Assembly: GCA_049275655.1 (NCBI GenBank)
Contig: JBASUY010000020.1
Coordinates: 2,651 to 66,650, forward strand
Source of the DNA: Candidatus Omnitrophota bacterium
GTDB lineage: Bacteria > Omnitrophota > Gorgyraeia > Gygaellales > Profunditerraquicolaceae
Reading direction: 5' to 3'
DNA: 64,000 bases
Shown here: positions 1 through 64,000 of the stretch, piece after piece
Layout of the letters: the number at the start of each line of letters is the position of its first letter
Numbering within the stretch: position 1 is the stretch's first letter
Program-made: the position numbers and the translations under genes
Notes under the pieces: model-generated
What the model was told of the DNA's origin: nothing
The model's input: only the letters and a program-made list of their open reading frames with translations
Database searches by the model: none

Positions 1-378
1 ACTTTGGCTACGGGTGCGTTTAACTCTTCCTCCGAACATTTCTACTATCACTTGCATTCCATAACTTATGCCCAAGATAGGTATTCCTAATTTAAATATT
101 CCTTTATCAGGATAAAGAGGCTTTTTAGCTGTAGTTAACGTTGGGCTTCCGGAGAGGATAAGCCCTTTAGGATTCATTGCTACTATATCTTTTAACGGGG
201 TATTAAAAGGTATAATCCTTGAATAAACTTTATTCTCACGCACTCTTCGGGCAACCAGTTGAGTGTATTGAGAGCCAAAGTCTAATATCAAAACAACCTG
301 CTTAGGAGAAGTTATCTTTTCTTTTTTAAAGCGCCGGCTTTTTTTAAAAAATCTCTTTTTTTTAGCTAACCTTTTCAT
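1..378 (-). CDS. guaA: GMP synthase (glutamine-hydrolysing), N-terminal class I glutamine amidotransferase part. The gene continues beyond the window start.
   Basis: Reverse-strand translation from ATG at 378 gives MKRLAKKK...ILDFGSQYTQLVARRVRE...LSGSP...GIPILGISYGMQV. This is the typical GuaA GATase N-terminus. It was not in the ORF track because it runs off the window edge. Confidence 0.7.
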   Translation of the reverse strand, partial: MKRLAKKKRFFKKSRRFKKEKITSPKQVVLILDFGSQYTQLVARRVRENKVYSRIIPFNTPLKDIVAMNPKGLILSGSPTLTTAKKPLYPDKGIFKLGIPILGISYGMQVIVEMFGGRVKRTRSQS

Positions 379-379
379 A

Positions 380-1540
380 TTATTTCCCCATTCCTACGCG
401 CTGCCCAACTTGAAACATTTTCCCCTCGGTCTGTATTGATGGCGCGATAATAATTTCTACATCCTGCATTTTGCTTAGGTCTGTTGCTCCTAATGAGCCC
501 ATTGAGGTTTTTAATGCCCCTATTAAATTTTGAGAGCCGTCATCAACCTTAGCCGGGCCAAAGAGAATCTCTTTTAAGGATCCGGTCGTTCCTACTCTGA
601 TACGAGTACCTCTAGGAAGATTAACATGTGAAGTGGCCATTCCCCAATGAAAGCCCCTTCCTGGAGCTTCTTTTGCGCGGGCAAAGCTTGAGCCGATCAT
701 TACAGCGTCAGCCCCGCAGGCAAATGCCTTGCATATATCTCCCCCCCTATTCATCCCTCCGTCAGTAATGATAGATATATACCTGCCTGTTCTCTTGTAA
801 TAATAATCCCGTGCCTGTGAAGCATCTACTGTTGCCGTGACCTGGGGAACGCCTATGCCTAAGACTCCCCTTGTAGTGCAGGCTGCTCCCGGGCCTACCC
901 CAATTAAAAGCGCCCTTGCGCCTGTATCCATAAGTTCAAGGGTTGTCTCATAAGTTACGCAATTGCCTAAAATTACCGGTATCTTAGTCTCTTTGCAAAA
1001 CTTATAAAGATCAAGTGTTTTATATTCTTTTGCTAAATGCCGGGCAGTAGTTACTGTAGATTGGACAATAAATATATCTGCTCCGGAAGCTATAGCTAAC
1101 TTGGAGAACCTTTCGGCATTAGCCGGTATGCAACTTACTACCGCAACAGCCCCTTTCTTTTTAATCTCAGAGACCCTCTTTGAAACTAACTTTTCTTTGA
1201 TTGGGGTTGTATATACAGACTGGATTAATTCAGTTGCTTTTTGTGGAGTTGCCTGGGCTATATCCTTTAATACTGAATCAGGGTTTTCGTATCTAGTTTG
1301 GACACCGTCTAAATTTAATACCGCAATACCTCCTAAGTTAGACATCTCAACGGCAAATTTTACGTCTACCACTCCATCCATTGCCGCCGCTAGAATTGGA
1401 ACGCTGAATCTTTTTCCTGCTATTTGAAAGGATGTGTCTACCTCGTTTGGGTTAATTGTCTGCGCTCCAGGGACAAGAGCAATCTCATCAAAACCATAAC
1501 ATCTACGTGCGCGCTTACCTATACCTATCCACTCTGCCAT
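380..1540 (-). CDS. IMP dehydrogenase/GMP reductase family protein, short CBS-less form, GuaB-like
   Basis: 386 aa. Catalytic loop [11 protein letters not shown] matches the IMPDH GIGPGSICTTR loop. [19 protein letters not shown] matches the IMPDH GGIRxxGDIxKAlAaGA region. AAAMDGVVD resembles the IMPDH N-terminus. Lies immediately upstream of guaA. Confidence 0.65.
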
Positions 1541-1693
1541 CTCTTAGCCTTTCTTTGTATATAACTTGTTGTTAAATAAAGAGTTAGATAAAAAATTCAT
1601 ATTTTTTACGAGTTTACCTATGAAAGGATAGTGAATTTTACAATAATTAAGAGCCTTTGTCAAGATAAAAAGGCAAGGAATTTATGTAATCCC

Positions 1694-2731
1694 TTAGAAC
1701 AATATCTTTAATAATCTCAATGCACCTTGCCCCCAAGGCACTCGATGTGTAATACCCTTCTTATTCTTAAAGCTATTAAGATTTTTTAAATACCAATGAT
1801 AATTTCTTAGGAGCGCTTCTTTATTGGAGAATTTCGGTATAAAGCCTAATTTTTCTTTAGCCTTATCTATTGAAACATAGGAATCTTTATCCACTGTTTC
1901 ATACACCCATTTATACAGGGGCGAAAGATGAAAAAACTCTAAGACTCTTAAAATTGTAACAGCAACCCAAGACGGAAAAGCTATTAAACTCTTCCCATAC
2001 CCTGCTTCATCTAATACTACCTGATAATCTTCTTTCATAGTAGCAAATTCTTTAGCCCCAATATTAAATGTATCGTTAACTATTACTTTGTCTTTTACCA
2101 TACATAAAAAAATAGCCTCGCATAGGTCTTCAACATCTAAAAATTGATATTTATTATTTCCGTTTCCTATAATAGGAAAGTTTTTACCATCCTTAGCCCA
2201 ATCATAAAACAAGGCAAATACCCCTAATCTCTCAGGGCCGATAAAAGATTTAGGCCTTATTATTGAAATGCACATCCCCTTTTTGCGGTATTCTTCACAT
2301 ACCTCTTCTGCTGTTATCTTTGCCTTCCCATAATCGCCTACGCCTATTAATTTATCATCTTCATATATAGGGTTGTGGTCAGGAATACCATAAACAGCTG
2401 TTGAGGAGATATGAATAAACCTATCAATTTTATTTTTAAAAGCTTCTTCTAAAAGGTTTTTTGTCCCATCAACATCAGTAGAATAAATATCATTTTTTTT
2501 ATAAAGAGGTAAAGCTGCGGCAGTATGGATAACTAAATCTGTGTTTTTCAGTGCTTTTACAACATCTTCTTTATTCCGTATATCCCCTTTTATTTCTTCT
2601 ATTCTGTTTTTTTCAGGGTAATCAAAATCAGCTACATCTAAAGTTCTAATGGCTCCTAATCCTTTATTAAATAAATACCTAACGAGATTAACCCCTAGGA
2701 AACCTGCTCCACCTGTAATTAAGATTCTCAT
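1694..2731 (-). CDS. NAD-dependent epimerase/dehydratase (extended SDR family)
   Basis: N-terminal ILITGGAGFLG Rossmann motif. 345 aa, typical for sugar-nucleotide epimerases/dehydratases. Confidence 0.8.
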   Translation of the reverse strand: MRILITGGAGFLGVNLVRYLFNKGLGAIRTLDVADFDYPEKNRIEEIKGDIRNKEDVVKALKNTDLVIHTAAALPLYKKNDIYSTDVDGTKNLLEEAFKNKIDRFIHISSTAVYGIPDHNPIYEDDKLIGVGDYGKAKITAEEVCEEYRKKGMCISIIRPKSFIGPERLGVFALFYDWAKDGKNFPIIGNGNNKYQFLDVEDLCEAIFLCMVKDKVIVNDTFNIGAKEFATMKEDYQVVLDEAGYGKSLIAFPSWVAVTILRVLEFFHLSPLYKWVYETVDKDSYVSIDKAKEKLGFIPKFSNKEALLRNYHWYLKNLNSFKNKKGITHRVPWGQGALRLLKILF

Positions 2732-2749
2732 ATATTAGGCTTATTTAAA

Positions 2750-3616
2750 TTAAAAATAAATAATAGCGCTACAAGCAATAATCCACAATACAATGCTTAA
2801 TTGCAGCGGTATATCGGATAATAGAATACGAATCGGATCATCATCTTTCTTAACTTTGTGAATAAGATAAAGATAGCGAAAGATACCATAATAGACAAAG
2901 GGCATAGTAAGTAGTAGTTTTGTAGTTCCAAATTCTCTTATTGTCCGAATATCCACAGTATAAAGCATATAAACTATTGTTATAGATGACGTAATTACCG
3001 CTATCATTTGATCTATGAAATAGATATCATATTCCACAAGTATAGAACGGTGCCGGATAGCTTTCTCTTGAAATAGATCTAATTCCTGCCGCCTTTTATT
3101 GAAACCTAAAAACATAGCAAGTAGGGCTATCATTATTATAACCCAGTAAGATAACTTAACTTCTGCCACTACGCCTCCAGATAAAATACGTAATAGGTAA
3201 AAAAAGGCTAAGCTAAAAACATCAATAATAACTACTTTTTTCAATATCTTAGAATAAAAAAAATTAGATATAGAATAAACGATAATTATATACCCAAAAT
3301 AGATATTTAGAATAAAAGATAAAGTAATAGAGAAAACTAATAATATAAAAGCTGCGGTTAAAGCTAACCTTATATTAACTTTACCTGAAGCTATAGGCCG
3401 TAAAGATTTAATTGGATGGCGCTTGTCTTTTTCTATATCTAAGATGTCATTTATAAGATACGCAGCACTAGCAGATAAGGAAAAAAGACAAAAGGCAAAA
3501 AATACTTTTAAATTTGCTGGGAAAATTAGCAATCTCTTCCCAAAGATTAAAGGAATAAAGATAAAAGTATTTTTAATCCACTGCTTAGGACGCAAAGAAA
3601 GGAATAAGTGCTTCAT
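2750..3616 (-). CDS. UbiA-family prenyltransferase, decaprenyl-phosphate phosphoribosyltransferase (DPPR synthase)-like
   Basis: 288 aa polytopic membrane protein with the NDILDIEKDKRHP motif (NDxxDxxxD of UbiA/DPPR synthases). Confidence 0.7.
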   Translation of the reverse strand: MKHLFLSLRPKQWIKNTFIFIPLIFGKRLLIFPANLKVFFAFCLFSLSASAAYLINDILDIEKDKRHPIKSLRPIASGKVNIRLALTAAFILLVFSITLSFILNIYFGYIIIVYSISNFFYSKILKKVVIIDVFSLAFFYLLRILSGGVVAEVKLSYWVIIMIALLAMFLGFNKRRQELDLFQEKAIRHRSILVEYDIYFIDQMIAVITSSITIVYMLYTVDIRTIREFGTTKLLLTMPFVYYGIFRYLYLIHKVKKDDDPIRILLSDIPLQLSIVLWIIACSAIIYF

Positions 3617-3649
3617 AGTTAACCTTAAATTAAGATAAGCGTACTTTTA

Positions 3650-5422
3650 TTATTCTAAAGAATATACTATCCCATCGCTCAAATTTATAATTTCTTGAAG
3701 ATTAAAAACAGAGCTGAGTTCTTCTATATTATATAAAAAATCCCTTGCTATATTTTTAAACCATACTAAATATATTTTCTCGTGAGTTAGTTTTAATTTT
3801 TCTTTAATTTCATACAAATTATCGCCTTTTGAAGCTGAAGAATCATGCTCATGCTTCTTGGGGCTAAGGTTAGATTTTTTTCCAGTATGAATATAAATGG
3901 CTTCTGGCACATTACTAGCTATTGCAGCGTCTAATTTATGCTCCTGCAACCATAATATAAGAGATGATTTTCTCCAGGCCTGAGTGCTATATTCAACAAT
4001 ACCGGATTGCCTTGAATGTATAACCCTGTAAATATTATAGGTAAGGGGATAGAACAAAGAAAAAATAAATATAGTATAAACAGTAAATCTTAGTATTTTC
4101 TTACTTACTTGTTGATAAGGCAATAAAATTAATAAATTTTCTATATTAACTAAGATTAAAAATATAGTAAAAATATATATTGGCGATAAGAGCCTAAGAT
4201 TTATCCTATCAAAAGCAAACCTTGCCCCAGAAATAATTAAAAAAATAGTGTAAACTAATAAAAAAATGCCTGCGGGTAATACTTGTCTTATTCTATTAAT
4301 CCCCTCCTCATTACTCTTTAAATAACGATAAAAAGTTAAAGTTATTATTAATAATATCAATAATCCAACAGTTATTCCTCTAATTAAAAAAGGCATATTA
4401 CTAGGTAAAAACCATAAAGTTAATGTATCAAAAGTATAATATATATTTTGCAATAAGGTAAAATCTGAAGGAAACCTAGTTCCAAAAAATGTTTGTGTTA
4501 GGATATAATTTCGTATAGGCCAAATAGAAAATATAGAAGTAGAGATAATACTAAAAATAATTCCATATTTTAATCTTTGCAAAAAAGAAGATTTTGGCAA
4601 CAATAAAAAAATAGAGATAAAACCTGAAATAATTAACGTAACACCTATATATCTTTGTAAACAAGAAAGCGCTGCTATAGCAGAGAGTAAAATTAATGTT
4701 GACCACCGCGCTTTGTTTATAAACTTATATAAACAAAAGATAAACAAATTTACAAGTAAGATAAATAACGGCTCTGACCAAGCCATATATGAAACTAAAA
4801 AAATAGGAATTGAGAATAAGACAGATATTGTTCCTAAAATTATTATTTCTTTTGTTTGGATAAACTTACGAAATAACTGCCCTGAAGTAAAAATAATCAA
4901 TCCAAAGATAATAACGTTAAGAAATCTGGCTCCATATAAAGGATCCATACCTGTTAATCCAATAGCAGCTAAAATAGTTGAAAATAGTGGCGGGAATACT
5001 ATTAAAGGATTTCCGGCCCAGTCAAGATACCCTTTGCCAAGGATTAAGTTTCTAGCTACGGAGATGTAAACTACTGAATCAGGACTAAGGCCTACTCCAT
5101 AACGCGACGTGCATATTAAAACTAATAGAACACCTATAAAACTTAATATTGTGATTATTAAATTTATATGCGTTTTTACTCTTATTAAAAAAAAGTAACC
5201 TAAAAGAAAAAAGAAAGAAGTAGCTAAGCTAAAGAATAAGGTAATTGGTTCTAAATGAACTATCCTGTCTTTATGAATTTCAATAAATAACCCGCTATTG
5301 ATAACATAGCTACAAAAATAGGAATAAATTGGCCATCCTAAAATCGCAAGGATTAATATAGTTAATATAAGTATTGGAAGGGTTTTATTTTTTTTAATCT
5401 TGGTTTTTATTTTACCTATCAT
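3650..5422 (-). CDS. GT-C fold membrane glycosyltransferase (ArnT/PMT-like, polyprenyl-phosphate-sugar dependent)
   Basis: 590 aa with about 12 predicted TM helices. First periplasmic loop motif DSVVYISVARN resembles the ArnT/PMT DxxxY..A.N motif. Soluble C-terminal domain. Confidence 0.5.
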   Translation of the reverse strand: MIGKIKTKIKKNKTLPILILTILILAILGWPIYSYFCSYVINSGLFIEIHKDRIVHLEPITLFFSLATSFFFLLGYFFLIRVKTHINLIITILSFIGVLLVLICTSRYGVGLSPDSVVYISVARNLILGKGYLDWAGNPLIVFPPLFSTILAAIGLTGMDPLYGARFLNVIIFGLIIFTSGQLFRKFIQTKEIIILGTISVLFSIPIFLVSYMAWSEPLFILLVNLFIFCLYKFINKARWSTLILLSAIAALSCLQRYIGVTLIISGFISIFLLLPKSSFLQRLKYGIIFSIISTSIFSIWPIRNYILTQTFFGTRFPSDFTLLQNIYYTFDTLTLWFLPSNMPFLIRGITVGLLILLIITLTFYRYLKSNEEGINRIRQVLPAGIFLLVYTIFLIISGARFAFDRINLRLLSPIYIFTIFLILVNIENLLILLPYQQVSKKILRFTVYTIFIFSLFYPLTYNIYRVIHSRQSGIVEYSTQAWRKSSLILWLQEHKLDAAIASNVPEAIYIHTGKKSNLSPKKHEHDSSASKGDNLYEIKEKLKLTHEKIYLVWFKNIARDFLYNIEELSSVFNLQEIINLSDGIVYSLE

Positions 5423-5444
5423 AAAGAGGTGATAACTATAAGAA

Positions 5445-5476
5445 AATAGGTGCTTCTAATTAAAGAAGCACCTATT
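5445..5476 (-). terminator. Rho-independent terminator-like hairpin downstream of groEL
   Basis: 13-bp perfect stem AATAGGTGCTTCT / AGAAGCACCTATT with a 6-nt loop, followed on the minus strand by TTCTT. Lies 20 nt after the groEL stop. Confidence 0.5.
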
Positions 5477-5495
5477 CTACTCTACCTTTTATGGA

Positions 5496-7139
5496 TTAAT
5501 ACATCCCTCCACCCATTCCGCCCATACCTGCCGGCGGCATAGGAGGCATCTTATCATCCTTTTCTGGTTTATCTGCTATCAAAGCCTCAGTAGTAAGAAG
5601 CAAGGAGGCGATGCTGGATGCATTTTGTAGGGCTGAACGGGTAACTTTTTTAGGGTCAATTACCCCTGCTTCAACCATATCTACGTAATCATCCCGAGAA
5701 ACATCATATCCAACATTGGTCTTTTCTTGCTTTATGCGCTGAACCACGACAGAACCCTCTAATCCTGCGTTCTCGGTAATCTGCCTGATTGGCTCTTCTA
5801 AGGCGCGCTTGATTATATCAACTCCGACCTTCTCATCTCCTTCAAGCTTTAGTTTATCTAAAACAGGGATACAGCGGATTAAAGCAACTCCTCCACCGGG
5901 AATAATCCCTTCCTCTACTGCCGCGCGTGTGGCATGCAAGGCATCCTCTACGCGGGCTTTCTTTTCTTTCATTTCGCTTTCAGTAGCCGCGCCTACGTTA
6001 ATAACTGCTACTCCGCCTGCAAGTTTAGCTAAACGCTCCTGCAGTTTTTCTTTATCATAATCAGAGTCAGTTTCATCAATCTGTTTTTTGATCTGCGCTA
6101 CGCGTGCGCTTACTGCGGCTTGCTTTCCTGCGCCTTCTACGATAGTAGTATTCTCCTTGTCAATCTTTACTTTTTTAGCTTTGCCTAAGTCATTAAGGTC
6201 AACACTCTCTAATTTAATCCCTAAATCCTCAGTTAAAGCCTTTCCACCGGTTAATATGGCGATATCTTCAAGCATTGCTTTGCGCCTATCTCCATAGCCA
6301 GGGGCTTTTACTGCACAAGAAACAAATGTGCCTTTTAGCTTATTGACTACTAAGGTTGCAAGAGCCTCTCCTTCTACCTCCTCGGCAATAATCAAGAGGG
6401 GCTTTCCGGTGCGCGCTATCTTCTCTAATAAAGGAAGAAGGTCTTTTAAAGAGGATATCTTCTTTTCGTGTATTAAAATATAGGTATCCTCTAAGATGCA
6501 CTCCATTCTCTCTGCGTCAGTGACAAAATAAGGGGATAGATAGCCTTGGTCAAATTGCATGCCTTCTACTAACTCTAAGGTAGTTGCAGTAGTCTTAGCT
6601 TCTTCTACGGTAATTACTCCGTCTTTGCCTACCTTATCCATTGCCTCGGATATTTGGTCGCCTATGGCGCTATCGCCATTTGCCGCAATTGAAGCAACCT
6701 GAGCTACCTCTTTCTTTTCTCTGGCATTAATGGGCTTTGCTAATTTACCCAACTCTTCTGCCACCTTTTCTACTGCTTTTTCAATCCCACGCTTTAAGGC
6801 CATAGGGTTAGCTCCGGCAGTAACATTCTTTAAACCTTCGCGGTATATCGCTTCAGCTAAAACCGTAGCTGTAGTAGTTCCATCACCAGCTACATCAGAG
6901 GTCTTTTCAGCTACCTCCTTTACCATCTGTGCGCCCATATTTTCATAAGGGTCTTCTAGCTCTATCTCCTTGGCGACGGTTACCCCGTCTTTGGTGATTG
7001 TAGGAGAGCCGAATTTTTTGTCAATTACTACATTACGCCCCTTTGGTCCTAAGGTAACTTTTACTGCGCGGGCTAGTTGTTCTACTCCGCTTAAAAGTTT
7101 TCTGCGGCCTTCATCTTGATATAACAGCTGCTTACTCAT
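5496..7139 (-). CDS. groL: Chaperonin GroEL (Cpn60)
   Basis: 547 aa with characteristic GroEL sequence throughout and a C-terminal GGM repeat tail ([10 protein letters not shown]). Confidence 0.97.
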
Positions 7140-7161
7140 TTATATCCTCCTTATTGTAAGA

Positions 7162-7452
7162 TTATTTGATAATTGCTAAAATATCTTCTTCTCGCATAAT
7201 TAAAAGCTCTTCGCCTTCCTTGGTGGTAATTTCGTTGCCAGAGTATTTTCCGTATAAAACCTTATCTCCCACCTTTACTTCCGGAGCCTGAACGCCTCCG
7301 TTTTCTAAGACCTTACCTTTGCCTACAGCCACAACCTTGCCTTCCTGAGGTTTTTCTTTTGCTGTATCCGGGATAACTATACCGCCCTTAGTCTTCTCCT
7401 CTGCCTCCAGGGGCTTTATCACTATCCTATCACCTAATGGTTTAATCTCCAT
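7162..7452 (-). CDS. groS: Co-chaperonin GroES (Cpn10)
   Basis: [14 protein letters not shown]... is typical GroES. Start moved to ATG at 7452, preceded by a strong SD (AAGAGGAGGTG, then a 6-nt spacer). The track ORF starts at an upstream GTG. Confidence 0.95.
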
Positions 7453-7481
7453 CTTTAACACCTCCTCTTAATCTGTTTATT

Positions 7482-7508
7482 TTAGCACTTTTCTCCTAAG
7501 AGTGCTAA
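7482..7508 (-). promoter_or_regulatory. CIRCE element (HrcA operator) upstream of groES
   Basis: TTAGCACTT-N9-GAGTGCTAA, versus the consensus TTAGCACTC-N9-GAGTGCTAA. It overlaps the -10 of the groESL promoter. Confidence 0.85.
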
Positions 7509-7535
7509 TTATAAATAAAAAAAAATTCTTGTCAA
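7507..7535 (-). promoter_or_regulatory. sigma70-type promoter of groESL
   Basis: On the minus strand: TTGACA (7535..7530), 17-nt spacer, ATAATT (7512..7507). Immediately followed by CIRCE. Confidence 0.6.
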
Positions 7536-7546
7536 GTATTTTTTTA

Positions 7547-9367
7547 TTAAGATTGGTATATTTCCTTAATCGCCAGTTCTACTAAAAGGCTGTCCCAATT
7601 ATTCTTTATTAATTCTTTTTTTATTATTTTTAAATCAACTCCTTGAGCTTTTTTTACCGATATAAAGGCAACTAAAATAGATAGGTTAAATTTTTGTGTT
7701 TTACTTAAAATATTAATTATCGGTCTTTCTTTTTGAGTTTGATTTAGAAAAAAAGCAGCCAAGGCTATAAGTAGCGGAAATAATAGTAAACCTAAAGAAG
7801 AGTAAAATAGCGCTATGCTACTTCGGCCTAAAATATAAACTATTGTGCACCAAAATATATCAAAGAGATAATGAGCGACTAATACCGGGACTATCCCAAA
7901 GCGGATAAAGAACAAGCCATATAATAATCCGATTAGGGTAATCTCTATTATACGAAACCAAACCGGATATATAGCATAAAGGGTATGCCCCATCCCCCAA
8001 ACAAATGAAGCCAGTAGTATTGCCAGGATAGTGTTGCGCAGGTATTTTTTAGCAAAACTTATTCCGAAAAGCCTAAAGGTAATCTCTTCAGTCAGGCTGG
8101 CGTTGGCCCCTATTATCAACGCGCTTAATAAAGGTATACTACCAGAAGAAAAAGCAGCCATAGTGTACCACTCCCGCCAAATTCCTAAGAACTTTTGCCC
8201 GTTATGAAAAATTATTGCTTGGAGCCCAAGAGTAATTATCCAGAGTAGGTAACCAAGTAAAACTGAACTACTAAAATAACGGTTTAGGAAGCTTGAGCGA
8301 AGATAAGAGAAAAAGGAGATATATTTTTTTTCAGGGAAAGTCTCATTGGTTAAAATCTCTCCGGCGATCCCGGGCATAATAAAGCCAACTATTATAAAAA
8401 GATTATTAAATAACCATTTGGTAAATGCCAGCCCGAGAAAAGAATGCATTTGGGAATTAGTAGGGTAGTTCATATAAATATACTGCAGGTTATTTATAAA
8501 TCCGGCTAAGTTGATAGCTCCTAAAAATATTGCCATAGCGTAAAAAATTTTTTTTGTCATCTGCGGGACAATATCGCTTTTTTTACTTAGGACAATACTG
8601 ATAGAAATAGCCAATACAAAAAAAACAAAGATATTAAAAATATTATTAATATAACCAGCTAAGATGAACTGTTTATCCGTATATCTTTTGAATGTGTCAG
8701 GTAAATCAAATTTATTTTTTTGAAACTCCCTGACCTCATCTCCTGAGACTATTACTTCATTAAGTAGCTTAGCCCCTCCTTTGCCCGGCTCCCAAGGTAT
8801 ATAGACGTTTTTTTTCTCCCAAGAAAATATATATTCTATCCTATTTTCATAGCGCTTTATTTTTTCTTCGTGGAAATCATATTCGCTTAAGTCCGCATTA
8901 AATGTATTTTTTAGAAATTCCTTAGCTTTTATCTTTGCCTCTAATTTTCCTAAATCCGGCCTAGCCTCTGTATCTTCTATTAAATGTATAAAGCGGATGA
9001 CCTCCCCGGATTTTGCGCTTAAAAAGATTGAATACTCTTCTTTTTTTGATTCTTGAAAAAACCTGACAATCCAGCAAAATAAATCAAAATTATGCTTATG
9101 GATAAACTCTTTCTCTGCTTCTAACCCGACAGCATGCTGGAAATAGCGGTTAAAGTTGTCATTAATATCAAATACTACTGCTCGGGAGTAATTGCTAAGG
9201 TCAACATTCTTCTTTTTAAGATAATCGATAGATTTTTCTATAGCCTCTTTTTTATTAAAAGAAAGGTCGATAAAGGTAAAACGTGGGTATTCTAATCTAT
9301 GCCAAAAGCCAAAGGCTATTAAAGCTAAAATTATAATTATAAGCCAGTCTTTAACCTTTATTTTCAT
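7547..9367 (-). CDS. CPBP-family intramembrane metalloprotease (CAAX protease/Abi domain) with a large N-terminal extracytoplasmic domain
   Basis: 606 aa. The C-terminal region carries the CPBP motifs EEITFRLFG (EExxxR), FVWGMGH (FxxxH) and HYLFD (HxxxD). The N-terminal ~230 aa after the first TM helix has no recognisable motif. Confidence 0.6.
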   Translation of the reverse strand: MKIKVKDWLIIIILALIAFGFWHRLEYPRFTFIDLSFNKKEAIEKSIDYLKKKNVDLSNYSRAVVFDINDNFNRYFQHAVGLEAEKEFIHKHNFDLFCWIVRFFQESKKEEYSIFLSAKSGEVIRFIHLIEDTEARPDLGKLEAKIKAKEFLKNTFNADLSEYDFHEEKIKRYENRIEYIFSWEKKNVYIPWEPGKGGAKLLNEVIVSGDEVREFQKNKFDLPDTFKRYTDKQFILAGYINNIFNIFVFFVLAISISIVLSKKSDIVPQMTKKIFYAMAIFLGAINLAGFINNLQYIYMNYPTNSQMHSFLGLAFTKWLFNNLFIIVGFIMPGIAGEILTNETFPEKKYISFFSYLRSSFLNRYFSSSVLLGYLLWIITLGLQAIIFHNGQKFLGIWREWYTMAAFSSGSIPLLSALIIGANASLTEEITFRLFGISFAKKYLRNTILAILLASFVWGMGHTLYAIYPVWFRIIEITLIGLLYGLFFIRFGIVPVLVAHYLFDIFWCTIVYILGRSSIALFYSSLGLLLFPLLIALAAFFLNQTQKERPIINILSKTQKFNLSILVAFISVKKAQGVDLKIIKKELIKNNWDSLLVELAIKEIYQS

Positions 9368-10088
9368 AATAAAGCATTGTTAACCCTTTAAGGGTAAGGT
9401 TTGTGTCTATTATTTTTAAAGAAGATGCGTACTCTTTAATTAATTTAGAGTCCCCTCCGGTTGCTACTACTTTTGCCCTGCCTATCGATTTTCTTATGTC
9501 TTTAATCAAGCCGTCTGTAAGGTTAGCAAAGCCATAGACTATCCCTGAGAGGATGCTATTCTTTGTTTTTCTACCGATAAATTCCACCGGCTTATTTAAA
9601 GTTACTTTAGGCAAAAGTGCAGTGCGTTTATAGAGCGCTTCAAGAGAGATATTTAACCCAGGGAGTATCATTCCGCCTAAGTACTCTTTTTTTCTTGAGA
9701 TTAAATCAAACGTAACCGCCGTTCCAAAATCAACTACGATTAAAGGCGCTCCATAGAGCCTTAAGGCAGCATAGGCATTAACCAATCTATCTTTTCCTAC
9801 TTGATTAGGAAAAGAGTATAGGTTTTTAATAGGGACATTGATATCCTTGCCTACTATATAAGGGGTTTTAGCGGTTAATCTTTTAAGGTCGCGCTTAAGG
9901 GCATTGGTCAAAGAAGGAACCACGCTACTTATTATAGCTTCATCAATGCTTATATCTTTTAGCCTATGGCGCAGTTTAGATAGTGAGTATTTGTTTGTTA
10001 GGATATAAAAAGTCCTTTGAAGGCGGGCATGGCCAGAAACCCCAAAGGAGATAACCGTATTTCCTATATCAACGCTTAAGAGGTTCAT
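9351..10088 (-). CDS. coaX: Type III pantothenate kinase
   Basis: MNLLSVDIGNTVISFGV N-terminus plus ASKHA-fold motifs (VDFGTAVT, GGDS). 245 aa. Confidence 0.85.
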   Translation of the reverse strand: MNLLSVDIGNTVISFGVSGHARLQRTFYILTNKYSLSKLRHRLKDISIDEAIISSVVPSLTNALKRDLKRLTAKTPYIVGKDINVPIKNLYSFPNQVGKDRLVNAYAALRLYGAPLIVVDFGTAVTFDLISRKKEYLGGMILPGLNISLEALYKRTALLPKVTLNKPVEFIGRKTKNSILSGIVYGFANLTDGLIKDIRKSIGRAKVVATGGDSKLIKEYASSLKIIDTNLTLKGLTMLYYENKG

Positions 10089-12051
10089 TTTTTAGCTTTT
10101 TTATCTTATCCCTTAAAGAGGCAGCTTTTTCAAATTGCAGGTTTCTTGCTGCTAACTCCATCTCATATTGTAACTGGGATATATACTTATGTAAATGATA
10201 TTCATCTTTGTTCTCCCCGGTTAAGGAAGCTGTAAAATCCTCAACCCTTGATAAAACCTCTATTCCCTCTTTAAGCCCTTTTCTTATTGAGCGGGGGGTA
10301 ATATTATTCTTTTTATTAAAGGCAGACTGTATCCTTCTTCTACGCTTACTCTCATTAATGGCTTTAAGCATAGATTTAGTAACCGTATCTGCATACATAA
10401 TAACGCAGCCGTTTATATTGCGCGCAGCGCGCCCGGCAACCTGAATAAGGCTTGTTGTTGAGCGCAAGAAGCCTTCTTTATCTGCGTCGAGAATAGCCAC
10501 CAAAGATACCTCGGGTAAATCTAAACCCTCCCTTAAAAGGTTTATCCCTACAAGGCAGTCAAATTCCTTCTTTCTTAGGTCCATTAGGATCTTACTGCGT
10601 TCAATAGTTTGAATATCCGAATGGAGGTATTTTACTCTAAGCCTGCGCTCCTGAAGATACCCGGTTAAGTCTTCTGCCATCCGCTTAGTAAGGGTGGTTA
10701 CAAGAGTACGCTCATTTCTCTTAGAGCGCTTCTTAACCTCTTTAACTAAATCTTCTATCTGCCCTTTAGTCTTACGGACTAGTATCTTAGGATCAAGCAA
10801 TCCCGTAGGCCTTATGACCTGTTCTATTACCTTTCCTTTAGATTTTTTAATCTCGTATTCCCCGGGGGTTGCCGAAACAAAGACTACTCTTTTTACCAAG
10901 CTTAAAAATTCTTTAAACTTTAAAGGGCGGTTATCAAGGCACGAAGGAAGACGAAAACCATGCTCAACAAGGACTTCCTTACGCGCCCTATCCCCTTCAT
11001 ACATGCCGCCTATCTGAGGGACTGTTGCATGGGATTCGTCAATGATAACTAAAAACCCTTCTTTTTTTGGGAAATAATCTATTAAAGTGTAAGGGCGGGC
11101 TCCGGGAGCTTGACCGGTAAGATGCCGGGAATAGTTCTCTATCCCGTGGCAGTAGCCAATCTCTTTAAGCATCTCTAAATCATACTTAGTCCGAGCTTCA
11201 AGCCTTTGGGCCTCTAATAACTTATTCTCTGACCTTAGTTTTTTTAAGTGTGCAGATAATTCGTCATTTATCGAGCGGCAGGCGTTATTAATCGTATCTT
11301 TTGAAACCATAAAATGCTTTGCAGGGTAGATAAATACCTGTTTTAGGCTTTCGTTTATCTTGCCTGATACGGGGTTAAAATCTAAGATACGGCTTATTCT
11401 TTCGCCTGCAAGCTCTATACGGATAGCCTTTTCTAAGTAAGAAGGAAATATTTCTAAGGTATCCCCCCTTACCCTTAGGCGCCCGCGGATAAATTCATAG
11501 TCATTTCTTTCATACTGCATAAGGATAAGTTTTTCAATTAGGTTATCCCTCTTAAGTTTTTGATTAAGGCTTAAAGAGATGAGCATATCTTGATAGCTTT
11601 TGGGGTCCCCGAGATTGTAAATACAAGAAACAGAGGATACAATTATCAAGTCTCTGCGGCTTAAAAGAGAAGCTGTAGCTGAAAGGCGCAAGCGGTCTAA
11701 ACGTTCATTTATAGAGGCGTCTTTTTCTATATAGGTATCCGTAGAGGGGATGTATGCTTCCGGTTGGTAGTAGTCGTAATAACTGACAAAATATTCTACC
11801 GCGTTATGCGGAAAAAATTCTTTAAACTCAGAATAGAGTTGTGCCGCTAAAGTTTTATTATGGGATATTACTAAAACCGGAAGGTTGACCTTAGCAATTA
11901 CAGAGGCTAAGGTAAAAGTCTTTCCTGAACCAGTAGTTCCTAATAAAGTAGAGTAAGGTTCTTTGGCAATAATATTGTAAGTAAGTTCTTTAATTGCCTT
12001 AGGCTGGTCCCCGCGAGGCTTAAATTTACTGCAAAGATTAAACTTTGACAT
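10069..12051 (-). CDS. uvrB: Excinuclease ABC subunit B
   Basis: 660 aa with Walker A GTTGSGKT, a helicase-like core, and the C-terminal UvrB/UvrC interaction motif region. Confidence 0.95.
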   Translation of the reverse strand: MSKFNLCSKFKPRGDQPKAIKELTYNIIAKEPYSTLLGTTGSGKTFTLASVIAKVNLPVLVISHNKTLAAQLYSEFKEFFPHNAVEYFVSYYDYYQPEAYIPSTDTYIEKDASINERLDRLRLSATASLLSRRDLIIVSSVSCIYNLGDPKSYQDMLISLSLNQKLKRDNLIEKLILMQYERNDYEFIRGRLRVRGDTLEIFPSYLEKAIRIELAGERISRILDFNPVSGKINESLKQVFIYPAKHFMVSKDTINNACRSINDELSAHLKKLRSENKLLEAQRLEARTKYDLEMLKEIGYCHGIENYSRHLTGQAPGARPYTLIDYFPKKEGFLVIIDESHATVPQIGGMYEGDRARKEVLVEHGFRLPSCLDNRPLKFKEFLSLVKRVVFVSATPGEYEIKKSKGKVIEQVIRPTGLLDPKILVRKTKGQIEDLVKEVKKRSKRNERTLVTTLTKRMAEDLTGYLQERRLRVKYLHSDIQTIERSKILMDLRKKEFDCLVGINLLREGLDLPEVSLVAILDADKEGFLRSTTSLIQVAGRAARNINGCVIMYADTVTKSMLKAINESKRRRRIQSAFNKKNNITPRSIRKGLKEGIEVLSRVEDFTASLTGENKDEYHLHKYISQLQYEMELAARNLQFEKAASLRDKIKKLKNEPLKR

Positions 12052-12117
12052 AAAAAGCTTATTTTTTATTCATCTTAAAAATAAAATAGAGGATAGTTTC
12101 TCTCGTGGAGGATTTAG

Positions 12118-12975
12118 CTATGTAATCTCTAAAGAGATATCAACTGATTTTACTGAATCCGTAATCTCTCCTATGGAGATAATATCCACTCCGCTTGCGG
12201 CAACCTCTTTGATATTATCAATATTTATTTCTCCGCTAGCCTCTAATAAAGTAGGAGGATGATGGCTTTTAAATTCAGTATTATTCCTTATCTTTACTGC
12301 TTCTTTTATCTCTCCAAGACTCATATTATCAAGCATAATTACATCCGGCTTAAAGTATAAGGCGTGTTTAAACTCGGCAATATTTTGGACCTCTATCTCT
12401 ATCTTAAAGCCCTTAGGCACGCTGGGGAGCTTGTCATAACCGTTAGTTACCTTTATATGATTATCTTTAATAAGAATCATCTCATCTAACCCCATTCTAT
12501 GGTTGTAGCCTCCGCCTACGCGCACCGCATATTTTTGAAGCTCCCTTAACCCGGGAATAGTCTTTCGAGTGTCAGATATTTTAGTTTTATAGGGTTTAAT
12601 CTCTTCAACAAATTCTCTTGTTCGCGTGGCTATCCCGGACATCATCCCTAAAAGGTTAAGCGCTACCCGCTCTGAGGTTAGTATGCTGGAGGCCTTTCCT
12701 GATATCCTAGCGATAGCCTTAGGCCTCTTTGCCCTTATCTTTTTGCCCTCCTCAACTAAGCTTTTAAAGATAACTGAGCTGTCTACCGTCTTAAAAACCC
12801 TTTCAGCTACCTCTAGGCCGCAGACAACAGAATCTTCTTTCAGTATTATTTTTGCTATTATCTCTTTTTCTTTCGGGATAGTTAGTTGCGTAGTAATATC
12901 CCCTTTGCCTATATCTTCTAACAAAGCATGGCGCACTACATAGTCCAATTTTTCACGGTTAAGTTTTAAGTCCAT
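12118..12975 (-). CDS. nadC: Nicotinate-nucleotide pyrophosphorylase (quinolinate phosphoribosyltransferase)
   Basis: 285 aa with a QPRTase-type TIM barrel sequence (KDNHI, LDNM motifs). Confidence 0.85.
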   Translation of the reverse strand: MDLKLNREKLDYVVRHALLEDIGKGDITTQLTIPKEKEIIAKIILKEDSVVCGLEVAERVFKTVDSSVIFKSLVEEGKKIRAKRPKAIARISGKASSILTSERVALNLLGMMSGIATRTREFVEEIKPYKTKISDTRKTIPGLRELQKYAVRVGGGYNHRMGLDEMILIKDNHIKVTNGYDKLPSVPKGFKIEIEVQNIAEFKHALYFKPDVIMLDNMSLGEIKEAVKIRNNTEFKSHHPPTLLEASGEINIDNIKEVAASGVDIISIGEITDSVKSVDISLEIT

Positions 12976-15595
12976 CTTTTAGCCCCCTTAATTTTTTTAA
13001 TTCTTCCGTTAATGTGCGTAATTTTTCCTTTTCAGCATTAATTATTTCTTGTGGAGCCTTTTTTACAAAGTTCTTATTTTTAAGCAAGCGCTCCTTTGCT
13101 TGAATATCGGATTGGTATTTTACAATCCCCTTTTCTATATTTTCTATTTGTTTTTGAATGCCCGATACCTCCGTTAGCGGGATTACGATATGCATCCCTT
13201 TGAGTACATTTACATAGGTATTCTTTGAATACTTGTAGGCGTTTTCTATGGATACCTGATTAAGCCTTAAGAGTTGTTTTATAGTTAAGATATGGGATTC
13301 TAATAATAACCGGTTGAGCTTTGTTGAAGGGTAAATCAGAACCTTTAGCGTAGTATCGCAAGACGCTAAATTAAGGTCCATGCGCATACTCCTTATAACT
13401 CCTACAACCTCAAATATCTGGCCCATCTTTTTCTCTAAGGCAATATCAATGGCTTCTTTTTTAAGCTTTGGCCATGAAGAGACCATAATTGATTTATTCT
13501 TGGCCGGTAACCTTTGCCAAATCTCTTCGGTAATAAAAGGCATAAAGGGATGCGTTATCCTCAATGTTTTTTCTAAGATGCTATACATAATTAATTGATT
13601 ATGGGGATTTGTTGTATCTTGTTTAATAATCTCAAGGTAGCGGTCGCAAAATTCATGCCAAAAGAAAGAATAAATAGCATTAATTGCCTCATTTAGTTTA
13701 TAGGCATTTAGGTATTTTTCTACTTTTATTAAGGTTGAGTAAAACCTGCTTAATATCCAAGAGTTAACCGAGGTTAAAGATTTTTGAGTAAATAAAGCGG
13801 TAAGGTTTAAATCGGTATTTTTTATATCAAGGTTTGTTAGGATAAACCGCGAAGCGTTCCATATCTTATTGGCAAAGTTTCTGCCCTGTTCAAACTTTTC
13901 TTTTGATAAAAATAAATCTTGGCCCTGAGAAGCAGCAGAGATCAGGCTAAAACGTAAAGCATCCGTCCCGTATTCTTTTATAATATCTAAAGGGTCAATG
14001 CTATTACCTAAAGACTTAGACATTTTTTTCCCTTCTCTATCACGTACTGTCCCATGGATATAGACATCTTCAAAAGGCACTCTGCCTTTAAACTCTAATC
14101 CCGCCATAATCATCCGGGCAACCCAAAAAAATATAATCTCAGGAGCAGTTACTAGAACAGATGACGGGTAGTAATACTCAAGGTCTTTTTTTGATATGCC
14201 TGCAAAAGGCCAAAGCCAAGAAGAAAACCAAGTATCTAAGACATCTTCGTCTTGATATATATTGCTTCCGTTGCATTTAGGGCAAAGTTGTGGTTTGGTT
14301 CTAGATACTATAATCTGCTTATCCTCACCACAATCCTTACAGTAATAGACAGGGATTCTATGCCCCCACCATATCTGTCTTGATATGCACCAGTCCTGTA
14401 TGTTATTCATCCAATTAAGATAAACCTTTGTCCAGCGATTAGGATAGAACCTTACCTTTTTGTCTTTCACTGCCTTAATTGCTGGCTTAGCTAAAGGTTG
14501 CATCTTGACAAACCATTGCTTTGATAAGTACGGCTCTACTATTGTATGGCAACGGTAGCAATGGCCCGTCGATAATTTATGCGGCTCTATTTTTTCTAAT
14601 AACCCTAAAGATTTTAAGTCTTTGATAATCTCTTCTCTAGCCTTAAACCTATCTAAATTGCAATATTTTCCTGCAGAGGCGTTCATCTTTGCATCCGGAT
14701 TCATAACGTTTATAAAATCTAAATTATGCTTTTTTGCAAGCAGGTAGTCATTAGGGTCATGAGCAGGGGTAATCTTAACAGCGCCGCTACCGAACTTCAT
14801 ATCTATAGAGGTATCTGCTATTATTTTTATTGGGCGGTCCACAAGAGGCAGGGTTACTATTTTACCGATTAATTTTTTATAACGGCTATCTTTAGGGTTA
14901 ACTGCCACTGCAGTATCTCCGAGCATAGTTTCAGGTCGGGTGGTAGCAACAAGAATATATCCGGATGAGTCTTTTAACGGGTATCTTAAATAGTAAAGCT
15001 TGCCTTCTAAGGGTTGATGGGCAGCTTCCTCGTTGGATAAAGCTGTCTGGCAACGCGGGCACCAATTGATAATATATCTTCCGCGATAGATTAACCCTTT
15101 TTCGTAGAGTTTTATAAAAATATCCGTTACTGCTTTAGAATAATCTTTGTCCATAGTAAAGCGTAACCTATTCCAATCGCAGGAAGCGCCTATTTTTTTA
15201 AGTTGATGGATTATCGTAGAGCCGTATTCTTCTCTCCAGAGCCAAACTCTCTCAATAAATTTATCCCTTCCTAAATCCTGCCGCTTTAAACCATCTTTAA
15301 GCAGGGTTTTTTCTACTACATTTTGAGTAGCTATCCCTGCATGGTCTGTCCCGGGGAACCACAAAGCCTCAAACCCAAGCATCCTTTTATAACGTATAAG
15401 TATATCCTGTATTGTATTGTTTAAGGCATGTCCCATATGCAGTATCCCTGTTACGTTAGGCGGAGGGATTATAATGGCATAGGGGGTTTTATGGGAGTTA
15501 GGTTTAGAGCCAAAGAAACCACTATCCTCCCAATATTTATACCAATGCCCTTCAACCTCTAGGGGGGCGTAGTGTTTTTTTAGTTCGCTATTCAT
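12959..15595 (-). CDS. valS: Valine--tRNA ligase
   Basis: 878 aa. HIGH motif (PPNVTGILHMGHALN), KMSKS motif (KMSKSLGN), and a C-terminal coiled coil. Confidence 0.95.
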   Translation of the reverse strand: MNSELKKHYAPLEVEGHWYKYWEDSGFFGSKPNSHKTPYAIIIPPPNVTGILHMGHALNNTIQDILIRYKRMLGFEALWFPGTDHAGIATQNVVEKTLLKDGLKRQDLGRDKFIERVWLWREEYGSTIIHQLKKIGASCDWNRLRFTMDKDYSKAVTDIFIKLYEKGLIYRGRYIINWCPRCQTALSNEEAAHQPLEGKLYYLRYPLKDSSGYILVATTRPETMLGDTAVAVNPKDSRYKKLIGKIVTLPLVDRPIKIIADTSIDMKFGSGAVKITPAHDPNDYLLAKKHNLDFINVMNPDAKMNASAGKYCNLDRFKAREEIIKDLKSLGLLEKIEPHKLSTGHCYRCHTIVEPYLSKQWFVKMQPLAKPAIKAVKDKKVRFYPNRWTKVYLNWMNNIQDWCISRQIWWGHRIPVYYCKDCGEDKQIIVSRTKPQLCPKCNGSNIYQDEDVLDTWFSSWLWPFAGISKKDLEYYYPSSVLVTAPEIIFFWVARMIMAGLEFKGRVPFEDVYIHGTVRDREGKKMSKSLGNSIDPLDIIKEYGTDALRFSLISAASQGQDLFLSKEKFEQGRNFANKIWNASRFILTNLDIKNTDLNLTALFTQKSLTSVNSWILSRFYSTLIKVEKYLNAYKLNEAINAIYSFFWHEFCDRYLEIIKQDTTNPHNQLIMYSILEKTLRITHPFMPFITEEIWQRLPAKNKSIMVSSWPKLKKEAIDIALEKKMGQIFEVVGVIRSMRMDLNLASCDTTLKVLIYPSTKLNRLLLESHILTIKQLLRLNQVSIENAYKYSKNTYVNVLKGMHIVIPLTEVSGIQKQIENIEKGIVKYQSDIQAKERLLKNKNFVKKAPQEIINAEKEKLRTLTEELKKLRGLKDGLKT

Positions 15596-17160
15596 TTAAT
15601 ATTATCTTTTAAGAGTTTATATTCAATACTATCAACAAGCGCTTGCCAGCTGGCTTCAATTATATTCTCTGAGACCCCTATTGTACTCCATGAGTTTTTT
15701 GCATCTTCCGATTGTATTAATACCCTAACCTTTGCCGCAGTCCCGGATTTTTCATCAAGGACACGTACCTTAAAGTCAGTAAGGCGCATCTTAGAAAGAG
15801 TAGGATAATAATCTTTGAGCGCTTTTCTTAGGGCATTATCGAGGGCATTTACCGGCCCTTCCCCCATAGATACGGTATGCTCTCTCTTCCCTTTAATGCG
15901 CAATTTGATAATCGCCTCCGTAGTTATCCGCCTGTTGGATTGTTTTTCGGTTGTTACCCTAAAGCCTTCCAGCTCAAAAAATTTACCGAGTTTTCTTAAG
16001 GCTCGCCTCATTAGAATCTCAAAAGATGCCTCTGCCGCTTCAAAGTGATACCCTTTATGTTCTAATTTTTGCACGAGTTGTAAAATCTTTTTAGCGTCGG
16101 GAGAATCTTTTTTTATGCTAAGGTTTAAATCTTTTGCCCGCGTTAATACTCCGGATTTACCGGCTAATTCAGAGACAAGAACCCTGCGGGTATTTCCGAC
16201 TAAAGAAGGATCTATATGTTCGTATGTCTTAGGGTTTTTAATAATAGCATTGATATGCATCCCCCCTTTATGCGCAAAACTAGATTGGCCGACATAGGGT
16301 TGGTCGTTTTTATGTTTTAAATTGCTGATCTCGCTTATAAAATGCGAAATGTGGGTTAATTCTTTAAGTTTTTCATCGGCAATACAATTTATCCCCATTT
16401 TAAGCTTAAGGTTAGCGATTATAGGTATAAGGTCAGCATTTCCCGCCCTCTCTCCTATTCCATTTATAGTCCCTTGCACCATATCAGCTCCGGCTAATAC
16501 GGCGGCAAGAGAATTGGCTATCGCGCAACCGGTATCGTTATGGCAATGTATTCCTATGCCTACCCTAAGTTTTCCTTTAAGTAAAGATACTACCTGTGTA
16601 ATTTCATGCGGTAGGGTTCCGCCGTTAGTATCGCATAGGCAAATCTGCTTTGCCCCTGCTTCCTGGGCGGCTAAAAGGGTTTCAATAGCATAGTTTTTAT
16701 TGTGGTTAAAGGCCTCAAAAAAGTGTTCTGCATCATAAAAGACGGTTAATCCTTTGGACGTAAGATAGCTGATTGTATCTTTTATCATTTCTATATTTTC
16801 AGCCAAAGTAGCCTTTAAGACATCGGTTACATGCAGGTCCCATGTCTTTCCTACTATCGTTATGATATCGGCATTTGACTTAAGAAGAGAGTTTATATTT
16901 GGGTCATTTTTGGCTTTTAAGTTTAACCTGCGGGTCATGCTAAATGCGGCAAGTTTGGAATTATTAAGCTTTACCCTACCCATCTTAAGGAAAAATTCCA
17001 TATCTTTAGGATTAGAGCCGGGCCAACCTCCTTCTATAAAGTGAATCCCTAAGAGGTCTAATTCTTTAACGATGCGGATTTTATCCGTTACCGAATATGA
17101 TATCCCTTCGGCTTGTGAACCGTCGCGTAGTGTAGTGTCATATATCTTAACCAGTTTCAT
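15592..17160 (-). CDS. cimA: (R)-citramalate synthase (2-isopropylmalate synthase family)
   Basis: 522 aa. N-terminal KIYDTTLRDGSQAEGIS is the DRE-TIM metallolyase signature. Its length and C-terminal regulatory domain are typical of CimA. Confidence 0.75.
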   Translation of the reverse strand: MKLVKIYDTTLRDGSQAEGISYSVTDKIRIVKELDLLGIHFIEGGWPGSNPKDMEFFLKMGRVKLNNSKLAAFSMTRRLNLKAKNDPNINSLLKSNADIITIVGKTWDLHVTDVLKATLAENIEMIKDTISYLTSKGLTVFYDAEHFFEAFNHNKNYAIETLLAAQEAGAKQICLCDTNGGTLPHEITQVVSLLKGKLRVGIGIHCHNDTGCAIANSLAAVLAGADMVQGTINGIGERAGNADLIPIIANLKLKMGINCIADEKLKELTHISHFISEISNLKHKNDQPYVGQSSFAHKGGMHINAIIKNPKTYEHIDPSLVGNTRRVLVSELAGKSGVLTRAKDLNLSIKKDSPDAKKILQLVQKLEHKGYHFEAAEASFEILMRRALRKLGKFFELEGFRVTTEKQSNRRITTEAIIKLRIKGKREHTVSMGEGPVNALDNALRKALKDYYPTLSKMRLTDFKVRVLDEKSGTAAKVRVLIQSEDAKNSWSTIGVSENIIEASWQALVDSIEYKLLKDNIK

Positions 17161-17173
17161 ATCTGCCTCTCTT

Positions 17174-18397
17174 TTATCTTTTTGTTAACCCAAACTTGCT
17201 ATGCAAGGCACGAACGGCCTTTTGGGCAAACTTTTTTTGCACTATACAGGAGATACTGATATCGGAGGTTGAAATCATCTCTATATTTATCTTATGCCTT
17301 GCTAAGACTTCAAACATCTTTCCGGCTACGCCGGGATGAGACTTCATCCCAACCCCTACAATAGAGATACGCGCTATATCCGCATTCTTGACTACCTCCT
17401 TTATTCCTATATCCGGCTTAATTTTATTTATTAATTTTATTGCGTTTAAGGCATCGGCTCTATCTACGGTAAAAGATATATCTGTTTTTCTAAGGTGGCT
17501 TACGTTTTGTACTATCATATCCACGCTTACTTCTTTATCCGCCAGTTCATTAAATATCTTTGCTGCTATCCCCGGCTGGTCGGGGACATTGCGTACGGTG
17601 ATCTTAACTTCATTTTTATTCATAGTGATTGCAGAGACTACTACATCTTCCATATTTTTAACCTCCTTAATAATCATCGTTCCGGAATTATTATTAAAGC
17701 TGGAACGGACATGTATAGGCACATTGAATTTTTTAGCTACTTCTATGGAGCGCGCCTGCATTATCTGTGCGCCCAAAGAAGCCATCTCCAGCATCTCATC
17801 ATAGGTAATCTCTTTTATCTTTCTTGCCTTTGGCTCAACTGCAGGGTCTGTTGTGTATATTCCTTTGACATCCGTATAGATTTCGCATTTATCCGCCCCC
17901 AGCTCTTTGGCCAGAGCAACAGCAGTAAGGTCTGAGCCACCCCTGCCTAAAGTGGTTATATCCTGATTTAGATTTACTCCTTGGAACCCCGCGACCACTA
18001 CAACCTGCCCTTTTTTTATCGCCTCTTTGATTTTATCGGCATTTATTTTTATGATTCGTGCGCGGGTATGGGAGGAGTCTGTTATAATTCCTACTTGCGC
18101 TCCAGTAAATGATACTGCTTCGGTTTTAAGTTTTTGAATAGCCATTGCCAAAAGAGCAACGGATATCTGTTCGCCGGTTGAAAGGAGCATATCCATCTCC
18201 CGCTTAGAAGGTTTATTAGTTATTTTTGAAGAGAGCTTTATCAAATCGTCGGTAGTATCCCCTAAGGCAGAGACTACCACAACTAGGTTAAAGCCTTTTT
18301 TTCTGTAACTGACAACTCTTTTGGCGACTTTCAATATGCGCTCTACATTAGCAACAGAAGAGCCGCCGAATTTTTGTATAATTAATTTTTTACTCAT
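17174..18397 (-). CDS. lysC: Aspartate kinase
   Basis: Amino-acid kinase fold (KFGGSSV) plus two C-terminal ACT domains. Start set at MSKKLIIQKFGG, the internal Met of the track ORF, which just overlaps the cstA stop. Confidence 0.9.
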   Translation of the reverse strand: MSKKLIIQKFGGSSVANVERILKVAKRVVSYRKKGFNLVVVVSALGDTTDDLIKLSSKITNKPSKREMDMLLSTGEQISVALLAMAIQKLKTEAVSFTGAQVGIITDSSHTRARIIKINADKIKEAIKKGQVVVVAGFQGVNLNQDITTLGRGGSDLTAVALAKELGADKCEIYTDVKGIYTTDPAVEPKARKIKEITYDEMLEMASLGAQIMQARSIEVAKKFNVPIHVRSSFNNNSGTMIIKEVKNMEDVVVSAITMNKNEVKITVRNVPDQPGIAAKIFNELADKEVSVDMIVQNVSHLRKTDISFTVDRADALNAIKLINKIKPDIGIKEVVKNADIARISIVGVGMKSHPGVAGKMFEVLARHKINIEMISTSDISISCIVQKKFAQKAVRALHSKFGLTKR

Positions 18398-19976
18398 CTT
18401 TTTTTCTCCTGATAACTTTAAATATAAGTTCAATAGTCATAAAGGATGCTAATAAAAGCAATAAAAGAGTTATTATAAAAAGAGGTAAATCCCTTTGCCT
18501 GATATATTCAAAAGCCTGAAGAGCCAATGCCCCCATGGATGTAGCAAGCATAAATATAGCAGGTAAGAATACTAAAGCCGAAGGCCTACTTTTAGATAAT
18601 AAATATGCCCCTAAAACAAATAAGGCAAGCGTTGCTACTAACTGATTAGCCGCTCCAAATGCAGGCCAGACTTTATTCCATTGCCCGCTTAAGGCTAAGG
18701 ATAAAGAGATAAGCACTATGATTGCAGTAGAAAGGTACCTGTTTTTTATTTGAAACAGCTCTTCTGTTAAATAGCGTAAGATCCTGGTAGCTGTATCTAA
18801 AGTAGTAAGTATAAAAGCATTTAGTATAGTTACTGCAATAAGCCCCCCAAAATCCCCTAAAAATCCTTTAGTTAAGGCATTAAAGCCTTGGGCAAATATG
18901 CCTATAGGGCCTATAGATTTTAAGGCTAACGAAGCGTCCCCCGGAGTTTTGAAGATAATCCCTACGCTAATAATTGCTATTACTGCTAATAACGCTTCTA
19001 CTACCATTCCTCCGTAGCCGATTCTTTTAGCATGGCGCTGACTATTAATTTGTTTAGATGTAGTACCGCTGGATATTAAAGCATGGAAACCCGATACTGC
19101 GCCACAGGCAACCGTAACAAAAAGCATTGGCCAAAGCTTAAGGTTATTAGGTGCCCATTGGGTATAGGAGGGCATGGTAATTTGCGGCCTTGAAAATAAG
19201 ATACCTAAATAACCTATCAATATTCCAAAAAAGAGTAAAAAGCTGGCTAAGTAGTCGCGGGGTTGTAAGAGTAAATTAACCGGAAGTATTGATGCAAGAT
19301 AAGAGTATAAAAATAATACCACTAACCAGAAAAATACCCCTGAAGTTACAGGTAGATGGTTACCGAGCAGAATAAGGCTTAAGAGGAGAATAAGCCCTAA
19401 GGAGGTTGCTAAGAAACTATTTACTTTTAAATAATACAAAAGATAGCCAATTAACAAAGCAACCGGTATAAGCCCTAATGAAGGCAGGACTATCTTAGGT
19501 TCTTTCACAAAGGTATCCGCGCATAGATAAGCAAACACGGATATAATCAATATTAAGGTAAACCATAAAAAAAGCGAGGTTAATATCTTTGCCCTTTTGG
19601 ATATTACCCTTCCTGCGATATCCGAGATAGAGCTCCCCCCTTCTTTTACAGAAGTTATCAAAGAGCCGAAATCATGGACTCCACCTATAAATATAGATCC
19701 TAAGACTACCCATAAGAGCGCCGGAAGCCATCCCCATAAGGCTACTGCAATAACAGGCCCTATAATAGGCCCTGCTCCGGCAATAGAAGAAAAGTGGTGC
19801 CCAAATAAAACCAACCAGTTCCGCGCCGGGACATAGTCTACGTTGTCAAACTTATAATTGGCAGGAGTAGATTTTTTAAAATCAACTTGCCATAATCTTT
19901 CAAGCCTCTTAGCGTAAATAAGATAGCCTGCTCCTAAAAGAATAAAAGCAACTAAAGAGATATAAAGAGCGCTCAT
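18390..19976 (-). CDS. cstA: Carbon starvation protein A family transporter
   Basis: 528 aa polytopic membrane protein with the CstA-like HHFSSIAGAGPIIGPVIA motif. Confidence 0.8.
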   Translation of the reverse strand: MSALYISLVAFILLGAGYLIYAKRLERLWQVDFKKSTPANYKFDNVDYVPARNWLVLFGHHFSSIAGAGPIIGPVIAVALWGWLPALLWVVLGSIFIGGVHDFGSLITSVKEGGSSISDIAGRVISKRAKILTSLFLWFTLILIISVFAYLCADTFVKEPKIVLPSLGLIPVALLIGYLLYYLKVNSFLATSLGLILLLSLILLGNHLPVTSGVFFWLVVLFLYSYLASILPVNLLLQPRDYLASFLLFFGILIGYLGILFSRPQITMPSYTQWAPNNLKLWPMLFVTVACGAVSGFHALISSGTTSKQINSQRHAKRIGYGGMVVEALLAVIAIISVGIIFKTPGDASLALKSIGPIGIFAQGFNALTKGFLGDFGGLIAVTILNAFILTTLDTATRILRYLTEELFQIKNRYLSTAIIVLISLSLALSGQWNKVWPAFGAANQLVATLALFVLGAYLLSKSRPSALVFLPAIFMLATSMGALALQAFEYIRQRDLPLFIITLLLLLLASFMTIELIFKVIRRKKDE

Positions 19977-21175
19977 TCCGCCTTTCTGATAAAAAAATCC
20001 ATAAGCTCATGCCCTCTTTCAAAGGTAAGCCCGCTTTTTAAGGATTCTTTCTCACTATAGTTTAAAAAACCTCTTGCAATGATATTATGTCCAAATATCC
20101 CAAAAGGAACAGGGTCTGAGGTATGCGTTTTAAGAGAGACAGGGGTAGGATGATCCGGTAATACCATCAACCTAAAGTTTCTCTTGCGTTTAAAGTACTT
20201 AAGGACTCTGCCTAAAATCAACTGGTCAAATCTCTCTATGGCAATAATCTTTTCTCTTAAATCTCCGTTATGCCCTGCTTCATCAGCTGCTTCTAAGTGG
20301 AGAAAAACAAAGTCTTTATCTTCAAGCGCCTTTAATGCTGCCTTTGCCTTTCCCTCATAATTAGTATCATAATAACCGGTTGCTCCCGGGACATTAATAA
20401 CTTCAAGGCCAATTGTTTTGCCTAACCCTTTAATTAAATTTACCGCAGAGATTACACTTCCTTTAATACCGTACTTTTCATAGAAGCTCTCCATTAAAGG
20501 GCGCTTCCCTTGTCCCCAGAGCCAAATCATATTAGCAGGGTTTTCTTTTAAATCTAAGCGGACAAGGTTAATCTCATGTTTTTCTAATATTTTTTTAGAC
20601 TCCTGCATGAGATTAATAAGGATACTTGCATTATCGCCTTTAGGCAGGTTTCTTGAAATACTTTTTCCGGTTATATCGTGCGGTGGACGGCAAGTTATCC
20701 TATCAAGATGTTCTTCTGCCCCTCGCTTAACAACCATAAGATGGCGGTAACTTACCCCGGGGTAAAACTTAATTCTATTAGTACCTAAGGCACGATCAAT
20801 AAACTTTATAATTATCTCAGCCTCTTTAGAGCTGATATGCCCTGCGCTATAGTCGCGCAGTATATCATTAGATGCAGTAATGAGATTACACCTAAAAGCT
20901 ACATCGTCATCTTCTAATTTTACTCCAAGGTTGGCTGCCTCAAGGGGAGCTCTACCGGAATAGTATTTTTTAGGGTCATAGCCGAATATAGAGATTTGTG
21001 CGATATCTGAACCTGGAGTAAACCCTTCCGGGACGGTCCGCACTCTTCCTAAACGCCCGTATTTGGCGATAAAGTCCATATTCGGCGTGCGCGCAGCCTC
21101 TAAAGGCGTGCGCCCGCGTATCTCTTTTTGCGGAATATCAGCCATCCCATCGCAGACTAAAACAATATATTTCAT
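19973..21175 (-). CDS. Archaeal-type cofactor-independent phosphoglycerate mutase family protein (ApgM-like), candidate non-orthologous homoserine kinase
   Basis: 400 aa. MKYIVLVCDGMADIP is the metal-binding N-terminus of the ApgM/phosphopentomutase superfamily. It lies among the aspartate-family genes lysC, thrC and hom. Confidence 0.75.
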   Translation of the reverse strand: MKYIVLVCDGMADIPQKEIRGRTPLEAARTPNMDFIAKYGRLGRVRTVPEGFTPGSDIAQISIFGYDPKKYYSGRAPLEAANLGVKLEDDDVAFRCNLITASNDILRDYSAGHISSKEAEIIIKFIDRALGTNRIKFYPGVSYRHLMVVKRGAEEHLDRITCRPPHDITGKSISRNLPKGDNASILINLMQESKKILEKHEINLVRLDLKENPANMIWLWGQGKRPLMESFYEKYGIKGSVISAVNLIKGLGKTIGLEVINVPGATGYYDTNYEGKAKAALKALEDKDFVFLHLEAADEAGHNGDLREKIIAIERFDQLILGRVLKYFKRKRNFRLMVLPDHPTPVSLKTHTSDPVPFGIFGHNIIARGFLNYSEKESLKSGLTFERGHELMDFFIRKAE

Positions 21176-21180
21176 CTTTT

Positions 21181-21738
21181 TTAAAATGTTACCTGCGGCA
21201 CTTTCTTAGCCGTATCATCTGCCTTAAAATATTCTGTTGCCGGCTTATAGCCAAAATTAGAAGCGATAATATTACCCGGGAATGTCCTTACCGATATATT
21301 ATACTCTCTGACAGATTCATTGTAACGCATCCTTTCTACTGCTATTCTATTTTCTGTCCCGGACAATTCATCCATAAGCTTTAAAAATGTCTGGTCTGCT
21401 TTTAGGTCAGGGTAGTTCTCTGCTACAAAAAGCAACCTAGACAAAGCAGCGTCTATTTCTCCGGCTGCTTTAACCTTCTCTTCAACGGTAGACGCCTTAG
21501 CCCATTGGGAGCGGGCTAAGGTAACATTTTCAAGGACCGTCTTTTCATGCGCGGCATAACCTTTTACTGTATTTAAAAGATTAGGTATCAAGTCATTTCT
21601 TCGTTGCAATTGATTTTCTACCTGCGCCCATTTAGCGGTTATAGCCTCATGCTTAGAGATGATACCGTTATAAAGAGCGATAATAATTCCTATTAATATA
21701 ACTACGGCTAGTATAACTCCAATAACTATCTTTTTCAT
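21181..21738 (-). CDS. lemA: LemA family protein
   Basis: 185 aa. N-terminal TM helix followed by the LemA signature region (KWAQVENQLQRRNDLIPNL). Confidence 0.85.
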   Translation of the reverse strand: MKKIVIGVILAVVILIGIIIALYNGIISKHEAITAKWAQVENQLQRRNDLIPNLLNTVKGYAAHEKTVLENVTLARSQWAKASTVEEKVKAAGEIDAALSRLLFVAENYPDLKADQTFLKLMDELSGTENRIAVERMRYNESVREYNISVRTFPGNIIASNFGYKPATEYFKADDTAKKVPQVTF

Positions 21739-21767
21739 TATTCTGCCCTCCCTTTTTATATTAAGTA

Positions 21768-22661
21768 TTAAAATTTTCCTCCGGCTCCGCCACCTCCGCC
21801 TCTACCTCCGCCAAACCCACCGCCGCCAAATCCTCCCCCACCGATTCCTCCGCCAAACCCACCGCTCCTAAAACCCCCACTACCCCACTTACCAGATGAG
21901 GATTTACTGCCAAAATCTAATGGGCCAAAAAAACTCTTTCTTTTTTCCTTAGGGAGTTTTTTCCAATAAAAATACCTCATTAACATTGAAAGGATGAAAG
22001 CAAGGAATATTATAATTCCTAACGGTTTAGAGACACCCAAGAAAAATACGGTAGAAAATAATAAGGTTACTGGTAGGCTTATAGGTATCGGCCAAGGGAA
22101 GCTCCAAATAAAAAAGAAAACCGGAATAATAAAATAAAAAATAAACGGATTATCTTTTTCTTCAGATTTTTCCCCACTTTCTAAACTACTTTTAGAGAGA
22201 ATTGCGGTAATTTTAATAATCCCAGTATAGATTCCCTCGCCGTAATTCCCTGATTTAAAATAAGGGGCCATGTAATCGCGTCCTATCTGGCCGCATAAAC
22301 CATCAGGTAGGTCTCCTTCTATGCCATACCCTGTTTCAATTCGCCAAAGCCTTTCTTTTTCTGCTACAAGGATTAAAACTCCGTTGTCTTTATCTTTTTT
22401 CCCCGGTTTCCAATTATCAAAGACCATCCGGGTAAATTCTTTCTCTTCATAAGGAGAAATGGTTTTAAAGGTAGCCACAACTACCTCAACCCCTGTTTTT
22501 TCTTCTAACTCGGAAATTAAAGTATTAATCTTTTCTTTGTATTCAGGATTAATAATACCGGCAAAATCATTCACCCACCCAGAAGGAGAGGGTATTTCAA
22601 AGGCAAATAGGCAAGAAAAAGAAAGAAATAGAATAAAGGCAAGAATAATAACCTTACGCAT
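21768..22661 (-). CDS. TPM-domain (YgcG-like) protein with glycine-rich C-terminal tail
   Basis: Signal peptide, TPM fold region, TM helix, then the tail GGFGGGIGGGGFGGGGFGGGRGGGGGAGG. LemA-TPM is a conserved gene pair. Confidence 0.7.
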   Translation of the reverse strand: MRKVIILAFILFLSFSCLFAFEIPSPSGWVNDFAGIINPEYKEKINTLISELEEKTGVEVVVATFKTISPYEEKEFTRMVFDNWKPGKKDKDNGVLILVAEKERLWRIETGYGIEGDLPDGLCGQIGRDYMAPYFKSGNYGEGIYTGIIKITAILSKSSLESGEKSEEKDNPFIFYFIIPVFFFIWSFPWPIPISLPVTLLFSTVFFLGVSKPLGIIIFLAFILSMLMRYFYWKKLPKEKRKSFFGPLDFGSKSSSGKWGSGGFRSGGFGGGIGGGGFGGGGFGGGRGGGGGAGGKF

Positions 22662-23295
22662 AATAGCCCCCGATTATTTTTATAGCCCCTTTTACAAGAG
22701 ACTCCCTGTCCTTAAAAACTTTACTGATTTTATTCTCTTCCATTAAAAAGGCAGAATATTTGCCGTCTTTTACAGTATTAGATATGACTAAATCCGCGCA
22801 AGACTGCCTTATTAATTTAACTGCTTCTTTGTATAAATTATCCTTTTTGGCCTCCGGCTCATATTTAAATCCGATGAGAAATATCTTTGGTTGTATCTTT
22901 TTAAATAAGCGGATAATTTTAAAAGTCGGCTTAAATTTTATAGTTAAGCTTTTTAAATTAGATTTAATTTTTTTAGGATACGGCATGCAAGGCGCATAAT
23001 CAGATACCGCTGCGCTATGTATTGCTATATCGTACTTTTTATTTTTAAGCTCTTTTTTTATTAGGTTATTCAACTCATCAAAAAACTTATATTTCTTTAC
23101 CGTTATACTCCTTTTTTGCAAAGGTAGATTAATTGGCCCTAATAAAAGGGTAACCTTAGAGCCAAGCCTCTTAAAAGCGTCAGCAAAGAGTAGCCCTGTT
23201 TTGCCGCTAGCAGTATTGCTGATTACTCTTACCTTATCTATCTTAACCCAGGTCGGGCCTGCGGTAATAAGAACCCTCTTATTCTTTAATTTCAT
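22654..23295 (-). CDS. coaB: Phosphopantothenate--cysteine ligase domain protein (stand-alone CoaB)
   Basis: 213 aa. [25 protein letters not shown] matches the CoaB motif ITAGPTxEPIDPVRxIxNxSSGKMG. No CoaC flavoprotein domain is attached. Confidence 0.75.
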
Positions 23296-24352
23296 CTAAT
23301 AGGGCATTTAATTCTGGTTTTATTACTTTTGGATCTGCTATGTTCTTTATCGTTGTATCAGGGTCTTTTAGTCCATGCCCAGTTAAAATACAAACTATTC
23401 TGTTTATCTTTTTGCCTGTATTTTTTATAGCATCTTTAAAGTAGCCCTGCTTTGAAAGTTTAAACAGCCCTGCTATAGAAGATGCTGAGGCAGGCTCTAT
23501 AAACACTCCGTCGGTTTTGGCGATAAATTTATAGGCATCTATTATCTCTTTATCTGAGACCATATCTATTAACCCGCCTGATTCATCACGTGCTCTTTCT
23601 GCTTGCTTCCAGCTGGCAGGGTTTCCGATACGTATAGCTGTAGCTATTGTTTCAGGTTTTTCTATAGGGTAACCCCTTACTATCGGGGCAGACCCTTCTG
23701 CTTGAAATCCAAGCATTTTAGGCAGAGTCTTTGATAGTTTTAGGCCATGGTATTCTTTATAACCTTTCCAGTATGCAGTAATATTCCCGGCATTTCCCAC
23801 CGGCATAATTTGAAAATCAGGCGCGTCGCCTAAAAAGTCGCATATTTCAAAGCTGGCAGTCTTCTGTCCTTCTATGCGGTAAGGGTTAAGGGAATTTACC
23901 AAGGTTAGGGAATTTTTATCCGAGGCTTCTCTTACCAAGGTTAAAGCCTCATCAAAATTTCCTTCAACGGCCAAAACAACTGCTCCGTGTATAAGCGCTT
24001 GGCTTAATTTACCGAGGGCAATTGCCCCTTTTGGTATTAAAACTACGCATTTAATTTTAGCCCGAGCCGCATAAGCTGCAGCAGAAGCTGAGGTGTTTCC
24101 TGTAGAAGCACATATAACAGCCCTAGAGCCTTCTTCTTTGGCTTTAGAAATAGCCAAAGTCATCCCCCTGTCCTTAAATGAGCCTGTGGGATTTAGGCCC
24201 TCAACCTTAAGGTAAACTTCAAAACCTTCTCCTAAAAAACTGCTCAAAGATGGGGAGAAGAGTAATGGAGTATTCCCCTCATTTAAGGTTATAACCGGAG
24301 TCTTACCAGTAACAGGAAGGTATTTTTTATATCTATTAATTACCCCTATCAT
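23279..24352 (-). CDS. thrC: Threonine synthase
   Basis: 357 aa PLP-fold type II enzyme with the lysine motif in [11 protein letters not shown]. Confidence 0.9.
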
Positions 24353-25644
24353 ATCTCTTCCATCCTTATTGCTACAGACTTCTCTTTAATTGATTCTATG
24401 CGGTCAATAATATTAAGCGCTCTTCTTAAATCTTTTTCTTTTGCCTCGTGAATAAGCATTATAATAGGGACAAGTTTAGACTTGTTTTTTTCTTTTTGGG
24501 TAACCGAAGATATGCTTATTCCGAATTTAGCTAAGACTCCTGAAATCTTTGCTAAAACGCCAGGTTTATCTAAGGCAGTAAAACGTATATAGTAGCGGCT
24601 CAAGGACTCATCTATCTTGCGTAGCCTTTTTATGGATTTATCCTGCACAGCGTTCATCATTGGCCTAAAAAGCCCTGCCTTTATATCTTTGGTTAAATCT
24701 ACTATATCTGAGACTACGGCTGAAGCAGCTGAGAGTTGCCCTGCCCCGGGTCCGTAAAATAATAAGTCTCCAGCTAAATCTGCCTCAACATATATTGCGT
24801 TAAAGACTCCGTCAATTGAAGATAAAAGATGATCTTTTGGTATTAAAGTCGGATGCACTCTAACCTCTAAATCTTCTTTTTCTCTTTGGGCGATAGCAAG
24901 GAGTTTAATCTTAAAACCTAACTCTTTAGCATAATTAATATCTGCTAATGAAATACGCGAGATTCCTTCAATAAAAATATCACGCATATTTACCATCTTA
25001 CCGAAGGATAGGTAAGTAAGTAGCGCTAACTTATGCGCAGAGTCTATTCCCTGAACATCTAAAGTCGGATCCTTTTCAGCAAAACCTTTTCTCTGGGCTT
25101 CTTTAAGTGCCTCTGAAAAGGTTATTCCTTTAGTAGACATTGAAGAGAGTATATAATTAGATGTCCCATTAAGAATCCCGAGTATACTATTAAAATTATT
25201 AGAGACTAATCCTTCTCTTAAAGATTTTATGATTGGTATGCCTGCCCCTACTGAGGCTTCAAAATATATGCTTTTCCCCTTAGCGCCTGCTTCTAAAAAA
25301 AGCTCTTCTCCATAGGTGGCTAAAAGCGCTTTATTTGCAGTAACGATATTCTTACCTCTCTTAATAGAATCAAGGATAAGTTCTCTTGCCGGGTGAATTC
25401 CGCCTATTAGTTCTACCATTATATCTATTTGAGGGTCTTCAATAATGTCCTTAGGATTGCGAGTAAGAAGCATTTTATTGACACTTACATTGCGTTTAGA
25501 GGTAATATCTTGGTCGCATATCTTTCTTATATTTATATCTAAACCTATCTTAGCGCTTAAAAGAGTTCGTTTTTCCCGTAGGATTTTAACAACCCCAGAA
25601 CCAATATTCCCAAAGCCAATTAATCCAATATTGATTTTTTTCAT
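24349..25644 (-). CDS. hom: Homoserine dehydrogenase
   Basis: 431 aa. N-terminal NAD-binding [13 protein letters not shown], catalytic domain, and a C-terminal ACT domain. Confidence 0.9.
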
Positions 25645-25646
25645 AA

Positions 25647-26045
25647 CTATTCCTTTTTGCCTTTTTTAAGATAATAATCTACGGTCTCTCCTACGATCAT
25701 TTTATGTTTTTTATCTACGGAGATAAACTCTAGGTGAGTATCGTAAATCATATCCCTCATTATCTCCTTTGATTCAACCACTCTTCCTATAACCATAATC
25801 GGATTAGGATCAAAAGGCAAGCGTATTTCAATTGCTAAGTTTGTTCCGGGAGAAAATGCCCTATTGGTAGTAAGAAGCATCCCCCCTAAGCTTATATTTT
25901 TAGTTTGAGTTAGATCTACATTGTCAATCTCATCAAGGATTCGGTAAGATACAATAAACCTGCCATAGGCGCGTGGGTGTTTTCTACGTTCTGTTCCCGA
26001 ATATTCCATAGCTACCTCCTTTAATTTGGGGAACTTTTCCCCCAT
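25647..26045 (-). CDS. PilZ domain protein (putative c-di-GMP receptor)
   Basis: RRKHPR (RxxxR) and NISLGG (D/NxSxGG) PilZ motifs. 132 aa. Confidence 0.6.
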   Translation of the reverse strand: MGEKFPKLKEVAMEYSGTERRKHPRAYGRFIVSYRILDEIDNVDLTQTKNISLGGMLLTTNRAFSPGTNLAIEIRLPFDPNPIMVIGRVVESKEIMRDMIYDTHLEFISVDKKHKMIVGETVDYYLKKGKKE

Positions 26046-26070
26046 ACCCCCTTAGTTTTAAGTGTAATAG

Positions 26071-26145
26071 TCGGGGCGGACAGACTTGAACTGTCGACCT
26101 CTTGAACCCCATTCAAGCGCTCTAGCCAAACTGAGCCACGCCCCG
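26071..26145 (-). tRNA. tRNA-Pro (anticodon GGG)
   Basis: Manual fold. Acceptor CGGGGCG/CGCCCCG, D-stem GCTC/GAGC, anticodon stem CTTGA/TCAAG with loop ATGGGGT, T-arm GACAG-TTCAAGT-CTGTC. No encoded CCA. Confidence 0.85.
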
Positions 26146-26152
26146 CAAAAAA

Positions 26153-27190
26153 CTACTCTTCTTTTTTGTTCCTTGTCATTAAATCCCTAACAGCTTTTAA
26201 GGCAGATTTATTCCTGTACAGAACGTTATAAACCTCCCTTACTATGGGCATATCAACTTTATATTTGAGGCTTAAGAGATAAGCAGATTTAGCAGTAGGT
26301 ATTCCTTCTGCTATGCCTGAATGTTTCTTTGTAGAAGAGCTTAAAGCCTTTAGTATCTTTACTAAAGGCTGCCCCTTGCCTAACTCCTCGCCTACAAACC
26401 TATTCCTGCTATGCGGGCTAAAACAGGTAGTTACTAAATCCCCTAATCCACTTATACCGCTAAAAGTATTTTGTTTAGCGCCCATGGCTTTGCCTAAACG
26501 AGAAATCTCCGCTAATCCCCTTGCTAATATAGCTGCTTTTGTATTTGCCCCAAATTTAAGCCCGTCAGATGCCCCACAGGCAATAGCAATAACATTTTTT
26601 AAACTCCCTCCTAATTCTACGCCTAAAATATCGTTATTAGTATATACCCTAAACCTTTCAGTTATGAATATATCCTGCACAAATTTCCTTAAGAGCTTGT
26701 CTTTAGAGGCTACTACTGCAACTGTTGGAATATTATTAGCAACCTCATAGGCTATGGTCGGGCCTGAAAGGACTGCAAGCTTTACCCTGCCTAACTCTTC
26801 TATTATAACCTCCGAAATTCTTTTTAATCCCTTAGCTTCAATACCCTTGACAACACTTAAATATACAGGTTTAGTTCTATTGAAGGCGATATCTTTTTTT
26901 ATTGCCCTTAAGATTCTACGGATATGCTCTGAGGGGGTTGCTAAGACTATTAAGTCTTTGTTTAAGATAGCATGGGATATCTTATCTGTAAGGATAATAC
27001 TTTTAGGTATTTTTATCCCCGGAAGAAACTTATGGTTTTCTCTCAATTGTTTTATCTTTAAGATATTATCACTAAAAGCCCCCCAAAGACTAACCGAATG
27101 CCCTTTTTTAGAAAGAAGAATAGCTAGGGTAGTCCCCCAACCGCCATCGCCAAGAATAGCTATTTTAATCTTTTTATTATTCAAATACAT
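26153..27190 (-). CDS. gpsA: NAD(P)H-dependent glycerol-3-phosphate dehydrogenase
   Basis: 345 aa. N-terminal IAILGDGGWGTTLA Rossmann motif with a GpsA-type C-terminal domain. Confidence 0.9.
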   Translation of the reverse strand: MYLNNKKIKIAILGDGGWGTTLAILLSKKGHSVSLWGAFSDNILKIKQLRENHKFLPGIKIPKSIILTDKISHAILNKDLIVLATPSEHIRRILRAIKKDIAFNRTKPVYLSVVKGIEAKGLKRISEVIIEELGRVKLAVLSGPTIAYEVANNIPTVAVVASKDKLLRKFVQDIFITERFRVYTNNDILGVELGGSLKNVIAIACGASDGLKFGANTKAAILARGLAEISRLGKAMGAKQNTFSGISGLGDLVTTCFSPHSRNRFVGEELGKGQPLVKILKALSSSTKKHSGIAEGIPTAKSAYLLSLKYKVDMPIVREVYNVLYRNKSALKAVRDLMTRNKKEE

Positions 27191-27539
27191 TCCTCCAGCT
27201 TTTTTCCTCCCGGGTAATAAATTTTATCCCCACATCAAAATTAAGGCCTCCTTTTGGCTCAATCCTTACTACTTTGCCTAACACTCCCTTTTGATATATA
27301 AGCGCTCTTTTTTCCAACTCTTCGCAGATCTCTAAAGTTTCGCGGTTAAAAGATAACCAAAGAATATCATCTTGATTAACCCGCTCTTTAATATTACAGA
27401 GCATCCCTGCCGAACTTATATTTGAGGTATAGCCTTCGAGAAGCTTAGATACAGTATCTTTATTGCATACTTTGTAAGCTAAAGGGGTTGCGTAATTTAT
27501 TCTTGGAAAAATCCGCCTTTCTGAAGAATTTATATCCAT
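27177..27539 (-). CDS. PilZ domain protein
   Basis: RRIFPR and NISSAG motifs. 120 aa. Confidence 0.6.
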   Translation of the reverse strand: MDINSSERRIFPRINYATPLAYKVCNKDTVSKLLEGYTSNISSAGMLCNIKERVNQDDILWLSFNRETLEICEELEKRALIYQKGVLGKVVRIEPKGGLNFDVGIKFITREEKSWRNVFE

Positions 27540-27540
27540 A

Positions 27541-28290
27541 TTATTTTATAGCTAAATTATTTTTATTTGTCCTTATCTTTGCTAAATCCCAAGCGTAATC
27601 ATATAAGTGTAATCCTTTACTTAGAGCAATAATTTCTCCGTCTTCAACGCCTATTTCTTCAGCCATATATTGCTTGACTAATTGAAGGCCACCTAAGTTA
27701 GAAGGGAAACCTCCCCATAAATCCCAAGAGCGAAAATAAAGTATGAAATGTAATTTTCCGTAACGTAGGCGCGTATCTATAATCCTTAGGCACGGAGGGT
27801 CAAGAAGCTTTATATCCGAAGGCATGCCTATCTCCATAGTTGCCTGGTTGGTTCCGGCGCCTTTTTCCCGGTAAAGTTTTATAACCTCCTCAATCTGGTT
27901 TACGCAAAGAGGCATCTCCCGGACCATCTCTTTGCCGTTTACATTCTCTTTAAACTTAACCTTAGGGTCAACCAACCTCTCTCCATAAGTATAATCTTCC
28001 GTATCTGTTTTAGTCCCGGTTAAAAGATAAGTTAAATAACCTTGGATATAATCCATATCTGTAGGAGCAGGAATTCCCATCCCTTCAGGAATTATAGGAA
28101 TGATTTGATGAGACGGTTTTTTAACTCTTATCGCCGCAAAATCAAATTCTAGCCTTTTCTGCCCTTCGTAACTTCCCTTAGTAATAGTGTAAACATGCCC
28201 ATGCTCTAAAATTTCGGATAGAGATTGAAACCAAGCATCATCAAGATCAAATGCATCAATAAAAATAGGTTTTAAAAGCTCTTCGGTCAT
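27541..28290 (-). CDS. Thymidylate synthase (ThyA) fold protein, divergent, short archaeal-like form
   Basis: 249 aa. LLDPPCLRIIDTRLRYGKLHFILYFRSWDLWGGFPSNLGG...GLHLYDYA aligns to the ThyA core ([38 protein letters not shown]...GDTHLYSNH). Catalytic Cys and the Asn of dUMP-type enzymes are retained. The His after Cys is replaced by Leu. Confidence 0.55.
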   Translation of the reverse strand: MTEELLKPIFIDAFDLDDAWFQSLSEILEHGHVYTITKGSYEGQKRLEFDFAAIRVKKPSHQIIPIIPEGMGIPAPTDMDYIQGYLTYLLTGTKTDTEDYTYGERLVDPKVKFKENVNGKEMVREMPLCVNQIEEVIKLYREKGAGTNQATMEIGMPSDIKLLDPPCLRIIDTRLRYGKLHFILYFRSWDLWGGFPSNLGGLQLVKQYMAEEIGVEDGEIIALSKGLHLYDYAWDLAKIRTNKNNLAIK

Positions 28291-28676
28291 TTTCTTCTAT
28301 TTTTTTCTTTTGCAGTTTTAACAAAAAGATTAAAGCTGCTAATTATCCGTGATATAGGCACATTTTTACCGATATAACCTGCGCTGCCGTATTCTTTAGA
28401 TTTAGATATAAGCTCTTCATCATATCCAAAGCCGGTAATCATAATTACAATAATTTCAGGCTTTAAATCTTTTATCTTTTTTAAGGCTTCTAAGCCGGTT
28501 ATCCCGGTAAGCTTAACATCCATAAGCACGGCATCAAAATCCTCTTTTTCTACGAGCTTTAACGACTCTTCTCCGGTTGCTACAGTCTTTACAGAGTACC
28601 CTTCTTTTTTAAACAAGTCTTCAAATAATTCCCTTACCGCTGATTCATCATCAACAACTAATATTTTATAAATCAT
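28287..28676 (-). CDS. Single-domain response regulator (CheY-like receiver)
   Basis: ILVVDDE...D(phospho-acceptor)...K motifs. Start placed at the internal MIYKILVVDD. Confidence 0.8.
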   Translation of the reverse strand: MIYKILVVDDESAVRELFEDLFKKEGYSVKTVATGEESLKLVEKEDFDAVLMDVKLTGITGLEALKKIKDLKPEIIVIMITGFGYDEELISKSKEYGSAGYIGKNVPISRIISSFNLFVKTAKEKNRRK

Positions 28677-30138
28677 TGCTATCTCCTTTTTTAACAAAAG
28701 GTAGCTTGATAATAAAAGTGGTTCCTTTACCCACTTGGCTTTCAACCGTTATAGAGCCACTGTGATTTTTGATTATATTATAACAGATAGAAAGCCCCAA
28801 ACCTGTCCCTTCTTTTTTTGAAGAATAAAAGGGCAGAAAAAGATTTTTTAAGGCAAGTGGGGGTATACCGCAACCAGTATCACTTATAAATATTAAGAGG
28901 TATTCGTTTGATTTATTAATAGTTTTAATAGTAAGCGTGCCCCCTTCTTTCATCGCCTGGTAAGCATTAATAAATAGGTTTACAAATACTTCCTGAAGTT
29001 GATGCGAATCTCCTCTAATTTTAAGGATATTTTTGGCAAAGACCTTATTTATTTTTATCTCATTTGAAGGCAATTTATGATAGCGTAAAAGAGGAAGGAC
29101 ATCCCTAATTATTTTATTTATATCTAGTTCTCTTGTAGTAGGAATTGACTTACGGGAAAAGGTCAGGAATCTATCTACAAGCCTTCTTATCTGATCTACC
29201 TGAAGGTTTATTGCTTTAAGGCCAGACCTTAATTCCTTATTTAAACCCTTAGTCTTTAATAAGATTTCCGTTCTACCGGATATAACAAAGGCAGGATTAT
29301 TAATTTCATGCGCTATTCCTGCTACTAATTGCCCCATTGCCGCAAGTTTTTCCGATTGAAATACCTGATACTCTAATTTTTTTCTTTCAGTAATATCTTT
29401 AGCCATAAATATATAGCCTGTCGTATCGCCTGCTGAATCAATAAATTTAGTTACGGTTAAACTTACTGGAAAAGATTGTCCATCCTTCTTAATAAAATAA
29501 GTCTCCAATTCATACCTACCGGTTTTCTTCACTTGTTCAAGCATAAAGTTCAATTTATAAGAGATATCATCATAAGAGTGTAGGGCTTTTATATGCTTAA
29601 AGATTATCTCGCTTCTCTTCCAGCCAAACATATCCTCTGCGCCCATGCCATAGTAAGTTATATTCCCGTCTAAATTAATAGTGTATAAGGCGTATTCTTT
29701 TATATTTAAGATGATATTTTTTAATGTCTGGTCAATATTATTCAAGGAAGCTTCTTTTTCCCTATGGGAAGTATTATCGTCGCCCATAAACAAAACGCCT
29801 TGGAGGTTTTTGTTTTTTGTTAAGATAGGGTTAATTCTCCAATAAATTAACCGATCCTCGCCTTTTTTATCGGGTATCAAAATCTCAAAACTACTAGGGC
29901 GTTTGTATTTTAAGGCGTCATTAAGCATGGCTTTAAAAATTTGTTCTCGACTCAAAGAGTTTCTTAACCTTTTATAGATTATACTAATACAATCAGAGCC
30001 CACAATTAAATCTTTTGACATACCAACAATATCCTCAAACTTTTTATTGCACATAAGAACTTCTCCTTTAGAATCACAATAAAAGATTAAGGAATTTGCT
30101 TTATCAATTGCATTATAAATTGTTTTTAAAAGGTTCAT
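28666..30138 (-). CDS. Cytoplasmic PAS-domain sensor histidine kinase
   Basis: 490 aa. Two PAS-like regions, H-box AHEINNP, and an HATPase_c domain with G boxes (DTGCGIP, GTGLGLS). No TM helices. Confidence 0.85.
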   Translation of the reverse strand: MNLLKTIYNAIDKANSLIFYCDSKGEVLMCNKKFEDIVGMSKDLIVGSDCISIIYKRLRNSLSREQIFKAMLNDALKYKRPSSFEILIPDKKGEDRLIYWRINPILTKNKNLQGVLFMGDDNTSHREKEASLNNIDQTLKNIILNIKEYALYTINLDGNITYYGMGAEDMFGWKRSEIIFKHIKALHSYDDISYKLNFMLEQVKKTGRYELETYFIKKDGQSFPVSLTVTKFIDSAGDTTGYIFMAKDITERKKLEYQVFQSEKLAAMGQLVAGIAHEINNPAFVISGRTEILLKTKGLNKELRSGLKAINLQVDQIRRLVDRFLTFSRKSIPTTRELDINKIIRDVLPLLRYHKLPSNEIKINKVFAKNILKIRGDSHQLQEVFVNLFINAYQAMKEGGTLTIKTINKSNEYLLIFISDTGCGIPPLALKNLFLPFYSSKKEGTGLGLSICYNIIKNHSGSITVESQVGKGTTFIIKLPFVKKGDSNDL

Positions 30139-30153
30139 AAACGTTTTTATAAT

Positions 30154-30225
30154 AGCGGGAGACGGGGTTCGAACCCGCGACGACTTGCTTGGAAGGCAAG
30201 TGTTCTACCACTGAACTACTCCCGC
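30154..30225 (-). tRNA. tRNA-Gly (anticodon UCC)
   Basis: Manual fold. GCGGGAG acceptor, anticodon loop CTTCCAA, T-arm GGGTTCGAACCC. No encoded CCA. Confidence 0.85.
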
Positions 30226-30230
30226 AATAA

Positions 30231-30316
30231 TGGTGGGCAGGAGAGGATTCGAACCTCTGAAGCACAGGTGCAGCAGATTTACAGTCTGCCCCCTTTGGCC
30301 ACTTGGGTACCTGCCC
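30231..30316 (-). tRNA. tRNA-Tyr (anticodon GUA), class II with long variable arm, CCA encoded
   Basis: GGGCAGG acceptor, anticodon loop TGTAAAT, long variable arm, T-arm GGTTCGAATCC, 3' ACCA. Confidence 0.85.
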
Positions 30317-30326
30317 ATTTATTTAA

Positions 30327-30399
30327 AGCCGGCGAGAGGAATCGGACCCCCGACCCGCTGTTTACAAAACAGCTGCTCTACCAACTGAGCTACGCCGGC
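30327..30399 (-). tRNA. tRNA-Thr (anticodon UGU)
   Basis: GCCGGCG acceptor, D-arm TAGCTCAGTTGGTAGAGC, anticodon loop TTTGTAA. The T-arm is atypical (GGGGG-TCCGATT-CCTCT with two G-U pairs). Confidence 0.75.
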
Positions 30400-31264
30400 A
30401 AACGCACATTCTTTTTATTGCATTAGGGATTTTATCAACAATATCCGAGGCAATCAAGGAAATTTGCGTTTTTTCTTTTGCCGCTAAATCCCCGGCTACT
30501 CCATGAAGATAGACTCCTGTTTTAGCTGCTTCAAAAGCGCTTAAGCCTTGAGCTAAAAAAGAGGCGATTATACCGGTTAAAACATCCCCGCTACCTAAAG
30601 TAGCCATCCCCGGATTTCCTGTTTTATTGATATAAATACTGCCATTAAAGTTTGTAACTATAGTTTCATAGCCTTTTAAAACCAGGGTTACTCTGTATCT
30701 TTTTGCAAAATCAAGCGATATTTTTTTTCTATTTTTTTGAACCTCTTCTACATTTAAGCCTGTTAAGCGGGACATCTCCTTAGGATGAGGGGTCATAATA
30801 ACCTTAGGGTTTTTTTTCGTAAGCTTAGACAAAGTATTTAAGTTCCCTTTGATAGCATTTAAGCCATCAGCGTCAATTACCATAGGCTTCAAAGAAGAAA
30901 AAATGACTTTGCGGATTAAAGAATAGGTTGAAGGGTTATCCCCTAATCCCGGGCCAATGGCTAAAATATCTATTTTTTTTATAAAATCCGCAATCTTTTT
31001 AAATGCTAAAAGACTAACCCCTCCTTCTTTCGTTTGAGGTAAAGGCAGGGTTATCGCCTCTTTAGGTTTAAGCTTTATCATCGCGTTATTAATCCCTTTG
31101 GGCAACCCTAAGGTAACTAATCCTGCGCCGCTACGCAATACTGCTAAAGAACAAAGCGCTGCTGCTCCGGAATAACGGGCAGAGCCTGCAAGAATAAATA
31201 TATGCCCAAAGCTACTCTTATTACTATCAAGCGGCCTTTGTAATAATCGCATTGGCAACCGCAT
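30362..31264 (-). CDS. nnrD: ADP-dependent NAD(P)H-hydrate dehydratase (YjeF C-terminal / Nnr dehydratase domain)
   Basis: 300 aa with the carbohydrate-kinase-like fold motifs (DSNKSSFGH, GPGLG, GSGDVLTG). The ORF 3' end reads into tRNA-Thr. Confidence 0.8.
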   Translation of the reverse strand: MRLPMRLLQRPLDSNKSSFGHIFILAGSARYSGAAALCSLAVLRSGAGLVTLGLPKGINNAMIKLKPKEAITLPLPQTKEGGVSLLAFKKIADFIKKIDILAIGPGLGDNPSTYSLIRKVIFSSLKPMVIDADGLNAIKGNLNTLSKLTKKNPKVIMTPHPKEMSRLTGLNVEEVQKNRKKISLDFAKRYRVTLVLKGYETIVTNFNGSIYINKTGNPGMATLGSGDVLTGIIASFLAQGLSAFEAAKTGVYLHGVAGDLAAKEKTQISLIASDIVDKIPNAIKRMCVCRRSSVGRAAVL

Positions 31265-31583
31265 AATTTTTTACATGGGAGATAGAAACAACAACGCCTA
31301 CCCCCTTGCCTTTAGAGTTTAAAAATTTACAGAAGGGTTTGCCGTCTTTATCGTTTAGAACCTCTAAATCTTTCCAGCCTAAAGACGCATCCCCTAATGC
31401 TTTAAAGATCGCCTCTTTAGCGGCAAATCTACCTGCTAAATGTTGGTATATACTAACCCTACTTTTAGCATTATTAAGCTCTTCTCTGGTAAAAATCCTT
31501 TCTAAAAAAGATTCCCCCCATTTTTCTATAGCCTTCTTTAAGCGGTTCACCTCTGTTATATCTACGCCTGTCCCTAAAATCAT
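31227..31583 (-). CDS. acpS: Holo-[acyl-carrier-protein] synthase
   Basis: MILGTGVDITEVNRL... is the canonical AcpS start. 118 aa. Confidence 0.85.
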   Translation of the reverse strand: MILGTGVDITEVNRLKKAIEKWGESFLERIFTREELNNAKSRVSIYQHLAGRFAAKEAIFKALGDASLGWKDLEVLNDKDGKPFCKFLNSKGKGVGVVVSISHVKNYAVANAIITKAA

Positions 31584-32293
31584 CTCTCTATTAACCTTTT
31601 CATTTCTTTTACTGCTTTGCCTAAACCTACAAAAACAGCCTTAGAGATAATAGAGTGTCCGATATTTAACTCCTCTATCTGCTTAATTTTTGCTATAGAA
31701 GAAACATTATTATAGCCTAAACCATGCCCGGCAAAAACATTTAATCCTAAAGACTTTGCATATATTGCCGCTTGTTTTATTTCATTAAGAGACTTTTGTA
31801 ATTCACTATAATTCTTAGCGTTGGCATAGCGTCCTGTATGTAGCTCAATGCTATTTACCCCTAAAGCATTAACCGCTTTTATCTGCCTAAAATTAGGATC
31901 AATAAAAATACTCACCTCAATGCCATTTTTATTTAATCTACCTATTGCATGCTTAATACGCTTAAAACCCTTTACTACATCTAATCCGCCCTCAGTAGTA
32001 AGCTCCGCTCTTTTTTCAGGGACAAGGGTAGCCCGGTTAGGCTTAACTTTAGAAGCGATATCTACTATCTTTTTAGATATAGACATCTCTAGATTAAGAG
32101 GCAAAGATAAGATTTCTTTTAATACCCAAAGATCATTATCTTGGATGTGCCTACGGTCCTCGCGTAGATGCACTACAAGGCTATTAGCGCCGCTCCTCTC
32201 TACTATCAAAGCAGCAAGGGCAATCTCAGGCTCTAAGCCGGCGCGCGCTTCTCTTAACGTAGCTACATGGTCTATATTTACTCCTAAGCGCAT
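31580..32293 (-). CDS. pdxJ: Pyridoxine 5'-phosphate synthase
   Basis: MRLGVNIDHVATLR...HLREDRRHI are PdxJ TIM-barrel signatures. 237 aa. Confidence 0.9.
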   Translation of the reverse strand: MRLGVNIDHVATLREARAGLEPEIALAALIVERSGANSLVVHLREDRRHIQDNDLWVLKEILSLPLNLEMSISKKIVDIASKVKPNRATLVPEKRAELTTEGGLDVVKGFKRIKHAIGRLNKNGIEVSIFIDPNFRQIKAVNALGVNSIELHTGRYANAKNYSELQKSLNEIKQAAIYAKSLGLNVFAGHGLGYNNVSSIAKIKQIEELNIGHSIISKAVFVGLGKAVKEMKRLIER

Positions 32294-32417
32294 TTTTTAA
32301 TGTGCAAGCACCTCATAATTTATATAGAGCCAAGATATTATGGCTAAAATTAAAGATATAATTTTAAGCCATGGATGAGATAAAAAGAGATGCTTTATCT
32401 TCTCTAAAAGAGTTATT

Positions 32418-33194
32418 TTATTTCTGTTCATCTTTAACCTTTAATTTAAAAATCTCTCTTGCCTTCAGAAACAGCCCTTTTTGGTCTAAGGCGTTATAAA
32501 ACTTACTCTCATAAACCAAAGAGATATCTTTCCTCTCCTCAGATACTATGATAATTAAAGCATCCGTCTCCTCGCTTAAACCTAAGGCTGCACGGTGCCT
32601 AGTGCCAAATATACGGTTTAAATCCTGAGATTGTGCTAAAGGGAAAAAGCAACCAGCACTTAGAATCCGTCCGTTTTGAACAATGATTCCTCCGTCGTGA
32701 ATAGGATTATTAGGGGTAAATATTGCTTGGATCAGCTCCGAGGATACCCTTGAGTCAATCATAACTCCGCTTTGGGCAAAAGCATTAAGGGGATCACTTT
32801 TTTCTATGGCTATTAAAGCCCCTATTTTTTCACGCGCTAAAGATTCCACTGCTATGCTTATTTCTTTTAACATATAATCTAACTCTTCGTCGCGAAGTTG
32901 CGCCGTAAAAATATGCCTCTGCCCAAGCCGCGCAAGGCCCCTTCTTATCTCCGGGTGAAATATGATAAGAACCGCAATAACGGAAGTAGCAAAAAAGTTC
33001 TTAAATATCCAATCCAACCTAGTAAGCCCCAGCCTTTGAAATACAAAGAAAGAGACTAAGACAATCGCTATTCCCCGGACAACTTGAATAGCACGTGTTC
33101 CTTCAAAGAAGAGTATTATCTGGTAAATTACAAACCAAAGAATCGCTATCTCAAGTAATGTTTTCCAATGGACAAAAGCTACTGATATGCTCAT
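32418..33194 (-). CDS. cdaA: Diadenylate cyclase (membrane-anchored CdaA type)
   Basis: N-terminal TM helices plus a DAC domain (DGA..I, GTRHRAALG motifs). Confidence 0.85.
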   Translation of the reverse strand: MSISVAFVHWKTLLEIAILWFVIYQIILFFEGTRAIQVVRGIAIVLVSFFVFQRLGLTRLDWIFKNFFATSVIAVLIIFHPEIRRGLARLGQRHIFTAQLRDEELDYMLKEISIAVESLAREKIGALIAIEKSDPLNAFAQSGVMIDSRVSSELIQAIFTPNNPIHDGGIIVQNGRILSAGCFFPLAQSQDLNRIFGTRHRAALGLSEETDALIIIVSEERKDISLVYESKFYNALDQKGLFLKAREIFKLKVKDEQK

Positions 33195-34381
33195 GATATT
33201 AAACTATCAACTACTTTTAAGGCTTCCTTTGTTTCCTTAACATTGTGTACCCTAAAAATAGCCGCTCCGTTCATTCTTGCAACCGCACAAGAAGCAATTG
33301 TCCCAAATAGCCTTCTATTTGGTTTAACCTTTAATATACGCCCAATAAAAGACTTTCTTGAAAGGCCTATCATTATCGGCATACCTAAGCCTTTAAACTC
33401 TGAAAGCCTCTTGATTATTTCAAGGTTATGAGGCAATGTTTTACCAAAACCAATCCCAGGATCAATAATAATCCTATTTGGCGCTATGCCGTGTTGCAAG
33501 GCCTTGGATACCGCTAAACTTAAATAAGAATACAGGTCATCCATCAAAGAAGCATAAACAGGGTTTTTCTGCATTACCCTCGGGTTTTTAAGCATATGCA
33601 TAATTATAATGCCGGATTTATATTTTGCCGCTACCTTTGCCATCTTATGGTCCCTTAATCCTGAGATATCATTAACAATGCTTGCTCCGTTCTCTAAGGC
33701 AATCTTTGCTATCTGCGGCTTATAGGTATCAATAGATATGGGGATTTTAATTTTTTTACTTAAAGCCTTTATTATTGGGATTACCCGCTCCTCTTCTTCT
33801 TTTAAGCTTATCCTTCTTGCCCCCGGGCGCGTAGATTCTCCGCCAATATCAATAATGTCTGCTCCGTCCTTCGCTAAACTCAAAGCGTATTCTACTATTC
33901 TTTCTTTTTTTAAGCCAAGCAAGCCGTCACCACTAAAAGAATCCTCTGTAATATTTACTATGCCCATTATGCAAGAACGCTTCCCCAAATTAAGCGTATG
34001 TTTGCCGGCTACAAAACAAAAGGCCTCCTTATCATTGTTGCTTAAGGCAGAGTCTAATTCCTTAGCAATTGATTGCAAGTTAAATGACTGCTTATTAAGT
34101 TTTGCTATCAAGCGATTGTAATGAGAGTGATTCCCCATAAGAAGGCAATCAGTCTTCTTTATTCTACCGGTAATAATATCTTTTGCTAAAGCTGCCTCTG
34201 CCCCTAAAGAGAGCATCTGCTGCTTGATGATATTTGCCTGAATAGCGCTAAGGCCTTTAATCTTAACTAAAGAATGTTGCGCCTTAGGAAGCATGAGTTT
34301 TATTCCATTAGGGTCAACCCCTATATCATTCATAGCCTTAAATAATTCTTTAGCTTTAAATAGATTTAAAACTCTCATCAT
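33191..34381 (-). CDS. folP: Dihydropteroate synthase with ~115-aa N-terminal extension
   Basis: The C-terminal ~280 aa is a pterin-binding DHPS (GIVNITEDSFSGDG, DIGGESTRPG). The N-terminal extension has no recognisable motif. Confidence 0.8.
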   Translation of the reverse strand: MMRVLNLFKAKELFKAMNDIGVDPNGIKLMLPKAQHSLVKIKGLSAIQANIIKQQMLSLGAEAALAKDIITGRIKKTDCLLMGNHSHYNRLIAKLNKQSFNLQSIAKELDSALSNNDKEAFCFVAGKHTLNLGKRSCIMGIVNITEDSFSGDGLLGLKKERIVEYALSLAKDGADIIDIGGESTRPGARRISLKEEEERVIPIIKALSKKIKIPISIDTYKPQIAKIALENGASIVNDISGLRDHKMAKVAAKYKSGIIIMHMLKNPRVMQKNPVYASLMDDLYSYLSLAVSKALQHGIAPNRIIIDPGIGFGKTLPHNLEIIKRLSEFKGLGMPIMIGLSRKSFIGRILKVKPNRRLFGTIASCAVARMNGAAIFRVHNVKETKEALKVVDSLIS

Positions 34382-34384
34382 TTT

Positions 34385-36232
34385 TTAAGAGGATGATTGC
34401 TCTTCTTTTTTTATGCCAAGCATCTCCTTAACCACTTCGCCGTCTAATACTTCTTTTTCAAGGAGGGCGTCTGTTAAAATTTTAAGTTTATCTAAATTCT
34501 CTTCCAATAAAGCCTTGGCTTGATTGTAAGCCTCATCAACAATCTTTCTTACCTCTTCGTCTATAAGCTTGGCTGTCTCTTCGCTATAATTTCTCTCTTC
34601 GGTTATATCTTTTCCAAGAAAGACCAATCCTCCTCTTTTGCCTAAAGTAATGTTGCCTAATCTCTCTGACATTCCGAATTGCGTAACCATTCTACGCGCC
34701 ATACTTGTAGCCTGTTCAAGGTCATTTTGTGCGCCTGTGGTTACCTCTTTTAGGTTTATCTCTTCTGATGCCCTTCCGCCTAACATAAGGGATATCTCAG
34801 AGATTAGTTCTCTCTTAGTCCAATAATGCCTATCTTCTAAAGGGGGCGTAAATGTATAGCCACCTGCCAGCCCCCGAGGTATAATTGATACTTTTTTTAA
34901 GGGGTTGACATCCGGAATAAGCAGGGAGAGCAAGGCATGCCCTGATTCATGCAAGGCGGTAATCTCCTTCTCCTTCTTTGACATTATATGGCTTTTCTTC
35001 TCCGGCCCCATAAGGACCCTTTCAACTGATTTATCAAAGTCTATCTCTTCAACCTCCTCCTTACTATTCCTTGCGGCTAAAAGGGCTGCTTCGTTGCAAA
35101 GGTTAGCTAAATCAGCACCGGAAAACCCAGGGGTCTGCGAAGCGATGGATTTTAAGTTGACGGAAGTTGCGAGCTTAATTTTACGCGTATGAACCTTTAG
35201 TATCTCTTCTCTTCCTTTGATATCCGGAAGGTTGACAATTATATTACGGTCAAATCTCCCCGGACGAAGCAAAGCAGGATCTAGGGTATCCGGACGGTTG
35301 GTAGCCGCTATAAGAATTAATCCTTGTTGGGTATCAAAGCCATCCATCTCAACTAAAAGGGCGTTTAATGTCTGCTCCCGCTCATCATGCCCTCCGCCTA
35401 TCCCTGAAAAACGAAGGCGGCCAACAGCATCAATCTCGTCAATAAAAATTATAGCCCCTTTACCTGATGCCTTTCCTGCTCTTCTGCCTTGGTCAAATAA
35501 ATCCCTAACCCTACTTGCGCCTACCCCTACAAACATCTCCACAAAATCCGACCCACTAATAGAAAAAAATGGAACCCCGGCTTCTCCTGCTACTGCCTTA
35601 GCTATCAATGTTTTTCCACACCCAGGCGGGCCTACTAATAAGACTCCTTTGGGTATTTTTCCGCCTAACTTTTGAAAACGTTTAGGGTCTTTTAAGAATT
35701 CTATAACCTCCCTTAATTCTTCTTTTGCCTCATCTACTCCGGCTACATCGTTAAATGTGACTTTCTCCATACCACTATGTATCTTAGGGGTGACTTTCCC
35801 AAAACCCATTATCCTGCTGCCTAATTGTTCGCCTCGAGCAGCCATCATCCACCAAAAGAATATAAGCAAGAGTATCGGGCCTAAGTTAAATAATAAGGCT
35901 GTCCAGAATGTACGCGCCGGCTTAACATCAAAATCCTTTAAGTTATTTCTCATAAGATTGAGAAGCTCAGGGTCATTATCCGGAATGTGCACTAAAAAGG
36001 AAGACTTATCCTGCAAGGTCCCTTGAATAATGCTCTCCCTTTTAACCGCGGATTTAATCTTTTCAGGATGTTCCTTAAGTAGAGCATAAAACTCTCCATA
36101 AGTCATCTCCTTAAAGATTCCGCCGGCAGGGATATTTATAGAATTTATGATTATAAAGGTAAGGATAATAGCTATTATCCAACCTAAGGAAAAGCGCCTA
36201 TTATTAACTTTTCTCTTTTTATTCTTAGCCAT
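34385..36232 (-). CDS. ftsH: ATP-dependent zinc metalloprotease FtsH
   Basis: 615 aa. Two TM helices, AAA+ Walker A GPPGCGKT, second region of homology, and the HESGH zinc motif. Confidence 0.95.
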
Positions 36233-36330
36233 CTCTATCCTTTCTATAAAATAATATTATAATGAATTTGAGGAGATATTATATATTTAAATAGCTATAA
36301 AATCAAGCGTTTATCAAACTTTTATGAAAG

Positions 36331-37350
36331 TTATCTTAAATAAAAAAGAAGGGTTTTTTCTTTCTTTTTTACCGATAGGCCTTTAGGCAAATCAACGATG
36401 GATTCAACCGGGCGAAAAAAGATTAAATCCTCAACTTCTTGGATATGCTTAAAGGTTACCCTGCGGGTATCTCCCTGAAGCGCTCTTATGGCTTCTCTTA
36501 TCCTAAAACGCAAAGCTGAATGATGGAGGCTATAAAGAGACTTAAGGCTTAGCCTTGTTTTATTCCCTTTTAGAAGATGGCGCATGGAAGACTTAAGGTA
36601 ATCATAATCACTCCCTGCGCTTAACCCGAGGTTAAAGAGGGCCTCTTTAATATTTTTATTGTACCTTTTTTCTAAATAAGGAAGCAGTAATAGCCTTATT
36701 CTGTTTCTAAAATAAATTTTGCTACGGTTAGATTTATCTATGCAAAATTTGATTCTGTTTCTCTTTAAAAAGCTTTCAATTTCTCTTCTCTTTATCATAA
36801 GTAGAGGACGGATTACAGACACACCGCCTATCTTTCTTATCGGCACTATTCCTGCTAACCCTTCTAAGCCACTGCCCCTAATAAGGCGCATTAACACCGT
36901 CTCTGCTTGGTCATTAAAATTATGCGCGGTAGCTATTTTATTGGCGTTAATCTTTTTTGCTAAAGTTAAGAAAAATCCAAATCGAGCGTTTCTAGCCTTT
37001 TCTTCTACGGAAAATTTTCCGGGAAGCTTTTTTATATCTATGCGCCTTAAGGTAAACGGGACATTTAATCTCTTGGCTAAAGTTTTTACAAAAACTGCTT
37101 CTTTTTTTGAAACCTCTCTTAAGGCATGATCTAAATGGGCAATATGAAGCTTAAAATTTAAAGGTTTTTTAAGATGGTTTAAAATATAGGCTAATGCTAC
37201 TGAATCAGCCCCTCCTGAGACGCCGAGTATTACTATCTCTTTGGGTTTAATTAAGTTATGCCTTTTAATGATTGCTTTTACTTTTTCTACAATCTTTAAA
37301 TCATCTATCAACATAGGGCAAAAAGAGGATTTTTTCTCCTCCTTTAACAA
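36331..37350 (-). CDS. tilS: tRNA(Ile)-lysidine synthetase
   Basis: PP-loop SGGADS in VSGGADSVALAYIL. The true start may be the internal MLIDDL at about 37314. Confidence 0.85.
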   Translation of the reverse strand: MLKEEKKSSFCPMLIDDLKIVEKVKAIIKRHNLIKPKEIVILGVSGGADSVALAYILNHLKKPLNFKLHIAHLDHALREVSKKEAVFVKTLAKRLNVPFTLRRIDIKKLPGKFSVEEKARNARFGFFLTLAKKINANKIATAHNFNDQAETVLMRLIRGSGLEGLAGIVPIRKIGGVSVIRPLLMIKRREIESFLKRNRIKFCIDKSNRSKIYFRNRIRLLLLPYLEKRYNKNIKEALFNLGLSAGSDYDYLKSSMRHLLKGNKTRLSLKSLYSLHHSALRFRIREAIRALQGDTRRVTFKHIQEVEDLIFFRPVESIVDLPKGLSVKKKEKTLLFYLR

Positions 37351-37377
37351 AGGTAGGTATTTTTAGGTGTCATTGAG

Positions 37378-37454
37378 TTGGTGGCGGCGACTGGATTTAA
37401 ACCAGTGACAAATCGGGTATGAGCCGACTACTCTATCAGGCTGAGTTACGCCGC
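37378..37454 (-). tRNA. tRNA with CAU anticodon (elongator Met or Ile2/lysidine tRNA), CCA encoded
   Basis: Acceptor GGCGGCG/CGCCGCC with a G1-C72 pair, so not an initiator. Anticodon loop CTCATAC. D-loop AGCCTGATA lacks GG. T-loop TTTAAAT has U at position 56. Confidence 0.75.
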
Positions 37455-37463
37455 CAAAAAAGA

Positions 37464-37844
37464 TTAAAAGAGCTTTCTTATAAACAAAACATAGCCTATT
37501 AAAGCCGCATTTATACAGGTTATCACTACTACCCCTGCGGCGATATCCTTTACAAGGCGTACTTTTGTATTATATTTTTCTGCGATAGTGTCCATCATAA
37601 TCTCTATTGCAGTATTAAGTATCTCTGCCACGAAAACTAAGGTAATCGTAATAGAAAGGGCCATTAATTCAATACCTTTAAGGTTAAGATAAAATCCTAA
37701 AACCATAGCCATAAGCCCTATTAAAAAGATTAGACGCATATTCCTATGATAAAGGAATAGATAAGCAATGCCCCTGATAGCAATTAACAAGTTCTTACCA
37801 AAACCCCTTAATTTAAAGATATCCCTTATAAGCCTATTCTTCAA
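37464..37844 (-). CDS. dgkA: Diacylglycerol kinase / undecaprenol kinase family
   Basis: 126 aa three-TM protein with DgkA-like motifs. Confidence 0.75.
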   Translation of the reverse strand: MKNRLIRDIFKLRGFGKNLLIAIRGIAYLFLYHRNMRLIFLIGLMAMVLGFYLNLKGIELMALSITITLVFVAEILNTAIEIMMDTIAEKYNTKVRLVKDIAAGVVVITCINAALIGYVLFIRKLF

Positions 37845-37847
37845 TTT

Positions 37848-38636
37848 TTACCGCCTCCTGTATGCTTCCAAAAACTTATCGCAATAAATATGCTTATTTA
37901 AGATTAAATCAGTAGTTATCGCCATATCCATCAACTCGCTGTCTAAAGGGTCAAGTATCGCTGCGTCTAAACCAAAGGCCATAGCCATGGCTAAAAAGGT
38001 ACGGTTAATTATTGGCCTGTTTAATGCGCCCTGAGAAACATTACTTAATCCTATTATAGTATTAGGGGCTGGGTCTGCAATTAATTTAAACTCTCTTATA
38101 GATTCTAATATATCCTTTTCTTGCCCTTGCGCTATATTAACCGGCATAACTATCGGGTCAAGATATAATTCATCCGTAGAAAAATTATTTTCAATACAAT
38201 AAGAGACTATCTGCGCTGCTAATTCTAAACGCTGGTCTTTAGTTTGAGGTATTCCGTCTGCGCTTATGGTCAGGGCTATTAACTTAGCTTTGTTTTCCTT
38301 AGCCAAAGGCACTAATTGGTTAAGTTTATCTAAATCCGCTGTAGTAGAATTTATGATTGCGTTTTCTTTAACCAGTTTAAGCGCTTCTTTAATTACCTCT
38401 ACCTTGCTTGAATCAATGCAAATAGCCTTATCAGTAACTTCTTGAATAGTTTTAATTAGCCAAAGGGTATCTTTAATTGGGTCTTTTGAGGCAGGACCAC
38501 AATTTACATCTAATGCGTCTGCTCCGGCTTTAATCTGATTTAAAGCAGAGTCCTGAATAACTTGCTTATCTTTTTCGGCTACAGCCTTGCCTATCTTCCC
38601 GTACATCCCGTTGATTAACTCTCCGATAATAAGCAT
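37848..38636 (-). CDS. acsE: Methyltetrahydrofolate:corrinoid iron-sulfur protein methyltransferase (pterin-binding, AcsE/MeTr)
   Basis: 262 aa. MLIIGELINGM...NCGP...INSTT...GLSNVSQG...NRTFLAMAMAFGLDAAI is collinear with the Moorella AcsE pattern. Confidence 0.8.
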   Translation of the reverse strand: MLIIGELINGMYGKIGKAVAEKDKQVIQDSALNQIKAGADALDVNCGPASKDPIKDTLWLIKTIQEVTDKAICIDSSKVEVIKEALKLVKENAIINSTTADLDKLNQLVPLAKENKAKLIALTISADGIPQTKDQRLELAAQIVSYCIENNFSTDELYLDPIVMPVNIAQGQEKDILESIREFKLIADPAPNTIIGLSNVSQGALNRPIINRTFLAMAMAFGLDAAILDPLDSELMDMAITTDLILNKHIYCDKFLEAYRRR

Positions 38637-38660
38637 CCTTGATCTCCCTTTAAAAGACTC

Positions 38661-39596
38661 TTAAGAAAAGAGGCTATCTATATACCTTTCGATTTCTTTT
38701 ACTGCCGTAGGATGGCGCATTACTAATAGATTAGCTCCTGCCTGCACTAAAGCAAGGACAGTTAGAATCTCCCAGATTATCCCTTGCCTTACATCCTCTG
38801 CTTTTGCCTCTTTAGCCCTCCAAGCCTCTTGCCCTGCCAAACAAAGAAAAGGGCTAAAAAGTGTTTTATCTCCTGACAGAGCAGCTAAACGCGCCCTCTC
38901 CATAATAGAATAAGCATATTCTAAGCCATACCCTAAAGCGCCTATAGTAGGGTCAATAACTATCCTCTCTAAAGGCATCCCCATATCTGAAATTAGGATA
39001 TTAAGTTGTTTAGCGATATTAATATCAATAGGTGATTCTGCGATAAGGCTATGGCCTCCTGCCAATGCGCCTGCTGTTACTGCCTTATAGTTATTTTGGG
39101 TTGCGTTACCGATTAAACACCGCTCATTTTTTGCTGCCTCGCTACAGGCAGGCAAAAGGATATTATCCTTTTCATCATCTCCGCAGCCGAGAATAATCAA
39201 AGGCAAATCAAATTTGCGTAAAAAATCTTTAACAAGGTTAGCTTCCTCTGAAGGAGATTTATCTTCAAACTCAGGATGCGCGCCTTTTAGCCTTAGGCAG
39301 ATAATCTTAGCATTATATTCTTTAATACATTTATCTGCCCACAAAAAAGGATCAGATAAAACATCGCCAAAAGCTTTGGTTAATTCTTCCGGCCAATCTT
39401 TAGGATAAGTATCCCATACTTCAAAGATAGGGTATGGTTTATTAGGGATAACACCCTCTTTAAAAAGCAAAGGCAAAGAACGCTCCCCTCCTATCTTAAC
39501 CTTAAAAGCGCGGCTGCCCCCTTCTTCTTTGGTTGCTCCGATAGTTATCTCCGAGACAGATCCACTCCATTTTTCATGCATTAATTGAATCGCCAT
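38661..39596 (-). CDS. acsD: Corrinoid iron-sulfur protein small subunit (AcsD / CFeSP delta)
   Basis: 311 aa. LGNATQNNYK, SPIDINIAKQLNIL, VIDPTIGALGYGLEYAYSIMER and WRAKEA match AcsD closely. Confidence 0.8.
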   Translation of the reverse strand: MAIQLMHEKWSGSVSEITIGATKEEGGSRAFKVKIGGERSLPLLFKEGVIPNKPYPIFEVWDTYPKDWPEELTKAFGDVLSDPFLWADKCIKEYNAKIICLRLKGAHPEFEDKSPSEEANLVKDFLRKFDLPLIILGCGDDEKDNILLPACSEAAKNERCLIGNATQNNYKAVTAGALAGGHSLIAESPIDINIAKQLNILISDMGMPLERIVIDPTIGALGYGLEYAYSIMERARLAALSGDKTLFSPFLCLAGQEAWRAKEAKAEDVRQGIIWEILTVLALVQAGANLLVMRHPTAVKEIERYIDSLFS

Positions 39597-39638
39597 ACAA
39601 CTCCTCTAAACTTCATTTTAGCAATAAATTTATCTTAA

Positions 39639-41231
39639 TCAATTGTTTTTTATGCTGGGGAATCTGCCTAAATCCGTATGAGGAAAAAATAATGCCGCCA
39701 TGTATTCATTCATATATTCCGCGTCAGTAGAAAGGTCAAAATAAGTTATCTGGCGCGCTAATTCTTCTGCTCTCTTTAGCTTTTCAGCCGATAGTAGCAC
39801 TTCTTTGGCCCCGGCTAAAGCGCTATTACCTAAAAAAGAAAAAATACTTCTGTCGGCATCCGGTAAAAGCCCTATGGCTATAGCGCTATCAATATCCAAA
39901 GATGTTCCAAACCCTCCTGAAATAAAAATATTCTCTAAATCAGTTACCTTAAAATTCATATGCTTTAGGAGTATGGATGCGGCAGAGTAAATAGCTGCCT
40001 TAGCGCGTTTTAAATTATCTAAATCCGCTTCGCTGACCGTTATCTCTTCTTTTGTCAATGAATCTTCTTTAAAACAGACTATAAATTCCTTGCCAAAGTC
40101 AGAATTCCTTATTCTCTTATCCTCTTTAATAATCTTACCCCCCTTATCAATTATTCCGCAAGCAAGCATGTTGCGCAAGAGGCTTATGTATCCTGACCCG
40201 CAAATTCCTAATGGTTGCGCTCCCCCAATAACTTTATAATCAATAGATAAGTTTTTTGGGTCTATCGTTACCTTTTCTATTGCCCCCGGCAATGCGCGCA
40301 TTCCATTTTTTAATCCGCTACCCTCAAAAGCAGGCCCTGCAGAAGCAGCAGAGGAAACAATAAACTCTTCATTGCCTAAAGCTATCTCTCCATTAGTCCC
40401 TATATCTATAAGCATACTAATCCCCTTTTTCATATAAAGCCCGCTGGATAGTATCCCGGCGACAGTATCCCCTCCTACATAGCTGGCTACTGCCGGGATA
40501 GAATAAATAACCCCGGAAGGGTTAATATCTATGCCTATCTCTTTAGCCTTTAAAGAAGGAAGGTTATCTTTAAGAGGGTCAAAAGAGTCCCTACGTATAT
40601 AGGCAGGATTCTTTTTAAGTAGAAGATGAATCATTGTAGTATTCCCTGCACAAACCATAAAATCAACATCTTTAATATTCACCTTATTCTCTAAGGCCAA
40701 GGCTCGTATTAATTGATTAATAGTAAAAACAACTGCCCTTTGAAGCTTATCTAAGCCATCGCTTCCTGTAGCGTATATTATGCGCGTGATTATATCCGCA
40801 CCAAAAGAAGCCTGCCTATTATAACTTGTTTTAACCCCTAAAGAGCTCTTTTCATTAATATTGATTATTTCAGCTGAAATTGTAGTCGTCCCTATATCTA
40901 CGGCAAGCCCAAAATCTCCTGAAATATAGGTAGCACTCTCTTGGTTATCAGATAATTGAAAAAGATTATTTTCTAATTGCGGGCTATCTAACCTAGACTC
41001 TAAAGGAATATCCACATCTAAGTTGCTGTTTATAGTAGCCTGACATGCCAAGCAACTCTTCTTCCCTGAAGTTTTTCTTATAAATACCCTACATTTCCCA
41101 CACAATCCATCTCCTGCGCAAATTGAGTTAATATATATGCCGCCTGATAAAGCAGCGGAGAGTATCGTTGTCCCCTCTAAAACCTCAACGCTTTTATTAT
41201 AAGGATAAAATGTCACTTTATATTTTTTCAT
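39639..41231 (-). CDS. Corrinoid activation/regeneration protein (RACo-like): N-terminal 2Fe-2S ferredoxin + ASKHA ATPase
   Basis: 530 aa. N-terminal plant-type ferredoxin cysteines (CAGDGLCGKCRV...C), C-terminal ASKHA-fold glycine-rich segments, and conserved genomic placement between acsD and acsC. Confidence 0.65.
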   Translation of the reverse strand: MKKYKVTFYPYNKSVEVLEGTTILSAALSGGIYINSICAGDGLCGKCRVFIRKTSGKKSCLACQATINSNLDVDIPLESRLDSPQLENNLFQLSDNQESATYISGDFGLAVDIGTTTISAEIININEKSSLGVKTSYNRQASFGADIITRIIYATGSDGLDKLQRAVVFTINQLIRALALENKVNIKDVDFMVCAGNTTMIHLLLKKNPAYIRRDSFDPLKDNLPSLKAKEIGIDINPSGVIYSIPAVASYVGGDTVAGILSSGLYMKKGISMLIDIGTNGEIALGNEEFIVSSAASAGPAFEGSGLKNGMRALPGAIEKVTIDPKNLSIDYKVIGGAQPLGICGSGYISLLRNMLACGIIDKGGKIIKEDKRIRNSDFGKEFIVCFKEDSLTKEEITVSEADLDNLKRAKAAIYSAASILLKHMNFKVTDLENIFISGGFGTSLDIDSAIAIGLLPDADRSIFSFLGNSALAGAKEVLLSAEKLKRAEELARQITYFDLSTDAEYMNEYMAALFFPHTDLGRFPSIKNN

Positions 41232-41255
41232 TATATATTATGTATATGGGTATAT

Positions 41256-42584
41256 TTACAGATTTTTAAGAAAAGAAGGTATGCCTGCAGCTTCTTTTGG
41301 CCCTACGGTTATATTAAAACCTGAAGCTTCCTTTAAATCTCCACTCATCACAGAGACATAGCCGGGAATAATCAAGCAGTTATGCGAGATTAATCCCCTT
41401 ACTTTATATTTTTCAAGAGAATCAGCTATTCTCTTAGGGGTAAATTTTTCTGCTGCCCAGGCAGTTAATACGGACATCCCTTCGGTATCAATGCTTACGA
41501 TATACGAAGGGACTTTACTTGCCTCAACTTCTCCTAAGACCGTAAAATAAGAAAGAGAAAAGTTTGTGGTAACTAACACCGGAGACTTATTACTAACAGC
41601 GCCTACAGAATAAACCTTGGGCTCTATCTGTAATGGTTTTTGCGGGTCGGTATAAATATTTTGACGCAAGGTAAGCAGAGGCAATACTTCAAATACGCTA
41701 AAATTACTGATTAATACGATGCTGGCATACTTTGTAATATAAGTAGCTGCCTCCATTGCTTCCTCATAAGGCGATTTTGCCGAAACTATTACTAAAAAAG
41801 GAAATCCTAAAGAGCGTTGATTTTTTTTAAGCGCAAGCCTTCTGGCTTGGGTTAAATTCCATATATTATCAGAGATGGAGCTTCCCTTAATCTCTAATAC
41901 TATATCCTTATACCCAGACTTATTAAGCTCTCCGGCTAAGCCTGATAAGGTATCTAAGGAATCTGCAGAAACCACCAAAGAGGCTTCTATATCCTTAATT
42001 GCTTTTGCTATCGCAATTAAATCTTCTTTTCCATTATAATAGACTAACGGTTTTTTATCTTTTAAATAAGCTAAAGACCCTTCAAGGGCTTTTAAATCTT
42101 TAAAGATTATTCCTATGGCAAGTTGCGTTATATCCGAAACCAACCTGACTACCTCAATAAACCTTTGAGCGCCTCCTTTTTGCTCTACAACTATGATATT
42201 GGCTTTTAGGGTTTGGCCGACGCGCTCAAATCCCAAGGCATTTATTTTATCAACCCTGTCCTTTATTTCGTTATCCGTCAAGGAGTCCTCTAAAATAAAA
42301 CCTAAAGCACAGGGATTATGGAACTTCTCTTCGTGGCGAAAAAGAACAGTCTCCCCTCCTACTTTAAAGCTGTAATCTTTATTTTTAAGGATGATTGTTT
42401 TTATAGGCGGCTCTGATTGAGATTCAATTATATCCTTAGATTCCTTGCTTACATAAGGGCATTTATCTATAGTCGTTGACTTTTTAACTAATTGCATGGC
42501 AAAGGCAAGGCAAGTAGCAAAGCCGCATTCACGACAGTTAGTCTTTGGTAGAAGTTTATAAATATCCAAGCCTGATAAAGCCAT
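41256..42584 (-). CDS. acsC: Corrinoid iron-sulfur protein large subunit (AcsC / CFeSP gamma)
   Basis: 442 aa. N-terminal 4Fe-4S motif CRECGFATCLAFA...C with a TIM-barrel and a C-terminal B12-binding-like region. Confidence 0.8.
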   Translation of the reverse strand: MALSGLDIYKLLPKTNCRECGFATCLAFAMQLVKKSTTIDKCPYVSKESKDIIESQSEPPIKTIILKNKDYSFKVGGETVLFRHEEKFHNPCALGFILEDSLTDNEIKDRVDKINALGFERVGQTLKANIIVVEQKGGAQRFIEVVRLVSDITQLAIGIIFKDLKALEGSLAYLKDKKPLVYYNGKEDLIAIAKAIKDIEASLVVSADSLDTLSGLAGELNKSGYKDIVLEIKGSSISDNIWNLTQARRLALKKNQRSLGFPFLVIVSAKSPYEEAMEAATYITKYASIVLISNFSVFEVLPLLTLRQNIYTDPQKPLQIEPKVYSVGAVSNKSPVLVTTNFSLSYFTVLGEVEASKVPSYIVSIDTEGMSVLTAWAAEKFTPKRIADSLEKYKVRGLISHNCLIIPGYVSVMSGDLKEASGFNITVGPKEAAGIPSFLKNL

Positions 42585-42611
42585 AATAATTTTAAGTACT
42601 AATTAAAAAGG

Positions 42612-42926
42612 TTATACCTTAAATATTATTGTTAACAACAAGAAAATGAGAATCCCTGAAAAGATGTAAAAATCATAAAAATAGATAAAATCATCTATTC
42701 TCTCTTTCAAAGAAACCGGCTTTTCGGGGGGTTCTTTAGTTTTAGCTAAAGAAGAGAGGGATGACCTTCGGTACTCCTGAATCTGCTCCTTTTTAAACCT
42801 TAAAAAAACGCCTCCTACTTTATAAGCCGGGATTAACCCGGCTTGAGCAAGGTCCATAACTTCTTTTTCTGATATATTTAAAAGTATGGATACTTCCCTT
42901 ACAGTCAAAAGCTTCTCTTCGCTCAT
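42612..42926 (-). CDS. Membrane-anchored excisionase-type HTH (HTH_17) protein
   Basis: 104 aa. N-terminal LLTVREVSILLNISEKEVMDLAQAGLIPAYKVGGVFLRF is an Xis-family HTH. C-terminal FIYFYDFYIFSGILIFLLLTIIF is a TM helix. Confidence 0.55.
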   Translation of the reverse strand: MSEEKLLTVREVSILLNISEKEVMDLAQAGLIPAYKVGGVFLRFKKEQIQEYRRSSLSSLAKTKEPPEKPVSLKERIDDFIYFYDFYIFSGILIFLLLTIIFKV

Positions 42927-42937
42927 ATAGCCTTATT

Positions 42938-43441
42938 TTATTTTTCTATTTTACCCGAAGCAACCCAAGAATCAATTGCCTTCCTCTCAAACTTCCATTC
43001 ATCCCCTTCTTTATGTCCGGGGACTCTCCCGGCATTAGCCCATTCCATAATGGAATTTAAATCAACCTCAAGATATCTGGCAAGCTCATTGGCATTAAGA
43101 AAATCATGAAGCATAGAGCATCTACCTTCAAAAACCGCTCCTTCTGCTATATTTAATTTTACCGGATATATATCCCCTTCAAGTACGGCCGAAGGCAAAA
43201 GAGTGAGCCTCTCTTTAGCAGTAACCTTACCTTTTACTTTCCCACCTATAATAATATTATCCCCTATAATATTTGCATTAACAAAAGCTGTTTGCCCTAT
43301 AGTTAGATTCCCCTTTGCCTCAAGGTTACCCTCAAAATTTCCGTTAATCCTTAAATTAACCGGGTCTTTAAAGCTTAAAGTGCCCTGCATGGAGGCATCA
43401 ACATCTAAAACCTTTAGTTCTGCTTTTTTCTTAAAAGCCAT
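42938..43441 (-). CDS. Bactofilin-domain protein fused to C-terminal excisionase-type HTH
   Basis: 167 aa. Residues ~20-110 are a bactofilin beta-helical repeat (LTIGQTAFVNANIIGDNIIIGGKVKGKV...). The C-terminus LARYLEVDLNSIMEWANAGRVPGHKEGDEWKFER is an HTH_17. Confidence 0.65.
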   Translation of the reverse strand: MAFKKKAELKVLDVDASMQGTLSFKDPVNLRINGNFEGNLEAKGNLTIGQTAFVNANIIGDNIIIGGKVKGKVTAKERLTLLPSAVLEGDIYPVKLNIAEGAVFEGRCSMLHDFLNANELARYLEVDLNSIMEWANAGRVPGHKEGDEWKFERKAIDSWVASGKIEK

Positions 43442-43499
43442 CTTTACCTCCTTTAAGTTTTATTCGTTACTTAAACTTTTTTCCTCTAACCACTCTTTA

Positions 43500-43528
43500 T
43501 ATATATCAAAAAGATACAGAGATGTCAA
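43500..43528 (-). promoter_or_regulatory. sigma70-type promoter for the bactofilin-HTH / acs transcription unit
   Basis: Minus strand: TTGACA (43528..43523), 17 nt, TATATA (43505..43500). Followed by SD AAAGGAGGTAAAG and ATG at 43441. Confidence 0.5.
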
Positions 43529-43542
43529 TTTTATTTATCTTT

Positions 43543-44547
43543 CTAGCTTAAATCCATATTTAAATATAAATTAGACTGCTTCCCCTTTTTAAATAATTGA
43601 TAACCTAACCCCGCTACCATCGCCGCATTATCCATAGAATACGCCAATGGAGGAAAATAACAGGTTAAACTATTTTTTCCAGCTGCATTAAGGAATTTCT
43701 CCCTAAGCCTCTTATTGGCTACAACCCCGCCCCCCAAAAGCAAAATCCGTGACTTTTTAAGCTTACAGGCAAGAAAGGATTTTTTTATTAAAACATCAAT
43801 AACCGTATCCTGAAAAGAAGCGCAAATATCTTTTATCAAAATATCCCTCTTCTTTCTCTTCTTAGAGGTATTTTTATGCAAATAATTTAAGGCTGCGGTT
43901 TTAATTCCGCTAAAACTAAAATCAAACTTTCCCTTAGTCCCGGAGCAATTAAACTTTATGCTTTTTGGGTCCCCCTTTAAAGCAAACCGCTCAATCTCAG
44001 GCCCTCCCGGATACCCTAACCCTAAAATCTTAGCTACTTTATCAAAAGCCTCTCCGCAGGCGTCATCATAAGTTTGCCCTAAAGTGTGTATCCTATCAAA
44101 ATCTCGGATATAAAAAAGGCTCGTATGCCCGCCTGAGGCAACTAATGAAATAAAGGGGAATTTAATGTTATTCTTTCTTTGATTTAATAAATTAGCGTAA
44201 AAGTGGCTGTGTACATGATTTACCCCCAAAAGAGGTATCTTCAAACTTAAGCTAAGGGCCTTGGCAAATGAGATACCTACTAAAAGTGAGCCTGATAACC
44301 CGGGCCCGGAGGTTACGCTAATTAACCCTATATCCTTTAATTTAACGCGCGCCTCTTTTAAGGCGCTTGCTACTACCTCTGATATCGTCTCAAGCTGCAT
44401 GCGTGAGGCAATCTCAGGTATAATCCCTCCGTATTTGCTATGAAATTTTATACTGGAAGCTACCTCATTAGATAAAACCTTGCTGCCGTTACTTACCACA
44501 GCAGCAGAGGTCTCATCGCAAGAAGTCTCAATCCCCAAGACTATCAT
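43543..44547 (-). CDS. tsaD: tRNA N6-adenosine threonylcarbamoyltransferase
   Basis: MIVLGIETSCDETSAAVV is the Kae1/TsaD N-terminus. 334 aa. Confidence 0.9.
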   Translation of the reverse strand: MIVLGIETSCDETSAAVVSNGSKVLSNEVASSIKFHSKYGGIIPEIASRMQLETISEVVASALKEARVKLKDIGLISVTSGPGLSGSLLVGISFAKALSLSLKIPLLGVNHVHSHFYANLLNQRKNNIKFPFISLVASGGHTSLFYIRDFDRIHTLGQTYDDACGEAFDKVAKILGLGYPGGPEIERFALKGDPKSIKFNCSGTKGKFDFSFSGIKTAALNYLHKNTSKKRKKRDILIKDICASFQDTVIDVLIKKSFLACKLKKSRILLLGGGVVANKRLREKFLNAAGKNSLTCYFPPLAYSMDNAAMVAGLGYQLFKKGKQSNLYLNMDLS

Positions 44548-45326
44548 TTTACCAACTCCGAAATAAAAACAAACTTATAACCTTCTCTTTCGATCTTAGG
44601 CATCTCTTCTTTTAAGGCTAAAATGGTATTCTTCCGATCATGGCCAATGCCTATAGCATAGCCGTTTTTTTTAGCCTTAGATTTAAGCAATTGGATCTGT
44701 TTTTTTATGTATTCCAATTCATTTTTATTGTCGATAAAAATATCCCTTTTAGCAAAACGTAAACCGTGCCTTTTAGCCGCATCAAGGCATTTAGAGGTTG
44801 ATATAACGTAACTATCTAAAAAGAAGAGGTTGCGTTTTTTAAGCTCTTTAAAGACCACTTCCATAGTCTTTAGGCTACTTGTAGCTTTAGAACCCATATG
44901 GTTATTTACGCCCTTTACGTTTCCTACAGAATCAAGGCTTTTTAAGATAATACCCTGGATCTCTTCTTCTTGCATGGAAGTTTTAATCGTATCCTTCTCC
45001 ATTGCGTTTTTCCCCTCCGGCTCCATAGGCAGATGCAGGATGATTTCAAATCCCTGAGTAGTCAAATCTTTAGAGATTTTTTTTGAATAAGCAAGGTTGG
45101 GCAATACTGATACCGTTAAAGGCAAGTTTATCTTTTCTAAAAGGGGGATGTTATTTAAATTATAACCCCAATCGTCTAAAACAATAGCTATCCTACCTAA
45201 ACAGGCTTTCTTAGGAGGAATAATTCTTTCTTTGGGTTTTCTGACAAAAGGAATTGAAACTATAAGCAGAATAATAAAAACAAAAACAACGAGAGTTAAA
45301 AAGAGGGTATCTTTTTCTTTTGTCAA
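44544..45326 (-). CDS. Divergent polysaccharide deacetylase family protein (YibQ-like)
   Basis: N-terminal TM anchor, then IAIVLDDWGYN...LHLPME, typical of the YibQ family. Confidence 0.65.
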   Translation of the reverse strand: MTKEKDTLFLTLVVFVFIILLIVSIPFVRKPKERIIPPKKACLGRIAIVLDDWGYNLNNIPLLEKINLPLTVSVLPNLAYSKKISKDLTTQGFEIILHLPMEPEGKNAMEKDTIKTSMQEEEIQGIILKSLDSVGNVKGVNNHMGSKATSSLKTMEVVFKELKKRNLFFLDSYVISTSKCLDAAKRHGLRFAKRDIFIDNKNELEYIKKQIQLLKSKAKKNGYAIGIGHDRKNTILALKEEMPKIEREGYKFVFISELVK

Positions 45327-46486
45327 TTTCTACTTCCCTCATATATTTTAAGGGCCTTTAAGAGGTCTAATGCCCTTAAAATTTGTTTATCCTCATCTTC
45401 AACTAAAATGTCCGGGATAACCCCTTTACCGCTTATCTCTTTATCTTCAGGCGTAAAATATTTACTAGTAGTTAACTTTAAGGCAGAGCCGTCATGTAAG
45501 GGGATAGCGCTTTGCACAGATCCCTTACCAAAAGATTTACTCCCAATTATTACCGCCCTTTTATGACTCTTTAAGGCAGAAGCAAGTATCTCGCTTCCTG
45601 AGGCTGAACCGCCATTAATTAAAACCACCATGGGTATATTAAGCAAAGGGTCTTTATCTTTAGAAAAAAGGGTAAGGTTTTGTTTTTCTTTTTTCCCTTT
45701 GGTATAAACTATAAGTTTACCTTCGGGTAAAAATTTACCGGCCACAGAGACAGCAGAATCTAAAAGCCCTCCAGGATTATTGCGTAAATCTAAAATCAAA
45801 GCCTTGATACCTTCTTTAAGCAAATTATTTATAGCAGTATTTAAATTTTTAATTGTATCTTCCGCAAACTGAGATATCTTTATATACCCTATCTTATCTT
45901 CTAAAATTAAGGCGTCTTTAATATCTTTTATCTGAATAATCCCCCGTATTATTTTAAACTCAAGGAGCTTTCTTTCAGATTCTCTTAGTATAGTAAAATG
46001 TACGGCCTCCCCCGGCTTTCCCCTAATTCTTTTAACCGCATCGCTTAAAAGCATATCCCGCGTAATTTCATTGTTTATCTTTACAATTCTATCCAAAGGC
46101 TTAATCCCTGCTTCCCAAGCAGGGGTATCTTCAATAGGGGTAATTACGGTAAGCAAGCCATCTTTAATGGTTATCTCTATACCAATTCCCCCAAATTTTC
46201 CCTTAGCCCCTTGTTTTAGTTCATTGTATGTATCTTGATCTAAAAATTGACTGTGTAAATCTAAAGATGCAAGCATGCCTTTTAATGCCCCGTAGATTAA
46301 TTCTTTAGGCTTAATCTTTTCAGGGTATTCAGATTCAATTATTGATAAAGCCTCGGAAAAAAGGCTCAGTTGTTTATATATTTCATCCTTGTTATTCTTT
46401 TCGCTTATTTTAGAAAAAGAGGCAGTAAAGACAAGAAATAGAAACAGATTTAAAAGGAATAAAAAAATAAAAAACCTTTTATGCAT
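45323..46486 (-). CDS. ctpA: Carboxy-terminal processing protease (S41 family) with PDZ domain
   Basis: Signal peptide, PDZ domain, S41 catalytic region (GGSASGSEIL, K in SFGKGSVQ). Confidence 0.85.
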   Translation of the reverse strand: MHKRFFIFLFLLNLFLFLVFTASFSKISEKNNKDEIYKQLSLFSEALSIIESEYPEKIKPKELIYGALKGMLASLDLHSQFLDQDTYNELKQGAKGKFGGIGIEITIKDGLLTVITPIEDTPAWEAGIKPLDRIVKINNEITRDMLLSDAVKRIRGKPGEAVHFTILRESERKLLEFKIIRGIIQIKDIKDALILEDKIGYIKISQFAEDTIKNLNTAINNLLKEGIKALILDLRNNPGGLLDSAVSVAGKFLPEGKLIVYTKGKKEKQNLTLFSKDKDPLLNIPMVVLINGGSASGSEILASALKSHKRAVIIGSKSFGKGSVQSAIPLHDGSALKLTTSKYFTPEDKEISGKGVIPDILVEDEDKQILRALDLLKALKIYEGSRN

Positions 46487-47912
46487 TGAGAGTATCTTTT
46501 AGCAGTTCTTTAGCTATCTTAGGATTGGCCTTGCCTTTGGATTTACGCATTAATTGCCCTACTAAAAACATAAGTGCATTTTCCTTGCCGGATTTGTAAT
46601 CTTCTGCTGATTTAGGGTTTTCTTTTATAACCTCTACCACCATCTCTTTTAATGCGCCCTCTTCAGATATCTGAGCAAGGTTCTTTTCTTTTATGATATC
46701 CGTAGGCAGCTTACCGGTATTTATCATCTCGGTCAAAACTATCTTTGCGGATAAAAGAGAGATTTCATTCTTTTCTGTAAGCGCTATAAGTTGAAGTAAA
46801 TTTTTAGAGGTTACCCCTAATTTAGATATGCTCATATTTCTATCATTTGCCTCTTTAAGTAACGGCCCGATAAACCAATTAGAGACTGCCTTTTTGTCTT
46901 TATTAGGGTAAACCTTGAAAGATTCTTCGGCAAAATTTGCATCTTGACAGGAAGCAACAAGAATTCTTGCGTCATATTCAGGCAGACCATACTCTTTAAT
47001 AAAACGACAGCTTTTTTCATAAGGCAACTCAGGAATAGTATCTTTAATCTCTTTAACCATGGACTCAGTTATTTTTAAAGGCGGTAAATCAGGATCCGGA
47101 AAATACCTATAGTCCTTAGCTGCTTCTTTTGTGCGCATGGAAATAGTCTTTAGTTCTTTTGCATCCCAAAGCCGCGTCTCTTGAATAACCATTGAGCCGG
47201 AACCTAATAATTCTGCCTGCCTCTTTATCTCATAGGTAAGCGCATCCTTAACCCCTTTAAAAGAATTCATATTCTTTATCTCTGTTTTAACCCCTAATTT
47301 TTTTTCTCCTTTAGGCCTAAGAGATACATTTGCGTCGCAACGCAAAGAACCCTTCTCCATATCACAATCAGAGACATCTAAATATTCAATAACACTCTTT
47401 AAAGTTGATAGATACAAATGCGCCTCTTCGGGCGAGGTTAGCTCTGGCTGACTAACTATTTCAAGCAAGGGCATCCCTGCACGGTTAAAATCTATAAGGC
47501 TTACGCCTTCTTCGTGTATTAACTTACCTGCGTCCTCTTCTATGTGTACCCGGGCTATGCCAATAGGTTTTACCCCTGCAAGAGTAGGCAAATTTAAATA
47601 CCCGTCTAAAGACAGAGGAAAGTCATATTGGGAGATTTGGTAGTTTTTAGATAAGTCCGGGTAAAAATAATTCTTCCGGTCAAATTTTGTGTATTTTTGC
47701 ACCTTACAATTTAAGGCAAGCGCAACCTTAATTGCATATTCAAGGACCTTTTTGTTAAATAGAGGCAAGGCTCCCGGAAGGCCTAAACAAGACGGACAGG
47801 TTTGCGTATTAGGCCCTTTACCAAATTCAGTAGAACATCCGCAAAAAGCCTTTGTCTTAGTGGATAATTGTAGATGGACCTCTAACCCTATTACTGCTTC
47901 ATACTCTTTCAT
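46479..47912 (-). CDS. gatB: Asp/Glu-tRNA(Asn/Gln) amidotransferase subunit B
   Basis: 477 aa with GatB motifs and the C-terminal YqeY-like tail. Confidence 0.9.
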   Translation of the reverse strand: MKEYEAVIGLEVHLQLSTKTKAFCGCSTEFGKGPNTQTCPSCLGLPGALPLFNKKVLEYAIKVALALNCKVQKYTKFDRKNYFYPDLSKNYQISQYDFPLSLDGYLNLPTLAGVKPIGIARVHIEEDAGKLIHEEGVSLIDFNRAGMPLLEIVSQPELTSPEEAHLYLSTLKSVIEYLDVSDCDMEKGSLRCDANVSLRPKGEKKLGVKTEIKNMNSFKGVKDALTYEIKRQAELLGSGSMVIQETRLWDAKELKTISMRTKEAAKDYRYFPDPDLPPLKITESMVKEIKDTIPELPYEKSCRFIKEYGLPEYDARILVASCQDANFAEESFKVYPNKDKKAVSNWFIGPLLKEANDRNMSISKLGVTSKNLLQLIALTEKNEISLLSAKIVLTEMINTGKLPTDIIKEKNLAQISEEGALKEMVVEVIKENPKSAEDYKSGKENALMFLVGQLMRKSKGKANPKIAKELLKDTLNA

Positions 47913-47913
47913 C

Positions 47914-49350
47914 TTATTTTAGATTTGGCTTTATCTTATGCCACTTAGTGTTTTGCTCATAGGCAAATGCTAAAGAGAATATTTTTTCTTCATCAAAATG
48001 ATTAGCTAATATCTGCAAGCCCACCGGTAAACCGTTTTTAGTAAAACCGCAGGGTAAGGATATCGCCGGAATTCCTGTTAAATTCGCAGATATGGTATAA
48101 ATATCTGCGAAATATTTTTTTAAAGGATCGGTAAACTTTTCCCCTACTTTAAACGTAAGAGTAGGAAAAGTAGGGCTTAAGATACAGTCAAAATCTTTAA
48201 ATAACTTATCAAAATCATTCTTTATTAGGGTGCGCACCTTTAAGGCGCGTAAATAATAATCTTCGTAATATTTATGAGAAAGAAAAAGAGTCCCTAATAT
48301 AATTCTGCGCTTGGCTTCAGTGCCAAAGCCTTCAGCGCGGGTCTTTTTATACATATCAATAATATTTTCGGATTTACTCTGCAAACCGTAACGAACTCCA
48401 TCAAACTTAGCCATGCTTGAACTTGCCTCAGCAGTAGCAATAATATAATAGGCTGCGGCAGCATAATCAACATGAGGTATAGAGACCTCCTTAAAAGTAA
48501 CCCCCAGCCTCTTTAATTCCTCAATAGCCTCTTTTATGCAAGAAGATACCTCTGGGTCTAAATATTTAGCAAAATATTCTTTAGGGTAGGCTACCTTAAA
48601 CCCCTGTATATCCTTGCCTAAAGCTTTTAAATAATCAGGGACAGGAAGGTTAACTGAAGTAGCATCTTTTGTGTCTTGCCCTGAGATTATCTTTAATAGG
48701 AGTGCGCTATCATGAACATCCTTAGTAATTGGCCCAATCTGGTCTAAACTTGAAGCAAAGGCGATTAATCCATAACGAGAGACCCTTCCATAGGTAGGCT
48801 TTAATCCTACTACCCCACAAAAAGCAGAGGGCTGACGAATTGAACCTCCGGTATCTGAGCCAAGCGCCCATATTGCACTATCTGCGGCAACTGCAGCGGC
48901 AGAACCCCCGGAAGAGCCTCCGGAAACATAATCTAAATTCCAAGGGTTACGCGTAACCCCAAAGCAGGAATTTTCTGTGGAAGAACCAAAAGCAAATTCA
49001 TCCATATTAGTCTTCTTATCAAAAAAAGAGTTCCCAGATTCTTTTATCTTAGTAATTACAGTAGCGTCAAAAGGAGGGATAAATCCTGAGAGAATCTTAG
49101 AACAACACTCTGTGGGGTAGCCTTCGGTAGATATATTATCTTTAATAGATACAGGTATTCCTTGATTTTTATCAGCATAAACTTTCTGCGTAGCCTTTCC
49201 ATTGCCTCTTCTTACATAAGCATTAAGGGTTTCGTCTATCTCATCAATCCGTTTTTGTAAAGAATTGACTATATCTTGCCCAAGGACCTCCCCCTGCTTT
49301 ATCTTATCTAAAAGCTCATGGGCTGTTAAGGCATTCAGTTCTTTTTTCAT
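47914..49350 (-). CDS. gatA: Asp/Glu-tRNA(Asn/Gln) amidotransferase subunit A
   Basis: Amidase signature (GGSSGGSAAAVAA, Ser-cisSer-Lys triad region). Confidence 0.9.
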   Translation of the reverse strand: MKKELNALTAHELLDKIKQGEVLGQDIVNSLQKRIDEIDETLNAYVRRGNGKATQKVYADKNQGIPVSIKDNISTEGYPTECCSKILSGFIPPFDATVITKIKESGNSFFDKKTNMDEFAFGSSTENSCFGVTRNPWNLDYVSGGSSGGSAAAVAADSAIWALGSDTGGSIRQPSAFCGVVGLKPTYGRVSRYGLIAFASSLDQIGPITKDVHDSALLLKIISGQDTKDATSVNLPVPDYLKALGKDIQGFKVAYPKEYFAKYLDPEVSSCIKEAIEELKRLGVTFKEVSIPHVDYAAAAYYIIATAEASSSMAKFDGVRYGLQSKSENIIDMYKKTRAEGFGTEAKRRIILGTLFLSHKYYEDYYLRALKVRTLIKNDFDKLFKDFDCILSPTFPTLTFKVGEKFTDPLKKYFADIYTISANLTGIPAISLPCGFTKNGLPVGLQILANHFDEEKIFSLAFAYEQNTKWHKIKPNLK

Positions 49351-49359
49351 CTTGTAGTA

Positions 49360-49644
49360 TTACTCAATTATTTTGGGGACTAAAAAGAAGTTTCCCTTCT
49401 TTAAAGGGGCATTAGCTAATGCTTTTTCTATTGGAAGCGAATCTTCCACCAGGTCATCCCTTAAAAGATTATCCATTAAGATAGCTTGGATTGTAGGAGG
49501 GGTATTATCTATATTTACCTCTTTAAGCCTATCAATAAAACTAAGTATATGCTTAAATTCTTTGGAGAACTTAACAAGCTCATCTTCCGTTAATTCTATC
49601 CGCGCTAAATTAGCTATACCTTCAACTATCTTATTATCTATCAT
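49360..49644 (-). CDS. gatC: Asp/Glu-tRNA(Asn/Gln) amidotransferase subunit C
   Basis: 94 aa with GatC-like sequence, upstream of gatA. Confidence 0.85.
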   Translation of the reverse strand: MIDNKIVEGIANLARIELTEDELVKFSKEFKHILSFIDRLKEVNIDNTPPTIQAILMDNLLRDDLVEDSLPIEKALANAPLKKGNFFLVPKIIE

Positions 49645-49740
49645 AGTATTATCCTAACTCTATATTTATACTCTATTGAAAAATTATATTATCATTTTAA
49701 GAGGCAAAAGTCAATAATCTAATAAAATAAAATAATTATG

Positions 49741-49768
49741 TGGACAAAATTTTAAAATTATGTAAAAT
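49741..49768 (+). promoter_or_regulatory. sigma70-like promoter abutting the start codon of the 1072-aa gene (leaderless configuration)
   Basis: TGGACA (49741-49746), 16 nt, TAAAAT (49763-49768), then only 8 nt before ATG at 49777. No SD. Confidence 0.4.
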
Positions 49769-49776
49769 GAAATAAC

Positions 49777-52700
49777 ATGATTAAAGAAACTAACAAAAAA
49801 CCAAAGTATCTTCTTAATAAAGAGGGCGCATTTGTAATTAAAAATTATAATTTCTCTAAGCCCTTCTCTAGTTTTTTACCCGGGATAGCCGGTAGATACG
49901 GCATACCTATGTGGGCCTTCTATGTAAACCGCGCTCAATGTATTTCAAGCTTTGGGATAAAAGATAAAGACCACGCGATACTAGAGTTCTTCCCCGCTAA
50001 TAAGGCATGGCAATCTGTTTCTACGCACGGGTTCAGGACTTTCTTAAAAGTCAGTAAAAATAATAAGGACTTTTTTTATGAGCCCTTCCATAACGGATTT
50101 ACGAATCTTTCTTATAAAATAACAAATAGGATATATATCCTGCCTTATGAATTAACTATTGAAGAAGAGAACAAAACCTTAAATCTTGTTACCAGAATTA
50201 AATATTTTAATATCCCCAATGACAACTACGCCGGATTAGCTAGGATAGTAGAACTAAAAAACCTGAATAAAAACTTAATAAAAATAGAGCTCCTTGACGG
50301 GCTGCCTCAAATTGTCCCTTATGGAACTAATAACTATTGCCTTAAAAAAATGTCGCGCACGATTGAGGCGTGGATGGGGGTTGAAAACCTTAAGAATAAC
50401 GCCCCCTTTTATAGGCTTACAGTTGACCCTGCTGACCGGCCAGAGATAGTCCACATAAAAGAAGGCAACTTTTATTTAGGTTTTAGTTCTGAAGCCAAAA
50501 AAACAAAGCTAATCAAACCTATCATTAATCCGGATAATATATTCGGCCCGATTACTGATTTTTCTTGCCCAAGGTTATTCTTAAGCAAAGATTTTTCTCC
50601 CCCGCAAAATGAAACTATACAAAGTAAAACCCCTTCTGCTTTTATATACTCTTCTTTTAGCCTAAAGCAAAATGAAAATAAAAAGCTCTACGCTCTAAGC
50701 GGCTATATGCGTAGCCTAAAAGACCTTAACAACTCCTTAAAGAGGCTCTCTTCTCCTGCCTACATTGAATCTAAAAGAATTGAAAATATGAAATTAATAA
50801 ATAGCTTACTTGAAAATGTCAGGACAAACTCATCTTCAAGAGAGTTTAACCTCTATTCTCAACAGACTTACTTAGATAATATATTACGCGGCGGGTATCC
50901 GGTTATGTTTGCGCAAAACAAGCCTTTCTATCTTTATTCGCGCAAGCACGGCGATCCTGAAAGAGATTACAATAAGTTTCAAATTTCTCCAACATACCTC
51001 TCCCAAGGCAATGGCAATTACCGGGACTTAAACCAAAACCGCAGGAACGAAGTTTGGTTTAATCCTAAGATAAAAGAAAAAGACTTACTCTCGTTATTTA
51101 ATCTTATCCAACTCGACGGATTTAACCCTTTAGTGACAAAGGGTACGCGTTTTATCTTACAGGATGCGCAAAAGATACGAACAAAACTCGCTCAATTTAC
51201 TAAAAAAGAAAACGTAGATAAAATCCTTCTTGCCTTTACAGGAAAAAGGTTTTCTCCTGGTGAGATAATTCATTTTATTGAAGATAATCAAATAAAACTA
51301 ACCTCTTCTTATGATGAGTTGTTAGATATTATTGTCTCTTGTTCCTTAGAGATAAATGAAGCAGAACATTTAGAAGGTTTTTGGATTGACCATTGGCATT
51401 ATAATTTAGACCTTCTTGATAGCTACCTTGCTATTTACCCGGAAAAAGCAAAAGAGATATTCTTTGAAAAAAGGGAATTTACCTTCTTTGATAATGACAG
51501 AGTAGTAAAACCAAGGAAAGAAAAATATATTCTTCATAATGGCCTCCCGCGTCAACTACATGCAGTTACTATAGACCTTAATAAAAAAGAGATCCTAAGC
51601 AAAAGGAAAACTGCTCCTAATATAGCGCGCACAGAGGGCGGTTTTGGGGATATTTATCAAACAACCCTCATAAATAAGCTTCTATGCCTCTTGGTTAATA
51701 AGTATGCCTCCCTTGACTCTTTTGGCGTAGGAGTTGAGATGGAATCAGATAAGCCTAATTGGTTTGATTCTTTAAATGGGCTACCTGCTATATTCGGCTC
51801 TTCCCTCTCAGAGACCTTTGAGCTAAAACGATTAGCGCTCTATATCAAAAACTCTATAAATTTAACCCCTACAGAAGGTATCTTCGTTACGGAAGAGATT
51901 TACAGGCTTTTAGAAAAATTATACGTTTTAACTAAAGAATATTTTAATAAGACACTAAGTGACTTTCAATGGTGGGATGAGACGCATTTAGCGAAAGAGT
52001 CTTATTGGTCAGATACAAAAATGGGAGTTAAGGGAAAAGAGTTAAATATACCTTCAAAGGACTTAAGCCAGATCGTTAATTTATTTATAAAGAAAATTGA
52101 TATAGGCATAGATAAGGCTTGGGATAAAAAATCCTCTGTATATAGAGGTTATTTTTTCCATGAAGTTACCAAATACGAAAGGCTAAAAGATAATTTCATA
52201 AAACCTCTATCTTTTAAGCAGATTACCTTGCCCTTATTCCTTGAGCCGCAGATGCATGGCTTACGCCTTGCAGAAAACCAAGCTAAAGCTAAAGCCCTAT
52301 ATAAAGGGGTAAAAAGAAGCGCTCTCTTTGATAAAAAACTATCTATGTATAAAGTAACTGCTTCGCTTAAACCTATGCCTGAGGAGATTGGTAGATGCAG
52401 GGTATTCCCTTCCGGCTGGCTTGAGAATGAATCTGTATGGCTACATATGGAGTATAAGTATCTCCTTGAATTACTAAAACAAGGGCTTTATGAAGAGTTT
52501 TACCAGGATTTTAAAAAAGCCCTTATACCTTTTCAGGACCCAAAAAGATACGGGCGAAGCATCCTTGAAAACTCTTCTTTCCTTGTAAGTAGCGCTTTCC
52601 CTGATAAAACTTTACATGGAAATGGGTTTGTTGCCCGGCTATCCGGCTCTACAGCAGAATTTTTAGATATCTGGCTTAAGATTAACCTTGGGATAAAACC

Positions 52701-52995
52701 CTTCTTTATAACCGGTAATAATACCCTTAACCTCTGCTTTAAACCTATATTAAATGCCTGGTTATTTGATAAAAATGGAAATTATTCTTTTAATTTCTTA
52801 AGCAAGATAAAGGTTGCCTATCACAATCCTGCCAAAAAGAATACCTACGGCAAAAACTCAGCTAAAGTCCAATATATAACTTTTAAAGACAACAACGGGC
52901 TTTTAATCAAAATAAACTCAGATACAATCAAATCCCCTTACGCAGAACAAATCCGCTTAGGTAAAATCAATCAGATAGATATCCATTTAAAATAA
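49777..52995 (+). CDS. Large cytoplasmic protein, putative six-hairpin glycoside hydrolase/phosphorylase (GH94-like)
   Basis: 1072 aa, the only plus-strand gene. No Walker or nuclease motifs. Rich in W/Y/F/N/D. The N-terminal LPGIAGRYGIPMWAFYVNRAQC resembles the GH94 sNTAGGYSFYRDA segment and HGFRTF resembles cRHGLGYT. The C-terminal beta-sandwich-like tail supports a glycoside family. The family assignment is low confidence. Confidence 0.35.
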   Translation: MIKETNKKPKYLLNKEGAFVIKNYNFSKPFSSFLPGIAGRYGIPMWAFYVNRAQCISSFGIKDKDHAILEFFPANKAWQSVSTHGFRTFLKVSKNNKDFFYEPFHNGFTNLSYKITNRIYILPYELTIEEENKTLNLVTRIKYFNIPNDNYAGLARIVELKNLNKNLIKIELLDGLPQIVPYGTNNYCLKKMSRTIEAWMGVENLKNNAPFYRLTVDPADRPEIVHIKEGNFYLGFSSEAKKTKLIKPIINPDNIFGPITDFSCPRLFLSKDFSPPQNETIQSKTPSAFIYSSFSLKQNENKKLYALSGYMRSLKDLNNSLKRLSSPAYIESKRIENMKLINSLLENVRTNSSSREFNLYSQQTYLDNILRGGYPVMFAQNKPFYLYSRKHGDPERDYNKFQISPTYLSQGNGNYRDLNQNRRNEVWFNPKIKEKDLLSLFNLIQLDGFNPLVTKGTRFILQDAQKIRTKLAQFTKKENVDKILLAFTGKRFSPGEIIHFIEDNQIKLTSSYDELLDIIVSCSLEINEAEHLEGFWIDHWHYNLDLLDSYLAIYPEKAKEIFFEKREFTFFDNDRVVKPRKEKYILHNGLPRQLHAVTIDLNKKEILSKRKTAPNIARTEGGFGDIYQTTLINKLLCLLVNKYASLDSFGVGVEMESDKPNWFDSLNGLPAIFGSSLSETFELKRLALYIKNSINLTPTEGIFVTEEIYRLLEKLYVLTKEYFNKTLSDFQWWDETHLAKESYWSDTKMGVKGKELNIPSKDLSQIVNLFIKKIDIGIDKAWDKKSSVYRGYFFHEVTKYERLKDNFIKPLSFKQITLPLFLEPQMHGLRLAENQAKAKALYKGVKRSALFDKKLSMYKVTASLKPMPEEIGRCRVFPSGWLENESVWLHMEYKYLLELLKQGLYEEFYQDFKKALIPFQDPKRYGRSILENSSFLVSSAFPDKTLHGNGFVARLSGSTAEFLDIWLKINLGIKPFFITGNNTLNLCFKPILNAWLFDKNGNYSFNFLSKIKVAYHNPAKKNTYGKNSAKVQYITFKDNNGLLIKINSDTIKSPYAEQIRLGKINQIDIHLK

Positions 52996-53026
52996 GGTAT
53001 TTATTAAAAAGGTAGGTAAAAACAGG

Positions 53027-55798
53027 TTAAAATCTGCGGCGATAATATACGCGGACTATGTGTGCGGTATCTATTGTTAGCAGCGCTCCACCCGTAGGAT
53101 CATAGAGCCTTCCGATAGAGCTTGAGTTTCCTTCTCCATACTGGATAGTAAACTCATCATCCTTAGTAGGCATATATCTAAGCTCTGTAAAAATATTGTG
53201 GTGACCGGTTGTTTTAGAGTTCCCATCTCTAACTAAAAGGGGATTCTTCCATAGGGAATAAGTGTATTTAAAACAGAGCCCTAACTTATCTGTAGGCTCA
53301 TAAACCATCTGTAAGCCAAAGTGGTTCATATTATCTGAGTTTTGCCCTGCCATCTTAAACTCATTATAAGTATAATCAAGGTAGATATTGAATTTTTCTA
53401 AAGGAGAGATATCTAAGCCTGCTTTGTAAATATTATAGAACGGATAAGGCGCCTGTGGAAAGAATTCTTGATCATAAAGAAACCTGCCCCAACCGCGATA
53501 CGTATTGCCATATTCAGAATAAGTTCTCCAGAACCCCGCGTCATTAAATACGCCGTTAGGAAAATTACCATAAGCTAAATAATAGTCATTCGTCCTTTCC
53601 CAGACAATATTTGCCTTTAACCACTCTACAAAAGCGTATTCTAACCCTATAGAACCTGTTTTAATGCTTGGATCAGCTCCATCAGGGACAACTTTATTAG
53701 TTAAACCTATATCAGTGTCAATATCAAAATTAAAAGGGTCTATCTCTCCTTTGGTCTTTGGTAGGTCATGATAAAGGAGTAAACCTTTGAGGGTAAGTTT
53801 TTCAAATGGCTTAAACATTATCTCATCACGCACAACAGTCTCAACATACTTGCCATTATTCTTATGCACATTACGTACATCAAAAAGATTTGAGAAGGTA
53901 TCTTCATAAAAAGTCTCAAATCTGAAACCAATAGTACTTCTATCTTTATCTATCCCATCTCCTATACGCGTAGCGTCAAGCTCATCTTGATTAACATAGG
54001 CAGAGCTTAAACCTGGGGTAAAATACCCAAAGTTCTTTCTAAAAGAGATATGCCTTGACCAAAAATCATCATCCCGCGTATCACGGTAATTAGAAAGAGG
54101 GGCATCAAAACCCCTATCCATCCTGGCAATAAAAAATTTACTCTTTGCCATAAATGATTCGTCTTTAGCTATTTTAGATTCATTATAAGCATCAGTAAGA
54201 ACTATAAGCTCTTTTTGAGGATAACGGTTAATAAGCGTAAAATAATAAGCATTTCCGCGTGCCTTAGTCTTGTATTGGGAGTCAAGCTGATCATAGTAAG
54301 ATTGCGACCTTAAGACTTCTGCTTGAGCCTTAACTCCTTCAATAATCTCATAGCTTAAATCCATCCCACCTACATAATTTGTGCTATCAACCTTGTTTTT
54401 ATCATTAATATTTAATCCGGTGCGTGTAGTAAATGTAGCCCCTAAAGATAGATTATCCGCAGCAAAGTGCTTTAACCTACTTGCAGTAATATAATTATCC
54501 ACCTCTTCATAATCCTGCCAGAGATCTTTAGGTGTGGCTACAGTAGTAGTAAATAACGTCTTCTCTGCTGAGCCAAGCTCAAAAGAAAACCCCCTTAAAG
54601 CAGTAAGGTATTTTCCTGTGCTATCCCGTATTGTAGAATAGGTATCATCCCAGATACCCTTAGTATAATCCAATGCACCCGGGTCTGAGTTATATCTACC
54701 CGGAGAATACCTTTTAAGCCAGGGACTGGGTGCCCACCATTTATGGTGATTAGTTATACGCAAAGGATCGTCTGAAGTAAATGCCTGATCCTGATAAGCA
54801 ATCGGGAAAACCCGGAATTTCACTCCGGCATCCTCATTCATATAATCAAGCCAAAATTCCCTAACCGGTTGAAACCTACGATGAATTTTCGTTTCAGGAA
54901 TTACAAAAATGTTGCCAAAAGAAGAGGTAACTGTAGTAGGAAGCACCCTTCCGTTAACTACCTTTATTTCAGGAAGGTTAAATACATCCCCGCTAATTGA
55001 GGTAAAAACCCTATCATTTAAAGTATAGCCTGTATTCGACCAATACCTTAATTCAACATCAGCAGTATCCCCCCATATCCCCCCGGTAATATTAAATTTG
55101 CTGCTCTTACCAGTAAAACTCCAAGGATCAATGGTTATGTTACTATGAAAACTAAATCCGGATTTATTCTCTGTATCAAGGTTTATTGAAAGGCTATCAT
55201 AAACCCTGGTATCAAATGTATTCCATCTTTGATTATAAGCCGCATCTGATAAAACGCGCCAGTTCCTTTCATTTAAATCATAGTTAGCGCGCTTCCATAT
55301 AAAATTACCCGGAGACTCAACCCCAAAAGAAAGCATCGCCTCTCCGGTTACACGTATACCGCCTAATAAAAAACCCCTTGTTTTATCTTCAGTTAAAGGT
55401 TCAATTGTATCCTTAGGCTCTAAATCAGAGAATGCCTTCTCCATCGCCTCTTCTTTAGTATGTATATTATTCAAATCTTTGCTATTAGGGACAAGGGCCT
55501 CTTCCTGGGGATGGGTTTGGGGTTCTTTTGGAATATAAGATTGTGGCTTTTGTAATTGGTCCTTATTTTTAAAGATACGGCTTACATATTCTTTGGCAGT
55601 TTTATTTTCAGGGTCTGCAGCAAGGACTTTTTGAAACTCAGATAAGGCATCATCGTATTTTTCAAGGTTATAAAGCTCTACCCCTAATTCACACAAATAT
55701 TCTACTGCCAAAGTCTCTGCTATAGATAAAGACGGAATTAAAAAAAATAAAGCGCCTAAAAGCATAAGCGCCATAACAAGAATATATTTATTTTTCAT
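53027..55798 (-). CDS. Putative outer-membrane beta-barrel protein with N-terminal TPR-like hairpin
   Basis: 923 aa. Signal peptide MKNKYILVMALMLLGALFFLIPSLSIA. One TPR-like helical pair (LYNLEKYDDALSEFQKVLAADPEN), an acidic linker, then ~800 aa of aromatic, Gly, Asn and Asp-rich beta-type sequence ending in a C-terminal Phe (VRVYYRRRF). Confidence 0.5.
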   Translation of the reverse strand: MKNKYILVMALMLLGALFFLIPSLSIAETLAVEYLCELGVELYNLEKYDDALSEFQKVLAADPENKTAKEYVSRIFKNKDQLQKPQSYIPKEPQTHPQEEALVPNSKDLNNIHTKEEAMEKAFSDLEPKDTIEPLTEDKTRGFLLGGIRVTGEAMLSFGVESPGNFIWKRANYDLNERNWRVLSDAAYNQRWNTFDTRVYDSLSINLDTENKSGFSFHSNITIDPWSFTGKSSKFNITGGIWGDTADVELRYWSNTGYTLNDRVFTSISGDVFNLPEIKVVNGRVLPTTVTSSFGNIFVIPETKIHRRFQPVREFWLDYMNEDAGVKFRVFPIAYQDQAFTSDDPLRITNHHKWWAPSPWLKRYSPGRYNSDPGALDYTKGIWDDTYSTIRDSTGKYLTALRGFSFELGSAEKTLFTTTVATPKDLWQDYEEVDNYITASRLKHFAADNLSLGATFTTRTGLNINDKNKVDSTNYVGGMDLSYEIIEGVKAQAEVLRSQSYYDQLDSQYKTKARGNAYYFTLINRYPQKELIVLTDAYNESKIAKDESFMAKSKFFIARMDRGFDAPLSNYRDTRDDDFWSRHISFRKNFGYFTPGLSSAYVNQDELDATRIGDGIDKDRSTIGFRFETFYEDTFSNLFDVRNVHKNNGKYVETVVRDEIMFKPFEKLTLKGLLLYHDLPKTKGEIDPFNFDIDTDIGLTNKVVPDGADPSIKTGSIGLEYAFVEWLKANIVWERTNDYYLAYGNFPNGVFNDAGFWRTYSEYGNTYRGWGRFLYDQEFFPQAPYPFYNIYKAGLDISPLEKFNIYLDYTYNEFKMAGQNSDNMNHFGLQMVYEPTDKLGLCFKYTYSLWKNPLLVRDGNSKTTGHHNIFTELRYMPTKDDEFTIQYGEGNSSSIGRLYDPTGGALLTIDTAHIVRVYYRRRF

Positions 55799-55807
55799 AA
55801 TATTTTT

Positions 55808-55835
55808 ATTATATATAGGTAAAGCCCTTTGTCAA
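55808..55835 (-). promoter_or_regulatory. Consensus sigma70 promoter directly abutting the OMP gene start (leaderless configuration)
   Basis: Minus strand: TTGACA (55835..55830), 16 nt, TATAAT (55813..55808), 9 nt, ATG at 55798. Confidence 0.5.
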
Positions 55836-55857
55836 GATTTTTTTGCTCTTAAAAAAA

Positions 55858-56187
55858 TTAAACTACTTCCTGAGGAGATGAAACGAGGGTTATCTTTAAG
55901 GTGTGCATAAAGGCTATTAAAAAAAGCCTACCACGGTTTACCGCAAGTACGCTTCCTTTTAGCTTACAAAAAAACTTTTGTCTCTGCTCTTTTGTATCCT
56001 GCTCTTTTAAAACACAAAGAGATGGTTTTGGTTTTTCTATATCCGGATTAGAGACCTCTTTGACTATATATATAAAATGGCGACGGATAACGCTGCGCAC
56101 CCCTTCTTTTTCAGTAATCTCTGAAGAAGATACCACCCTTTTTCTACGGTCGTTAGAGGTTAAGTTTTTAAATAAGAGATTGCGCAT
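55858..56187 (-). CDS. Hypothetical small basic protein (109 aa from the internal ATG). Coding status uncertain.
   Basis: ATG at 56187 preceded by GAAAGGG plus a 4-5 nt spacer. The product MRNLLFKNLTSNDRRKRVV... is Lys/Arg-rich with no recognisable domain. It lies in the long intergenic island. Confidence 0.25.
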   Translation of the reverse strand: MRNLLFKNLTSNDRRKRVVSSSEITEKEGVRSVIRRHFIYIVKEVSNPDIEKPKPSLCVLKEQDTKEQRQKFFCKLKGSVLAVNRGRLFLIAFMHTLKITLVSSPQEVV

Positions 56188-56195
56188 TTTACCCT

Positions 56196-56339
56196 TTCTA
56201 CGATGACCCCCTAAAACCGGGTTGCCGTTTAACCCTACCAAAACTAGGCAACCCGGCGTTTTCCCCTTATGGCTGGCGGGGTCTTAAAACTTTTTTAAAT
56301 TGTAAAAGAAGTAGTTATAAAAATATTTTTTGCTCTTTT
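56196..56339 (-). ncRNA. Candidate structured RNA / 5' leader transcribed from the 56347-56375 promoter
   Basis: Minus-strand transcript with an AT-rich 5' part followed by a GC-rich nested hairpin: GACCCC-GCCAGCCATAA-GGGG, then GCCGGGTTGCC-N20-GGCAACCCGG-TTTT, then GGGGTC. The GACCCC/GGGGTC segments can pair either locally or across the whole element. Confidence 0.3.
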
Positions 56340-56346
56340 CAATTAA

Positions 56347-56375
56347 AGTATAAATTACTAAAGGTAGCCTTTCAA
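56347..56375 (-). promoter_or_regulatory. Near-consensus sigma70 promoter in the intergenic island
   Basis: Minus strand: TTGAAA (56375..56370), 17 nt, TATACT (56352..56347). Confidence 0.5.
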
Positions 56376-56407
56376 GGGGTTTAGAGCAAAAAAAGAAAGC
56401 GTTTGCT

Positions 56408-57040
56408 TTATCTTTTAAAAGATAGGCGCGGCTCTTCGCCTTTTATCAGGCGTTTAAGGTTAGATTTGTGACGGAGAATTATAAAAACCGAGAGAAGAAA
56501 ACTAATTATAATTATTGATAAAGGTAGTTTTAATATAAGAATAAAAAGAGGAAAAGTTAGGGCTGCTAAGATAGATGAGAGAGATATTATTCTAAAGAAG
56601 ATAAAACTAACCACCCAAATTAAAACTATTAAGGCAAGCGCTATCTTTAAGCCTTGAATTTTAAAACTAAGGGCAAGTAAAACCCCCAAGGTAGTAGCAA
56701 CCCCTTTACCTCCTTTAAACTTTAAAAAAAGTGTCCAATTATGTCCACAAATAGCACAAAACCCTATGATAATCAATAAGTTATGTTCCTGAATAAAACT
56801 TATCCTATCAGAAATTAAAGTTCCTAAAAAGAATACAGGTAAGAATCCTTTTAAGATATCAAGGAATAATACACTAAAACCCCACCCCTTCCCTAAAATC
56901 CTCAAAGCATTGGTGGCGCCTACATTTCCTGAGCCTGTTTTACGGATATCAATTCCTTTTATAATGCGGACGAATAAATAGGCAGTTGGAATAGACCCGA
57001 TAATATAACTAACGATTATTAGAAGAATTATCAGGAGCAT
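56408..57040 (-). CDS. plsY: Glycerol-3-phosphate acyltransferase PlsY
   Basis: IIGSIPTAYL...GSGNVGATNALR are the PlsY motifs. Start set at the internal MLLIILL. Confidence 0.85.
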   Translation of the reverse strand: MLLIILLIIVSYIIGSIPTAYLFVRIIKGIDIRKTGSGNVGATNALRILGKGWGFSVLFLDILKGFLPVFFLGTLISDRISFIQEHNLLIIIGFCAICGHNWTLFLKFKGGKGVATTLGVLLALSFKIQGLKIALALIVLIWVVSFIFFRIISLSSILAALTFPLFILILKLPLSIIIISFLLSVFIILRHKSNLKRLIKGEEPRLSFKR

Positions 57041-57572
57041 ATAAGACCTTAAACCCCCTATTAATATAAATAATCCCTGAGGCAATAGTAAAGATAACCG
57101 CTAACCACCAAAAGATAAAAGAATATTTAAATTGAAGCAATAGGACAAAGACTGCTAAGACCTGAAAAAAAGTAGATAACTTGCCTAATTTAAGAGGAAT
57201 CATGCTTAATTTTTGCCTTATTATATATATAACAACCGAGCCTAATAAGATAATAGCATCACGGCTAATAACGGATAAAGTTACCCATAATGGGAATCTA
57301 ATTTCAAAATTGGTATTTATGGTAAGGGATATAAAAGCGCTCATTAATAGAAGTTTATCGCCAAGAGGGTCTAAGATAAGCCCTGCCTTAGATTGCTCGC
57401 CGCTGCGTCTTGCGATATAGCCGTCAGCGGCATCAGATACAGCGGCGATAACAAAAATAACCAGCGCAAGATACCTTAAAAAAATCCTATCTGAAGAATA
57501 ATACGCTACGCTAGCTATAAAAAACGGAACAGTTAATATTCTAAAGGTAGATATCTTATTTGCAATATTCAT
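57009..57572 (-). CDS. pgsA: CDP-diacylglycerol--glycerol-3-phosphate 3-phosphatidyltransferase
   Basis: CDP-alcohol phosphatidyltransferase motif DAADGYIARRSGEQSKAGLILDPLGDKLL. Start set at the internal MNIANKIST. Confidence 0.8.
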   Translation of the reverse strand: MNIANKISTFRILTVPFFIASVAYYSSDRIFLRYLALVIFVIAAVSDAADGYIARRSGEQSKAGLILDPLGDKLLLMSAFISLTINTNFEIRFPLWVTLSVISRDAIILLGSVVIYIIRQKLSMIPLKLGKLSTFFQVLAVFVLLLQFKYSFIFWWLAVIFTIASGIIYINRGFKVLYAPDNSSNNR

Positions 57573-57574
57573 TC

Positions 57575-58165
57575 CTATTTTATCGCCCTTATTCTCTGCG
57601 GAGGCCAATAAATAGTTACCGCCATCCCCAAAATATTATTCTTTGGCACAAACCCCCAATAGCGGCTATCCTTTGAAGAAGCGGAGTTATCCCCTAAAAC
57701 AAAATAACTATCCTGCGGGACTATCAATACTTCCCCCTCTTTAGCAAAATCTCCCCGGTTGTAATAATACCTTTTATTAAATTGAGGGCCGGATAAAAGA
57801 TTACCATTTATGTAGATATTCCCATTTCTTATTTCAACTATATCTCCCGGAAGCCCCACCAGCCTTTTAATAAAATCTTTCTTTACGTCCTCAGGATAAA
57901 TAAAAACAATAACATCCCCTCTCTTAGGGTCACGCACCTTTGGCAACCTATACTTAGTAAAAGGAACCTTTGCCCCATAAATAAACTTATTAACTAATAT
58001 TAAATCGCCCTCCATTAAGGTAGGGCGCATTGAACCGGTAGGAATCTTAAAAGCTTGAATGATAAATGGGCGTATCAGGCAAAAAGCAAGAAATGCCGCA
58101 ACTATCCCTGATTCTATCCATTCACGTAAAGCTGACTTTTTTTTACTTCCTTTTATCTGCTTCAT
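57575..58165 (-). CDS. lepB: Signal peptidase I
   Basis: S26 motifs GSMRPTL (catalytic Ser) and the GDNS...SRYWGFVP boxes. Confidence 0.9.
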   Translation of the reverse strand: MKQIKGSKKKSALREWIESGIVAAFLAFCLIRPFIIQAFKIPTGSMRPTLMEGDLILVNKFIYGAKVPFTKYRLPKVRDPKRGDVIVFIYPEDVKKDFIKRLVGLPGDIVEIRNGNIYINGNLLSGPQFNKRYYYNRGDFAKEGEVLIVPQDSYFVLGDNSASSKDSRYWGFVPKNNILGMAVTIYWPPQRIRAIK

Positions 58166-59958
58166 ATCTTTAACACCTCCAAAAATGCCTCCTGAGGAAT
58201 TTCTACCTTGCCAAATTGTTTAAGGCGTTTTTTTCCTTTCTTCTGCTCTTCCCAAAGTTTTCTTTTGCGCGTAATATCCCCACCGTAACACTTAGCCGTA
58301 ACGTGCTTCCCTACAGAGCGCACCTTAGCTGATGCTAAAATCTGGCTACCTAAAGCTGCCTGTATAGATACTTCAAATAGCTGCCTGGGGATTAACTCCT
58401 TTAATTTATTTACTAAAGCATGCGCCCTTTGATAAGACTTTTCTTTACAGATCAGCGAAGAAAAAGCATCACACTTTTCGCCATTTAAAAGTATATCCAT
58501 TTTTACTAAGTTTATCGTTAGATAATCTTTAAACTCATAATCCAAAGAGCCGTAACCGCGAGTTAAGGATTTTATCCGGTCATAAAAATCAACGATAATC
58601 TCAGAGAGGGGGATATCAAAGGTAAGTTTAACCCTATCCTCTGAGAGGTATTCATTTGATTTAAATACCCCCCTGCGTGATTTAGTAAAATCGCAAATTG
58701 CCTCAATTGAACCAACCGGAATAATCATTAAAAGATTAACATAAGGCTCTTGGGCGTTCTCTATCTCAGAGGCCTCAGGAAGTTTAGCCGGGGTATCCAC
58801 CTCTAAAACCCCTCCGTCTTTCTTTATTATTTTATAAACCACATTTGGCACAGTAAGTATTAAGTTTAAATCATACTCCCTCTTAAGCCTCTCTTGCACA
58901 ATCTCCATATGCAAAAGCCCTAAAAACCCACAGCGGAAGCCCGAACCAAAAGACTGGGAGTTTTCCGGCTCAAAAACAAAAGAAGCATCAGAGAGCCTTA
59001 ATTTATCCATAGCATCCCTTAATTGAGGAAAGTCTCCGGGGTTAATCGGATATATCCCGCAGAAAACTAAAGGCTTAGGCTGACGGTAACCCGGGAATAC
59101 CTCGCTACAAGGATTTTTTATATCGGTTATAGTATCCCCTACGATTATTTCTCTGGGCTCTCTGATATTAGCGGTAAAATAACCTACCTCTCCGCAGGAT
59201 AAAGAATCAACCGCGTTGTATTTTAAGTTTTGAAATACCCCTAACTCTTCAATTTTATAAACTGCCCCTGAATGCATCATCTTAAGCTGAGTATTCAAAG
59301 AAATCCTCCCGTCAACTACCCTAATAAAGACAACAACCCCCTTATAGGTATCAAAACGGCAATCAAAGACAAGGGCTTTTAAAGGATTAGTTATCTCTCC
59401 CTCGGGGGAAGGAATAATCTCAATCACTTTCTCTAATAAATCTTCAACCCCGGTCCCCTCTTTTGCAGAGGCTAAGATAACCTCCTCCTCCTTAAAACCA
59501 AGGATACTAACAACCTCATTTTTAACCTTAGGAAGATCAATAGAGGTTAGGTCAATCTTATTTATTACGGGAATAATCTCTAAATTATTTTCCAAGGCAA
59601 GGTAATAGTTAGCTACTGTTTGCGCTTCTATGCTTTGAGCGGCATCCACCAGTAAAATAGCCCCTTCGCAGGCAGCAAGGGACTTAGAGACTTCATAGGT
59701 AAAATCCACATGCCCCGGGGTATCTATCAGGTTTAGTATATAATCTTTGCCGTCTTTTGCTTTATAAGGAAGCCTGACCATAGAGGCCTTGATTGTAATA
59801 CCCCGCTCACGCTCTAGATCCATATCATCCAAAAGCTGGCTTTCTTTATGGCGCTTATCTACTGCCCCGGTTAACTCTAATATACGGTCGGCAAGAGTAG
59901 ATTTTCCATGGTCAATATGGGCAATGATTGAAAAATTGCGAATTAAAGACTTATCCAT
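58162..59958 (-). CDS. lepA: Elongation factor 4
   Basis: NFSIIAHIDHGKSTL G-domain and the LepA-specific C-terminal domain. 598 aa. Confidence 0.95.
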   Translation of the reverse strand: MDKSLIRNFSIIAHIDHGKSTLADRILELTGAVDKRHKESQLLDDMDLERERGITIKASMVRLPYKAKDGKDYILNLIDTPGHVDFTYEVSKSLAACEGAILLVDAAQSIEAQTVANYYLALENNLEIIPVINKIDLTSIDLPKVKNEVVSILGFKEEEVILASAKEGTGVEDLLEKVIEIIPSPEGEITNPLKALVFDCRFDTYKGVVVFIRVVDGRISLNTQLKMMHSGAVYKIEELGVFQNLKYNAVDSLSCGEVGYFTANIREPREIIVGDTITDIKNPCSEVFPGYRQPKPLVFCGIYPINPGDFPQLRDAMDKLRLSDASFVFEPENSQSFGSGFRCGFLGLLHMEIVQERLKREYDLNLILTVPNVVYKIIKKDGGVLEVDTPAKLPEASEIENAQEPYVNLLMIIPVGSIEAICDFTKSRRGVFKSNEYLSEDRVKLTFDIPLSEIIVDFYDRIKSLTRGYGSLDYEFKDYLTINLVKMDILLNGEKCDAFSSLICKEKSYQRAHALVNKLKELIPRQLFEVSIQAALGSQILASAKVRSVGKHVTAKCYGGDITRKRKLWEEQKKGKKRLKQFGKVEIPQEAFLEVLKI

Positions 59959-60607
59959 TAATATAAAATAATATTTTTTTTATTACCTCTTCAATAGTAA
60001 GTTTAGTGGTATCTATATATACGGCATCTTCTGCCTGTTTTAAGGGAGCGCATTCCCTTTCAGCGTCAATCTTATCTCTATTAGATAAATCCTGATGGAC
60101 TGCCTCTAATTTTATATTTTCCCCCAACTCATTTAACTCTTTATAGCGGCGGTTAACCCGTTCACTTAAGTCGGCGTCAAGATAAAATTTCTTTTCTGCT
60201 TCGGGAAAGACCACTGTTCCGATATCGCGTCCGTCTAAGACTACATTCCCTCTTTTCCCCAATTCCCTTTGAAGATGTAGCATAACTTGGCGCACTTGTT
60301 TAATCTTAGCAATATCTGAAACTAACTTTGTAATCTCAGGCTTGCGTATAGCCAAACTTACATCCTCTGCATCTAAAATCACAGTCAAAGAACCATCGGA
60401 ATTATTGATTAAATCTATGGCACTACAGGAGGCTAAATTAACTACTGCCTGCGTATCATCTGTGCTTATCCCTTTTCTTAAAACTTTAAGCGTAAGCGCC
60501 CTATACATCGCCCCTGTATCAAGATAAAGATAATTTAACTTCTTAGCTACTACCTTAGCCACGGTGCTCTTGCCTGCCCCAGCCGGTCCGTCGATAGCAA
60601 TTATCAT
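59951..60607 (-). CDS. cmk: Cytidylate kinase
   Basis: IIAIDGPAGAGKSTVAK P-loop with a Cmk NMP-binding region. Confidence 0.9.
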   Translation of the reverse strand: MIIAIDGPAGAGKSTVAKVVAKKLNYLYLDTGAMYRALTLKVLRKGISTDDTQAVVNLASCSAIDLINNSDGSLTVILDAEDVSLAIRKPEITKLVSDIAKIKQVRQVMLHLQRELGKRGNVVLDGRDIGTVVFPEAEKKFYLDADLSERVNRRYKELNELGENIKLEAVHQDLSNRDKIDAERECAPLKQAEDAVYIDTTKLTIEEVIKKILFYING

Positions 60608-61434
60608 TTTAATAGCTCTCTTTTCTTTTTGGATTGCGAAAGGATTTTTATCAGGGAGTTTTTATTGCCGGATTTTATTACGGACTTAATCTTTTTAATC
60701 TTGCTTTCAAATACCTCTATGGCAGATAAAAGGTTTTTCTTATTGGTTAAAAATATATCGCTCCATAAAACCGCATCAGAACCGGATATGCGCGTTGAAT
60801 CCTTTAATCCTCCTGCCGCAAAGATAAGCGCTTCTTTAGGGATTGCGCCCATAAGCGCATAAGAGACAAAATGAGGCAAGTGGGAAGCAAAGGATAATTT
60901 TTTGTCATGTTCTTTTGGGCTTAAAAAAATAGTTTTAGCCCCTAAAACCTCCCACATCCTTTTAATTTTTTTAAGGGCTAAAGGGGAGGATTTCTTTTCT
61001 AAGCTTAAGGTACACAGAGAACCTTTAAAGATATCGGCGGAGGCATTGGCTATTCCTCTTTTTTCAGAGCCGGCTAAAGGATGAGAACCGACATAGTTTA
61101 AGAAAGTTTTACTTAAAGAAAAGTGTATAGCCTCTTTAGTACTGCCCACATCAGTTACTAAAGTATCTTTATCTATATATTTTAAAATTTCATCCCTTAG
61201 GCTTATTATTTTACTTACCGGAGTTGCTATGATTACTAAATCGCTTCCTTTGATAATCTTTAAAGATAAGGAGCCTTTATCTATCGCTTTCATCTTTAAA
61301 GCTAAAGAGAGGGTTTCTTTATGGCGGCTTACCCCAACAACCTGACGGCAAACCTTATTCTTCTTTATCGCCAAAGCAATAGAACCTCCTATAAGGCCTA
61401 CTCCTATAATTGCTACTTTTTTAAACAAACGCAT
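60604..61434 (-). CDS. tyrA: Prephenate/arogenate dehydrogenase
   Basis: VAIIGVGLIGGSIA Rossmann motif plus a TyrA catalytic domain. 276 aa. Confidence 0.85.
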   Translation of the reverse strand: MRLFKKVAIIGVGLIGGSIALAIKKNKVCRQVVGVSRHKETLSLALKMKAIDKGSLSLKIIKGSDLVIIATPVSKIISLRDEILKYIDKDTLVTDVGSTKEAIHFSLSKTFLNYVGSHPLAGSEKRGIANASADIFKGSLCTLSLEKKSSPLALKKIKRMWEVLGAKTIFLSPKEHDKKLSFASHLPHFVSYALMGAIPKEALIFAAGGLKDSTRISGSDAVLWSDIFLTNKKNLLSAIEVFESKIKKIKSVIKSGNKNSLIKILSQSKKKRELLK

Positions 61435-62450
61435 TAAATCTGCCTCCCGGTAGCTTTAGCTATAACCCTTAGGTCCTGCATAAGCTCTGAAAAGTTTAAG
61501 GGTAATAACGACTGTATCCCGTCTGACAAGGCATCCTCGGGGGATGTATGCACTTCTATAATCAACCCATCTGCGCCTATAGCTACGCCTGCCTTAGCCA
61601 ACGGGGGAACTAAGCCCCATTTCCCCGCGGCATGAGAAGGGTCAACTATAACTGGCAAATGTGAGAGCTGTTTTATCACTGGGACTGCGCTTATATCTAA
61701 TGTATTACGGGTAGAATCTTCAAATGTCCTAATCCCCCGCTCACAAAGAATAACATTAAAATTTCCTCCTGAAAGTATGTATTCTGCGGACATCAAAAGC
61801 TCTTTTATCGTTGAAGAAAGCCCGCGCTTTAAAACTACGGGCTTTTTTGTCATGCCAACCTCTTTTAAGAGATTAAAGTTCTGCATGTTGCGCGCGCCTA
61901 TCTGCAAAACATCTACATAGCGGCTGACAAGCCCTACATCCCTTGTATCCATTACCTCACTAACCGTAACTAAATCTAATTCATCTCCGATATTTTTAAG
62001 AATTTTTAACCCCACCTCGCCTAACCCTTGAAAACTATAAGGAGATGTACGCGGCTTAAAGGCTCCCCCGCGTAAAATAAGGGCTCCGGCTTTTTTAATT
62101 GAAAGGGCGATATTGCGCAAAGACTCTTCATTTTCTATAGCACAAGGCCCTGCCATAACCACAATCTTCTTTGTCCCTATAGAGACCCCCTTACCTAAAT
62201 CAATAATTGAATCTTCTTTTTTAAATTCTCGCGAAACAAGCCTATATGGAGCTAATACCGGAATAACCTTCTCAACCCCGGGGTAAACCTCTAATGGGGT
62301 AACACGCAGGATATCCTCAGGACCAATAACTCCAATAATTGTCCGTTCTGTCCCCTTAGAAACATGCGGGGTAAGCTTAAGCTTTTTTACTTTTTCAACT
62401 ATATGGTTTACCTGTTCTTCAGTAGCATCAGGCCTTAAAACTATAATCAT
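61434..62450 (-). CDS. aroF: 3-deoxy-7-phosphoheptulonate (DAHP) synthase, class I-beta, with N-terminal ACT/ferredoxin-like regulatory domain
   Basis: The N-terminal ~70-aa regulatory domain resembles Thermotoga-type DAHPS. The catalytic core has KPRTSPYSFQG and GLIIE motifs. Confidence 0.8.
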   Translation of the reverse strand: MIIVLRPDATEEQVNHIVEKVKKLKLTPHVSKGTERTIIGVIGPEDILRVTPLEVYPGVEKVIPVLAPYRLVSREFKKEDSIIDLGKGVSIGTKKIVVMAGPCAIENEESLRNIALSIKKAGALILRGGAFKPRTSPYSFQGLGEVGLKILKNIGDELDLVTVSEVMDTRDVGLVSRYVDVLQIGARNMQNFNLLKEVGMTKKPVVLKRGLSSTIKELLMSAEYILSGGNFNVILCERGIRTFEDSTRNTLDISAVPVIKQLSHLPVIVDPSHAAGKWGLVPPLAKAGVAIGADGLIIEVHTSPEDALSDGIQSLLPLNFSELMQDLRVIAKATGRQI

Positions 62451-63544
62451 CTCTTCTCCTTCCCTTTTAGGACTTTACGTAAAACCTTTATAAATCTTAT
62501 ATTTTCTTTTTTTGTTCCTATGGTCACCCGGATAAAATTCTTTAATCCATATTGGCGCATATCCCTTACAATAACCCCATATTTAAGCATCTCCTTAAAT
62601 AGCGTAAAACCATCCCTGCCTACATCAATAAGTATAAAATTAGCTACAGAGACAACATAGGCAAGGCCCATCTGCGATATACTTTTATACAGATAATCCT
62701 TTCCGGTTAATACTAAAGAGCGCAGGTTAACTAAGAATTTTTTATCGTCTAAAGCGGCTATCGCCGCTTCCTGTGCCAAAGCATTAACATTAAATGGCTG
62801 CCTTACCCTTTCTAAATAAGAGATAAGCTCTGAGTTGCCCAAACAATACCCAACCCTTAAACCGGCTAAACCATAAGACTTAGAAAATGTCTTAAGGACA
62901 AGAAAATTATTTCTTTTTATATAATTAAGGCTTTGCGGAAAATCATCCACGTCTATAAAAGCATCATAGGCTTCGTCTAAAACCACCAGCACCCTATCCG
63001 GGAGGCCTTTAAAAAATTCTTCTAGTTCATATTTGGTTATATATGTCCCGGTCGGATTATTCGGATTAGCAATAAAAATTACCTTTGTCTTTTCATTAAC
63101 CCTTGCTTTTATCGCATCCAAATCAAACTTAAAATATTTTAAAGGAACGGTTACCACATCCCTAGCATTTATCGAAGAAATAATCTTATACTCTAAAAAA
63201 GTGGCATCAGAGGTTAATACGCTCTCCCCTTCATCAACAAAAGCCTTTATGATTAACTCTATCAACTCATCCGAGCCATTGCCTAAAACAATATTACTCG
63301 GCTCAAGCTTTAAAGACTTAGCAATCTTCTTTTTTAAAGAATACCCGCTTGAATCAGGATAGCGATTAACAGAAGAGAGCCTCTTTTGTAATACCTTAAG
63401 CGCCTTAGGGGAAGGGCCTAGAGGGTTTTCGTTTGAAGCTAATTTAATAACCTTTTTAAGCCTATACTGGCGTTTAATCTCCTCAATAGGCTTACCTGCC
63501 TCATAAGGGTTTATCTTTAAGATATGCTTCCTTGCCAAACTCAT
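62447..63544 (-). CDS. hisC: Histidinol-phosphate/aromatic aminotransferase (class II)
   Basis: 365 aa PLP fold type I with the KTFSKSYGLAGLRVGY lysine motif. The context suggests an aromatic aminotransferase role. Confidence 0.8.
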   Translation of the reverse strand: MSLARKHILKINPYEAGKPIEEIKRQYRLKKVIKLASNENPLGPSPKALKVLQKRLSSVNRYPDSSGYSLKKKIAKSLKLEPSNIVLGNGSDELIELIIKAFVDEGESVLTSDATFLEYKIISSINARDVVTVPLKYFKFDLDAIKARVNEKTKVIFIANPNNPTGTYITKYELEEFFKGLPDRVLVVLDEAYDAFIDVDDFPQSLNYIKRNNFLVLKTFSKSYGLAGLRVGYCLGNSELISYLERVRQPFNVNALAQEAAIAALDDKKFLVNLRSLVLTGKDYLYKSISQMGLAYVVSVANFILIDVGRDGFTLFKEMLKYGVIVRDMRQYGLKNFIRVTIGTKKENIRFIKVLRKVLKGKEKR

Positions 63545-63547
63545 AGA

Positions 63548-64000
63548 TTATTCTCCTGCAGGATAAGATCCGAGTATCTTTAAAAATTTACACTTATTAT
63601 CCAACTCTAAAAGTGCTTTTTTAACCTTAGGGCTATCCCTATGGCCTTGTAGGTCAATAAAAAAATAATAATCCCAGAGCTTCTTCTTTGAAGGGCGTGA
63701 TTCTATCTTAGTTAAATTAATCTTATTCTTCTTAAAAGGAAGGAGCATCTGGTGCAACGCGCCTACCTTATCTTTTATAGAAAAAAGGACTGAAGTCTTA
63801 TCTTGCCCTGTTGCCTTAGTGTCGGTCTTGCCGATAACAAAGAAACGCGTAATATTATGCGGGAAGTCTTCTATCCCCCGGGCAACCACCTTCAGTTTAT
63901 ATGCCTCTGCCGCTAAGAGAGAGGCAATACAAGCGCTATTTTTCTCTTTAGAGGCTATCTGGGCTGCACGGGTAGTGCTTGAGACCTCAATCTGCTCGGC
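63548..64000 (-). CDS. pheA: Prephenate dehydratase, C-terminal catalytic end plus ACT domain. The gene continues beyond the window end.
   Basis: The reading frame stays open upstream of the track's GTG start (…LLAAEAYKLKVVARGIEDFPHNITRFFVIG). The ACT domain reads GALHQML..F....INLTKIESRP. Confidence 0.8.
   Translation of the reverse strand, partial: AEQIEVSSTTRAAQIASKEKNSACIASLLAAEAYKLKVVARGIEDFPHNITRFFVIGKTDTKATGQDKTSVLFSIKDKVGALHQMLLPFKKNKINLTKIESRPSKKKLWDYYFFIDLQGHRDSPKVKKALLELDNKCKFLKILGSYPAGE

Follow-up and report, generated by a model that had tools for sequence, protein, structure and literature searches.

What a bactofilin would do with a DNA-binding-type domain of its own is the question raised by two neighboring minus-strand genes in the genome of an Omnitrophota bacterium, which encode a 167-aa bactofilin–HTH_17 protein (hereafter, BacH) and a 104-aa HTH_17 protein (hereafter, the partner). 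Bactofilins are described as a beta-helical core with short disordered flanking tails that recruit clients, and the one DNA link known for them, to our knowledge, is that of Myxococcus, where separate adaptors make the connection. In the present case the putative polymer subunit itself contains a folded domain of DNA-binding type, and its gene almost always lies beside one for a membrane-anchored copy of the same fold. The bactofilin and MerR/Xis-type winged-helix folds are both familiar; their fusion, together with an anchored HTH partner, is a new combination, and our literature search found no description of a bactofilin–HTH fusion or of its pair. The Omnitrophota in which it occurs are ultra-small, uncultured, and probably predatory or parasitic bacteria. 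We analyzed the pair within a 64,000-nucleotide stretch of this genome (hereafter, the window). The reading that we favor, tentatively and with rather less than even confidence, is that a membrane-bound bactofilin scaffold and a tail-anchored winged-helix adaptor tether DNA, by analogy with RocS and RacA.

The initial annotation had described the 167-aa protein as a bactofilin core ending in an HTH_17 domain and the 104-aa protein as an N-terminal HTH_17 domain followed by a single transmembrane helix, and profile searches and structure models agreed with both descriptions (Table 1). In Pfam, BacH residues 11–108 matched the bactofilin family PF04519 (IPR007607) over model positions 2–97 of 98 (89 bits against a cut-off of 27.9, E = 2.5e-25), residues 114–163 matched HTH_17, PF12728 (37.9 bits against a cut-off of 27, E = 2.2e-9), and partner residues 6–54 matched the same HTH_17 family (40.1 bits, E = 4.4e-10). 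These E-values exclude a chance origin of the domain matches. The partner also exceeded the cut-off for TIGR01764, the ‘excise’ domain (35.3 versus 28.8 bits), which BacH did not reach (24.8 bits), and a Pfam scan of the partner to E = 1 returned only HTH_17 and a weak match to MerR_2. A protein 100% identical to BacH bears the name ‘polymer-forming cytoskeletal protein [Candidatus Omnitrophota bacterium]’. The next gene downstream of the pair is acsC (PF04060 and PF03599), as had been annotated, and no terminator-like site was found between positions 42400 and 43800. We propose that the two genes form one operon-level module, with the partner co-translated.

Table 1 Features of BacH, its partner, and their upstream region, by position in the window.
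Feature	Position	Strand	Description and basis
Promoter-like site	43500..43528	(-)	TTGACA, 17-nt spacer ending TGA, TATATA; TGn extended -10 context; read from sequence
Shine-Dalgarno	43445..43453	(-)	AAAGGAGGT, 4 nt ahead of BacH ATG; read from sequence
BacH gene	42938..43441	(-)	167-aa bactofilin–HTH_17 fusion, including stop codon
N-terminal tail MAFKKKAE, aa 1-8	43418..43441	(-)	Resembles bactofilin membrane-targeting sequence
Bactofilin beta-helical core, aa 11-108	43118..43411	(-)	Pfam and model; includes F104 at the predicted C-terminal polymerization interface
MerR/Xis-type winged HTH, aa 114-163	42953..43102	(-)	Net acidic; Pfam HTH_17, model, Foldseek
Spacer, BacH stop codon to partner start codon	42927..42937	(-)	11 nt, AATAAGGCTAT
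Partner gene	42612..42926	(-)	104-aa HTH_17 protein with C-terminal membrane helix, including stop codon
Partner N-terminal winged HTH, aa 6-54	42765..42911	(-)	Pfam HTH_17, TIGR01764, Foldseek
Partner linker, aa 55-72	42711..42764	(-)	Variable, poorly conserved; predicted partly disordered, pLDDT <50 at aa 60-68
Juxtamembrane helix, aa 73-85 (...DDFIYFYDFY)	42672..42710	(-)	Conserved aromatic/acidic; model helix aa 73-83
C-terminal hydrophobic helix, aa 86-104	42615..42671	(-)	Predicted tail anchor, 2-3 residues beyond

Judged from its sequence and model, BacH retains the hallmarks of a bactofilin, namely the fold, the interface residue F104, and the N-terminal motif. Its AlphaFold2 model (overall pLDDT 85.7) has an all-beta core with pLDDT above 90 across residues 20–110, and in Foldseek searches with this model the core matched BacA (2n3d; TM 0.84, rmsd 2.2 Å) and TtBac (6rib; TM 0.77). 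F104 aligned to TtBac F105 and BacA F130, which form part of the C-terminal polymerization interface (PMC12448750); 14 relatives have F or L there, and the residue is hydrophobic throughout the family. The first eight residues are predicted to be disordered because their pLDDT lies below 50, and their opening, MAFKKK, resembles a membrane-targeting peptide: M1, F3, K5, and K6 are invariant in our alignment of BacH sequences (A1), and the global consensus of bactofilin membrane-targeting sequences is MFSKKKK, with Phe and Lys essential (PMC12448750). Such peptides function only when arrayed on a polymer (PMC12448750). We infer that BacH polymerizes and binds the membrane.

The AlphaFold2 model of the partner (pLDDT 75.3) was built from a shallower alignment, A2, that holds no distant sequences. 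In Foldseek searches its HTH domain matched BldC most closely (rmsd 1.1–1.2 Å, TM 0.84–0.88) and also matched Xis, RacA, and pSK1 Par. Beyond the linker, D79, F80, Y82, F83, D85, F86, and Y87 are invariant in A2, and distant partners carry DLLAYNDFY, DFWRYNGFY, DLFYFNDFY, DFWKYSDIY, or NNDFY at the equivalent place. The DFxYFNDFY juxtamembrane motif is as well conserved as the HTH domain. The chain ends in a 19-residue stretch, starting at residue 86, with a mean Kyte–Doolittle hydropathy of 2.4, and the model has a helix at residues 85–103 (pLDDT 88–94). All partners examined have such a C-terminal hydrophobic helix. The charges on either side of the tail do not clearly obey the positive-inside rule, which counts against the tether reading. 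The description of the two HTH domains as paralogous holds in a distant sense: profile–profile comparison relates them (hhalign 98%, E = 4.6e-14, 24% identity), but BLASTP returned no alignment between them. A recent duplication of one HTH is ruled out by this similarity at the profile level only. A derived helix-2 motif, [IV]-M-[ED]-[WL], is common to both domains.

The two winged helices differ in how far they resemble their DNA-binding relatives. Both have the MerR/Xis-type fold (alpha1-alpha2-beta-beta-alpha3), with BldC, Xis, RdfS, and RacA as top structural matches at rmsd values of 1.1–2.4 Å. The BacH domain, modeled with a beta-alpha-alpha-beta-beta-alpha topology, matched BldC (rmsd 1.5 Å) and also RdfS, Xis, and RacA, and its best profile match in the PDB was RacA (E = 4.5e-5), with BldC also among the profile matches. 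In BldC, residues K26, T29, R30, K33, H46, and R47 contact DNA, and the substitutions R30A and H46E abolish binding (PMC5859096); the aligned residues in BacH are N129, M132, E133, N136, E148, and W149, and K150 is the sixth BacH residue in the list set against BldC K26, R30, K33, H46, R47, and R48. RacA K15 and R19 contact bases and are completely conserved among RacA homologs (PMC4914108); at these positions BacH has N129 and E133 and the partner has K21 and D25, and RacA K22 is replaced by N136 in BacH. With a net charge of about -4 in the main clade (mean -3.6 over 40 family members, versus +6 for BldC), an acidic wing tip, and none of the basic contact residues of BldC and RacA, the BacH domain is one for which DNA binding cannot be assumed. 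The partner HTH, with a net charge of about +1, has an invariant R43, which corresponds to BldC R48, and conserved K36 (BldC R41), K21 (BldC K26), R10, and K45/K46, and its acidic D25 stands at the position of BldC R30. In the alignment to BldC and RacA, the basic residues through which helix 2 and the wing contact DNA are absent from BacH and partly present in the partner. Charge complementarity between the two HTH domains across sub-lineages showed no clear trend over seven pairs.

Two relatives bear on this question. In a related protein with three HTH_17 repeats (P0302), the M-E of BacH corresponds to Y-K and its acidic wing residues correspond to basic ones. In sub-lineage L101, which has no HTH partner, the BacH HTH itself is basic both in its recognition helix, which is of the canonical kind (SMVRKWAREG), and in its wing, an arrangement that suggests, at the level of sequence, that DNA binding is the underlying activity of the family.

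The fusion is widespread and its pairing conserved. More than 2000 protein clusters share the bactofilin–HTH architecture, which occurs in 466 GTDB species genomes, and the recurrence of the same 165–171-aa arrangement rules out a frameshift or assembly artefact as its source. Cluster look-ups labeled distant fusions only as ‘Omnitrophota’ or ‘PVC group bacterium’; labels of Planctomycetales, Margulisiibacteriota, and Pacebacteria were attached to loci with Omnitrophota synteny and were therefore treated as generic or mis-binned. Some close matches are apparently unfused (P0261, P0263, P0274, P0277, and P0280), but these have low-complexity C-termini and look like frameshifted copies. Among 80 related loci, chosen by similarity to BacH, the two genes that the initial annotation had singled out as a pair were adjacent in every case (median spacer 14 nt; at most 50 nt in 73 loci), and they were also adjacent in six of eight divergent sub-lineages in which the surrounding genes are wholly different. 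A syntenic housekeeping block of gatCAB, ctpB-like, tsaD, and acs genes surrounds the pair in all 80 genomes. Mean identity across genomes was 78.5% for BacH, 63.6% for TsaD, and 59.5% for AcsC, the apparent conservation of BacH being inflated by the choice of loci. The pair is under strong purifying selection and ranks among the most conserved genes of its neighborhood, across hundreds of Omnitrophota species.

We suggest that the module couples a membrane-associated bactofilin scaffold to DNA. One MerR/Xis-type winged helix would be displayed per BacH subunit, and the partner, held in the same membrane by its C-terminal helix, would present a second winged helix, one more compatible with DNA, on a flexible ~20-residue linker. 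The partner’s winged helix would be the likelier primary DNA contact, and the acidic winged helix of BacH might either join it in a head-to-tail array on DNA, as seen for BldC, Xis, and RacA, or dock on it. The outcome would be a multivalent tether between DNA and membrane, or a positioning device, built from different parts but filling the role of RocS or of RacA–DivIVA. The closest solved relatives of both HTH domains (RacA, BldC, Xis, RdfS, and pSK1 Par) are DNA-organizing proteins, and RocS, RacA, and Par each combine a MerR-type winged helix with an oligomerizer and a membrane or pole anchor and tether DNA (PMC11500499, PMC4914108). The BacH chain holds all three types of module, with its membrane-type peptide as the third, and the partner has a winged helix and an anchor. 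The likeness of BacH to proteins of the RacA, RocS, and Par types is an analogy and not whole-protein homology, and by this analogy DNA or nucleoid tethering by the pair is plausible. If the module does tether DNA, it would provide a minimal, motor-free means of chromosome positioning, convergent with RocS and RacA.

The correspondence with each of these systems is partial. In RocS, a chromosome-partitioning protein of Streptococcus pneumoniae, a winged HTH of the MerR type is combined with a domain for self-association and with a membrane anchor that is effective only when multivalent, and the protein tethers DNA to the membrane (PMC11500499). Compared by description, RocS and BacH share their three functional modules, and the partner also resembles RocS in joining a winged helix to a membrane helix by a linker. 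RocS is, however, a single polypeptide that runs from a winged helix through a coiled coil/DUF536 to a C-terminal amphipathic helix, whereas BacH runs the other way, from membrane peptide through bactofilin to winged helix, and its oligomerizer would be a beta-helical polymer; the job would also be shared by two proteins, with a full hydrophobic helix as the partner’s anchor. RacA, which works with DivIVA in Bacillus subtilis sporulation, uses a MerR-like winged helix, coats DNA by weak contacts between subunits, and fixes it to a scaffold associated with the membrane (PMC4914108); unlike BacH, it has a coiled coil and binds DivIVA. BldC of Streptomyces, which both HTH domains match best in structure (rmsd 1.1–1.5 Å), and the Xis-type excisionases are small MerR/Xis-type winged helices that form head-to-tail filaments on DNA (PMC5859096). 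BldC differs in being a free 68-residue transcription factor with a net charge of about +6, and the excisionases differ in their context, as there is no recombinase at the pair.

In Myxococcus xanthus, the BacNOP–PadC–ParAB system uses a bactofilin scaffold that organizes chromosomal DNA (PMC5703909). The DNA link in that system is indirect, passing through the PadC adaptor, ParA, and ParB–parS, whereas BacH carries a fold of DNA-binding type in the bactofilin chain itself. ParA-, ParB-, or PadC-like genes were not found within 6–10 kb on either side of the pair or among the genes identified at the syntenic loci. The view in the initial annotation that bactofilins are usually partnered with ParAB/PadC-type adaptors is too broad, since this partnership is known from M. 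xanthus, and most characterized bactofilin clients are cell-wall enzymes (PMC12448750, PMC10945521). A wider proposal, that Omnitrophota have a DNA-binding cytoskeleton in which the winged-helix bactofilin polymer and its partner attach the chromosome to the membrane and organize or segregate DNA without a ParABS-type motor, is possible but doubtful. Were it true, BacH would be the first bactofilin to engage DNA itself, and the pair would represent a new, phylum-wide class of two-protein chromosome–membrane tether.

The acidity of the BacH winged helix also admits a reading in which neither protein has a DNA role and the winged helices have been re-purposed for protein–protein contact, an explanation that we consider somewhat unlikely. 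The partner would then serve as a membrane adaptor or client in the manner of RodZ or PbpC, binding to the BacH polymer by contact between the two HTH domains or via its own juxtamembrane helix, and the pair might nucleate or anchor a membrane skeleton that shapes very small cells. RodZ, the precedent for such a partner, is a bitopic membrane protein with a large periplasmic domain, and its cytoplasmic N-terminal XRE-type HTH binds the actin-like MreB polymer, not DNA; unlike RodZ, the partner has an HTH_17 domain, next to no extracytoplasmic portion, and a bactofilin as its counterpart. The acidic recognition helix and wing tip of BacH and the presence of D25 at a key arginine position of the partner are consistent with protein binding, the common helix-2 motif fits a shared non-DNA ligand or mutual recognition, and the juxtamembrane motif is conserved to the same degree as the HTH. 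MerR-like folds can bind proteins, and the CbpM–CbpA J-domain complex (3ucs) was among the structural matches. B. subtilis bactofilins bind BacR close to its HTH (PMC13649987), and bactofilin clients such as PbpC attach through cytoplasmic juxtamembrane peptides (PMC12448750). A separate anchor seems redundant, however, because BacH already has a membrane-targeting-like peptide, and the module would have no obvious output, as the partner lacks an extracytoplasmic or enzymatic domain. The several DNA-type basic residues kept by the partner, the nearest relatives of both HTH domains, all of which are DNA binders, and the partner-less L101 variant with its basic recognition helix likewise argue for a DNA role. 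If the pair does not tether DNA, it would exemplify a MerR/Xis winged helix turned cytoskeleton adaptor.

Clearly unlikely, in our estimation, is a regulatory switch of the BacR type, in which one or both HTH domains would work as transcription factors, with the polymerization or membrane state of the bactofilin controlling whether they can reach DNA. Such a switch could exert feedback on the operon or on envelope genes, and the acidic BacH HTH would be a decoy for the partner HTH, in competition with DNA. BacR (YhbD, DUF4004) of B. subtilis is an HTH DNA-binding protein encoded in one operon with BacE and BacF; it interacts physically with these bactofilins, which draw it to the membrane and keep it from binding DNA (PMC13649987). 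This is the only bactofilin–HTH partnership that we found described in the literature. BldC, which gave the closest structural match, works as a transcription factor (PMC5859096), and net charges of opposite sign, about -4 for the BacH HTH and +1 for the partner HTH, would suit a decoy and its target. However, BacR is a separate protein without a membrane helix, whereas here one HTH is fused to the bactofilin itself and the other is predicted to be membrane-anchored; with the partner permanently in the membrane, regulation cannot act through relocation. Sensor and effector domains are absent from both proteins, and a Pfam scan detected no DUF4004 in either. No conserved operator is apparent, and in 75 of the 80 relatives the place of the promoter-like site is taken by the coding sequence of mgtC. 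The very high conservation of a 167-aa polymer protein would also be unusual for a local regulator.

DNA–membrane tethering as we propose it presumes that BacH forms filaments, and the fused HTH could conceivably prevent this. The linker between beta-helix and HTH is only ~5 residues long in the main clade, so the HTH might obstruct the C-terminal polymerization face, and the pTM of 0.63 for the BacH model leaves the orientation of the two domains undefined. The HTH would in that case cap the C-terminal interface, and BacH would form head-to-head dimers or short oligomers, in effect a dimeric MerR-like DNA-binding protein with a beta-helix in place of the coiled coil. Classical MerR proteins need a dimerization element; BldC, RacA, and HTH_17 domains have none (PMC5859096). 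We regard this non-filamentous form as quite improbable, given that linkers reach 10–25 residues in distant family members, that residue 104 stays hydrophobic across the family, that the N-terminus resembling peptides that work only on a polymer is conserved, and that the DNA-contact residues are not.

A role in mobile elements or defense, with the HTH_17 domains as excisionases (recombination directionality factors) or as MAD1 of the MADS system and the link to a bactofilin incidental, is barely credible: HTH_17 is an excisionase family and the partner passes the TIGR01764 cut-off, but the housekeeping synteny in all 80 genomes rules out an excisionase or prophage origin, the family’s presence in 466 species genomes argues against such a role, no integrase, recombinase, or methyltransferase gene lies near the pair and no recombinase within 4–10 kb on either side, and a MADS origin is ruled out by MAD1 matches of both proteins far under the curated NCBIfam cut-off of 80 bits (45.5 and 40.5 bits; PADLOC E = 7e-5 and 1.5e-4, 20–21 bits) and by a neighborhood free of MADS genes.

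Upstream of BacH, the Shine–Dalgarno sequence that had been annotated is present. The TTGACA-17-TATATA element, which had been called a consensus promoter, is present with a perfect -35 hexamer, but its -10 hexamer matches at four of six positions and so is not consensus; the site is missing from the output of a consensus promoter scanner because TATATA lacks the conserved T at position 6. In the window, TTGACA-N16-18-TATA occurs three times against an expectation of 0.35, and all three occurrences are intergenic and upstream of minus-strand genes.

The flagged interval is taken up by two minus-strand ORFs, which encode the bactofilin-HTH_17 fusion BacH and a smaller HTH_17 partner, and all three of their Pfam domains score above the curated cut-offs. 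BacH is a genuine bactofilin and the HTH_17 folds are genuine. At the partner C-terminus is a 19-residue stretch whose mean hydropathy is 2.4, followed by only 2-3 residues, in agreement with the transmembrane helix proposed in the initial annotation. The BacH stop codon and the partner ATG are 11 nt apart, acsC lies 27 nt beyond the partner, and no terminator-like hairpin was found within window 42400-43800. Because the ORFs, Pfam domains, hydrophobic C-terminus and gene spacing were all recovered, the original observation is correct.

Features of the BacH locus (nucleotide positions refer to the window) and of divergent loci carrying the gene pair
Feature	Position	Strand	Description
BacH gene	42938-43441	-	ORF, 167 aa
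Partner gene	42612-42926	-	ORF, 104 aa
BacH Bactofilin domain	aa 11-108		Pfam, 89 bits, E 2.5e-25
BacH HTH_17 domain	aa 114-163		Pfam, 37.9 bits, E 2.2e-9
Partner HTH_17 domain	aa 6-54		Pfam, 40.1 bits, E 4.4e-10
Promoter-like site	43528-43500	-	TTGACA, 17-nt spacer, TATATA; read from sequence
TTGACA-N16-18-TATA sites	7510-7535, 43502-43528, 55810-55835	- (all)	window scan
mgtC gap	43442-43542		compare L019 3541-4023, L027 3488-3943
larB/fmdE gap	42585-42611		compare L019 4816-5487, L027 4834-5912
Acetyl-CoA-pathway cluster	37848-42584	-	acsC (CFeSP large subunit), RACo (reductive activator), second CdhD-family subunit, pterin-binding methyltransferase
1072-aa ORF	49777-52995	+	only long plus-strand gene
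923-aa protein	53027-55798	-	one N-terminal TPR repeat recognisable; remaining ~850 residues unannotated
Locus L087			partner follows BacH; SNase and tilS downstream
Locus L090			partner follows BacH; greA and acpS as neighbours
Locus L092			partner follows BacH; batD, TPR and mgtC upstream
Locus L094			partner follows BacH; dnaE and histidine kinase upstream
Locus L096			partner follows BacH; SPOR and PDZ proteins upstream
Locus L102			partner follows BacH

The combination of bactofilin and HTH_17 is undescribed and is conserved across a phylum. We found no paper that reports either a bactofilin-HTH fusion or the BacH-partner gene pair, the Omnitrophota genome compendium makes no mention of bactofilins or cytoskeleton, and BacH-type proteins are publicly annotated as "polymer-forming cytoskeletal protein", "CcmA" or "excisionase family DNA binding protein". 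A recent survey covering 14,337 bactofilins portrays them as a core bearing unstructured tails, and the only variants it names are N-terminal transmembrane ones (PMC12448750). The nearest described case is BacR with BacE/BacF of B. subtilis (PMC13649987), where the HTH protein belongs to a different family and is separate from the bactofilins, whereas in BacH it is fused.

The predicted BacH structure (pLDDT 85.7) comprises a disordered 8-residue N-terminal tail, the beta-helix at aa 11-108 (pLDDT >90) and, at aa 114-161, a winged helix of beta-alpha-alpha-beta-beta-alpha topology. For the core, Foldseek matches were Caulobacter BacA (TM 0.84) and the Thermus bactofilin; for the C-terminal domain they were BldC (rmsd 1.5 A), RdfS, Pukovnik Xis and RacA. 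In profile comparison, the solved protein closest to this domain is RacA, which anchors chromosomes (E 4.5e-5), with BldC next. F104 aligns with the polymerisation-interface phenylalanine of the solved bactofilins (TtBac F105, BacA F130), and the invariant N-terminus M-A-F-K-K-K resembles the membrane-targeting consensus MFSKKKK (PMC12448750). In the partner, modelled at pLDDT 75.3, the winged helix spans aa 6-58 and is followed by a disordered segment (aa 60-68) and two C-terminal helices (aa 73-83 and 85-103); its HTH is matched best by BldC (rmsd 1.1-1.2 A), ahead of Xis, RacA, MerR regulators and the centromere-binding domain of pSK1 Par.

A protein 100% identical to BacH carries the Candidatus Omnitrophota label, and 466 genomes among the GTDB species representatives encode a BacH relative according to a pattern scan. 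A word-indexed protein search returned 2060 clusters at 90% identity, and both Pfam domains were present in all 120 of those listed. Exhaustive HMMER searching of 50%-identity representatives added ~25 full-length fusion clusters at 24-59% identity; in most of them the linker is longer (10-25 residues), and the named members of these clusters are Omnitrophota or "PVC group bacterium". BacH and the partner were adjacent in 80/80 GTDB loci (median spacer 14 nt; <=50 nt in 73), all with the order ctp, polysaccharide deacetylase, tsaD, (mgtC), BacH, partner, (larB, sometimes fmdE), acsC, RACo. More telling than these syntenic loci is that the partner also follows BacH in six divergent sub-lineages (L087, L090, L092, L094, L096 and L102) whose surrounding genes are entirely different. 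The two genes are a conserved unit, as the initial annotation had anticipated. Partners of the divergent sub-lineages all follow one plan, in which a variable linker joins the winged HTH to an aromatic/acidic juxtamembrane motif (D-F-x-Y-F-N-D-F-Y and variants) and a hydrophobic helix forms the C-terminus. Mean identity across the 80 loci was 78.5% for BacH, a figure somewhat inflated by ranking the loci on BacH similarity, and 63.6% for TsaD, 59.5% for AcsC, 58.4% for Ctp and 56.7% for the partner; the gap remains large. We regard the module as real, strongly conserved, uncharacterised and experimentally tractable, with a possible DNA role.

Two sampled lineages, L098 and L101, have no HTH partner. 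The L098 fusion, the most distant (24% identity; L098 1-4850), lies downstream of genes for a protein with a Volactin match and a ParA/MinD-like ATPase, and the gene after it encodes a signal-peptide or transmembrane protein, not an HTH protein. The L101 fusion (P0425; L101 3001-4399) has a canonical basic recognition helix (SMVRKWAREG), with a STAS-domain gene upstream and, downstream, a gene whose 234-aa product has a membrane helix at its N-terminus and a long coiled coil that is highly basic. Two related proteins have cores close to BacH (~47-50% identity) and other C-terminal modules, a PilZ domain in P0272 (253 aa; E 6.7e-10) and hydrophobic transmembrane-like segments in P0284 (176 aa), which suggests that this clade uses the C-terminus as an exchangeable effector slot. 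Several public MAGs in which the Omnitrophota-type synteny around BacH is complete (L020, L085 and the "uncultured Planctomycetales" loci) are labelled Margulisiibacteriota, Pacebacteria or Planctomycetales; these labels are probably generic, or the contigs mis-binned.

The two HTH domains are homologous only at the profile level: hhalign aligned them (98%, E 4.6e-14, 24% identity) and BLASTP gave no alignment, so that the paralogy initially proposed stands in this weaker form. They have in common the helix-2 motif [IV]-M-[ED]-[WL]. BacH N129, M132, E133 and N136 align with BldC K26, T29, R30 and K33, three of these positions being K15, R19 and K22 in RacA, and the wing tip is G-D-E-W in BacH versus G-G-H-R in BldC. 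The mutations R30A and H46E abolish BldC binding (PMC5859096), and K15 and R19, completely conserved, are the sole base-contacting residues of RacA (PMC4914108). Among 40 BacH-family sequences the R30 position is glutamate, glutamine or aspartate in 34, and the mean net charge of the HTH is -3.6, versus +6 in BldC. This acidic surface is derived, because in P0302, a relative with three HTH_17 repeats, these positions hold Tyr-Lys and the wing is basic. The partner HTH, near neutral (+1) like RacA, keeps the invariant R43 (BldC R48), K36, K45/K46, K21 (BldC K26, RacA K15) and R10, and has an acidic D25 at the BldC R30 position. From these aligned contact residues and charges, the partner is a reasonable DNA-binding candidate and the BacH HTH an atypical one, for which cooperative DNA binding, docking on the partner or DNA mimicry could each still apply. 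The interpretation first offered, a possible DNA or nucleoid tether, is partly supported; its weak point is the predicted DNA binding, and the BacH HTH sequence argues partly against simple tethering.

Joint tethering of DNA to the membrane by a BacH polymer and the tail-anchored partner is the mechanism we tentatively rank as most likely. The membrane-targeting peptide and beta-helix would make BacH a membrane-bound polymer that arrays winged helices along the membrane, and the partner, from the same transcript, would add a second winged helix, the two together holding the DNA. We infer all four of its elements: membrane binding, polymerisation, DNA binding and BacH-partner contact. The layout would parallel those of RocS, with its MerR-type winged helix, oligomeriser and multivalency-dependent membrane anchor (PMC11500499), and RacA-DivIVA (PMC4914108). 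If true, such a tether would be direct and would shortcut the indirect BacNOP-PadC-ParB route of Myxococcus (PMC5703909). L101, which has no partner and carries a canonical basic HTH, resembles an all-in-one form of the tether.

A rather less likely reading is that the two proteins form a protein-only adaptor pair, for which RodZ-MreB is a precedent. PbpC-BacA (PMC12448750) and the BacR-bactofilin contact near the HTH (PMC13649987) are others, and the acidic surfaces and conserved juxtamembrane motif fit this reading, but the pair has no output domain at all and BacH has its own predicted membrane peptide. A regulatory switch resembling BacR (PMC13649987), in which the acidic HTH would serve as a decoy, seems unlikely. 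It is quite improbable that the beta-helix is a dimeriser only, although a linker of just 5 residues could allow the HTH to cap the interface for polymerisation. An excisionase or MADS defence role is ruled out by synteny and sub-threshold scores.

The promoter-like site lies 15 nt past the tsaD stop codon, and AAAGGAGGT lies 4 nt ahead of the BacH ATG. The initial description of this promoter as consensus was overstated: the -35 hexamer is perfect, but the -10 hexamer matches at 4/6 positions and has no conserved final T, which is why a consensus scanner was silent; a TG one base upstream gives an extended -10 look. A real promoter is nonetheless plausible, since the window holds three TTGACA-N16-18-TATA sites against 0.35 expected, all of them in intergenic gaps ahead of minus-strand genes, a hint that sigma-70-like promoters whose -35 element is strong are in use in this Omnitrophota genome. 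At the BacH locus the promoter is local and lies outside the conserved module, because an mgtC-family membrane-protein gene fills that space, directly upstream of BacH, in 75/80 related genomes. This gene also lies upstream of BacH in the distant L092, and mgtC may belong loosely to the module as its third member.

Housekeeping genes (ruvA, scpB, aromatic amino-acid synthesis, lepA, gatCAB, a CtpB-like protease, tsaD and, from the acetyl-CoA pathway, those for the corrinoid iron-sulfur protein) make up the window, which is not a mobile element and is uniformly minus-strand except for the 1072-aa ORF, to which no Pfam family matched at E <=0.01. In related genomes a larB-like gene follows the partner in 71/80 and an fmdE-like gene comes next in 38/80; mgtC, larB and fmdE are all absent from the 64-kb window, and its closest relative, L007, is also without mgtC and larB at this locus. 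With larB and fmdE missing, the acetyl-CoA-pathway cluster abuts the BacH pair directly with no terminator between, and read-through transcription from the BacH promoter into these genes is therefore possible.

Follow-up and report, generated by a model that had tools for sequence, protein, structure and literature searches.

A GH161 phosphorylase gene and a predicted outer-membrane barrel gene as candidate partners in beta-1,3-glucan utilisation in Omnitrophota

Two neighbouring genes in a 64-kb stretch of Omnitrophota DNA (the window, which means this stretch as a whole) encode what I take, with a probability of roughly 55%, to be the outer-membrane and the cytoplasmic ends of a pathway for the utilisation of beta-1,3-glucans of the laminarin type. 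One gene product is a GH161 beta-1,3-glucan phosphorylase of CAZy clan GH-Q; the other, called OMP below, is predicted to be a Sec-exported outer-membrane beta-barrel that carries a TPR module and a flexible linker. To judge from the gene neighbourhoods of its homologues, the barrel would admit beta-1,3-gluco-oligosaccharides to the periplasm. Import through the inner membrane would fall to an ABC system, encoded beside homologues in other clades and not in the window, and the cytoplasmic GH161 enzyme would then phosphorolyse the imported oligosaccharides.

The two genes and their products

The open reading frames 49777..52995 (plus strand, 1072 aa) and 53027..55798 (minus strand, 923 aa) lie tail-to-tail with their stop codons 31 nt apart, and as they are convergent they are not co-transcribed. 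Among the 52 open reading frames of at least 150 aa in the window, the former is the only plus-strand frame that is not nested in a larger minus-strand frame. In both relatives with called genes (2/2) the same arrangement is found. No terminator-like hairpin is present in the gap between the stops (52996..53026), and Rfam gave no match upstream of the OMP gene (55780..56430). A recheck of the frames thus agrees with a preliminary description of this DNA on the two genes, their sizes, the spacing of their stops and the single plus-strand gene; its term 'giant' is too strong for proteins of some 1000 aa. The features are listed in Table 1.

Table 1. Features of the two-gene locus, in window coordinates
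Feature	Position	Strand	Basis or remark
Sigma-70-type promoter-like site of the GH161 gene, TGGACA-16-TAAAAT	49741..49768	+	-10 ends 8 nt before ATG; no SD
GH161 beta-1,3-glucan phosphorylase gene, 1072 aa	49777..52995	+	full-length match to PDB GH161 entries
Gap between convergent stops	52996..53026	.	31 nt; 8-238 nt in 47 related loci
OMP predicted beta-barrel region, aa 141-923	53030..55378	-	about 26-30 long strands plus a short-strand insert at aa 228-310 (strand count estimated from the DSSP string only, structure model of moderate confidence); beta-signal ...YYRRRF
OMP disordered Pro/Glu/Lys-rich linker, aa 83-140	55379..55552	-	pLDDT <50; composition
OMP periplasmic three-helix TPR-like module, aa 28-82	55553..55717	-	Pfam TPR_2 and TPR_1 at aa 33-65; model helices 25-44, 48-61, 66-82
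OMP signal peptide, aa 1-27, ...SIA/E	55718..55798	-	read from sequence; family consensus ...AFA/Q
Perfect consensus promoter of the OMP gene, TTGACA-16-TATAAT	55808..55835	-	-10 ends 9 nt before ATG; no SD

Residues 15 to 1069 of the 1072-aa protein match the solved GH161 chains 9qqk/9sr2/9h8v (phmmer, E 4.5e-241, 805 bits). The match to the GH149 chain 6hq6 is far weaker (E 8.9e-19), and the NCBIfam GH149 model matches only partially, with 104 bits against a cut-off of 1150. Pfam yields no match at all, neither Glyco_hydro_94 nor GH94_b-supersand at E up to 1, while true GH94 genes in related loci (L083, L085, L086) do match the Pfam GH94 domains. Because these domains are absent and the GH161 match is full-length, I dropped the GH94 label under which the protein had first been described. 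As GH161 and GH94 are members of one clan, the earlier reading of a glycoside phosphorylase from the GH94-containing clan holds, but the family was wrong. By itself, the GH161 assignment is routine annotation.

Enzymes of family GH161 use phosphate to cleave beta-1,3-gluco-oligosaccharides, releasing glucose-1-phosphate and leaving a shortened chain. The 1072-aa protein has no signal peptide and is therefore cytoplasmic. Across 34 sequences P660, W662, D664, R389, R416, E883, S934 and S956 are invariant. By motif and spacing, R389, R416, W662/D664, E883, S934 and S956 correspond to residues of THA_1941, the activity of which needs R345, R373, W623-N624-D625, E840, S891 and S913 (preprint 10.1101/2025.04.05.647330). 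Judged by these positions the active site is intact, and Asp664 in the PNWFD motif is proposed as the catalytic residue. The chain-length specificity is not predictable, given that PapP requires acceptors of DP 2 or more (PMC6484121) and THA_1941 takes glucose (10.1101/2025.04.05.647330). Literature searches returned no paper describing the GH161 PDB entries and no description of GH161 or GH158 in Omnitrophota.

In the 923-aa protein, Pfam detects TPR only (about 1.5 repeats), without Plug or TonB_dep_Rec. The linker contains 22% D+E and 12% P, and aromatic residues make up 15.8% of the barrel region against 8.5% in other window proteins. The protein ends in ...VRVYYRRRF, and both the signal peptide and the C-terminal F are conserved in the family, so that a signal peptide, an all-beta amphipathic region and a C-terminal aromatic beta-signal, the generic marks of outer-membrane barrels, are all present. 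Pfam, composition and the structure model thereby bear out what had been proposed for this protein, namely a secreted outer-membrane barrel with one TPR-like hairpin, an acidic linker and an aromatic-rich region ending in Phe. Against PDB sequences only designed or natural TPRs were matched, and no close solved relative was found. TonB-dependent transporters are the top structural matches, but with TM 0.21-0.24 over 200-330 aligned residues. The family is found in Omnitrophota only, and literature searches gave no description of it.

Promoters and predicted transcript starts

A perfect TTGACA-N15-19-TATAAT occurs twice in 64 kb, where 0.10 are expected; besides the copy of the OMP gene there is one upstream of groES/groEL. 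When all genes are screened for a promoter match of at least 9/12 with the -10 box ending 5-12 nt before the start, 2/50 are retained, OMP and GH161. Both also lack an SD-like 4-mer, and many other window genes have GGAG, GAGG or AAGG. The promoter strings, the spacing of 8-9 nt and the missing SD are exactly those quoted in the preliminary description.

Of 66 loci, 51 retain the OMP promoter, and among these the -10 box lies 9-10 nt from the ATG in 37 and 6-12 nt from it in 48 (mode 10 nt). The leaderless-type geometry that had been proposed is thus supported for the OMP gene by 48/51 strong promoters in other species. Upstream of 40/42 GH161 orthologues I find T[G/T/A]GACA-16-TA[A/C/G]AAT, spaced at 7-12 nt in 17 and at 21-28 nt in 23. 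About 50 species share the leaderless-type geometry at the OMP gene; at the GH161 gene it is lineage-specific. For both genes the distance from promoter to ATG implies a leaderless or near-leaderless mRNA. With 9-10 nt after the -10 box, the predicted OMP transcript may start 0-4 nt before the AUG, and its translation start would therefore be SD-free, of the leaderless type. The conserved geometry suggests that the OMP gene is read from a sigma-70 promoter of consensus strength and that its product is probably abundant; in this sub-lineage the GH161 gene would share the geometry with a weaker promoter.

Gene neighbourhoods and the proposed role of the barrel

Among related loci, the convergent adjacency of GH161 and OMP is observed in 47/54 informative ones at OMP identities of at least 46%, and the pair sits inside a housekeeping block (plsY/gatCAB). 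In one locus (L055) a 2.2-kb insertion with only small unrelated ORFs separates the two genes. In the window's own clade, adjacency and block are both present in 39 loci and both missing in 4, and in none is just one of them found; owing to this perfect co-variation, the adjacency within that clade is indistinguishable from inherited synteny. Moreover, OMP paralogues of about 50% identity, several per genome, carry the same promoter in unrelated contexts (LpxI, radical SAM, IS200), and the family may therefore be one of general porins. The 923-aa protein would then be an abundant major porin or structural outer-membrane protein, which may tether the outer membrane through its TPR module and linker, and GH161 would act alone in the cytoplasmic turnover of beta-glucans or oligosaccharides, the two genes being neighbours by descent and not functionally coupled. 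A promoter as perfect as that of groESL, kept across species and paralogues, fits such a role. So does the evolutionary rate of the OMP gene, the highest in the block (80% identity with the nearest relative against 83-94% for the others) and as expected of a surface protein, and so does the presence of the very large barrels SlpA and LptD among the best global Foldseek scores of its product (TMq 0.28-0.29). I nevertheless regard a general porin as rather unlikely, as the following neighbourhoods would be hard to explain for a purely general one.

In four loci of a distant clade (L080, L083-L085), OMP and GH161 homologues (28-31% and 42-46% identical, respectively) are again neighbours, in another order and orientation, here co-directional. 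In these loci SBP is followed by two ABC permeases, a secreted TPR-like protein, a GH158-like enzyme, two genes for secreted proteins or lipoproteins and another GH158-like enzyme; OMP comes next, and then a PilZ protein, GH161, GH94 and ROK. Glycan-active genes adjoin OMP in 10/13 loci with distant OMP homologues; other homologues lie beside a GH116 beta-glucosidase, ROK and LacI (L075, L063) or beside GH94 (L086). Among solved structures, the best match of the GH-A enzymes in the distant loci is GH158, a family of beta-1,3-glucanases (PMC7157763, PMC13195107). The 64-kb window itself holds no glucanase, ABC importer or GH94 gene, and no homologue of the GH158-like, lipoprotein and PilZ genes of the distant loci. 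The small secreted TPR-like protein of those loci was considered as a separate counterpart of the TPR fused to the window's OMP, and rejected, as BLASTP gave no similarity (E 3.9).

Because the distant-clade homologues of both genes lie in sugar-catabolic loci, I read the barrel as an uptake channel, and I am moderately confident in preferring a predicted channel for beta-1,3-glucan over an exporter of the PgaA/BcsC type. What counts against uptake is that a TPR followed by a barrel, and a neighbouring PilZ protein, also occur in exopolysaccharide exporters: PgaA, BcsC, PelB and AlgK/AlgE likewise have an N-terminal TPR element and then a C-terminal barrel, and the glycoside hydrolase and PilZ neighbours of such TPR-porins recur in the distant OMP loci. 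The pair could accordingly form an exopolysaccharide module, possibly under c-di-GMP control, in which the barrel exports a beta-1,3-glucan that GH161 acts on or helps to build. However, among the locus genes covered by a Pfam scan or by precomputed Pfam hits, none showed a glycosyltransferase or synthase domain. The PilZ protein was tried as a candidate synthase and rejected, as it has neither a GT domain nor a PDB relative. SBP and ABC permeases, ROK, LacI, GH94 and GH116 are genes of catabolism and import, and the protein has a single TPR where exporters have a long solenoid of them. Exporter barrels have 16-18 strands, about half the size of the barrel region here, and the structural scores for PelB and AlgE are no better than those for maltoporin or OmpU. 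All this makes an exopolysaccharide module highly improbable and speaks against the PgaA/BcsC-type export porin of the preliminary description; of the glycan-processing and export module proposed there, the link of both proteins to glycan metabolism is supported by the neighbourhoods of their homologues, and the export is not.

Alternatively, the barrel may be no substrate channel but may anchor extracellular glycan-degrading proteins, such as the GH158-like enzymes and the lipoproteins, at the surface or translocate them. Some family members have long passenger-like N-terminal regions: P0311, of 2721 aa, carries beta-helix, CarboxypepD_reg and SdrD_B domains ahead of its barrel, and the database protein P0290 appears as a GH116-barrel fusion. 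Genes for secreted proteins and lipoproteins also lie on either side of the distant homologues. However, the fusions may be artefacts of gene calling, as the GH116 and OMP frames of L075 overlap by 38 nt. Ahead of its barrel the window protein carries no more than a 55-aa TPR and the linker, and in the main clade none of the nearby genes encodes a passenger-like partner. I therefore consider an anchor or translocator improbable.

Relation to known systems and significance

With PapP of Paenibacillus polymyxa and THA_1941 of Thermosipho africanus, the Omnitrophota GH161 shares full-length homology, the motifs of the catalytic loop and the phosphate site and the cytoplasmic location; it differs in coming from a diderm candidate phylum. 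Unlike in known GH161 contexts, the gene has no adjacent GH1, GH3, GH94 or ABC genes in the window's clade, and is an opposite-strand insert in a housekeeping block beside an OMP. Clusters of GH161, GH94 and ABC genes in Gram-positive bacteria were proposed by Kuhaudomlarp et al. (2019, PMC6484121) to serve beta-glucan catabolism. Their core is common to L083-L085 (SBP, two permeases without an ATPase gene, the GH161-GH94 tandem), to which the Omnitrophota loci add diderm parts, namely the large OMP, secreted GH158-like enzymes, lipoproteins and the PilZ protein; the window retains OMP and GH161 only.

In Bacteroidota, beta(1,3)-glucan PULs combine SusC/SusD with GH158, GH16 and GH3 (PMC7157763). 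The logic is shared: a surface or periplasmic GH158-like endo-beta-1,3-glucanase, putative surface lipoproteins, an outer-membrane transporter and intracellular degradation. In contrast to these PULs no SusD was found, and cytoplasmic phosphorolysis takes the place of periplasmic hydrolysis. Neither is the OMP TonB-dependent like SusC, as it matches neither Plug nor TonB_dep_Rec and the segment ahead of its barrel could not accommodate a plug; a TonB-dependent or SusC identity was rejected, since a TPR and a disordered linker precede the barrel instead of a plug domain. Barrels of the SusC/TonB-dependent type have 22 strands that enclose a plug with a TonB box. LptD has 26 strands and the Deinococcus SlpA 30, and both are comparable to the OMP in size, whereas TM-scores below 0.3 indicate no shared fold beyond the beta-barrel. 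SlpA also has a non-barrel N-terminal periplasmic module, and the OMP is probably abundant like SlpA; it has, however, no sequence similarity to either, no N-terminal jellyroll as in LptD and no SLH domain.

I tentatively propose, at somewhat less than even odds, that the 923-aa protein defines a new class of Omnitrophota-specific glycan-import channels, plug-less, TonB-independent and of about 28 strands, with a SusC-like role in an undescribed beta-1,3-glucan system (GH158-like enzymes, OMP, ABC importer, GH161, GH94), and that in one large clade its gene is constitutive, strongly expressed and leaderless. Well-known outer-membrane glycan transport relies on specific porins and on TonB-dependent SusC-like transporters, beside which the OMP would, if this is true, be a new type. 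To my knowledge, translation-initiation signals have not been studied in Omnitrophota, and the promoter geometry of the OMP gene across about 50 species would provide clean comparative evidence for the leaderless translation of a major envelope protein. The Omnitrophota are uncultured, widespread and ultra-small, and their nutrition is debated (free-living, parasitic or predatory). Laminarin-type beta-1,3-glucans rank with the most abundant polysaccharides of the sea and of fresh water, and if a conserved GH161 enzyme is coupled to a dedicated channel, much of the phylum would have them as a core substrate.

The convergent genes and their products

Among the 52 open reading frames (ORFs) of at least 150 aa in the window, the gene of the 1072-aa protein is the sole real gene on the plus strand; all other real genes lie on the minus strand, and three further plus-strand ORFs are each nested within a larger minus-strand ORF. 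Its stop codon is separated by 31 nt from that of the gene for the 923-aa outer-membrane protein (OMP). The lone plus-strand gene, the ORF sizes and this gap had all been stated correctly in the preliminary description. GC skew is negative throughout the window, and the GC content around the pair is ordinary (0.33-0.39).

Features of the gene pair, its surroundings and related loci (nt, unless marked aa; L numbers are related loci in other genomes)
Feature	Position	Strand	Remark
1072-aa ORF (GH161)	49777..52995	+	ORF calling
923-aa ORF (OMP)	53027..55798	-	ORF calling
109-aa ORF (MRNLLFKNLTS...)	55858..56187	-	between plsY and OMP gene
Leader of 109-aa ORF	about 56188..56290	-	conserved 5' motif
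Promoter-like TTGAAA-17-TATACT	56347..56375	-	upstream of 109-aa ORF
Terminator-like AAAGCAAACGCTTTCTTTTT	56395..56412	-	after plsY
Second perfect TTGACA-N16-TATAAT	7508..7535	-	upstream of groES/groEL
GroEL	5496..7139	-
OMP signal-peptide helix	N-terminus		AlphaFold2
OMP three helices	aa 25-82		AlphaFold2
OMP disordered linker	aa 82-140		22% D+E, 12% P
OMP all-beta region	aa 143 to 922		AlphaFold2; ~26-30 long strands, read from the DSSP string, not coordinates
OMP short-strand insert	aa 228-310		AlphaFold2
PilZ protein	L083 11425..13353; L084 11593..13539; L085 11675..13603; L086 4430..6367; L080 8320..9666
Insertion in L055	8850..11070		2.2 kb

For the 1072-aa protein, Pfam held no matching model and NCBIfam gave a partial match to GH149. 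A sequence search of the PDB aligned residues 15-1069 end to end (805 bits, E 4.5e-241), the matches being chains deposited as 'GH161 phosphorylase / GH161A' (9qqk, 9sr2) and 9h8v; the GH149 chain 6hq6 aligned weakly. Clan GH-Q includes GH161, GH94 and GH149, and the earlier label 'GH94-like' is right at the level of the clan, the family being GH161 by the end-to-end match. Homologues number more than 3000, the nearest labelled 'cellobiose phosphorylase [Candidatus Omnitrophota]'. GH161 was defined as a beta-1,3-glucan phosphorylase family by Kuhaudomlarp et al. (PMC6484121), and mutagenesis of THA_1941, the enzyme of Thermosipho africanus, revealed R345, R373, D625 and E840 as essential, with further contacts by W623, N624, S891 and S913 (preprint 10.1101/2025.04.05.647330). 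Correspondence by motif and spacing points in the window's protein to R389 (SRKHGD), R416 (GNYRD), W662 and D664 (PNWFD), E883 (WLENE), S934 (ENSSF) and S956 (RLSGST), which are unchanged in 34 of 34 aligned sequences, one of them only 44% identical. Judged by its sequence, the protein adds a new member to a known family, and its hydrophilic N-terminus, without signal peptide, places it in the cytoplasm.

Sequence searches with the OMP detected only one TPR (aa 33-65). One search returned 469 homologues, nearly all from Omnitrophota MAGs and some labelled 'Planctomycetales', and a profile search run exhaustively against 1.84 billion representatives returned only 133 clusters at E <1e-30. Many locus-bearing MAGs (L003, L005, L006, L014, L017 and others) are titled 'uncultured Planctomycetales/Planctomycetia bacterium'; as their gene content and synteny are of the Omnitrophota type, these titles probably reflect taxonomy that was assigned coarsely or wrongly. 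The AlphaFold2 model, made with 50 homologues as input, has a pLDDT of 75.7 and a pTM of 0.69, and in Foldseek comparisons with SusC, PelB, AlgE, maltoporin, ushers, LptD and Deinococcus SlpA its TM-scores were at most 0.29. Conserved in the family are a signal peptide with the consensus ...AFA|Q and a C-terminal ...YYRR[KR]F. Signal peptide, all-beta region and terminal F uphold the earlier call of an outer-membrane beta-barrel, which the model predicts to be genuine; it has no close solved relative, and the family of large barrels to which it belongs is specific to Omnitrophota and uncharacterised. A TonB-dependent transporter is ruled out by the lack of a plug, and a porin of the PgaA/BcsC/PelB/AlgE type by the single TPR and a barrel about twice the size of theirs. 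A literature search found no description of this OMP/GH161 system.

Compared with the nearest relative, GCA_964542785.1 (L001/L003 comparison), the OMP is the most diverged product of its gene block (80% identity, versus 93% for GH161, 94% for GatA, 90% for PlsY and 91% for PgsA), which would suit a surface-exposed protein whose evolution is faster or diversifying. Two database proteins of the family are predicted fusions: in P0311 (2721 aa) the barrel follows right-handed beta-helix, CarboxypepD_reg and SdrD_B domains, and in P0290 (1490 aa) a GH116 beta-glucosidase. P0290 may result from a gene call that ran on from one ORF into the next, since the GH116 and OMP ORFs of L075 overlap by 38 nt.

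Promoters and leaders

TGGACA-16-TAAAAT ends 8 nt upstream of the GH161 ATG and TTGACA-16-TATAAT 9 nt upstream of the OMP ATG, both strings exactly as first quoted. Perfect copies of TTGACA-N15-19-TATAAT occur twice in the 64 kb (0.10 expected), and as the only other one precedes groES/groEL, the OMP promoter is as good a consensus match as the chaperonin promoter. When I scored all 50 genes of the window alike, only these two had a match of at least 9/12 with the -10 ending 5-12 nt from the start codon, and an SD-like tetramer was absent before both starts; GGAG, GAGG or AAGG is present before many other genes.

Among 66 related loci, 51 have TTGACA-16-TATAAT, or a sequence close to it, ahead of the OMP gene, a count that takes in scattered paralogues, and the distance from -10 to ATG is 9-10 nt in 37 and 6-12 nt in 48 of these 51. 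As sigma-70 transcription usually starts about 7 nt past the -10, the OMP transcript should begin 0-4 nt before the AUG, with no room for an SD. Homologues in a distant clade lie within operons and have SD-like sequences in place of this promoter. Upstream of GH161, T[G/T/A]GACA-16-TA[A/C/G]AAT is present in 40 of 42 loci at a bimodal distance from the ATG: 7-12 nt in 17, including the window's close relatives, and 21-28 nt in 23, where a 'taattaac' leader without SD is conserved. In these 23 of 40 species (L006-L011, L016-L019, L026 and others) the short leader keeps the SD-less element ctaataattaactt, and the window's sub-lineage lacks this leader. The pattern suggests that GH161 initiation is SD-independent in both spacing states and that the leaderless form came from a deletion. 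The leaderless-type geometry proposed earlier is thus a conserved trait for the OMP gene (48/51), and for GH161 only a trait of the sub-lineage (17/40).

The 109-aa ORF has no Pfam match and was detected by tblastn in most plsY-linked loci (44-85% identity). In its leader, the conserved motif CCCCnCCAGCCA...GGGG precedes a GC-rich hairpin of 11 bp (GCCGGGTTGCC / GGCAACCCGGC) and, directly before the SD, a U-rich tract. Compensatory double changes affect 5 of the 11 pairs across 21 species, Rfam gave no match, and the leader is a candidate for a new RNA of cis-regulatory or attenuator type. The nearby promoter-like and terminator-like elements are found again in many related loci, in the forms '...ttgaaa...gcatactt' and aaacgctttcttttt.

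Conserved neighbourhoods and the proposed role of the pair

In 80 loci from species-representative genomes, the conserved order is pgsA, plsY, the small ORF and OMP on one strand, GH161 convergent, then gatC and gatA; the pair thus sits in a conserved housekeeping block, which leaves the 'accessory module' of the preliminary description unsupported. Among 54 loci with at least 46% OMP identity and enough downstream DNA, GH161 converges on the OMP gene at 8-238 nt in 47, and in one (L055) an unrelated insertion puts it at a distance of 2.2 kb; the remaining 6, without GH161, are paralogous OMP copies from whose surroundings plsY and the small ORF are missing as well. The L055 insertion, possibly a small mobile one, holds small ORFs only, including one of 117 aa without an obvious link to glycan metabolism. 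Adjacency and block synteny occur together in 39 loci of the window's own clade, neither in 4 and just one of them in none, so that here the adjacency is inseparable from the synteny. This would also be expected if the OMP were a general abundant porin, coincidentally syntenic with GH161, and so would the two annotated paralogue contexts (LpxI and radical SAM; IS200 and helicase), in neither of which glycan genes were found.

However, against this main rival, the link recurs in rearranged loci of the distant clade, where OMP homologues of 28-44% identity are located in sugar-catabolic loci. In L083, L084 and L085 one strand carries, in order, the genes for a solute-binding protein with two ABC permeases, a small secreted protein that is TPR-like, a first GH-A enzyme, two products that are secreted or lipoproteins, another GH-A enzyme, the OMP, a PilZ protein of 642 aa, a ~1000-aa protein, GH94 and ROK; the ~1000-aa protein, without Pfam match, is by tblastn a GH161 (42-46% identical over the full length). 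L080 and L079 have the core of this locus in common, L086 (CP070655.1) has GH-A, PilZ, GH94 and OMP, L075 the GH116 beta-glucosidase, OMP, ROK and LacI, and L063 two GH-A enzymes, a TPR protein, OMP, ROK and LacI. The best solved-structure match of the GH-A enzymes is GH158 (E 5e-14), a beta-1,3-glucanase family (PMC7157763, PMC13195107), and the GH161, GH94 and ABC core, an arrangement that L083-L085 share with Gram-positive bacteria, had there already been taken for a cluster that degrades beta-glucan (PMC6484121).

The PilZ protein is conserved (450-650 aa) and begins with a c-di-GMP-binding PilZ domain, and its C-terminal part gives only a faint alpha/alpha-toroid hint; the protein has no GT domain, and a PDB search found no relative. 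In L080 and L083-L085 its gene stands between those of the OMP and GH161 homologues, a hint that a glycan utilisation locus is controlled by c-di-GMP.

The link between OMP and GH161 thus outlasts deep divergence and rearrangement, in a setting of import and catabolism. The export first proposed, through a PgaA/BcsC-type porin, is unlikely: besides the single TPR and the barrel size, no glycosyltransferase was found in the distant OMP loci inspected, which hold import and catabolic genes instead. It is mainly the persistence of the link in this setting that leads me to take the barrel for an uptake channel rather than an exporter. Most likely, the OMP would take up beta-1,3-gluco-oligosaccharides and GH161 would phosphorolyse beta-1,3-glucan oligosaccharides in the cytoplasm.

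Follow-up and report, generated by a model that had tools for sequence, protein, structure and literature searches.

A conserved small-protein gene of Omnitrophota and its leader RNA, a probable remnant of a GEMM-I riboswitch

The window analysed here is a stretch of 64,000 nucleotides from a Candidatus Omnitrophota bacterium. An "empty" island of about 600 bases within it holds one real small-protein gene and a conserved leader RNA, both on the minus strand, and the small gene lies directly downstream of plsY in most Omnitrophota. The initial annotation had called the island unannotated, which holds only in part: public gene callers already call the open reading frame, giving it a TTG start further upstream and a length of 127 aa (P0001, 100% identity).

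Read from the ATG at 56187 (56187..55858, minus strand), the frame encodes a basic, all-beta protein of 109 aa, with 22 K+R versus 11 D+E and a pI of 10.2. Close homologues (n = 97) share 49-85% identity with it (E values from 1e-62 to 1e-20), and a profile search brings the family to 169 clusters at 50% identity. Omnitrophota are the centre of the family's distribution: of the 80 genome records, nearly all are titled Omnitrophota or Omnitrophica. Relatives of the gene occur in at least 104 genomes. Nearly all homologues begin MR(D/N)LLFKNLTS, a conserved, disordered, K/R-rich N-terminus whose invariant part is written with different Arg codons, CGC or AGA. The window protein is similar to the family over its full length, and carries both the signature MRDLLFKNLTS..RHF..FFCK.KGS..FMHSLKI and the invariant residues M1, R2, F6, N8, L9, T10, S11, E23, G29, R36, H37, F38, F72, C74, K77, H95 and L97. 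Substitutions relative to the closest relative, L001, fall mainly at third codon positions (10/10/34 by position). An AlphaFold model (pLDDT 84) has five long strands and is all-beta; searches of Pfam (E<=1), NCBIfam and PDB sequence profiles gave no match, and neither a significant structural or fold match nor an RNA-binding domain was found. The initial annotation had singled out a 109-codon Lys/Arg-rich frame, and had itself named an ordinary small gene with clear protein-level conservation as the alternative reading. Because that conservation is indeed clear, the frame is shown to be a genuine gene of an uncharacterised Omnitrophota family.

The predicted true start is the ATG at 56187 rather than the TTG at 56241, a correction to the gene model; the longer frame (127 aa) would begin within the large hairpin described below, and the family lends it no support. 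An antisense frame of 101 aa (55901..56206, plus strand) was rejected, as it matches no family and the gene on the other strand is under selection at the codon level. The Shine-Dalgarno region, GUAGAAAGGGUA (56190..56201, minus strand), pairs with UACUUCUUUUAC (56313..56302) in the fold of the window leader, a pairing that the consensus fold of relatives does not support; the whole-leader fold z-score in the window is only -0.96. A 12-nt motif said to occur twice does have two copies: CGTAGAAAGGG (56202..56192) belongs to the Shine-Dalgarno region, and CGTAGAAAAAGGG (56148..56136) codes for a conserved DRRKR. Relatives do not keep the second copy as a repeat. As a repeated element, CGTAGAAA..GGG was therefore set aside.

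Transcription of the small gene is predicted to start near 56340, from a sigma-70-type promoter on the minus strand with TTGAAA as -35 (56375..56370), a 17-nt spacer and TATACT as -10 (56352..56347). This promoter, which the initial annotation described as near-perfect, matches the consensus at 10/12 positions in a consensus scan, and the same hexamers and spacing (within the 16-18 nt of sigma-70 promoters) are kept in position in about 70 orthologous loci. The plsY stop codon is followed directly by an imperfect palindrome, GCAAACGCTTTC (56395..56406, minus strand), 19 nt ahead of the -35 hexamer. Across the family its consensus is GAAANCGYTTTC with a T run after it, placed 19-20 nt before the -35 in essentially all of the roughly 70 related loci that have a recognisable promoter (a regular expression matches in 58/70, and the remaining loci are one base off). 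The palindrome occurs once in the window; the distant member L201 has it too, as do loci that have no RNA motif, and in L203 an operator-like GAAAACGCTCTC can be read by eye ahead of the promoter. It is a probable, still putative, transcription-factor site, centred near -60. A second promoter in the island, the perfect consensus TTGACA-16-TATAAT (55808..55835, minus strand, 12/12), is assigned to the downstream 923-aa TPR/outer-membrane-like gene and not to the small gene. This CTTGACAAAGG promoter is kept in relatives, where it drives either a gene of the 923-aa type or a small RNA. In many Omnitrophota a paralogous small RNA lies next door to the small gene.

Between the promoter and the small gene is a leader of about 150 nt, in which an AT-rich stretch is followed by GC-rich hairpins; all the elements described there by the initial annotation are present. 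The AT-rich module (56284..56340, minus strand) contains an A-run/U-run, CUUCUUUUAC and UUUAAAAAAGUUUUAA, and its blocks UAUUUUUUU, CUYUUUUAAG and GUUUAUAAAAGUAUU are kept in many loci; no conserved structure was found in this module. Next comes a small hairpin (56263..56281, minus strand), with CCCC (56281..56278) paired to GGGG (56266..56263) around the loop GCCAGCCAUAA. Across 57 loci the string CCCC(A/G)CCAGCCA..GGGG is nearly invariant, and the stem is paired in 88% of cases with almost no covariation in its four pairs (one cell changed on both sides). The large hairpin (56216..56257, minus strand) has an 11-bp stem, GCCGGGTTGCC (56257..56247) with GGCAACCCGGT (56226..56216), or GCCGGGUUGCC and GGCAACCCGGU as RNA, and a 20-nt loop; a UUUU (56216..56213) overlaps its last stem base. 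This stem covaries strongly: 97.4% of cells are paired, 8 of the 11 pairs have changed on both sides, and 0/500 shuffles reach the score. RNAalifold, run on an independent alignment, predicts it as the only helix. The distal stem covaries freely, while the unpaired loop nucleotides and the stem base do not vary in sequence. The 64 kb contain one structure of this type, versus 0 in 100 shuffles, and the single occurrence excludes a generic repeated terminator of the genome.

The two hairpins and their junction together form a core motif (56208..56287, minus strand). The covariance model R1 scores it at 50.2 bits (E 2e-11), the only significant match in the window, and about 62 of 81 genome loci have the motif, each with a single copy immediately 5' of the small gene. 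All 23 metagenome instances with both the sequence pattern and the gene (23/23) have the pattern 45-250 nt upstream of the gene. Another 97 metagenome matches to the pattern lack the small gene, and since every one of them fails the covariance model, they are chance matches and give no evidence of the core motif ahead of other genes. The core motif is thus shown to be conserved and exclusive to the small gene. The converse does not hold, with about 15 loci having the gene, promoter and palindrome without the motif. In most loci the reading frame starts 16-30 nt past the large hairpin, with a Shine-Dalgarno sequence between, and in the mini leaders of L020, L035 and L059 only about 15-20 nt precede the core motif and 16 nt follow it.

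The initial annotation also proposed mutually exclusive helices, in which GACCCC (56283..56278) pairs either with the nearby GGGG or with a distal GGGGTC (56210..56205; GGGGUC in the minus-strand RNA), enclosing the large hairpin. These sequences exist, and the distal helix does appear when the window leader is folded to minimum free energy. The distal pairing exists, however, only in the window and in L001, with one compensatory change of G-C to A-U. Across 57 loci the mean is 5.53 pairs, versus 5.65 in permuted controls, and the permutation test and RNAalifold together rule out the distal helix as a conserved switch. The alternative pairing is, on this comparison of loci, lineage-specific rather than conserved.

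Where, then, does the core motif come from? In 13 relatives the same motif is part of a longer, full-length leader. Models of Rfam clan CL00126 (RF01051 c-di-GMP-I, RF03167 c-di-GMP-I-GGC and RF03168 c-di-GMP-I-UAU) match at the orthologous spot in 10 of the full-length-leader loci, and weakly in the partial form L032 and in L049. The scores are marginal: L048 is the only relative to reach a gathering score (36.2 bits versus 35), L192 stays below with 33.9, and the GGC and UAU variant models give values far below theirs (L190, 36.8 versus 59; L077, 42.1 versus 65.9). When 10 full leaders were folded independently to a consensus, two hairpins appeared side by side, and 6 pairs of hairpin 1 covary. 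Across the 13 relatives, hairpin 1 has a covarying stem closed by GC..GC, together with the junction GACGCAAAGC, which carries the ligand-contacting purines (G20 and A47 sides). An outer helix joins 5' YUCG to 3' CGAAAG, with a U-A to C-G covariation as read from the sequences by eye. The small hairpin of the core aligns in L077 with the 'ggucccc..ggggac' stem of the Rfam c-di-GMP-I-UAU model and corresponds to the tip of aptamer hairpin 2, and the large hairpin overlaps the aptamer strand GAUAGCCGGGUUGCCGAA. The full relatives also carry a conserved ACCAGCCAC loop that is missing from the Rfam consensus, and intermediate leaders exist in L032, L049, L072 and L099. At the level of sequence and predicted structure, these comparisons show the core motif to be homologous to GEMM-I leaders; the 5' arm of the large hairpin corresponds to the conserved 3' strand of the GEMM-I aptamer, and the whole hairpin would be a former terminator. 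As for the AT-rich module, it was considered as an AT-rich version of hairpin 1. It sits upstream of complete aptamers in L024, L044, L077, L187, L190 and L192, and is also found in loci without the hairpins (L026, L029), so it is a separate module and not a replacement for hairpin 1.

The window copy has lost much of this structure. It is without the 5' strand of the outer helix, hairpin 1, the GNCGCAAAGC junction and the 5' strand of hairpin 2. CGCAAAG is not present in the window copy, where the AT-rich module directly precedes CCCC, and in place of an outer helix the loop begins UAGUUU, not CGAAAG, with no CUCG upstream. In a complete hairpin 2, AGCC-N-CGG pairs with CCGGGCU, in a region that includes C92; the window has the 3' strand GCCGGGUU and the distal CCCC/GGGG stem, and lacks the 5' strand AAGCYCAUAGGR. 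Pairing of the conserved loop AGCCACGG with CCGGGUU was considered as a stand-in for that strand and rejected, given that G-to-A changes in the hairpin arm (GCCGGAUU) are uncompensated and AGUC variants co-occur with GGGUU. In Rfam, the whole window at gathering threshold yields only four distant tRNAs, and a lax scan of 55600..56600 yields no match to the c-di-GMP-I clan even at E<=10. A c-di-GMP-I match is found neither in the window, whose copy falls short of the gathering score, nor in 10 other loci with the core only. The island as it stands is therefore not RNase P, tmRNA, SRP, 6S or a common riboswitch, in keeping with the earlier failure to match any of these. Since the ligand-binding half is missing and nothing matches at E<=10, the window copy is probably not a working riboswitch of a known kind. 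The earlier description as riboswitch- or attenuator-like survives in part: the RNA is a conserved cis element of riboswitch ancestry, with full GEMM-I-type aptamers in relatives, but the window copy has neither the ligand-binding half nor an Rfam match.

The fate of the terminator parallels that of the sensor. Behind the hairpin, all 16 full or partial leaders (16/16) have a U-rich tract, compared with 23 of the 62 that have only the core (Fisher p = 4e-6), which shows, within this set of leaders, that the U tract went together with the 5' domain. What remains of the expression platform in the window is a covarying hairpin that overlaps the aptamer 3' strand and a U tract of only UUUU; L001 has no U run. 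As four U's still follow the hairpin, some termination may occur there. Parsimony, together with a weak tree of the 109-aa protein, suggests that the 5' domain was lost, not gained. Decay would be expected of a dead riboswitch, but CCCCRCCAGCCA..GGGG and GCCGG/CCGGC are almost invariant where the proteins are only 50-70% identical, so the remnant must do something.

The reading that we favour, with a probability of about two in three (0.68), is that the leader descends from a GEMM-I terminator riboswitch of the small gene and that the window copy is an eroded remnant still under selection. The sigma-70 promoter, with its fixed upstream palindrome as a probable regulator site, would start leader and small gene as one transcription unit. 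In relatives with the full element, bound ligand would hold GAUAGCCGGGUUGCCGAA within the aptamer; without ligand, GAUAGCCGGGUUGCCGAA would pair with GGCAACCCGGC to form a terminator followed by the U tract. Because the ligand would keep GAUAGCCGGGUUGCCGAA out of the terminator, we infer ON-switch logic, in which the ligand turns the gene on. In the window lineage the 5' half of the aptamer would have been deleted, leaving the tip of hairpin 2, the aptamer 3' strand, the terminator hairpin and UUUU. With that half gone and only UUUU left of the U tract, canonical sensing of a cyclic dinucleotide has most likely been lost from the window copy, whose hairpin would be at most a weak attenuator. 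The remnant may now serve as an element of mRNA binding or stability, with the main control presumably shifted to the promoter and palindrome.

Other readings place the function of the core elsewhere. Perhaps the remnant has been re-used for autoregulation, as an operator: the small basic protein, or some other factor, would attach to the loop ACCAGCCA and the GCCGG-clamped hairpin and exert feedback on translation or on the stability of the mRNA. The restriction of the motif to the front of this one gene is what such an operator would show, as are the loop and stem base invariant in sequence next to a freely covarying distal stem, and the high pI and conserved K/R-rich N-terminus of the protein; moreover, GCCACGG and AAGCCGGAUUG are shared with the small RNA that relatives have next door. 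We nevertheless consider an operator unlikely, as the protein has no RNA-binding domain or significant structural match and the roughly 15 loci without the motif keep gene, promoter and palindrome. A separate small RNA of about 125 nt, ending at the large hairpin (~56340..56213) and leaving the reading frame to be expressed by read-through only, would account for the stable 11-bp hairpin before UUUU and for U-rich tails in 23/62 core-only and all full leaders, and relatives have, next door, a small RNA that does stand alone and has a similar terminator. It is difficult to reconcile with the lack of a promoter between hairpin and reading frame, the short distance and intervening Shine-Dalgarno sequence in most loci, the missing U run in L001 and the fact that the motif is never found without the gene; we regard it as very improbable.

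Might the window core still sense a ligand as a minimal aptamer, toggling between two states, the local CCCC/GGGG hairpin or a distal helix covering the ribosome-binding region? Both pairings exist in the window, the minimum-free-energy fold has the distal helix and a helix over the Shine-Dalgarno region, there is the one compensatory change relative to L001, and nucleotides predicted to be unpaired are strongly conserved. The distal pairing is, however, unenriched over 57 loci, RNAalifold gives the large hairpin only, and the fold z-score (-0.96) and the mini leaders count against it as well. A47 is needed in the GEMM-I cyclic-dinucleotide pocket, as seen in the Vc2 structures. The pocket further needs the three-helix junction and G20 (PMC6140456), and all of these are missing here. 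A motif that precedes one gene family only would also be unusual for a metabolite sensor, and this reading has a low probability in our judgement.

Our preferred reading, the selected remnant of a GEMM-I riboswitch, can be set against known systems. Like a c-di-GMP-I riboswitch, the window keeps the hairpin 2 tip (UCCCC..GGGGA), the 3' strand GCCGGGUUGCC and an overlapping terminator hairpin; unlike one, it has AAAAC instead of AUA at the junction and a U tract of only 4 nt. Members that sense 3'3'-cGAMP have adenine in place of G20, and both ligands are bound by a G20A mutant (PMC6140456). The equivalent position is A in 11/13 full-length relatives, which resembles the GEMM-Ib 3'3'-cGAMP riboswitch; however, PilZ and MshEN neighbours point to c-di-GMP, and the window copy has no such position. 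A GC-rich 11-bp stem followed by U's in a 5' leader recalls an intrinsic terminator or attenuator, from which the window differs in its 20-nt loop, its mere four U's and a stem base conserved in sequence and not just in pairing; most core-only relatives have, moreover, lost the U tract. A gene-specific hairpin before a small basic beta-sheet protein also brings to mind the coat protein and operator hairpin of ssRNA phages and the leaders of ribosomal proteins, as a "works like" analogy only.

The protein family itself is tied to cyclic-dinucleotide signalling by its neighbours PilZ, GGDEF and MshEN. PilZ genes, scoring 37-53 bits, adjoin the small gene in 9 loci, and a distant family member sits between a GAF-GGDEF gene and a gene for an MshEN/T2SSE ATPase. 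The 109-aa protein resembles PilZ-domain c-di-GMP receptors in its length of about 100 aa, its mostly beta structure, its presence at the same loci and its c-di-GMP link. It is not a PilZ protein (PF07238; motifs RxxxR and (D/N)xSxxG): there is no Pfam match at E<=1, and hhalign against the neighbouring PilZ gives 0.1% probability.

Full, partial, core-only and absent forms at one orthologous position record a riboswitch being dismantled across species, a kind of series that is rarely documented, and across it the terminator U tract vanishes along with the sensor half. The series raises the question of why a half-aptamer stays almost invariant after the sensor has gone. The core motif, missed by Rfam 15, is ready for use as a covariance model. 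"Missing" c-di-GMP effectors are under discussion in the field (bioRxiv 10.1101/2024.11.10.622515), and the three independent contexts of this family (an upstream GEMM-I-type riboswitch, PilZ neighbours, and GGDEF and MshEN neighbours) make it a concrete candidate for one. A bolder proposal, to which we give little weight, is that half-aptamer and hairpin form a new RNA element, re-used from GEMM-I and read by a protein, most simply the small beta-protein, and that with the paralogous neighbouring small RNA they make up an RNA-protein circuit linking cyclic-dinucleotide signalling to cell-envelope genes. If this were true, the small protein would be a new kind of effector in the c-di-GMP pathway.

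The DNA between plsY and the outer-membrane-protein gene contains, on the minus strand, a small gene preceded by a structured leader. The plsY gene (Pfam G3P_acyltransf, E 2e-53) ends at 56408 and is followed by a palindrome, GCAAACGCTTTC (56406..56395), and by the small-gene promoter, which consists of TTGAAA (56375..56370), a 17-nt spacer and TATACT (56352..56347). Next come an AT-rich stretch (56340..56284), a small hairpin in which CCCC pairs with GGGG (56281..56263), and a large hairpin of 11 bp, GCCGGGUUGCC paired with GGCAACCCGGU (56257..56216), followed by UUUU. A distal GGGGUC (56210..56205) lies 3' of the large hairpin, and a Shine-Dalgarno-like GAAAGGG separates it from the ATG (56187) of a 109-codon ORF that extends to 55858. 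All the items described in the initial annotation were found in their places. The window has one hairpin of the large type, and 100 shuffles gave none. At the gathering threshold, the only Rfam matches in the whole window are four tRNA genes (30154-30399 and 37382-37455, minus strand).

Comparison with relatives shows that the ORF is a genuine gene. Among 5.8 billion proteins searched, 97 are relatives at 49-85% identity, nearly all of 108-118 aa; all carry the label 'hypothetical', and those with a named source are from Candidatus Omnitrophota. The family shares an invariant N-terminus, MR(D/N)LLFKNLTS, and 17 invariant residues, with the Arg2 codon varying between loci (CGC in some, AGA in others). 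Differences at codon positions 1/2/3 number 10/10/34 against the closest relative, locus L001, and 25/17/61 against another, L002. An exhaustive profile search gave 169 clusters at 50% identity, all single-domain proteins of 100-130 aa, the more distant of which carry a 15-residue insertion. The 109-aa protein is basic (pI 10.2), and its AlphaFold2 model, a confident one (pLDDT 84), is built of five long antiparallel strands; the most conserved part, residues 1-8, is nonetheless disordered in it. Pfam, NCBIfam and the PDB sequence profile gave no match to the protein, and Foldseek of the model against PDB and BFVD gave nothing below E 0.001. Public gene calls start at TTG 56241, within the conserved large hairpin, for a product of 127 aa (124 aa in L001). 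The family alignment instead places the true start at ATG 56187.

We fetched 80 loci, one per species, each encoding a relative of the small protein. Most have UCCCC(A/G)CCAGCCA...GGGG(AUA)GCCGGGUUGCC-loop-GGCAACCCGGC just 5' of the gene, and a covariance model of this core motif, built from 35 loci, finds one copy per locus, always 5' of the small gene (57 loci at E<=1e-6, about 62 at E<=1e-4). The window has exactly one significant copy (56287..56208, 50.2 bits). The large hairpin is 97.4% paired, with changes on both sides in eight of its 11 pairs (52 cells), a covariation score reached by none of 500 shuffles; it is also the sole helix that RNAalifold predicts when given entire leaders aligned independently with MAFFT. 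The sequence of the small hairpin is conserved, but covariation in its four pairs is nearly nil (one cell changed on both sides). A metagenome pattern scan gave 120 matches, 23 of them with the small gene 45-250 nt downstream. The covariance model rejects the other 97 as chance matches in unrelated DNA, so the motif goes with this single gene family.

What is the origin of this motif? In lax Rfam scans of the relatives, matches to the c-di-GMP-I (GEMM-I) riboswitch clan, CL00126, fall exactly on it. RF01051 (gathering score 35) matches L048 at 36.2 bits, L192 at 33.9 and L024 at 25.4; RF03167 (gathering score 59) matches L190 at 36.8, L187 at 32.1, L008 at 30.5, L188 at 30.0, L153 at 24.9, L111 at 22.6, L049 at 22.5 and L032 at 19.7; and RF03168 (gathering score 65.9) matches L077 at 42.1. 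Thirteen leaders share a longer, full form, UUUCUCGA-AAUAGCUAA-[hairpin 1]-GGCGCAAAGCYCAUAGGR-UCCCCACCAGCC..GGGGAUAGCCGGGUUGCCGAAAGAAA. The consensus fold of ten of them has the two adjacent GEMM-I hairpins, with changes on both sides in six pairs of hairpin 1, and the base of hairpin 2 is formed by GCAAAGCYC paired with GGGUUGC. In GEMM-I terms, the small hairpin of the core motif forms the tip of aptamer hairpin 2, the conserved 3' strand of the aptamer is GAUAGCCGGGUUGCCGAA, and the terminator competing with that strand is the large hairpin. The full leaders would then act as classical termination switches, turned ON by ligand. Of the 13, 11 have A at the position equivalent to G20; this change marks cGAMP-sensing GEMM-Ib RNAs, and mutating G20 to A gives an RNA that binds both ligands (PMC6140456), which makes c-di-GMP and 3'3'-cGAMP the candidate ligands of the full forms. 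The AT-rich module is an element of its own, located 5' of the complete aptamer in several loci.

The window leader, read against these full forms, appears to be an eroded GEMM-I riboswitch. It is without the CGCAAAG junction, hairpin 1, the outer helix and the 5' strand of hairpin 2, and the lax scans gave no c-di-GMP-I match in the window or in ten other loci that retain only the core. Intermediates exist: L049 is missing only hairpin 1, and L032, L072 and L099 retain the outer helix. A U-rich tract follows the large hairpin in all 16 full or partial leaders versus 23 of 62 core-only leaders (Fisher p = 4e-6), so that where the sensor half was lost the terminator tail was usually lost too; the window has its UUUU, and L001 has no U run. 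Since full leaders are scattered over the (weak) protein tree, and the core motif also precedes the protein of the distant locus L201, only 33% identical to that of the window, repeated loss of the 5' domain is the economical reading. The remnant stays almost invariant despite the missing sensor half, possibly in a protein-binding or stabilising role, or possibly as a new mode of sensing.

The initial annotation had proposed a switch between mutually exclusive helices, with GACCCC pairing either nearby or with the distal GGGGUC. The latter helix is indeed in the window's minimum-free-energy fold, as is a helix covering the Shine-Dalgarno region, and shows one compensatory change in L001. Across 57 loci, however, the pairing finds no support: the best helix joining the 5' strand to the post-hairpin region does not exceed in length that of permuted pairs (5.53 vs 5.65 +/- 0.13). 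The whole-leader fold of the window is unexceptional (z = -0.96). The repeated motif CGTAGAAA..GGG does not hold up, one copy being the Shine-Dalgarno region and the other the DRRKR codons, and the pair is not conserved.

The small-gene promoter is conserved among relatives, and the palindrome GAAANCGYTTTC stands a fixed 19-20 nt 5' of its -35 hexamer in about 70 loci, including loci without the RNA motif. It has a single copy in the 64-kb window (56395-56406). It is probably a regulator site, centred near -60, for a putative transcription factor.

Just downstream of the small gene, many relatives have a stand-alone small transcription unit that is absent from the window (L008 2040-2200, L049 710-872, L044 3760-3905, L024 3700-3854; also L027, L030, L037, L061, L067, L072, L073 and L076). 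Its promoter has the consensus CTTGACAAA(A)GG-17-TATACT; in the window the same promoter type, a perfect TTGACA-16-TATAAT (55835..55808, minus strand), directly drives the downstream 923-aa TPR-containing gene. The RNA, of about 100 nt, reads AAUCCGGCAUUUCCC-[loop with GGAGG]-GGGAAAUGCCACGG..AAGCCGGAUUGAC-loop-GUCARUCCGGCUUUUU; its 5' AAUCCGGC and the 5' arm of the RNA's terminator are complementary, GCCACGG and AGCCGGAUUG are common to this RNA and the leader core motif, and Rfam has no match to it. In nine loci (L008, L027, L030, L038, L049, L060, L061, L065, L072) the gene after the small RNA encodes a secreted protein starting ...AAFSLSVTPYEGGYDLRF..., which replaces the TPR/outer-membrane-like gene. 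In addition, a hairpin of about 35-45 nt (e.g. AACGCCCAACCAUAAAUGAUUGGUUGGCGUU) occurs at differing leader positions in different species (L034 about 2925-3000, L025 about 2940-3000, L053 2880-2960, and L038). It sits inside the large-hairpin loop in L053, has the direct repeat CACCUCUGUGA on either side in L034, and resembles a small insertion of mobile or duplicated origin.

As to gene neighbourhood, about 74 of 81 loci have plsY immediately upstream of the small gene, and about 50 have the TPR/outer-membrane-like gene downstream. Single-domain PilZ genes (Pfam, 37-53 bits) adjoin the small gene in nine species, inserted downstream (L024 3340-3645, L044 3372-3704, L067 3392-3718, L037 3242-3562) or upstream (L032 2546-2839, L048 2042-2314, L074, L079), and are present in three of the six genome loci that have the full riboswitch. 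In L203 (1415-4988) and L204, a distant 125-aa family member lies beside a divergent GAF-GGDEF diguanylate-cyclase gene, and an MshEN/T2SSE ATPase gene begins 15 nt past its stop; a palindrome-like site and promoter are present there, and the hairpin motif is absent.

The leader is thus a previously undescribed, conserved truncation of GEMM-I, missed by Rfam 15, and the small proteins are an uncharacterised family linked to cyclic-dinucleotide signalling. Small genes with structured leaders are commonplace, yet neither part of this one is ordinary.
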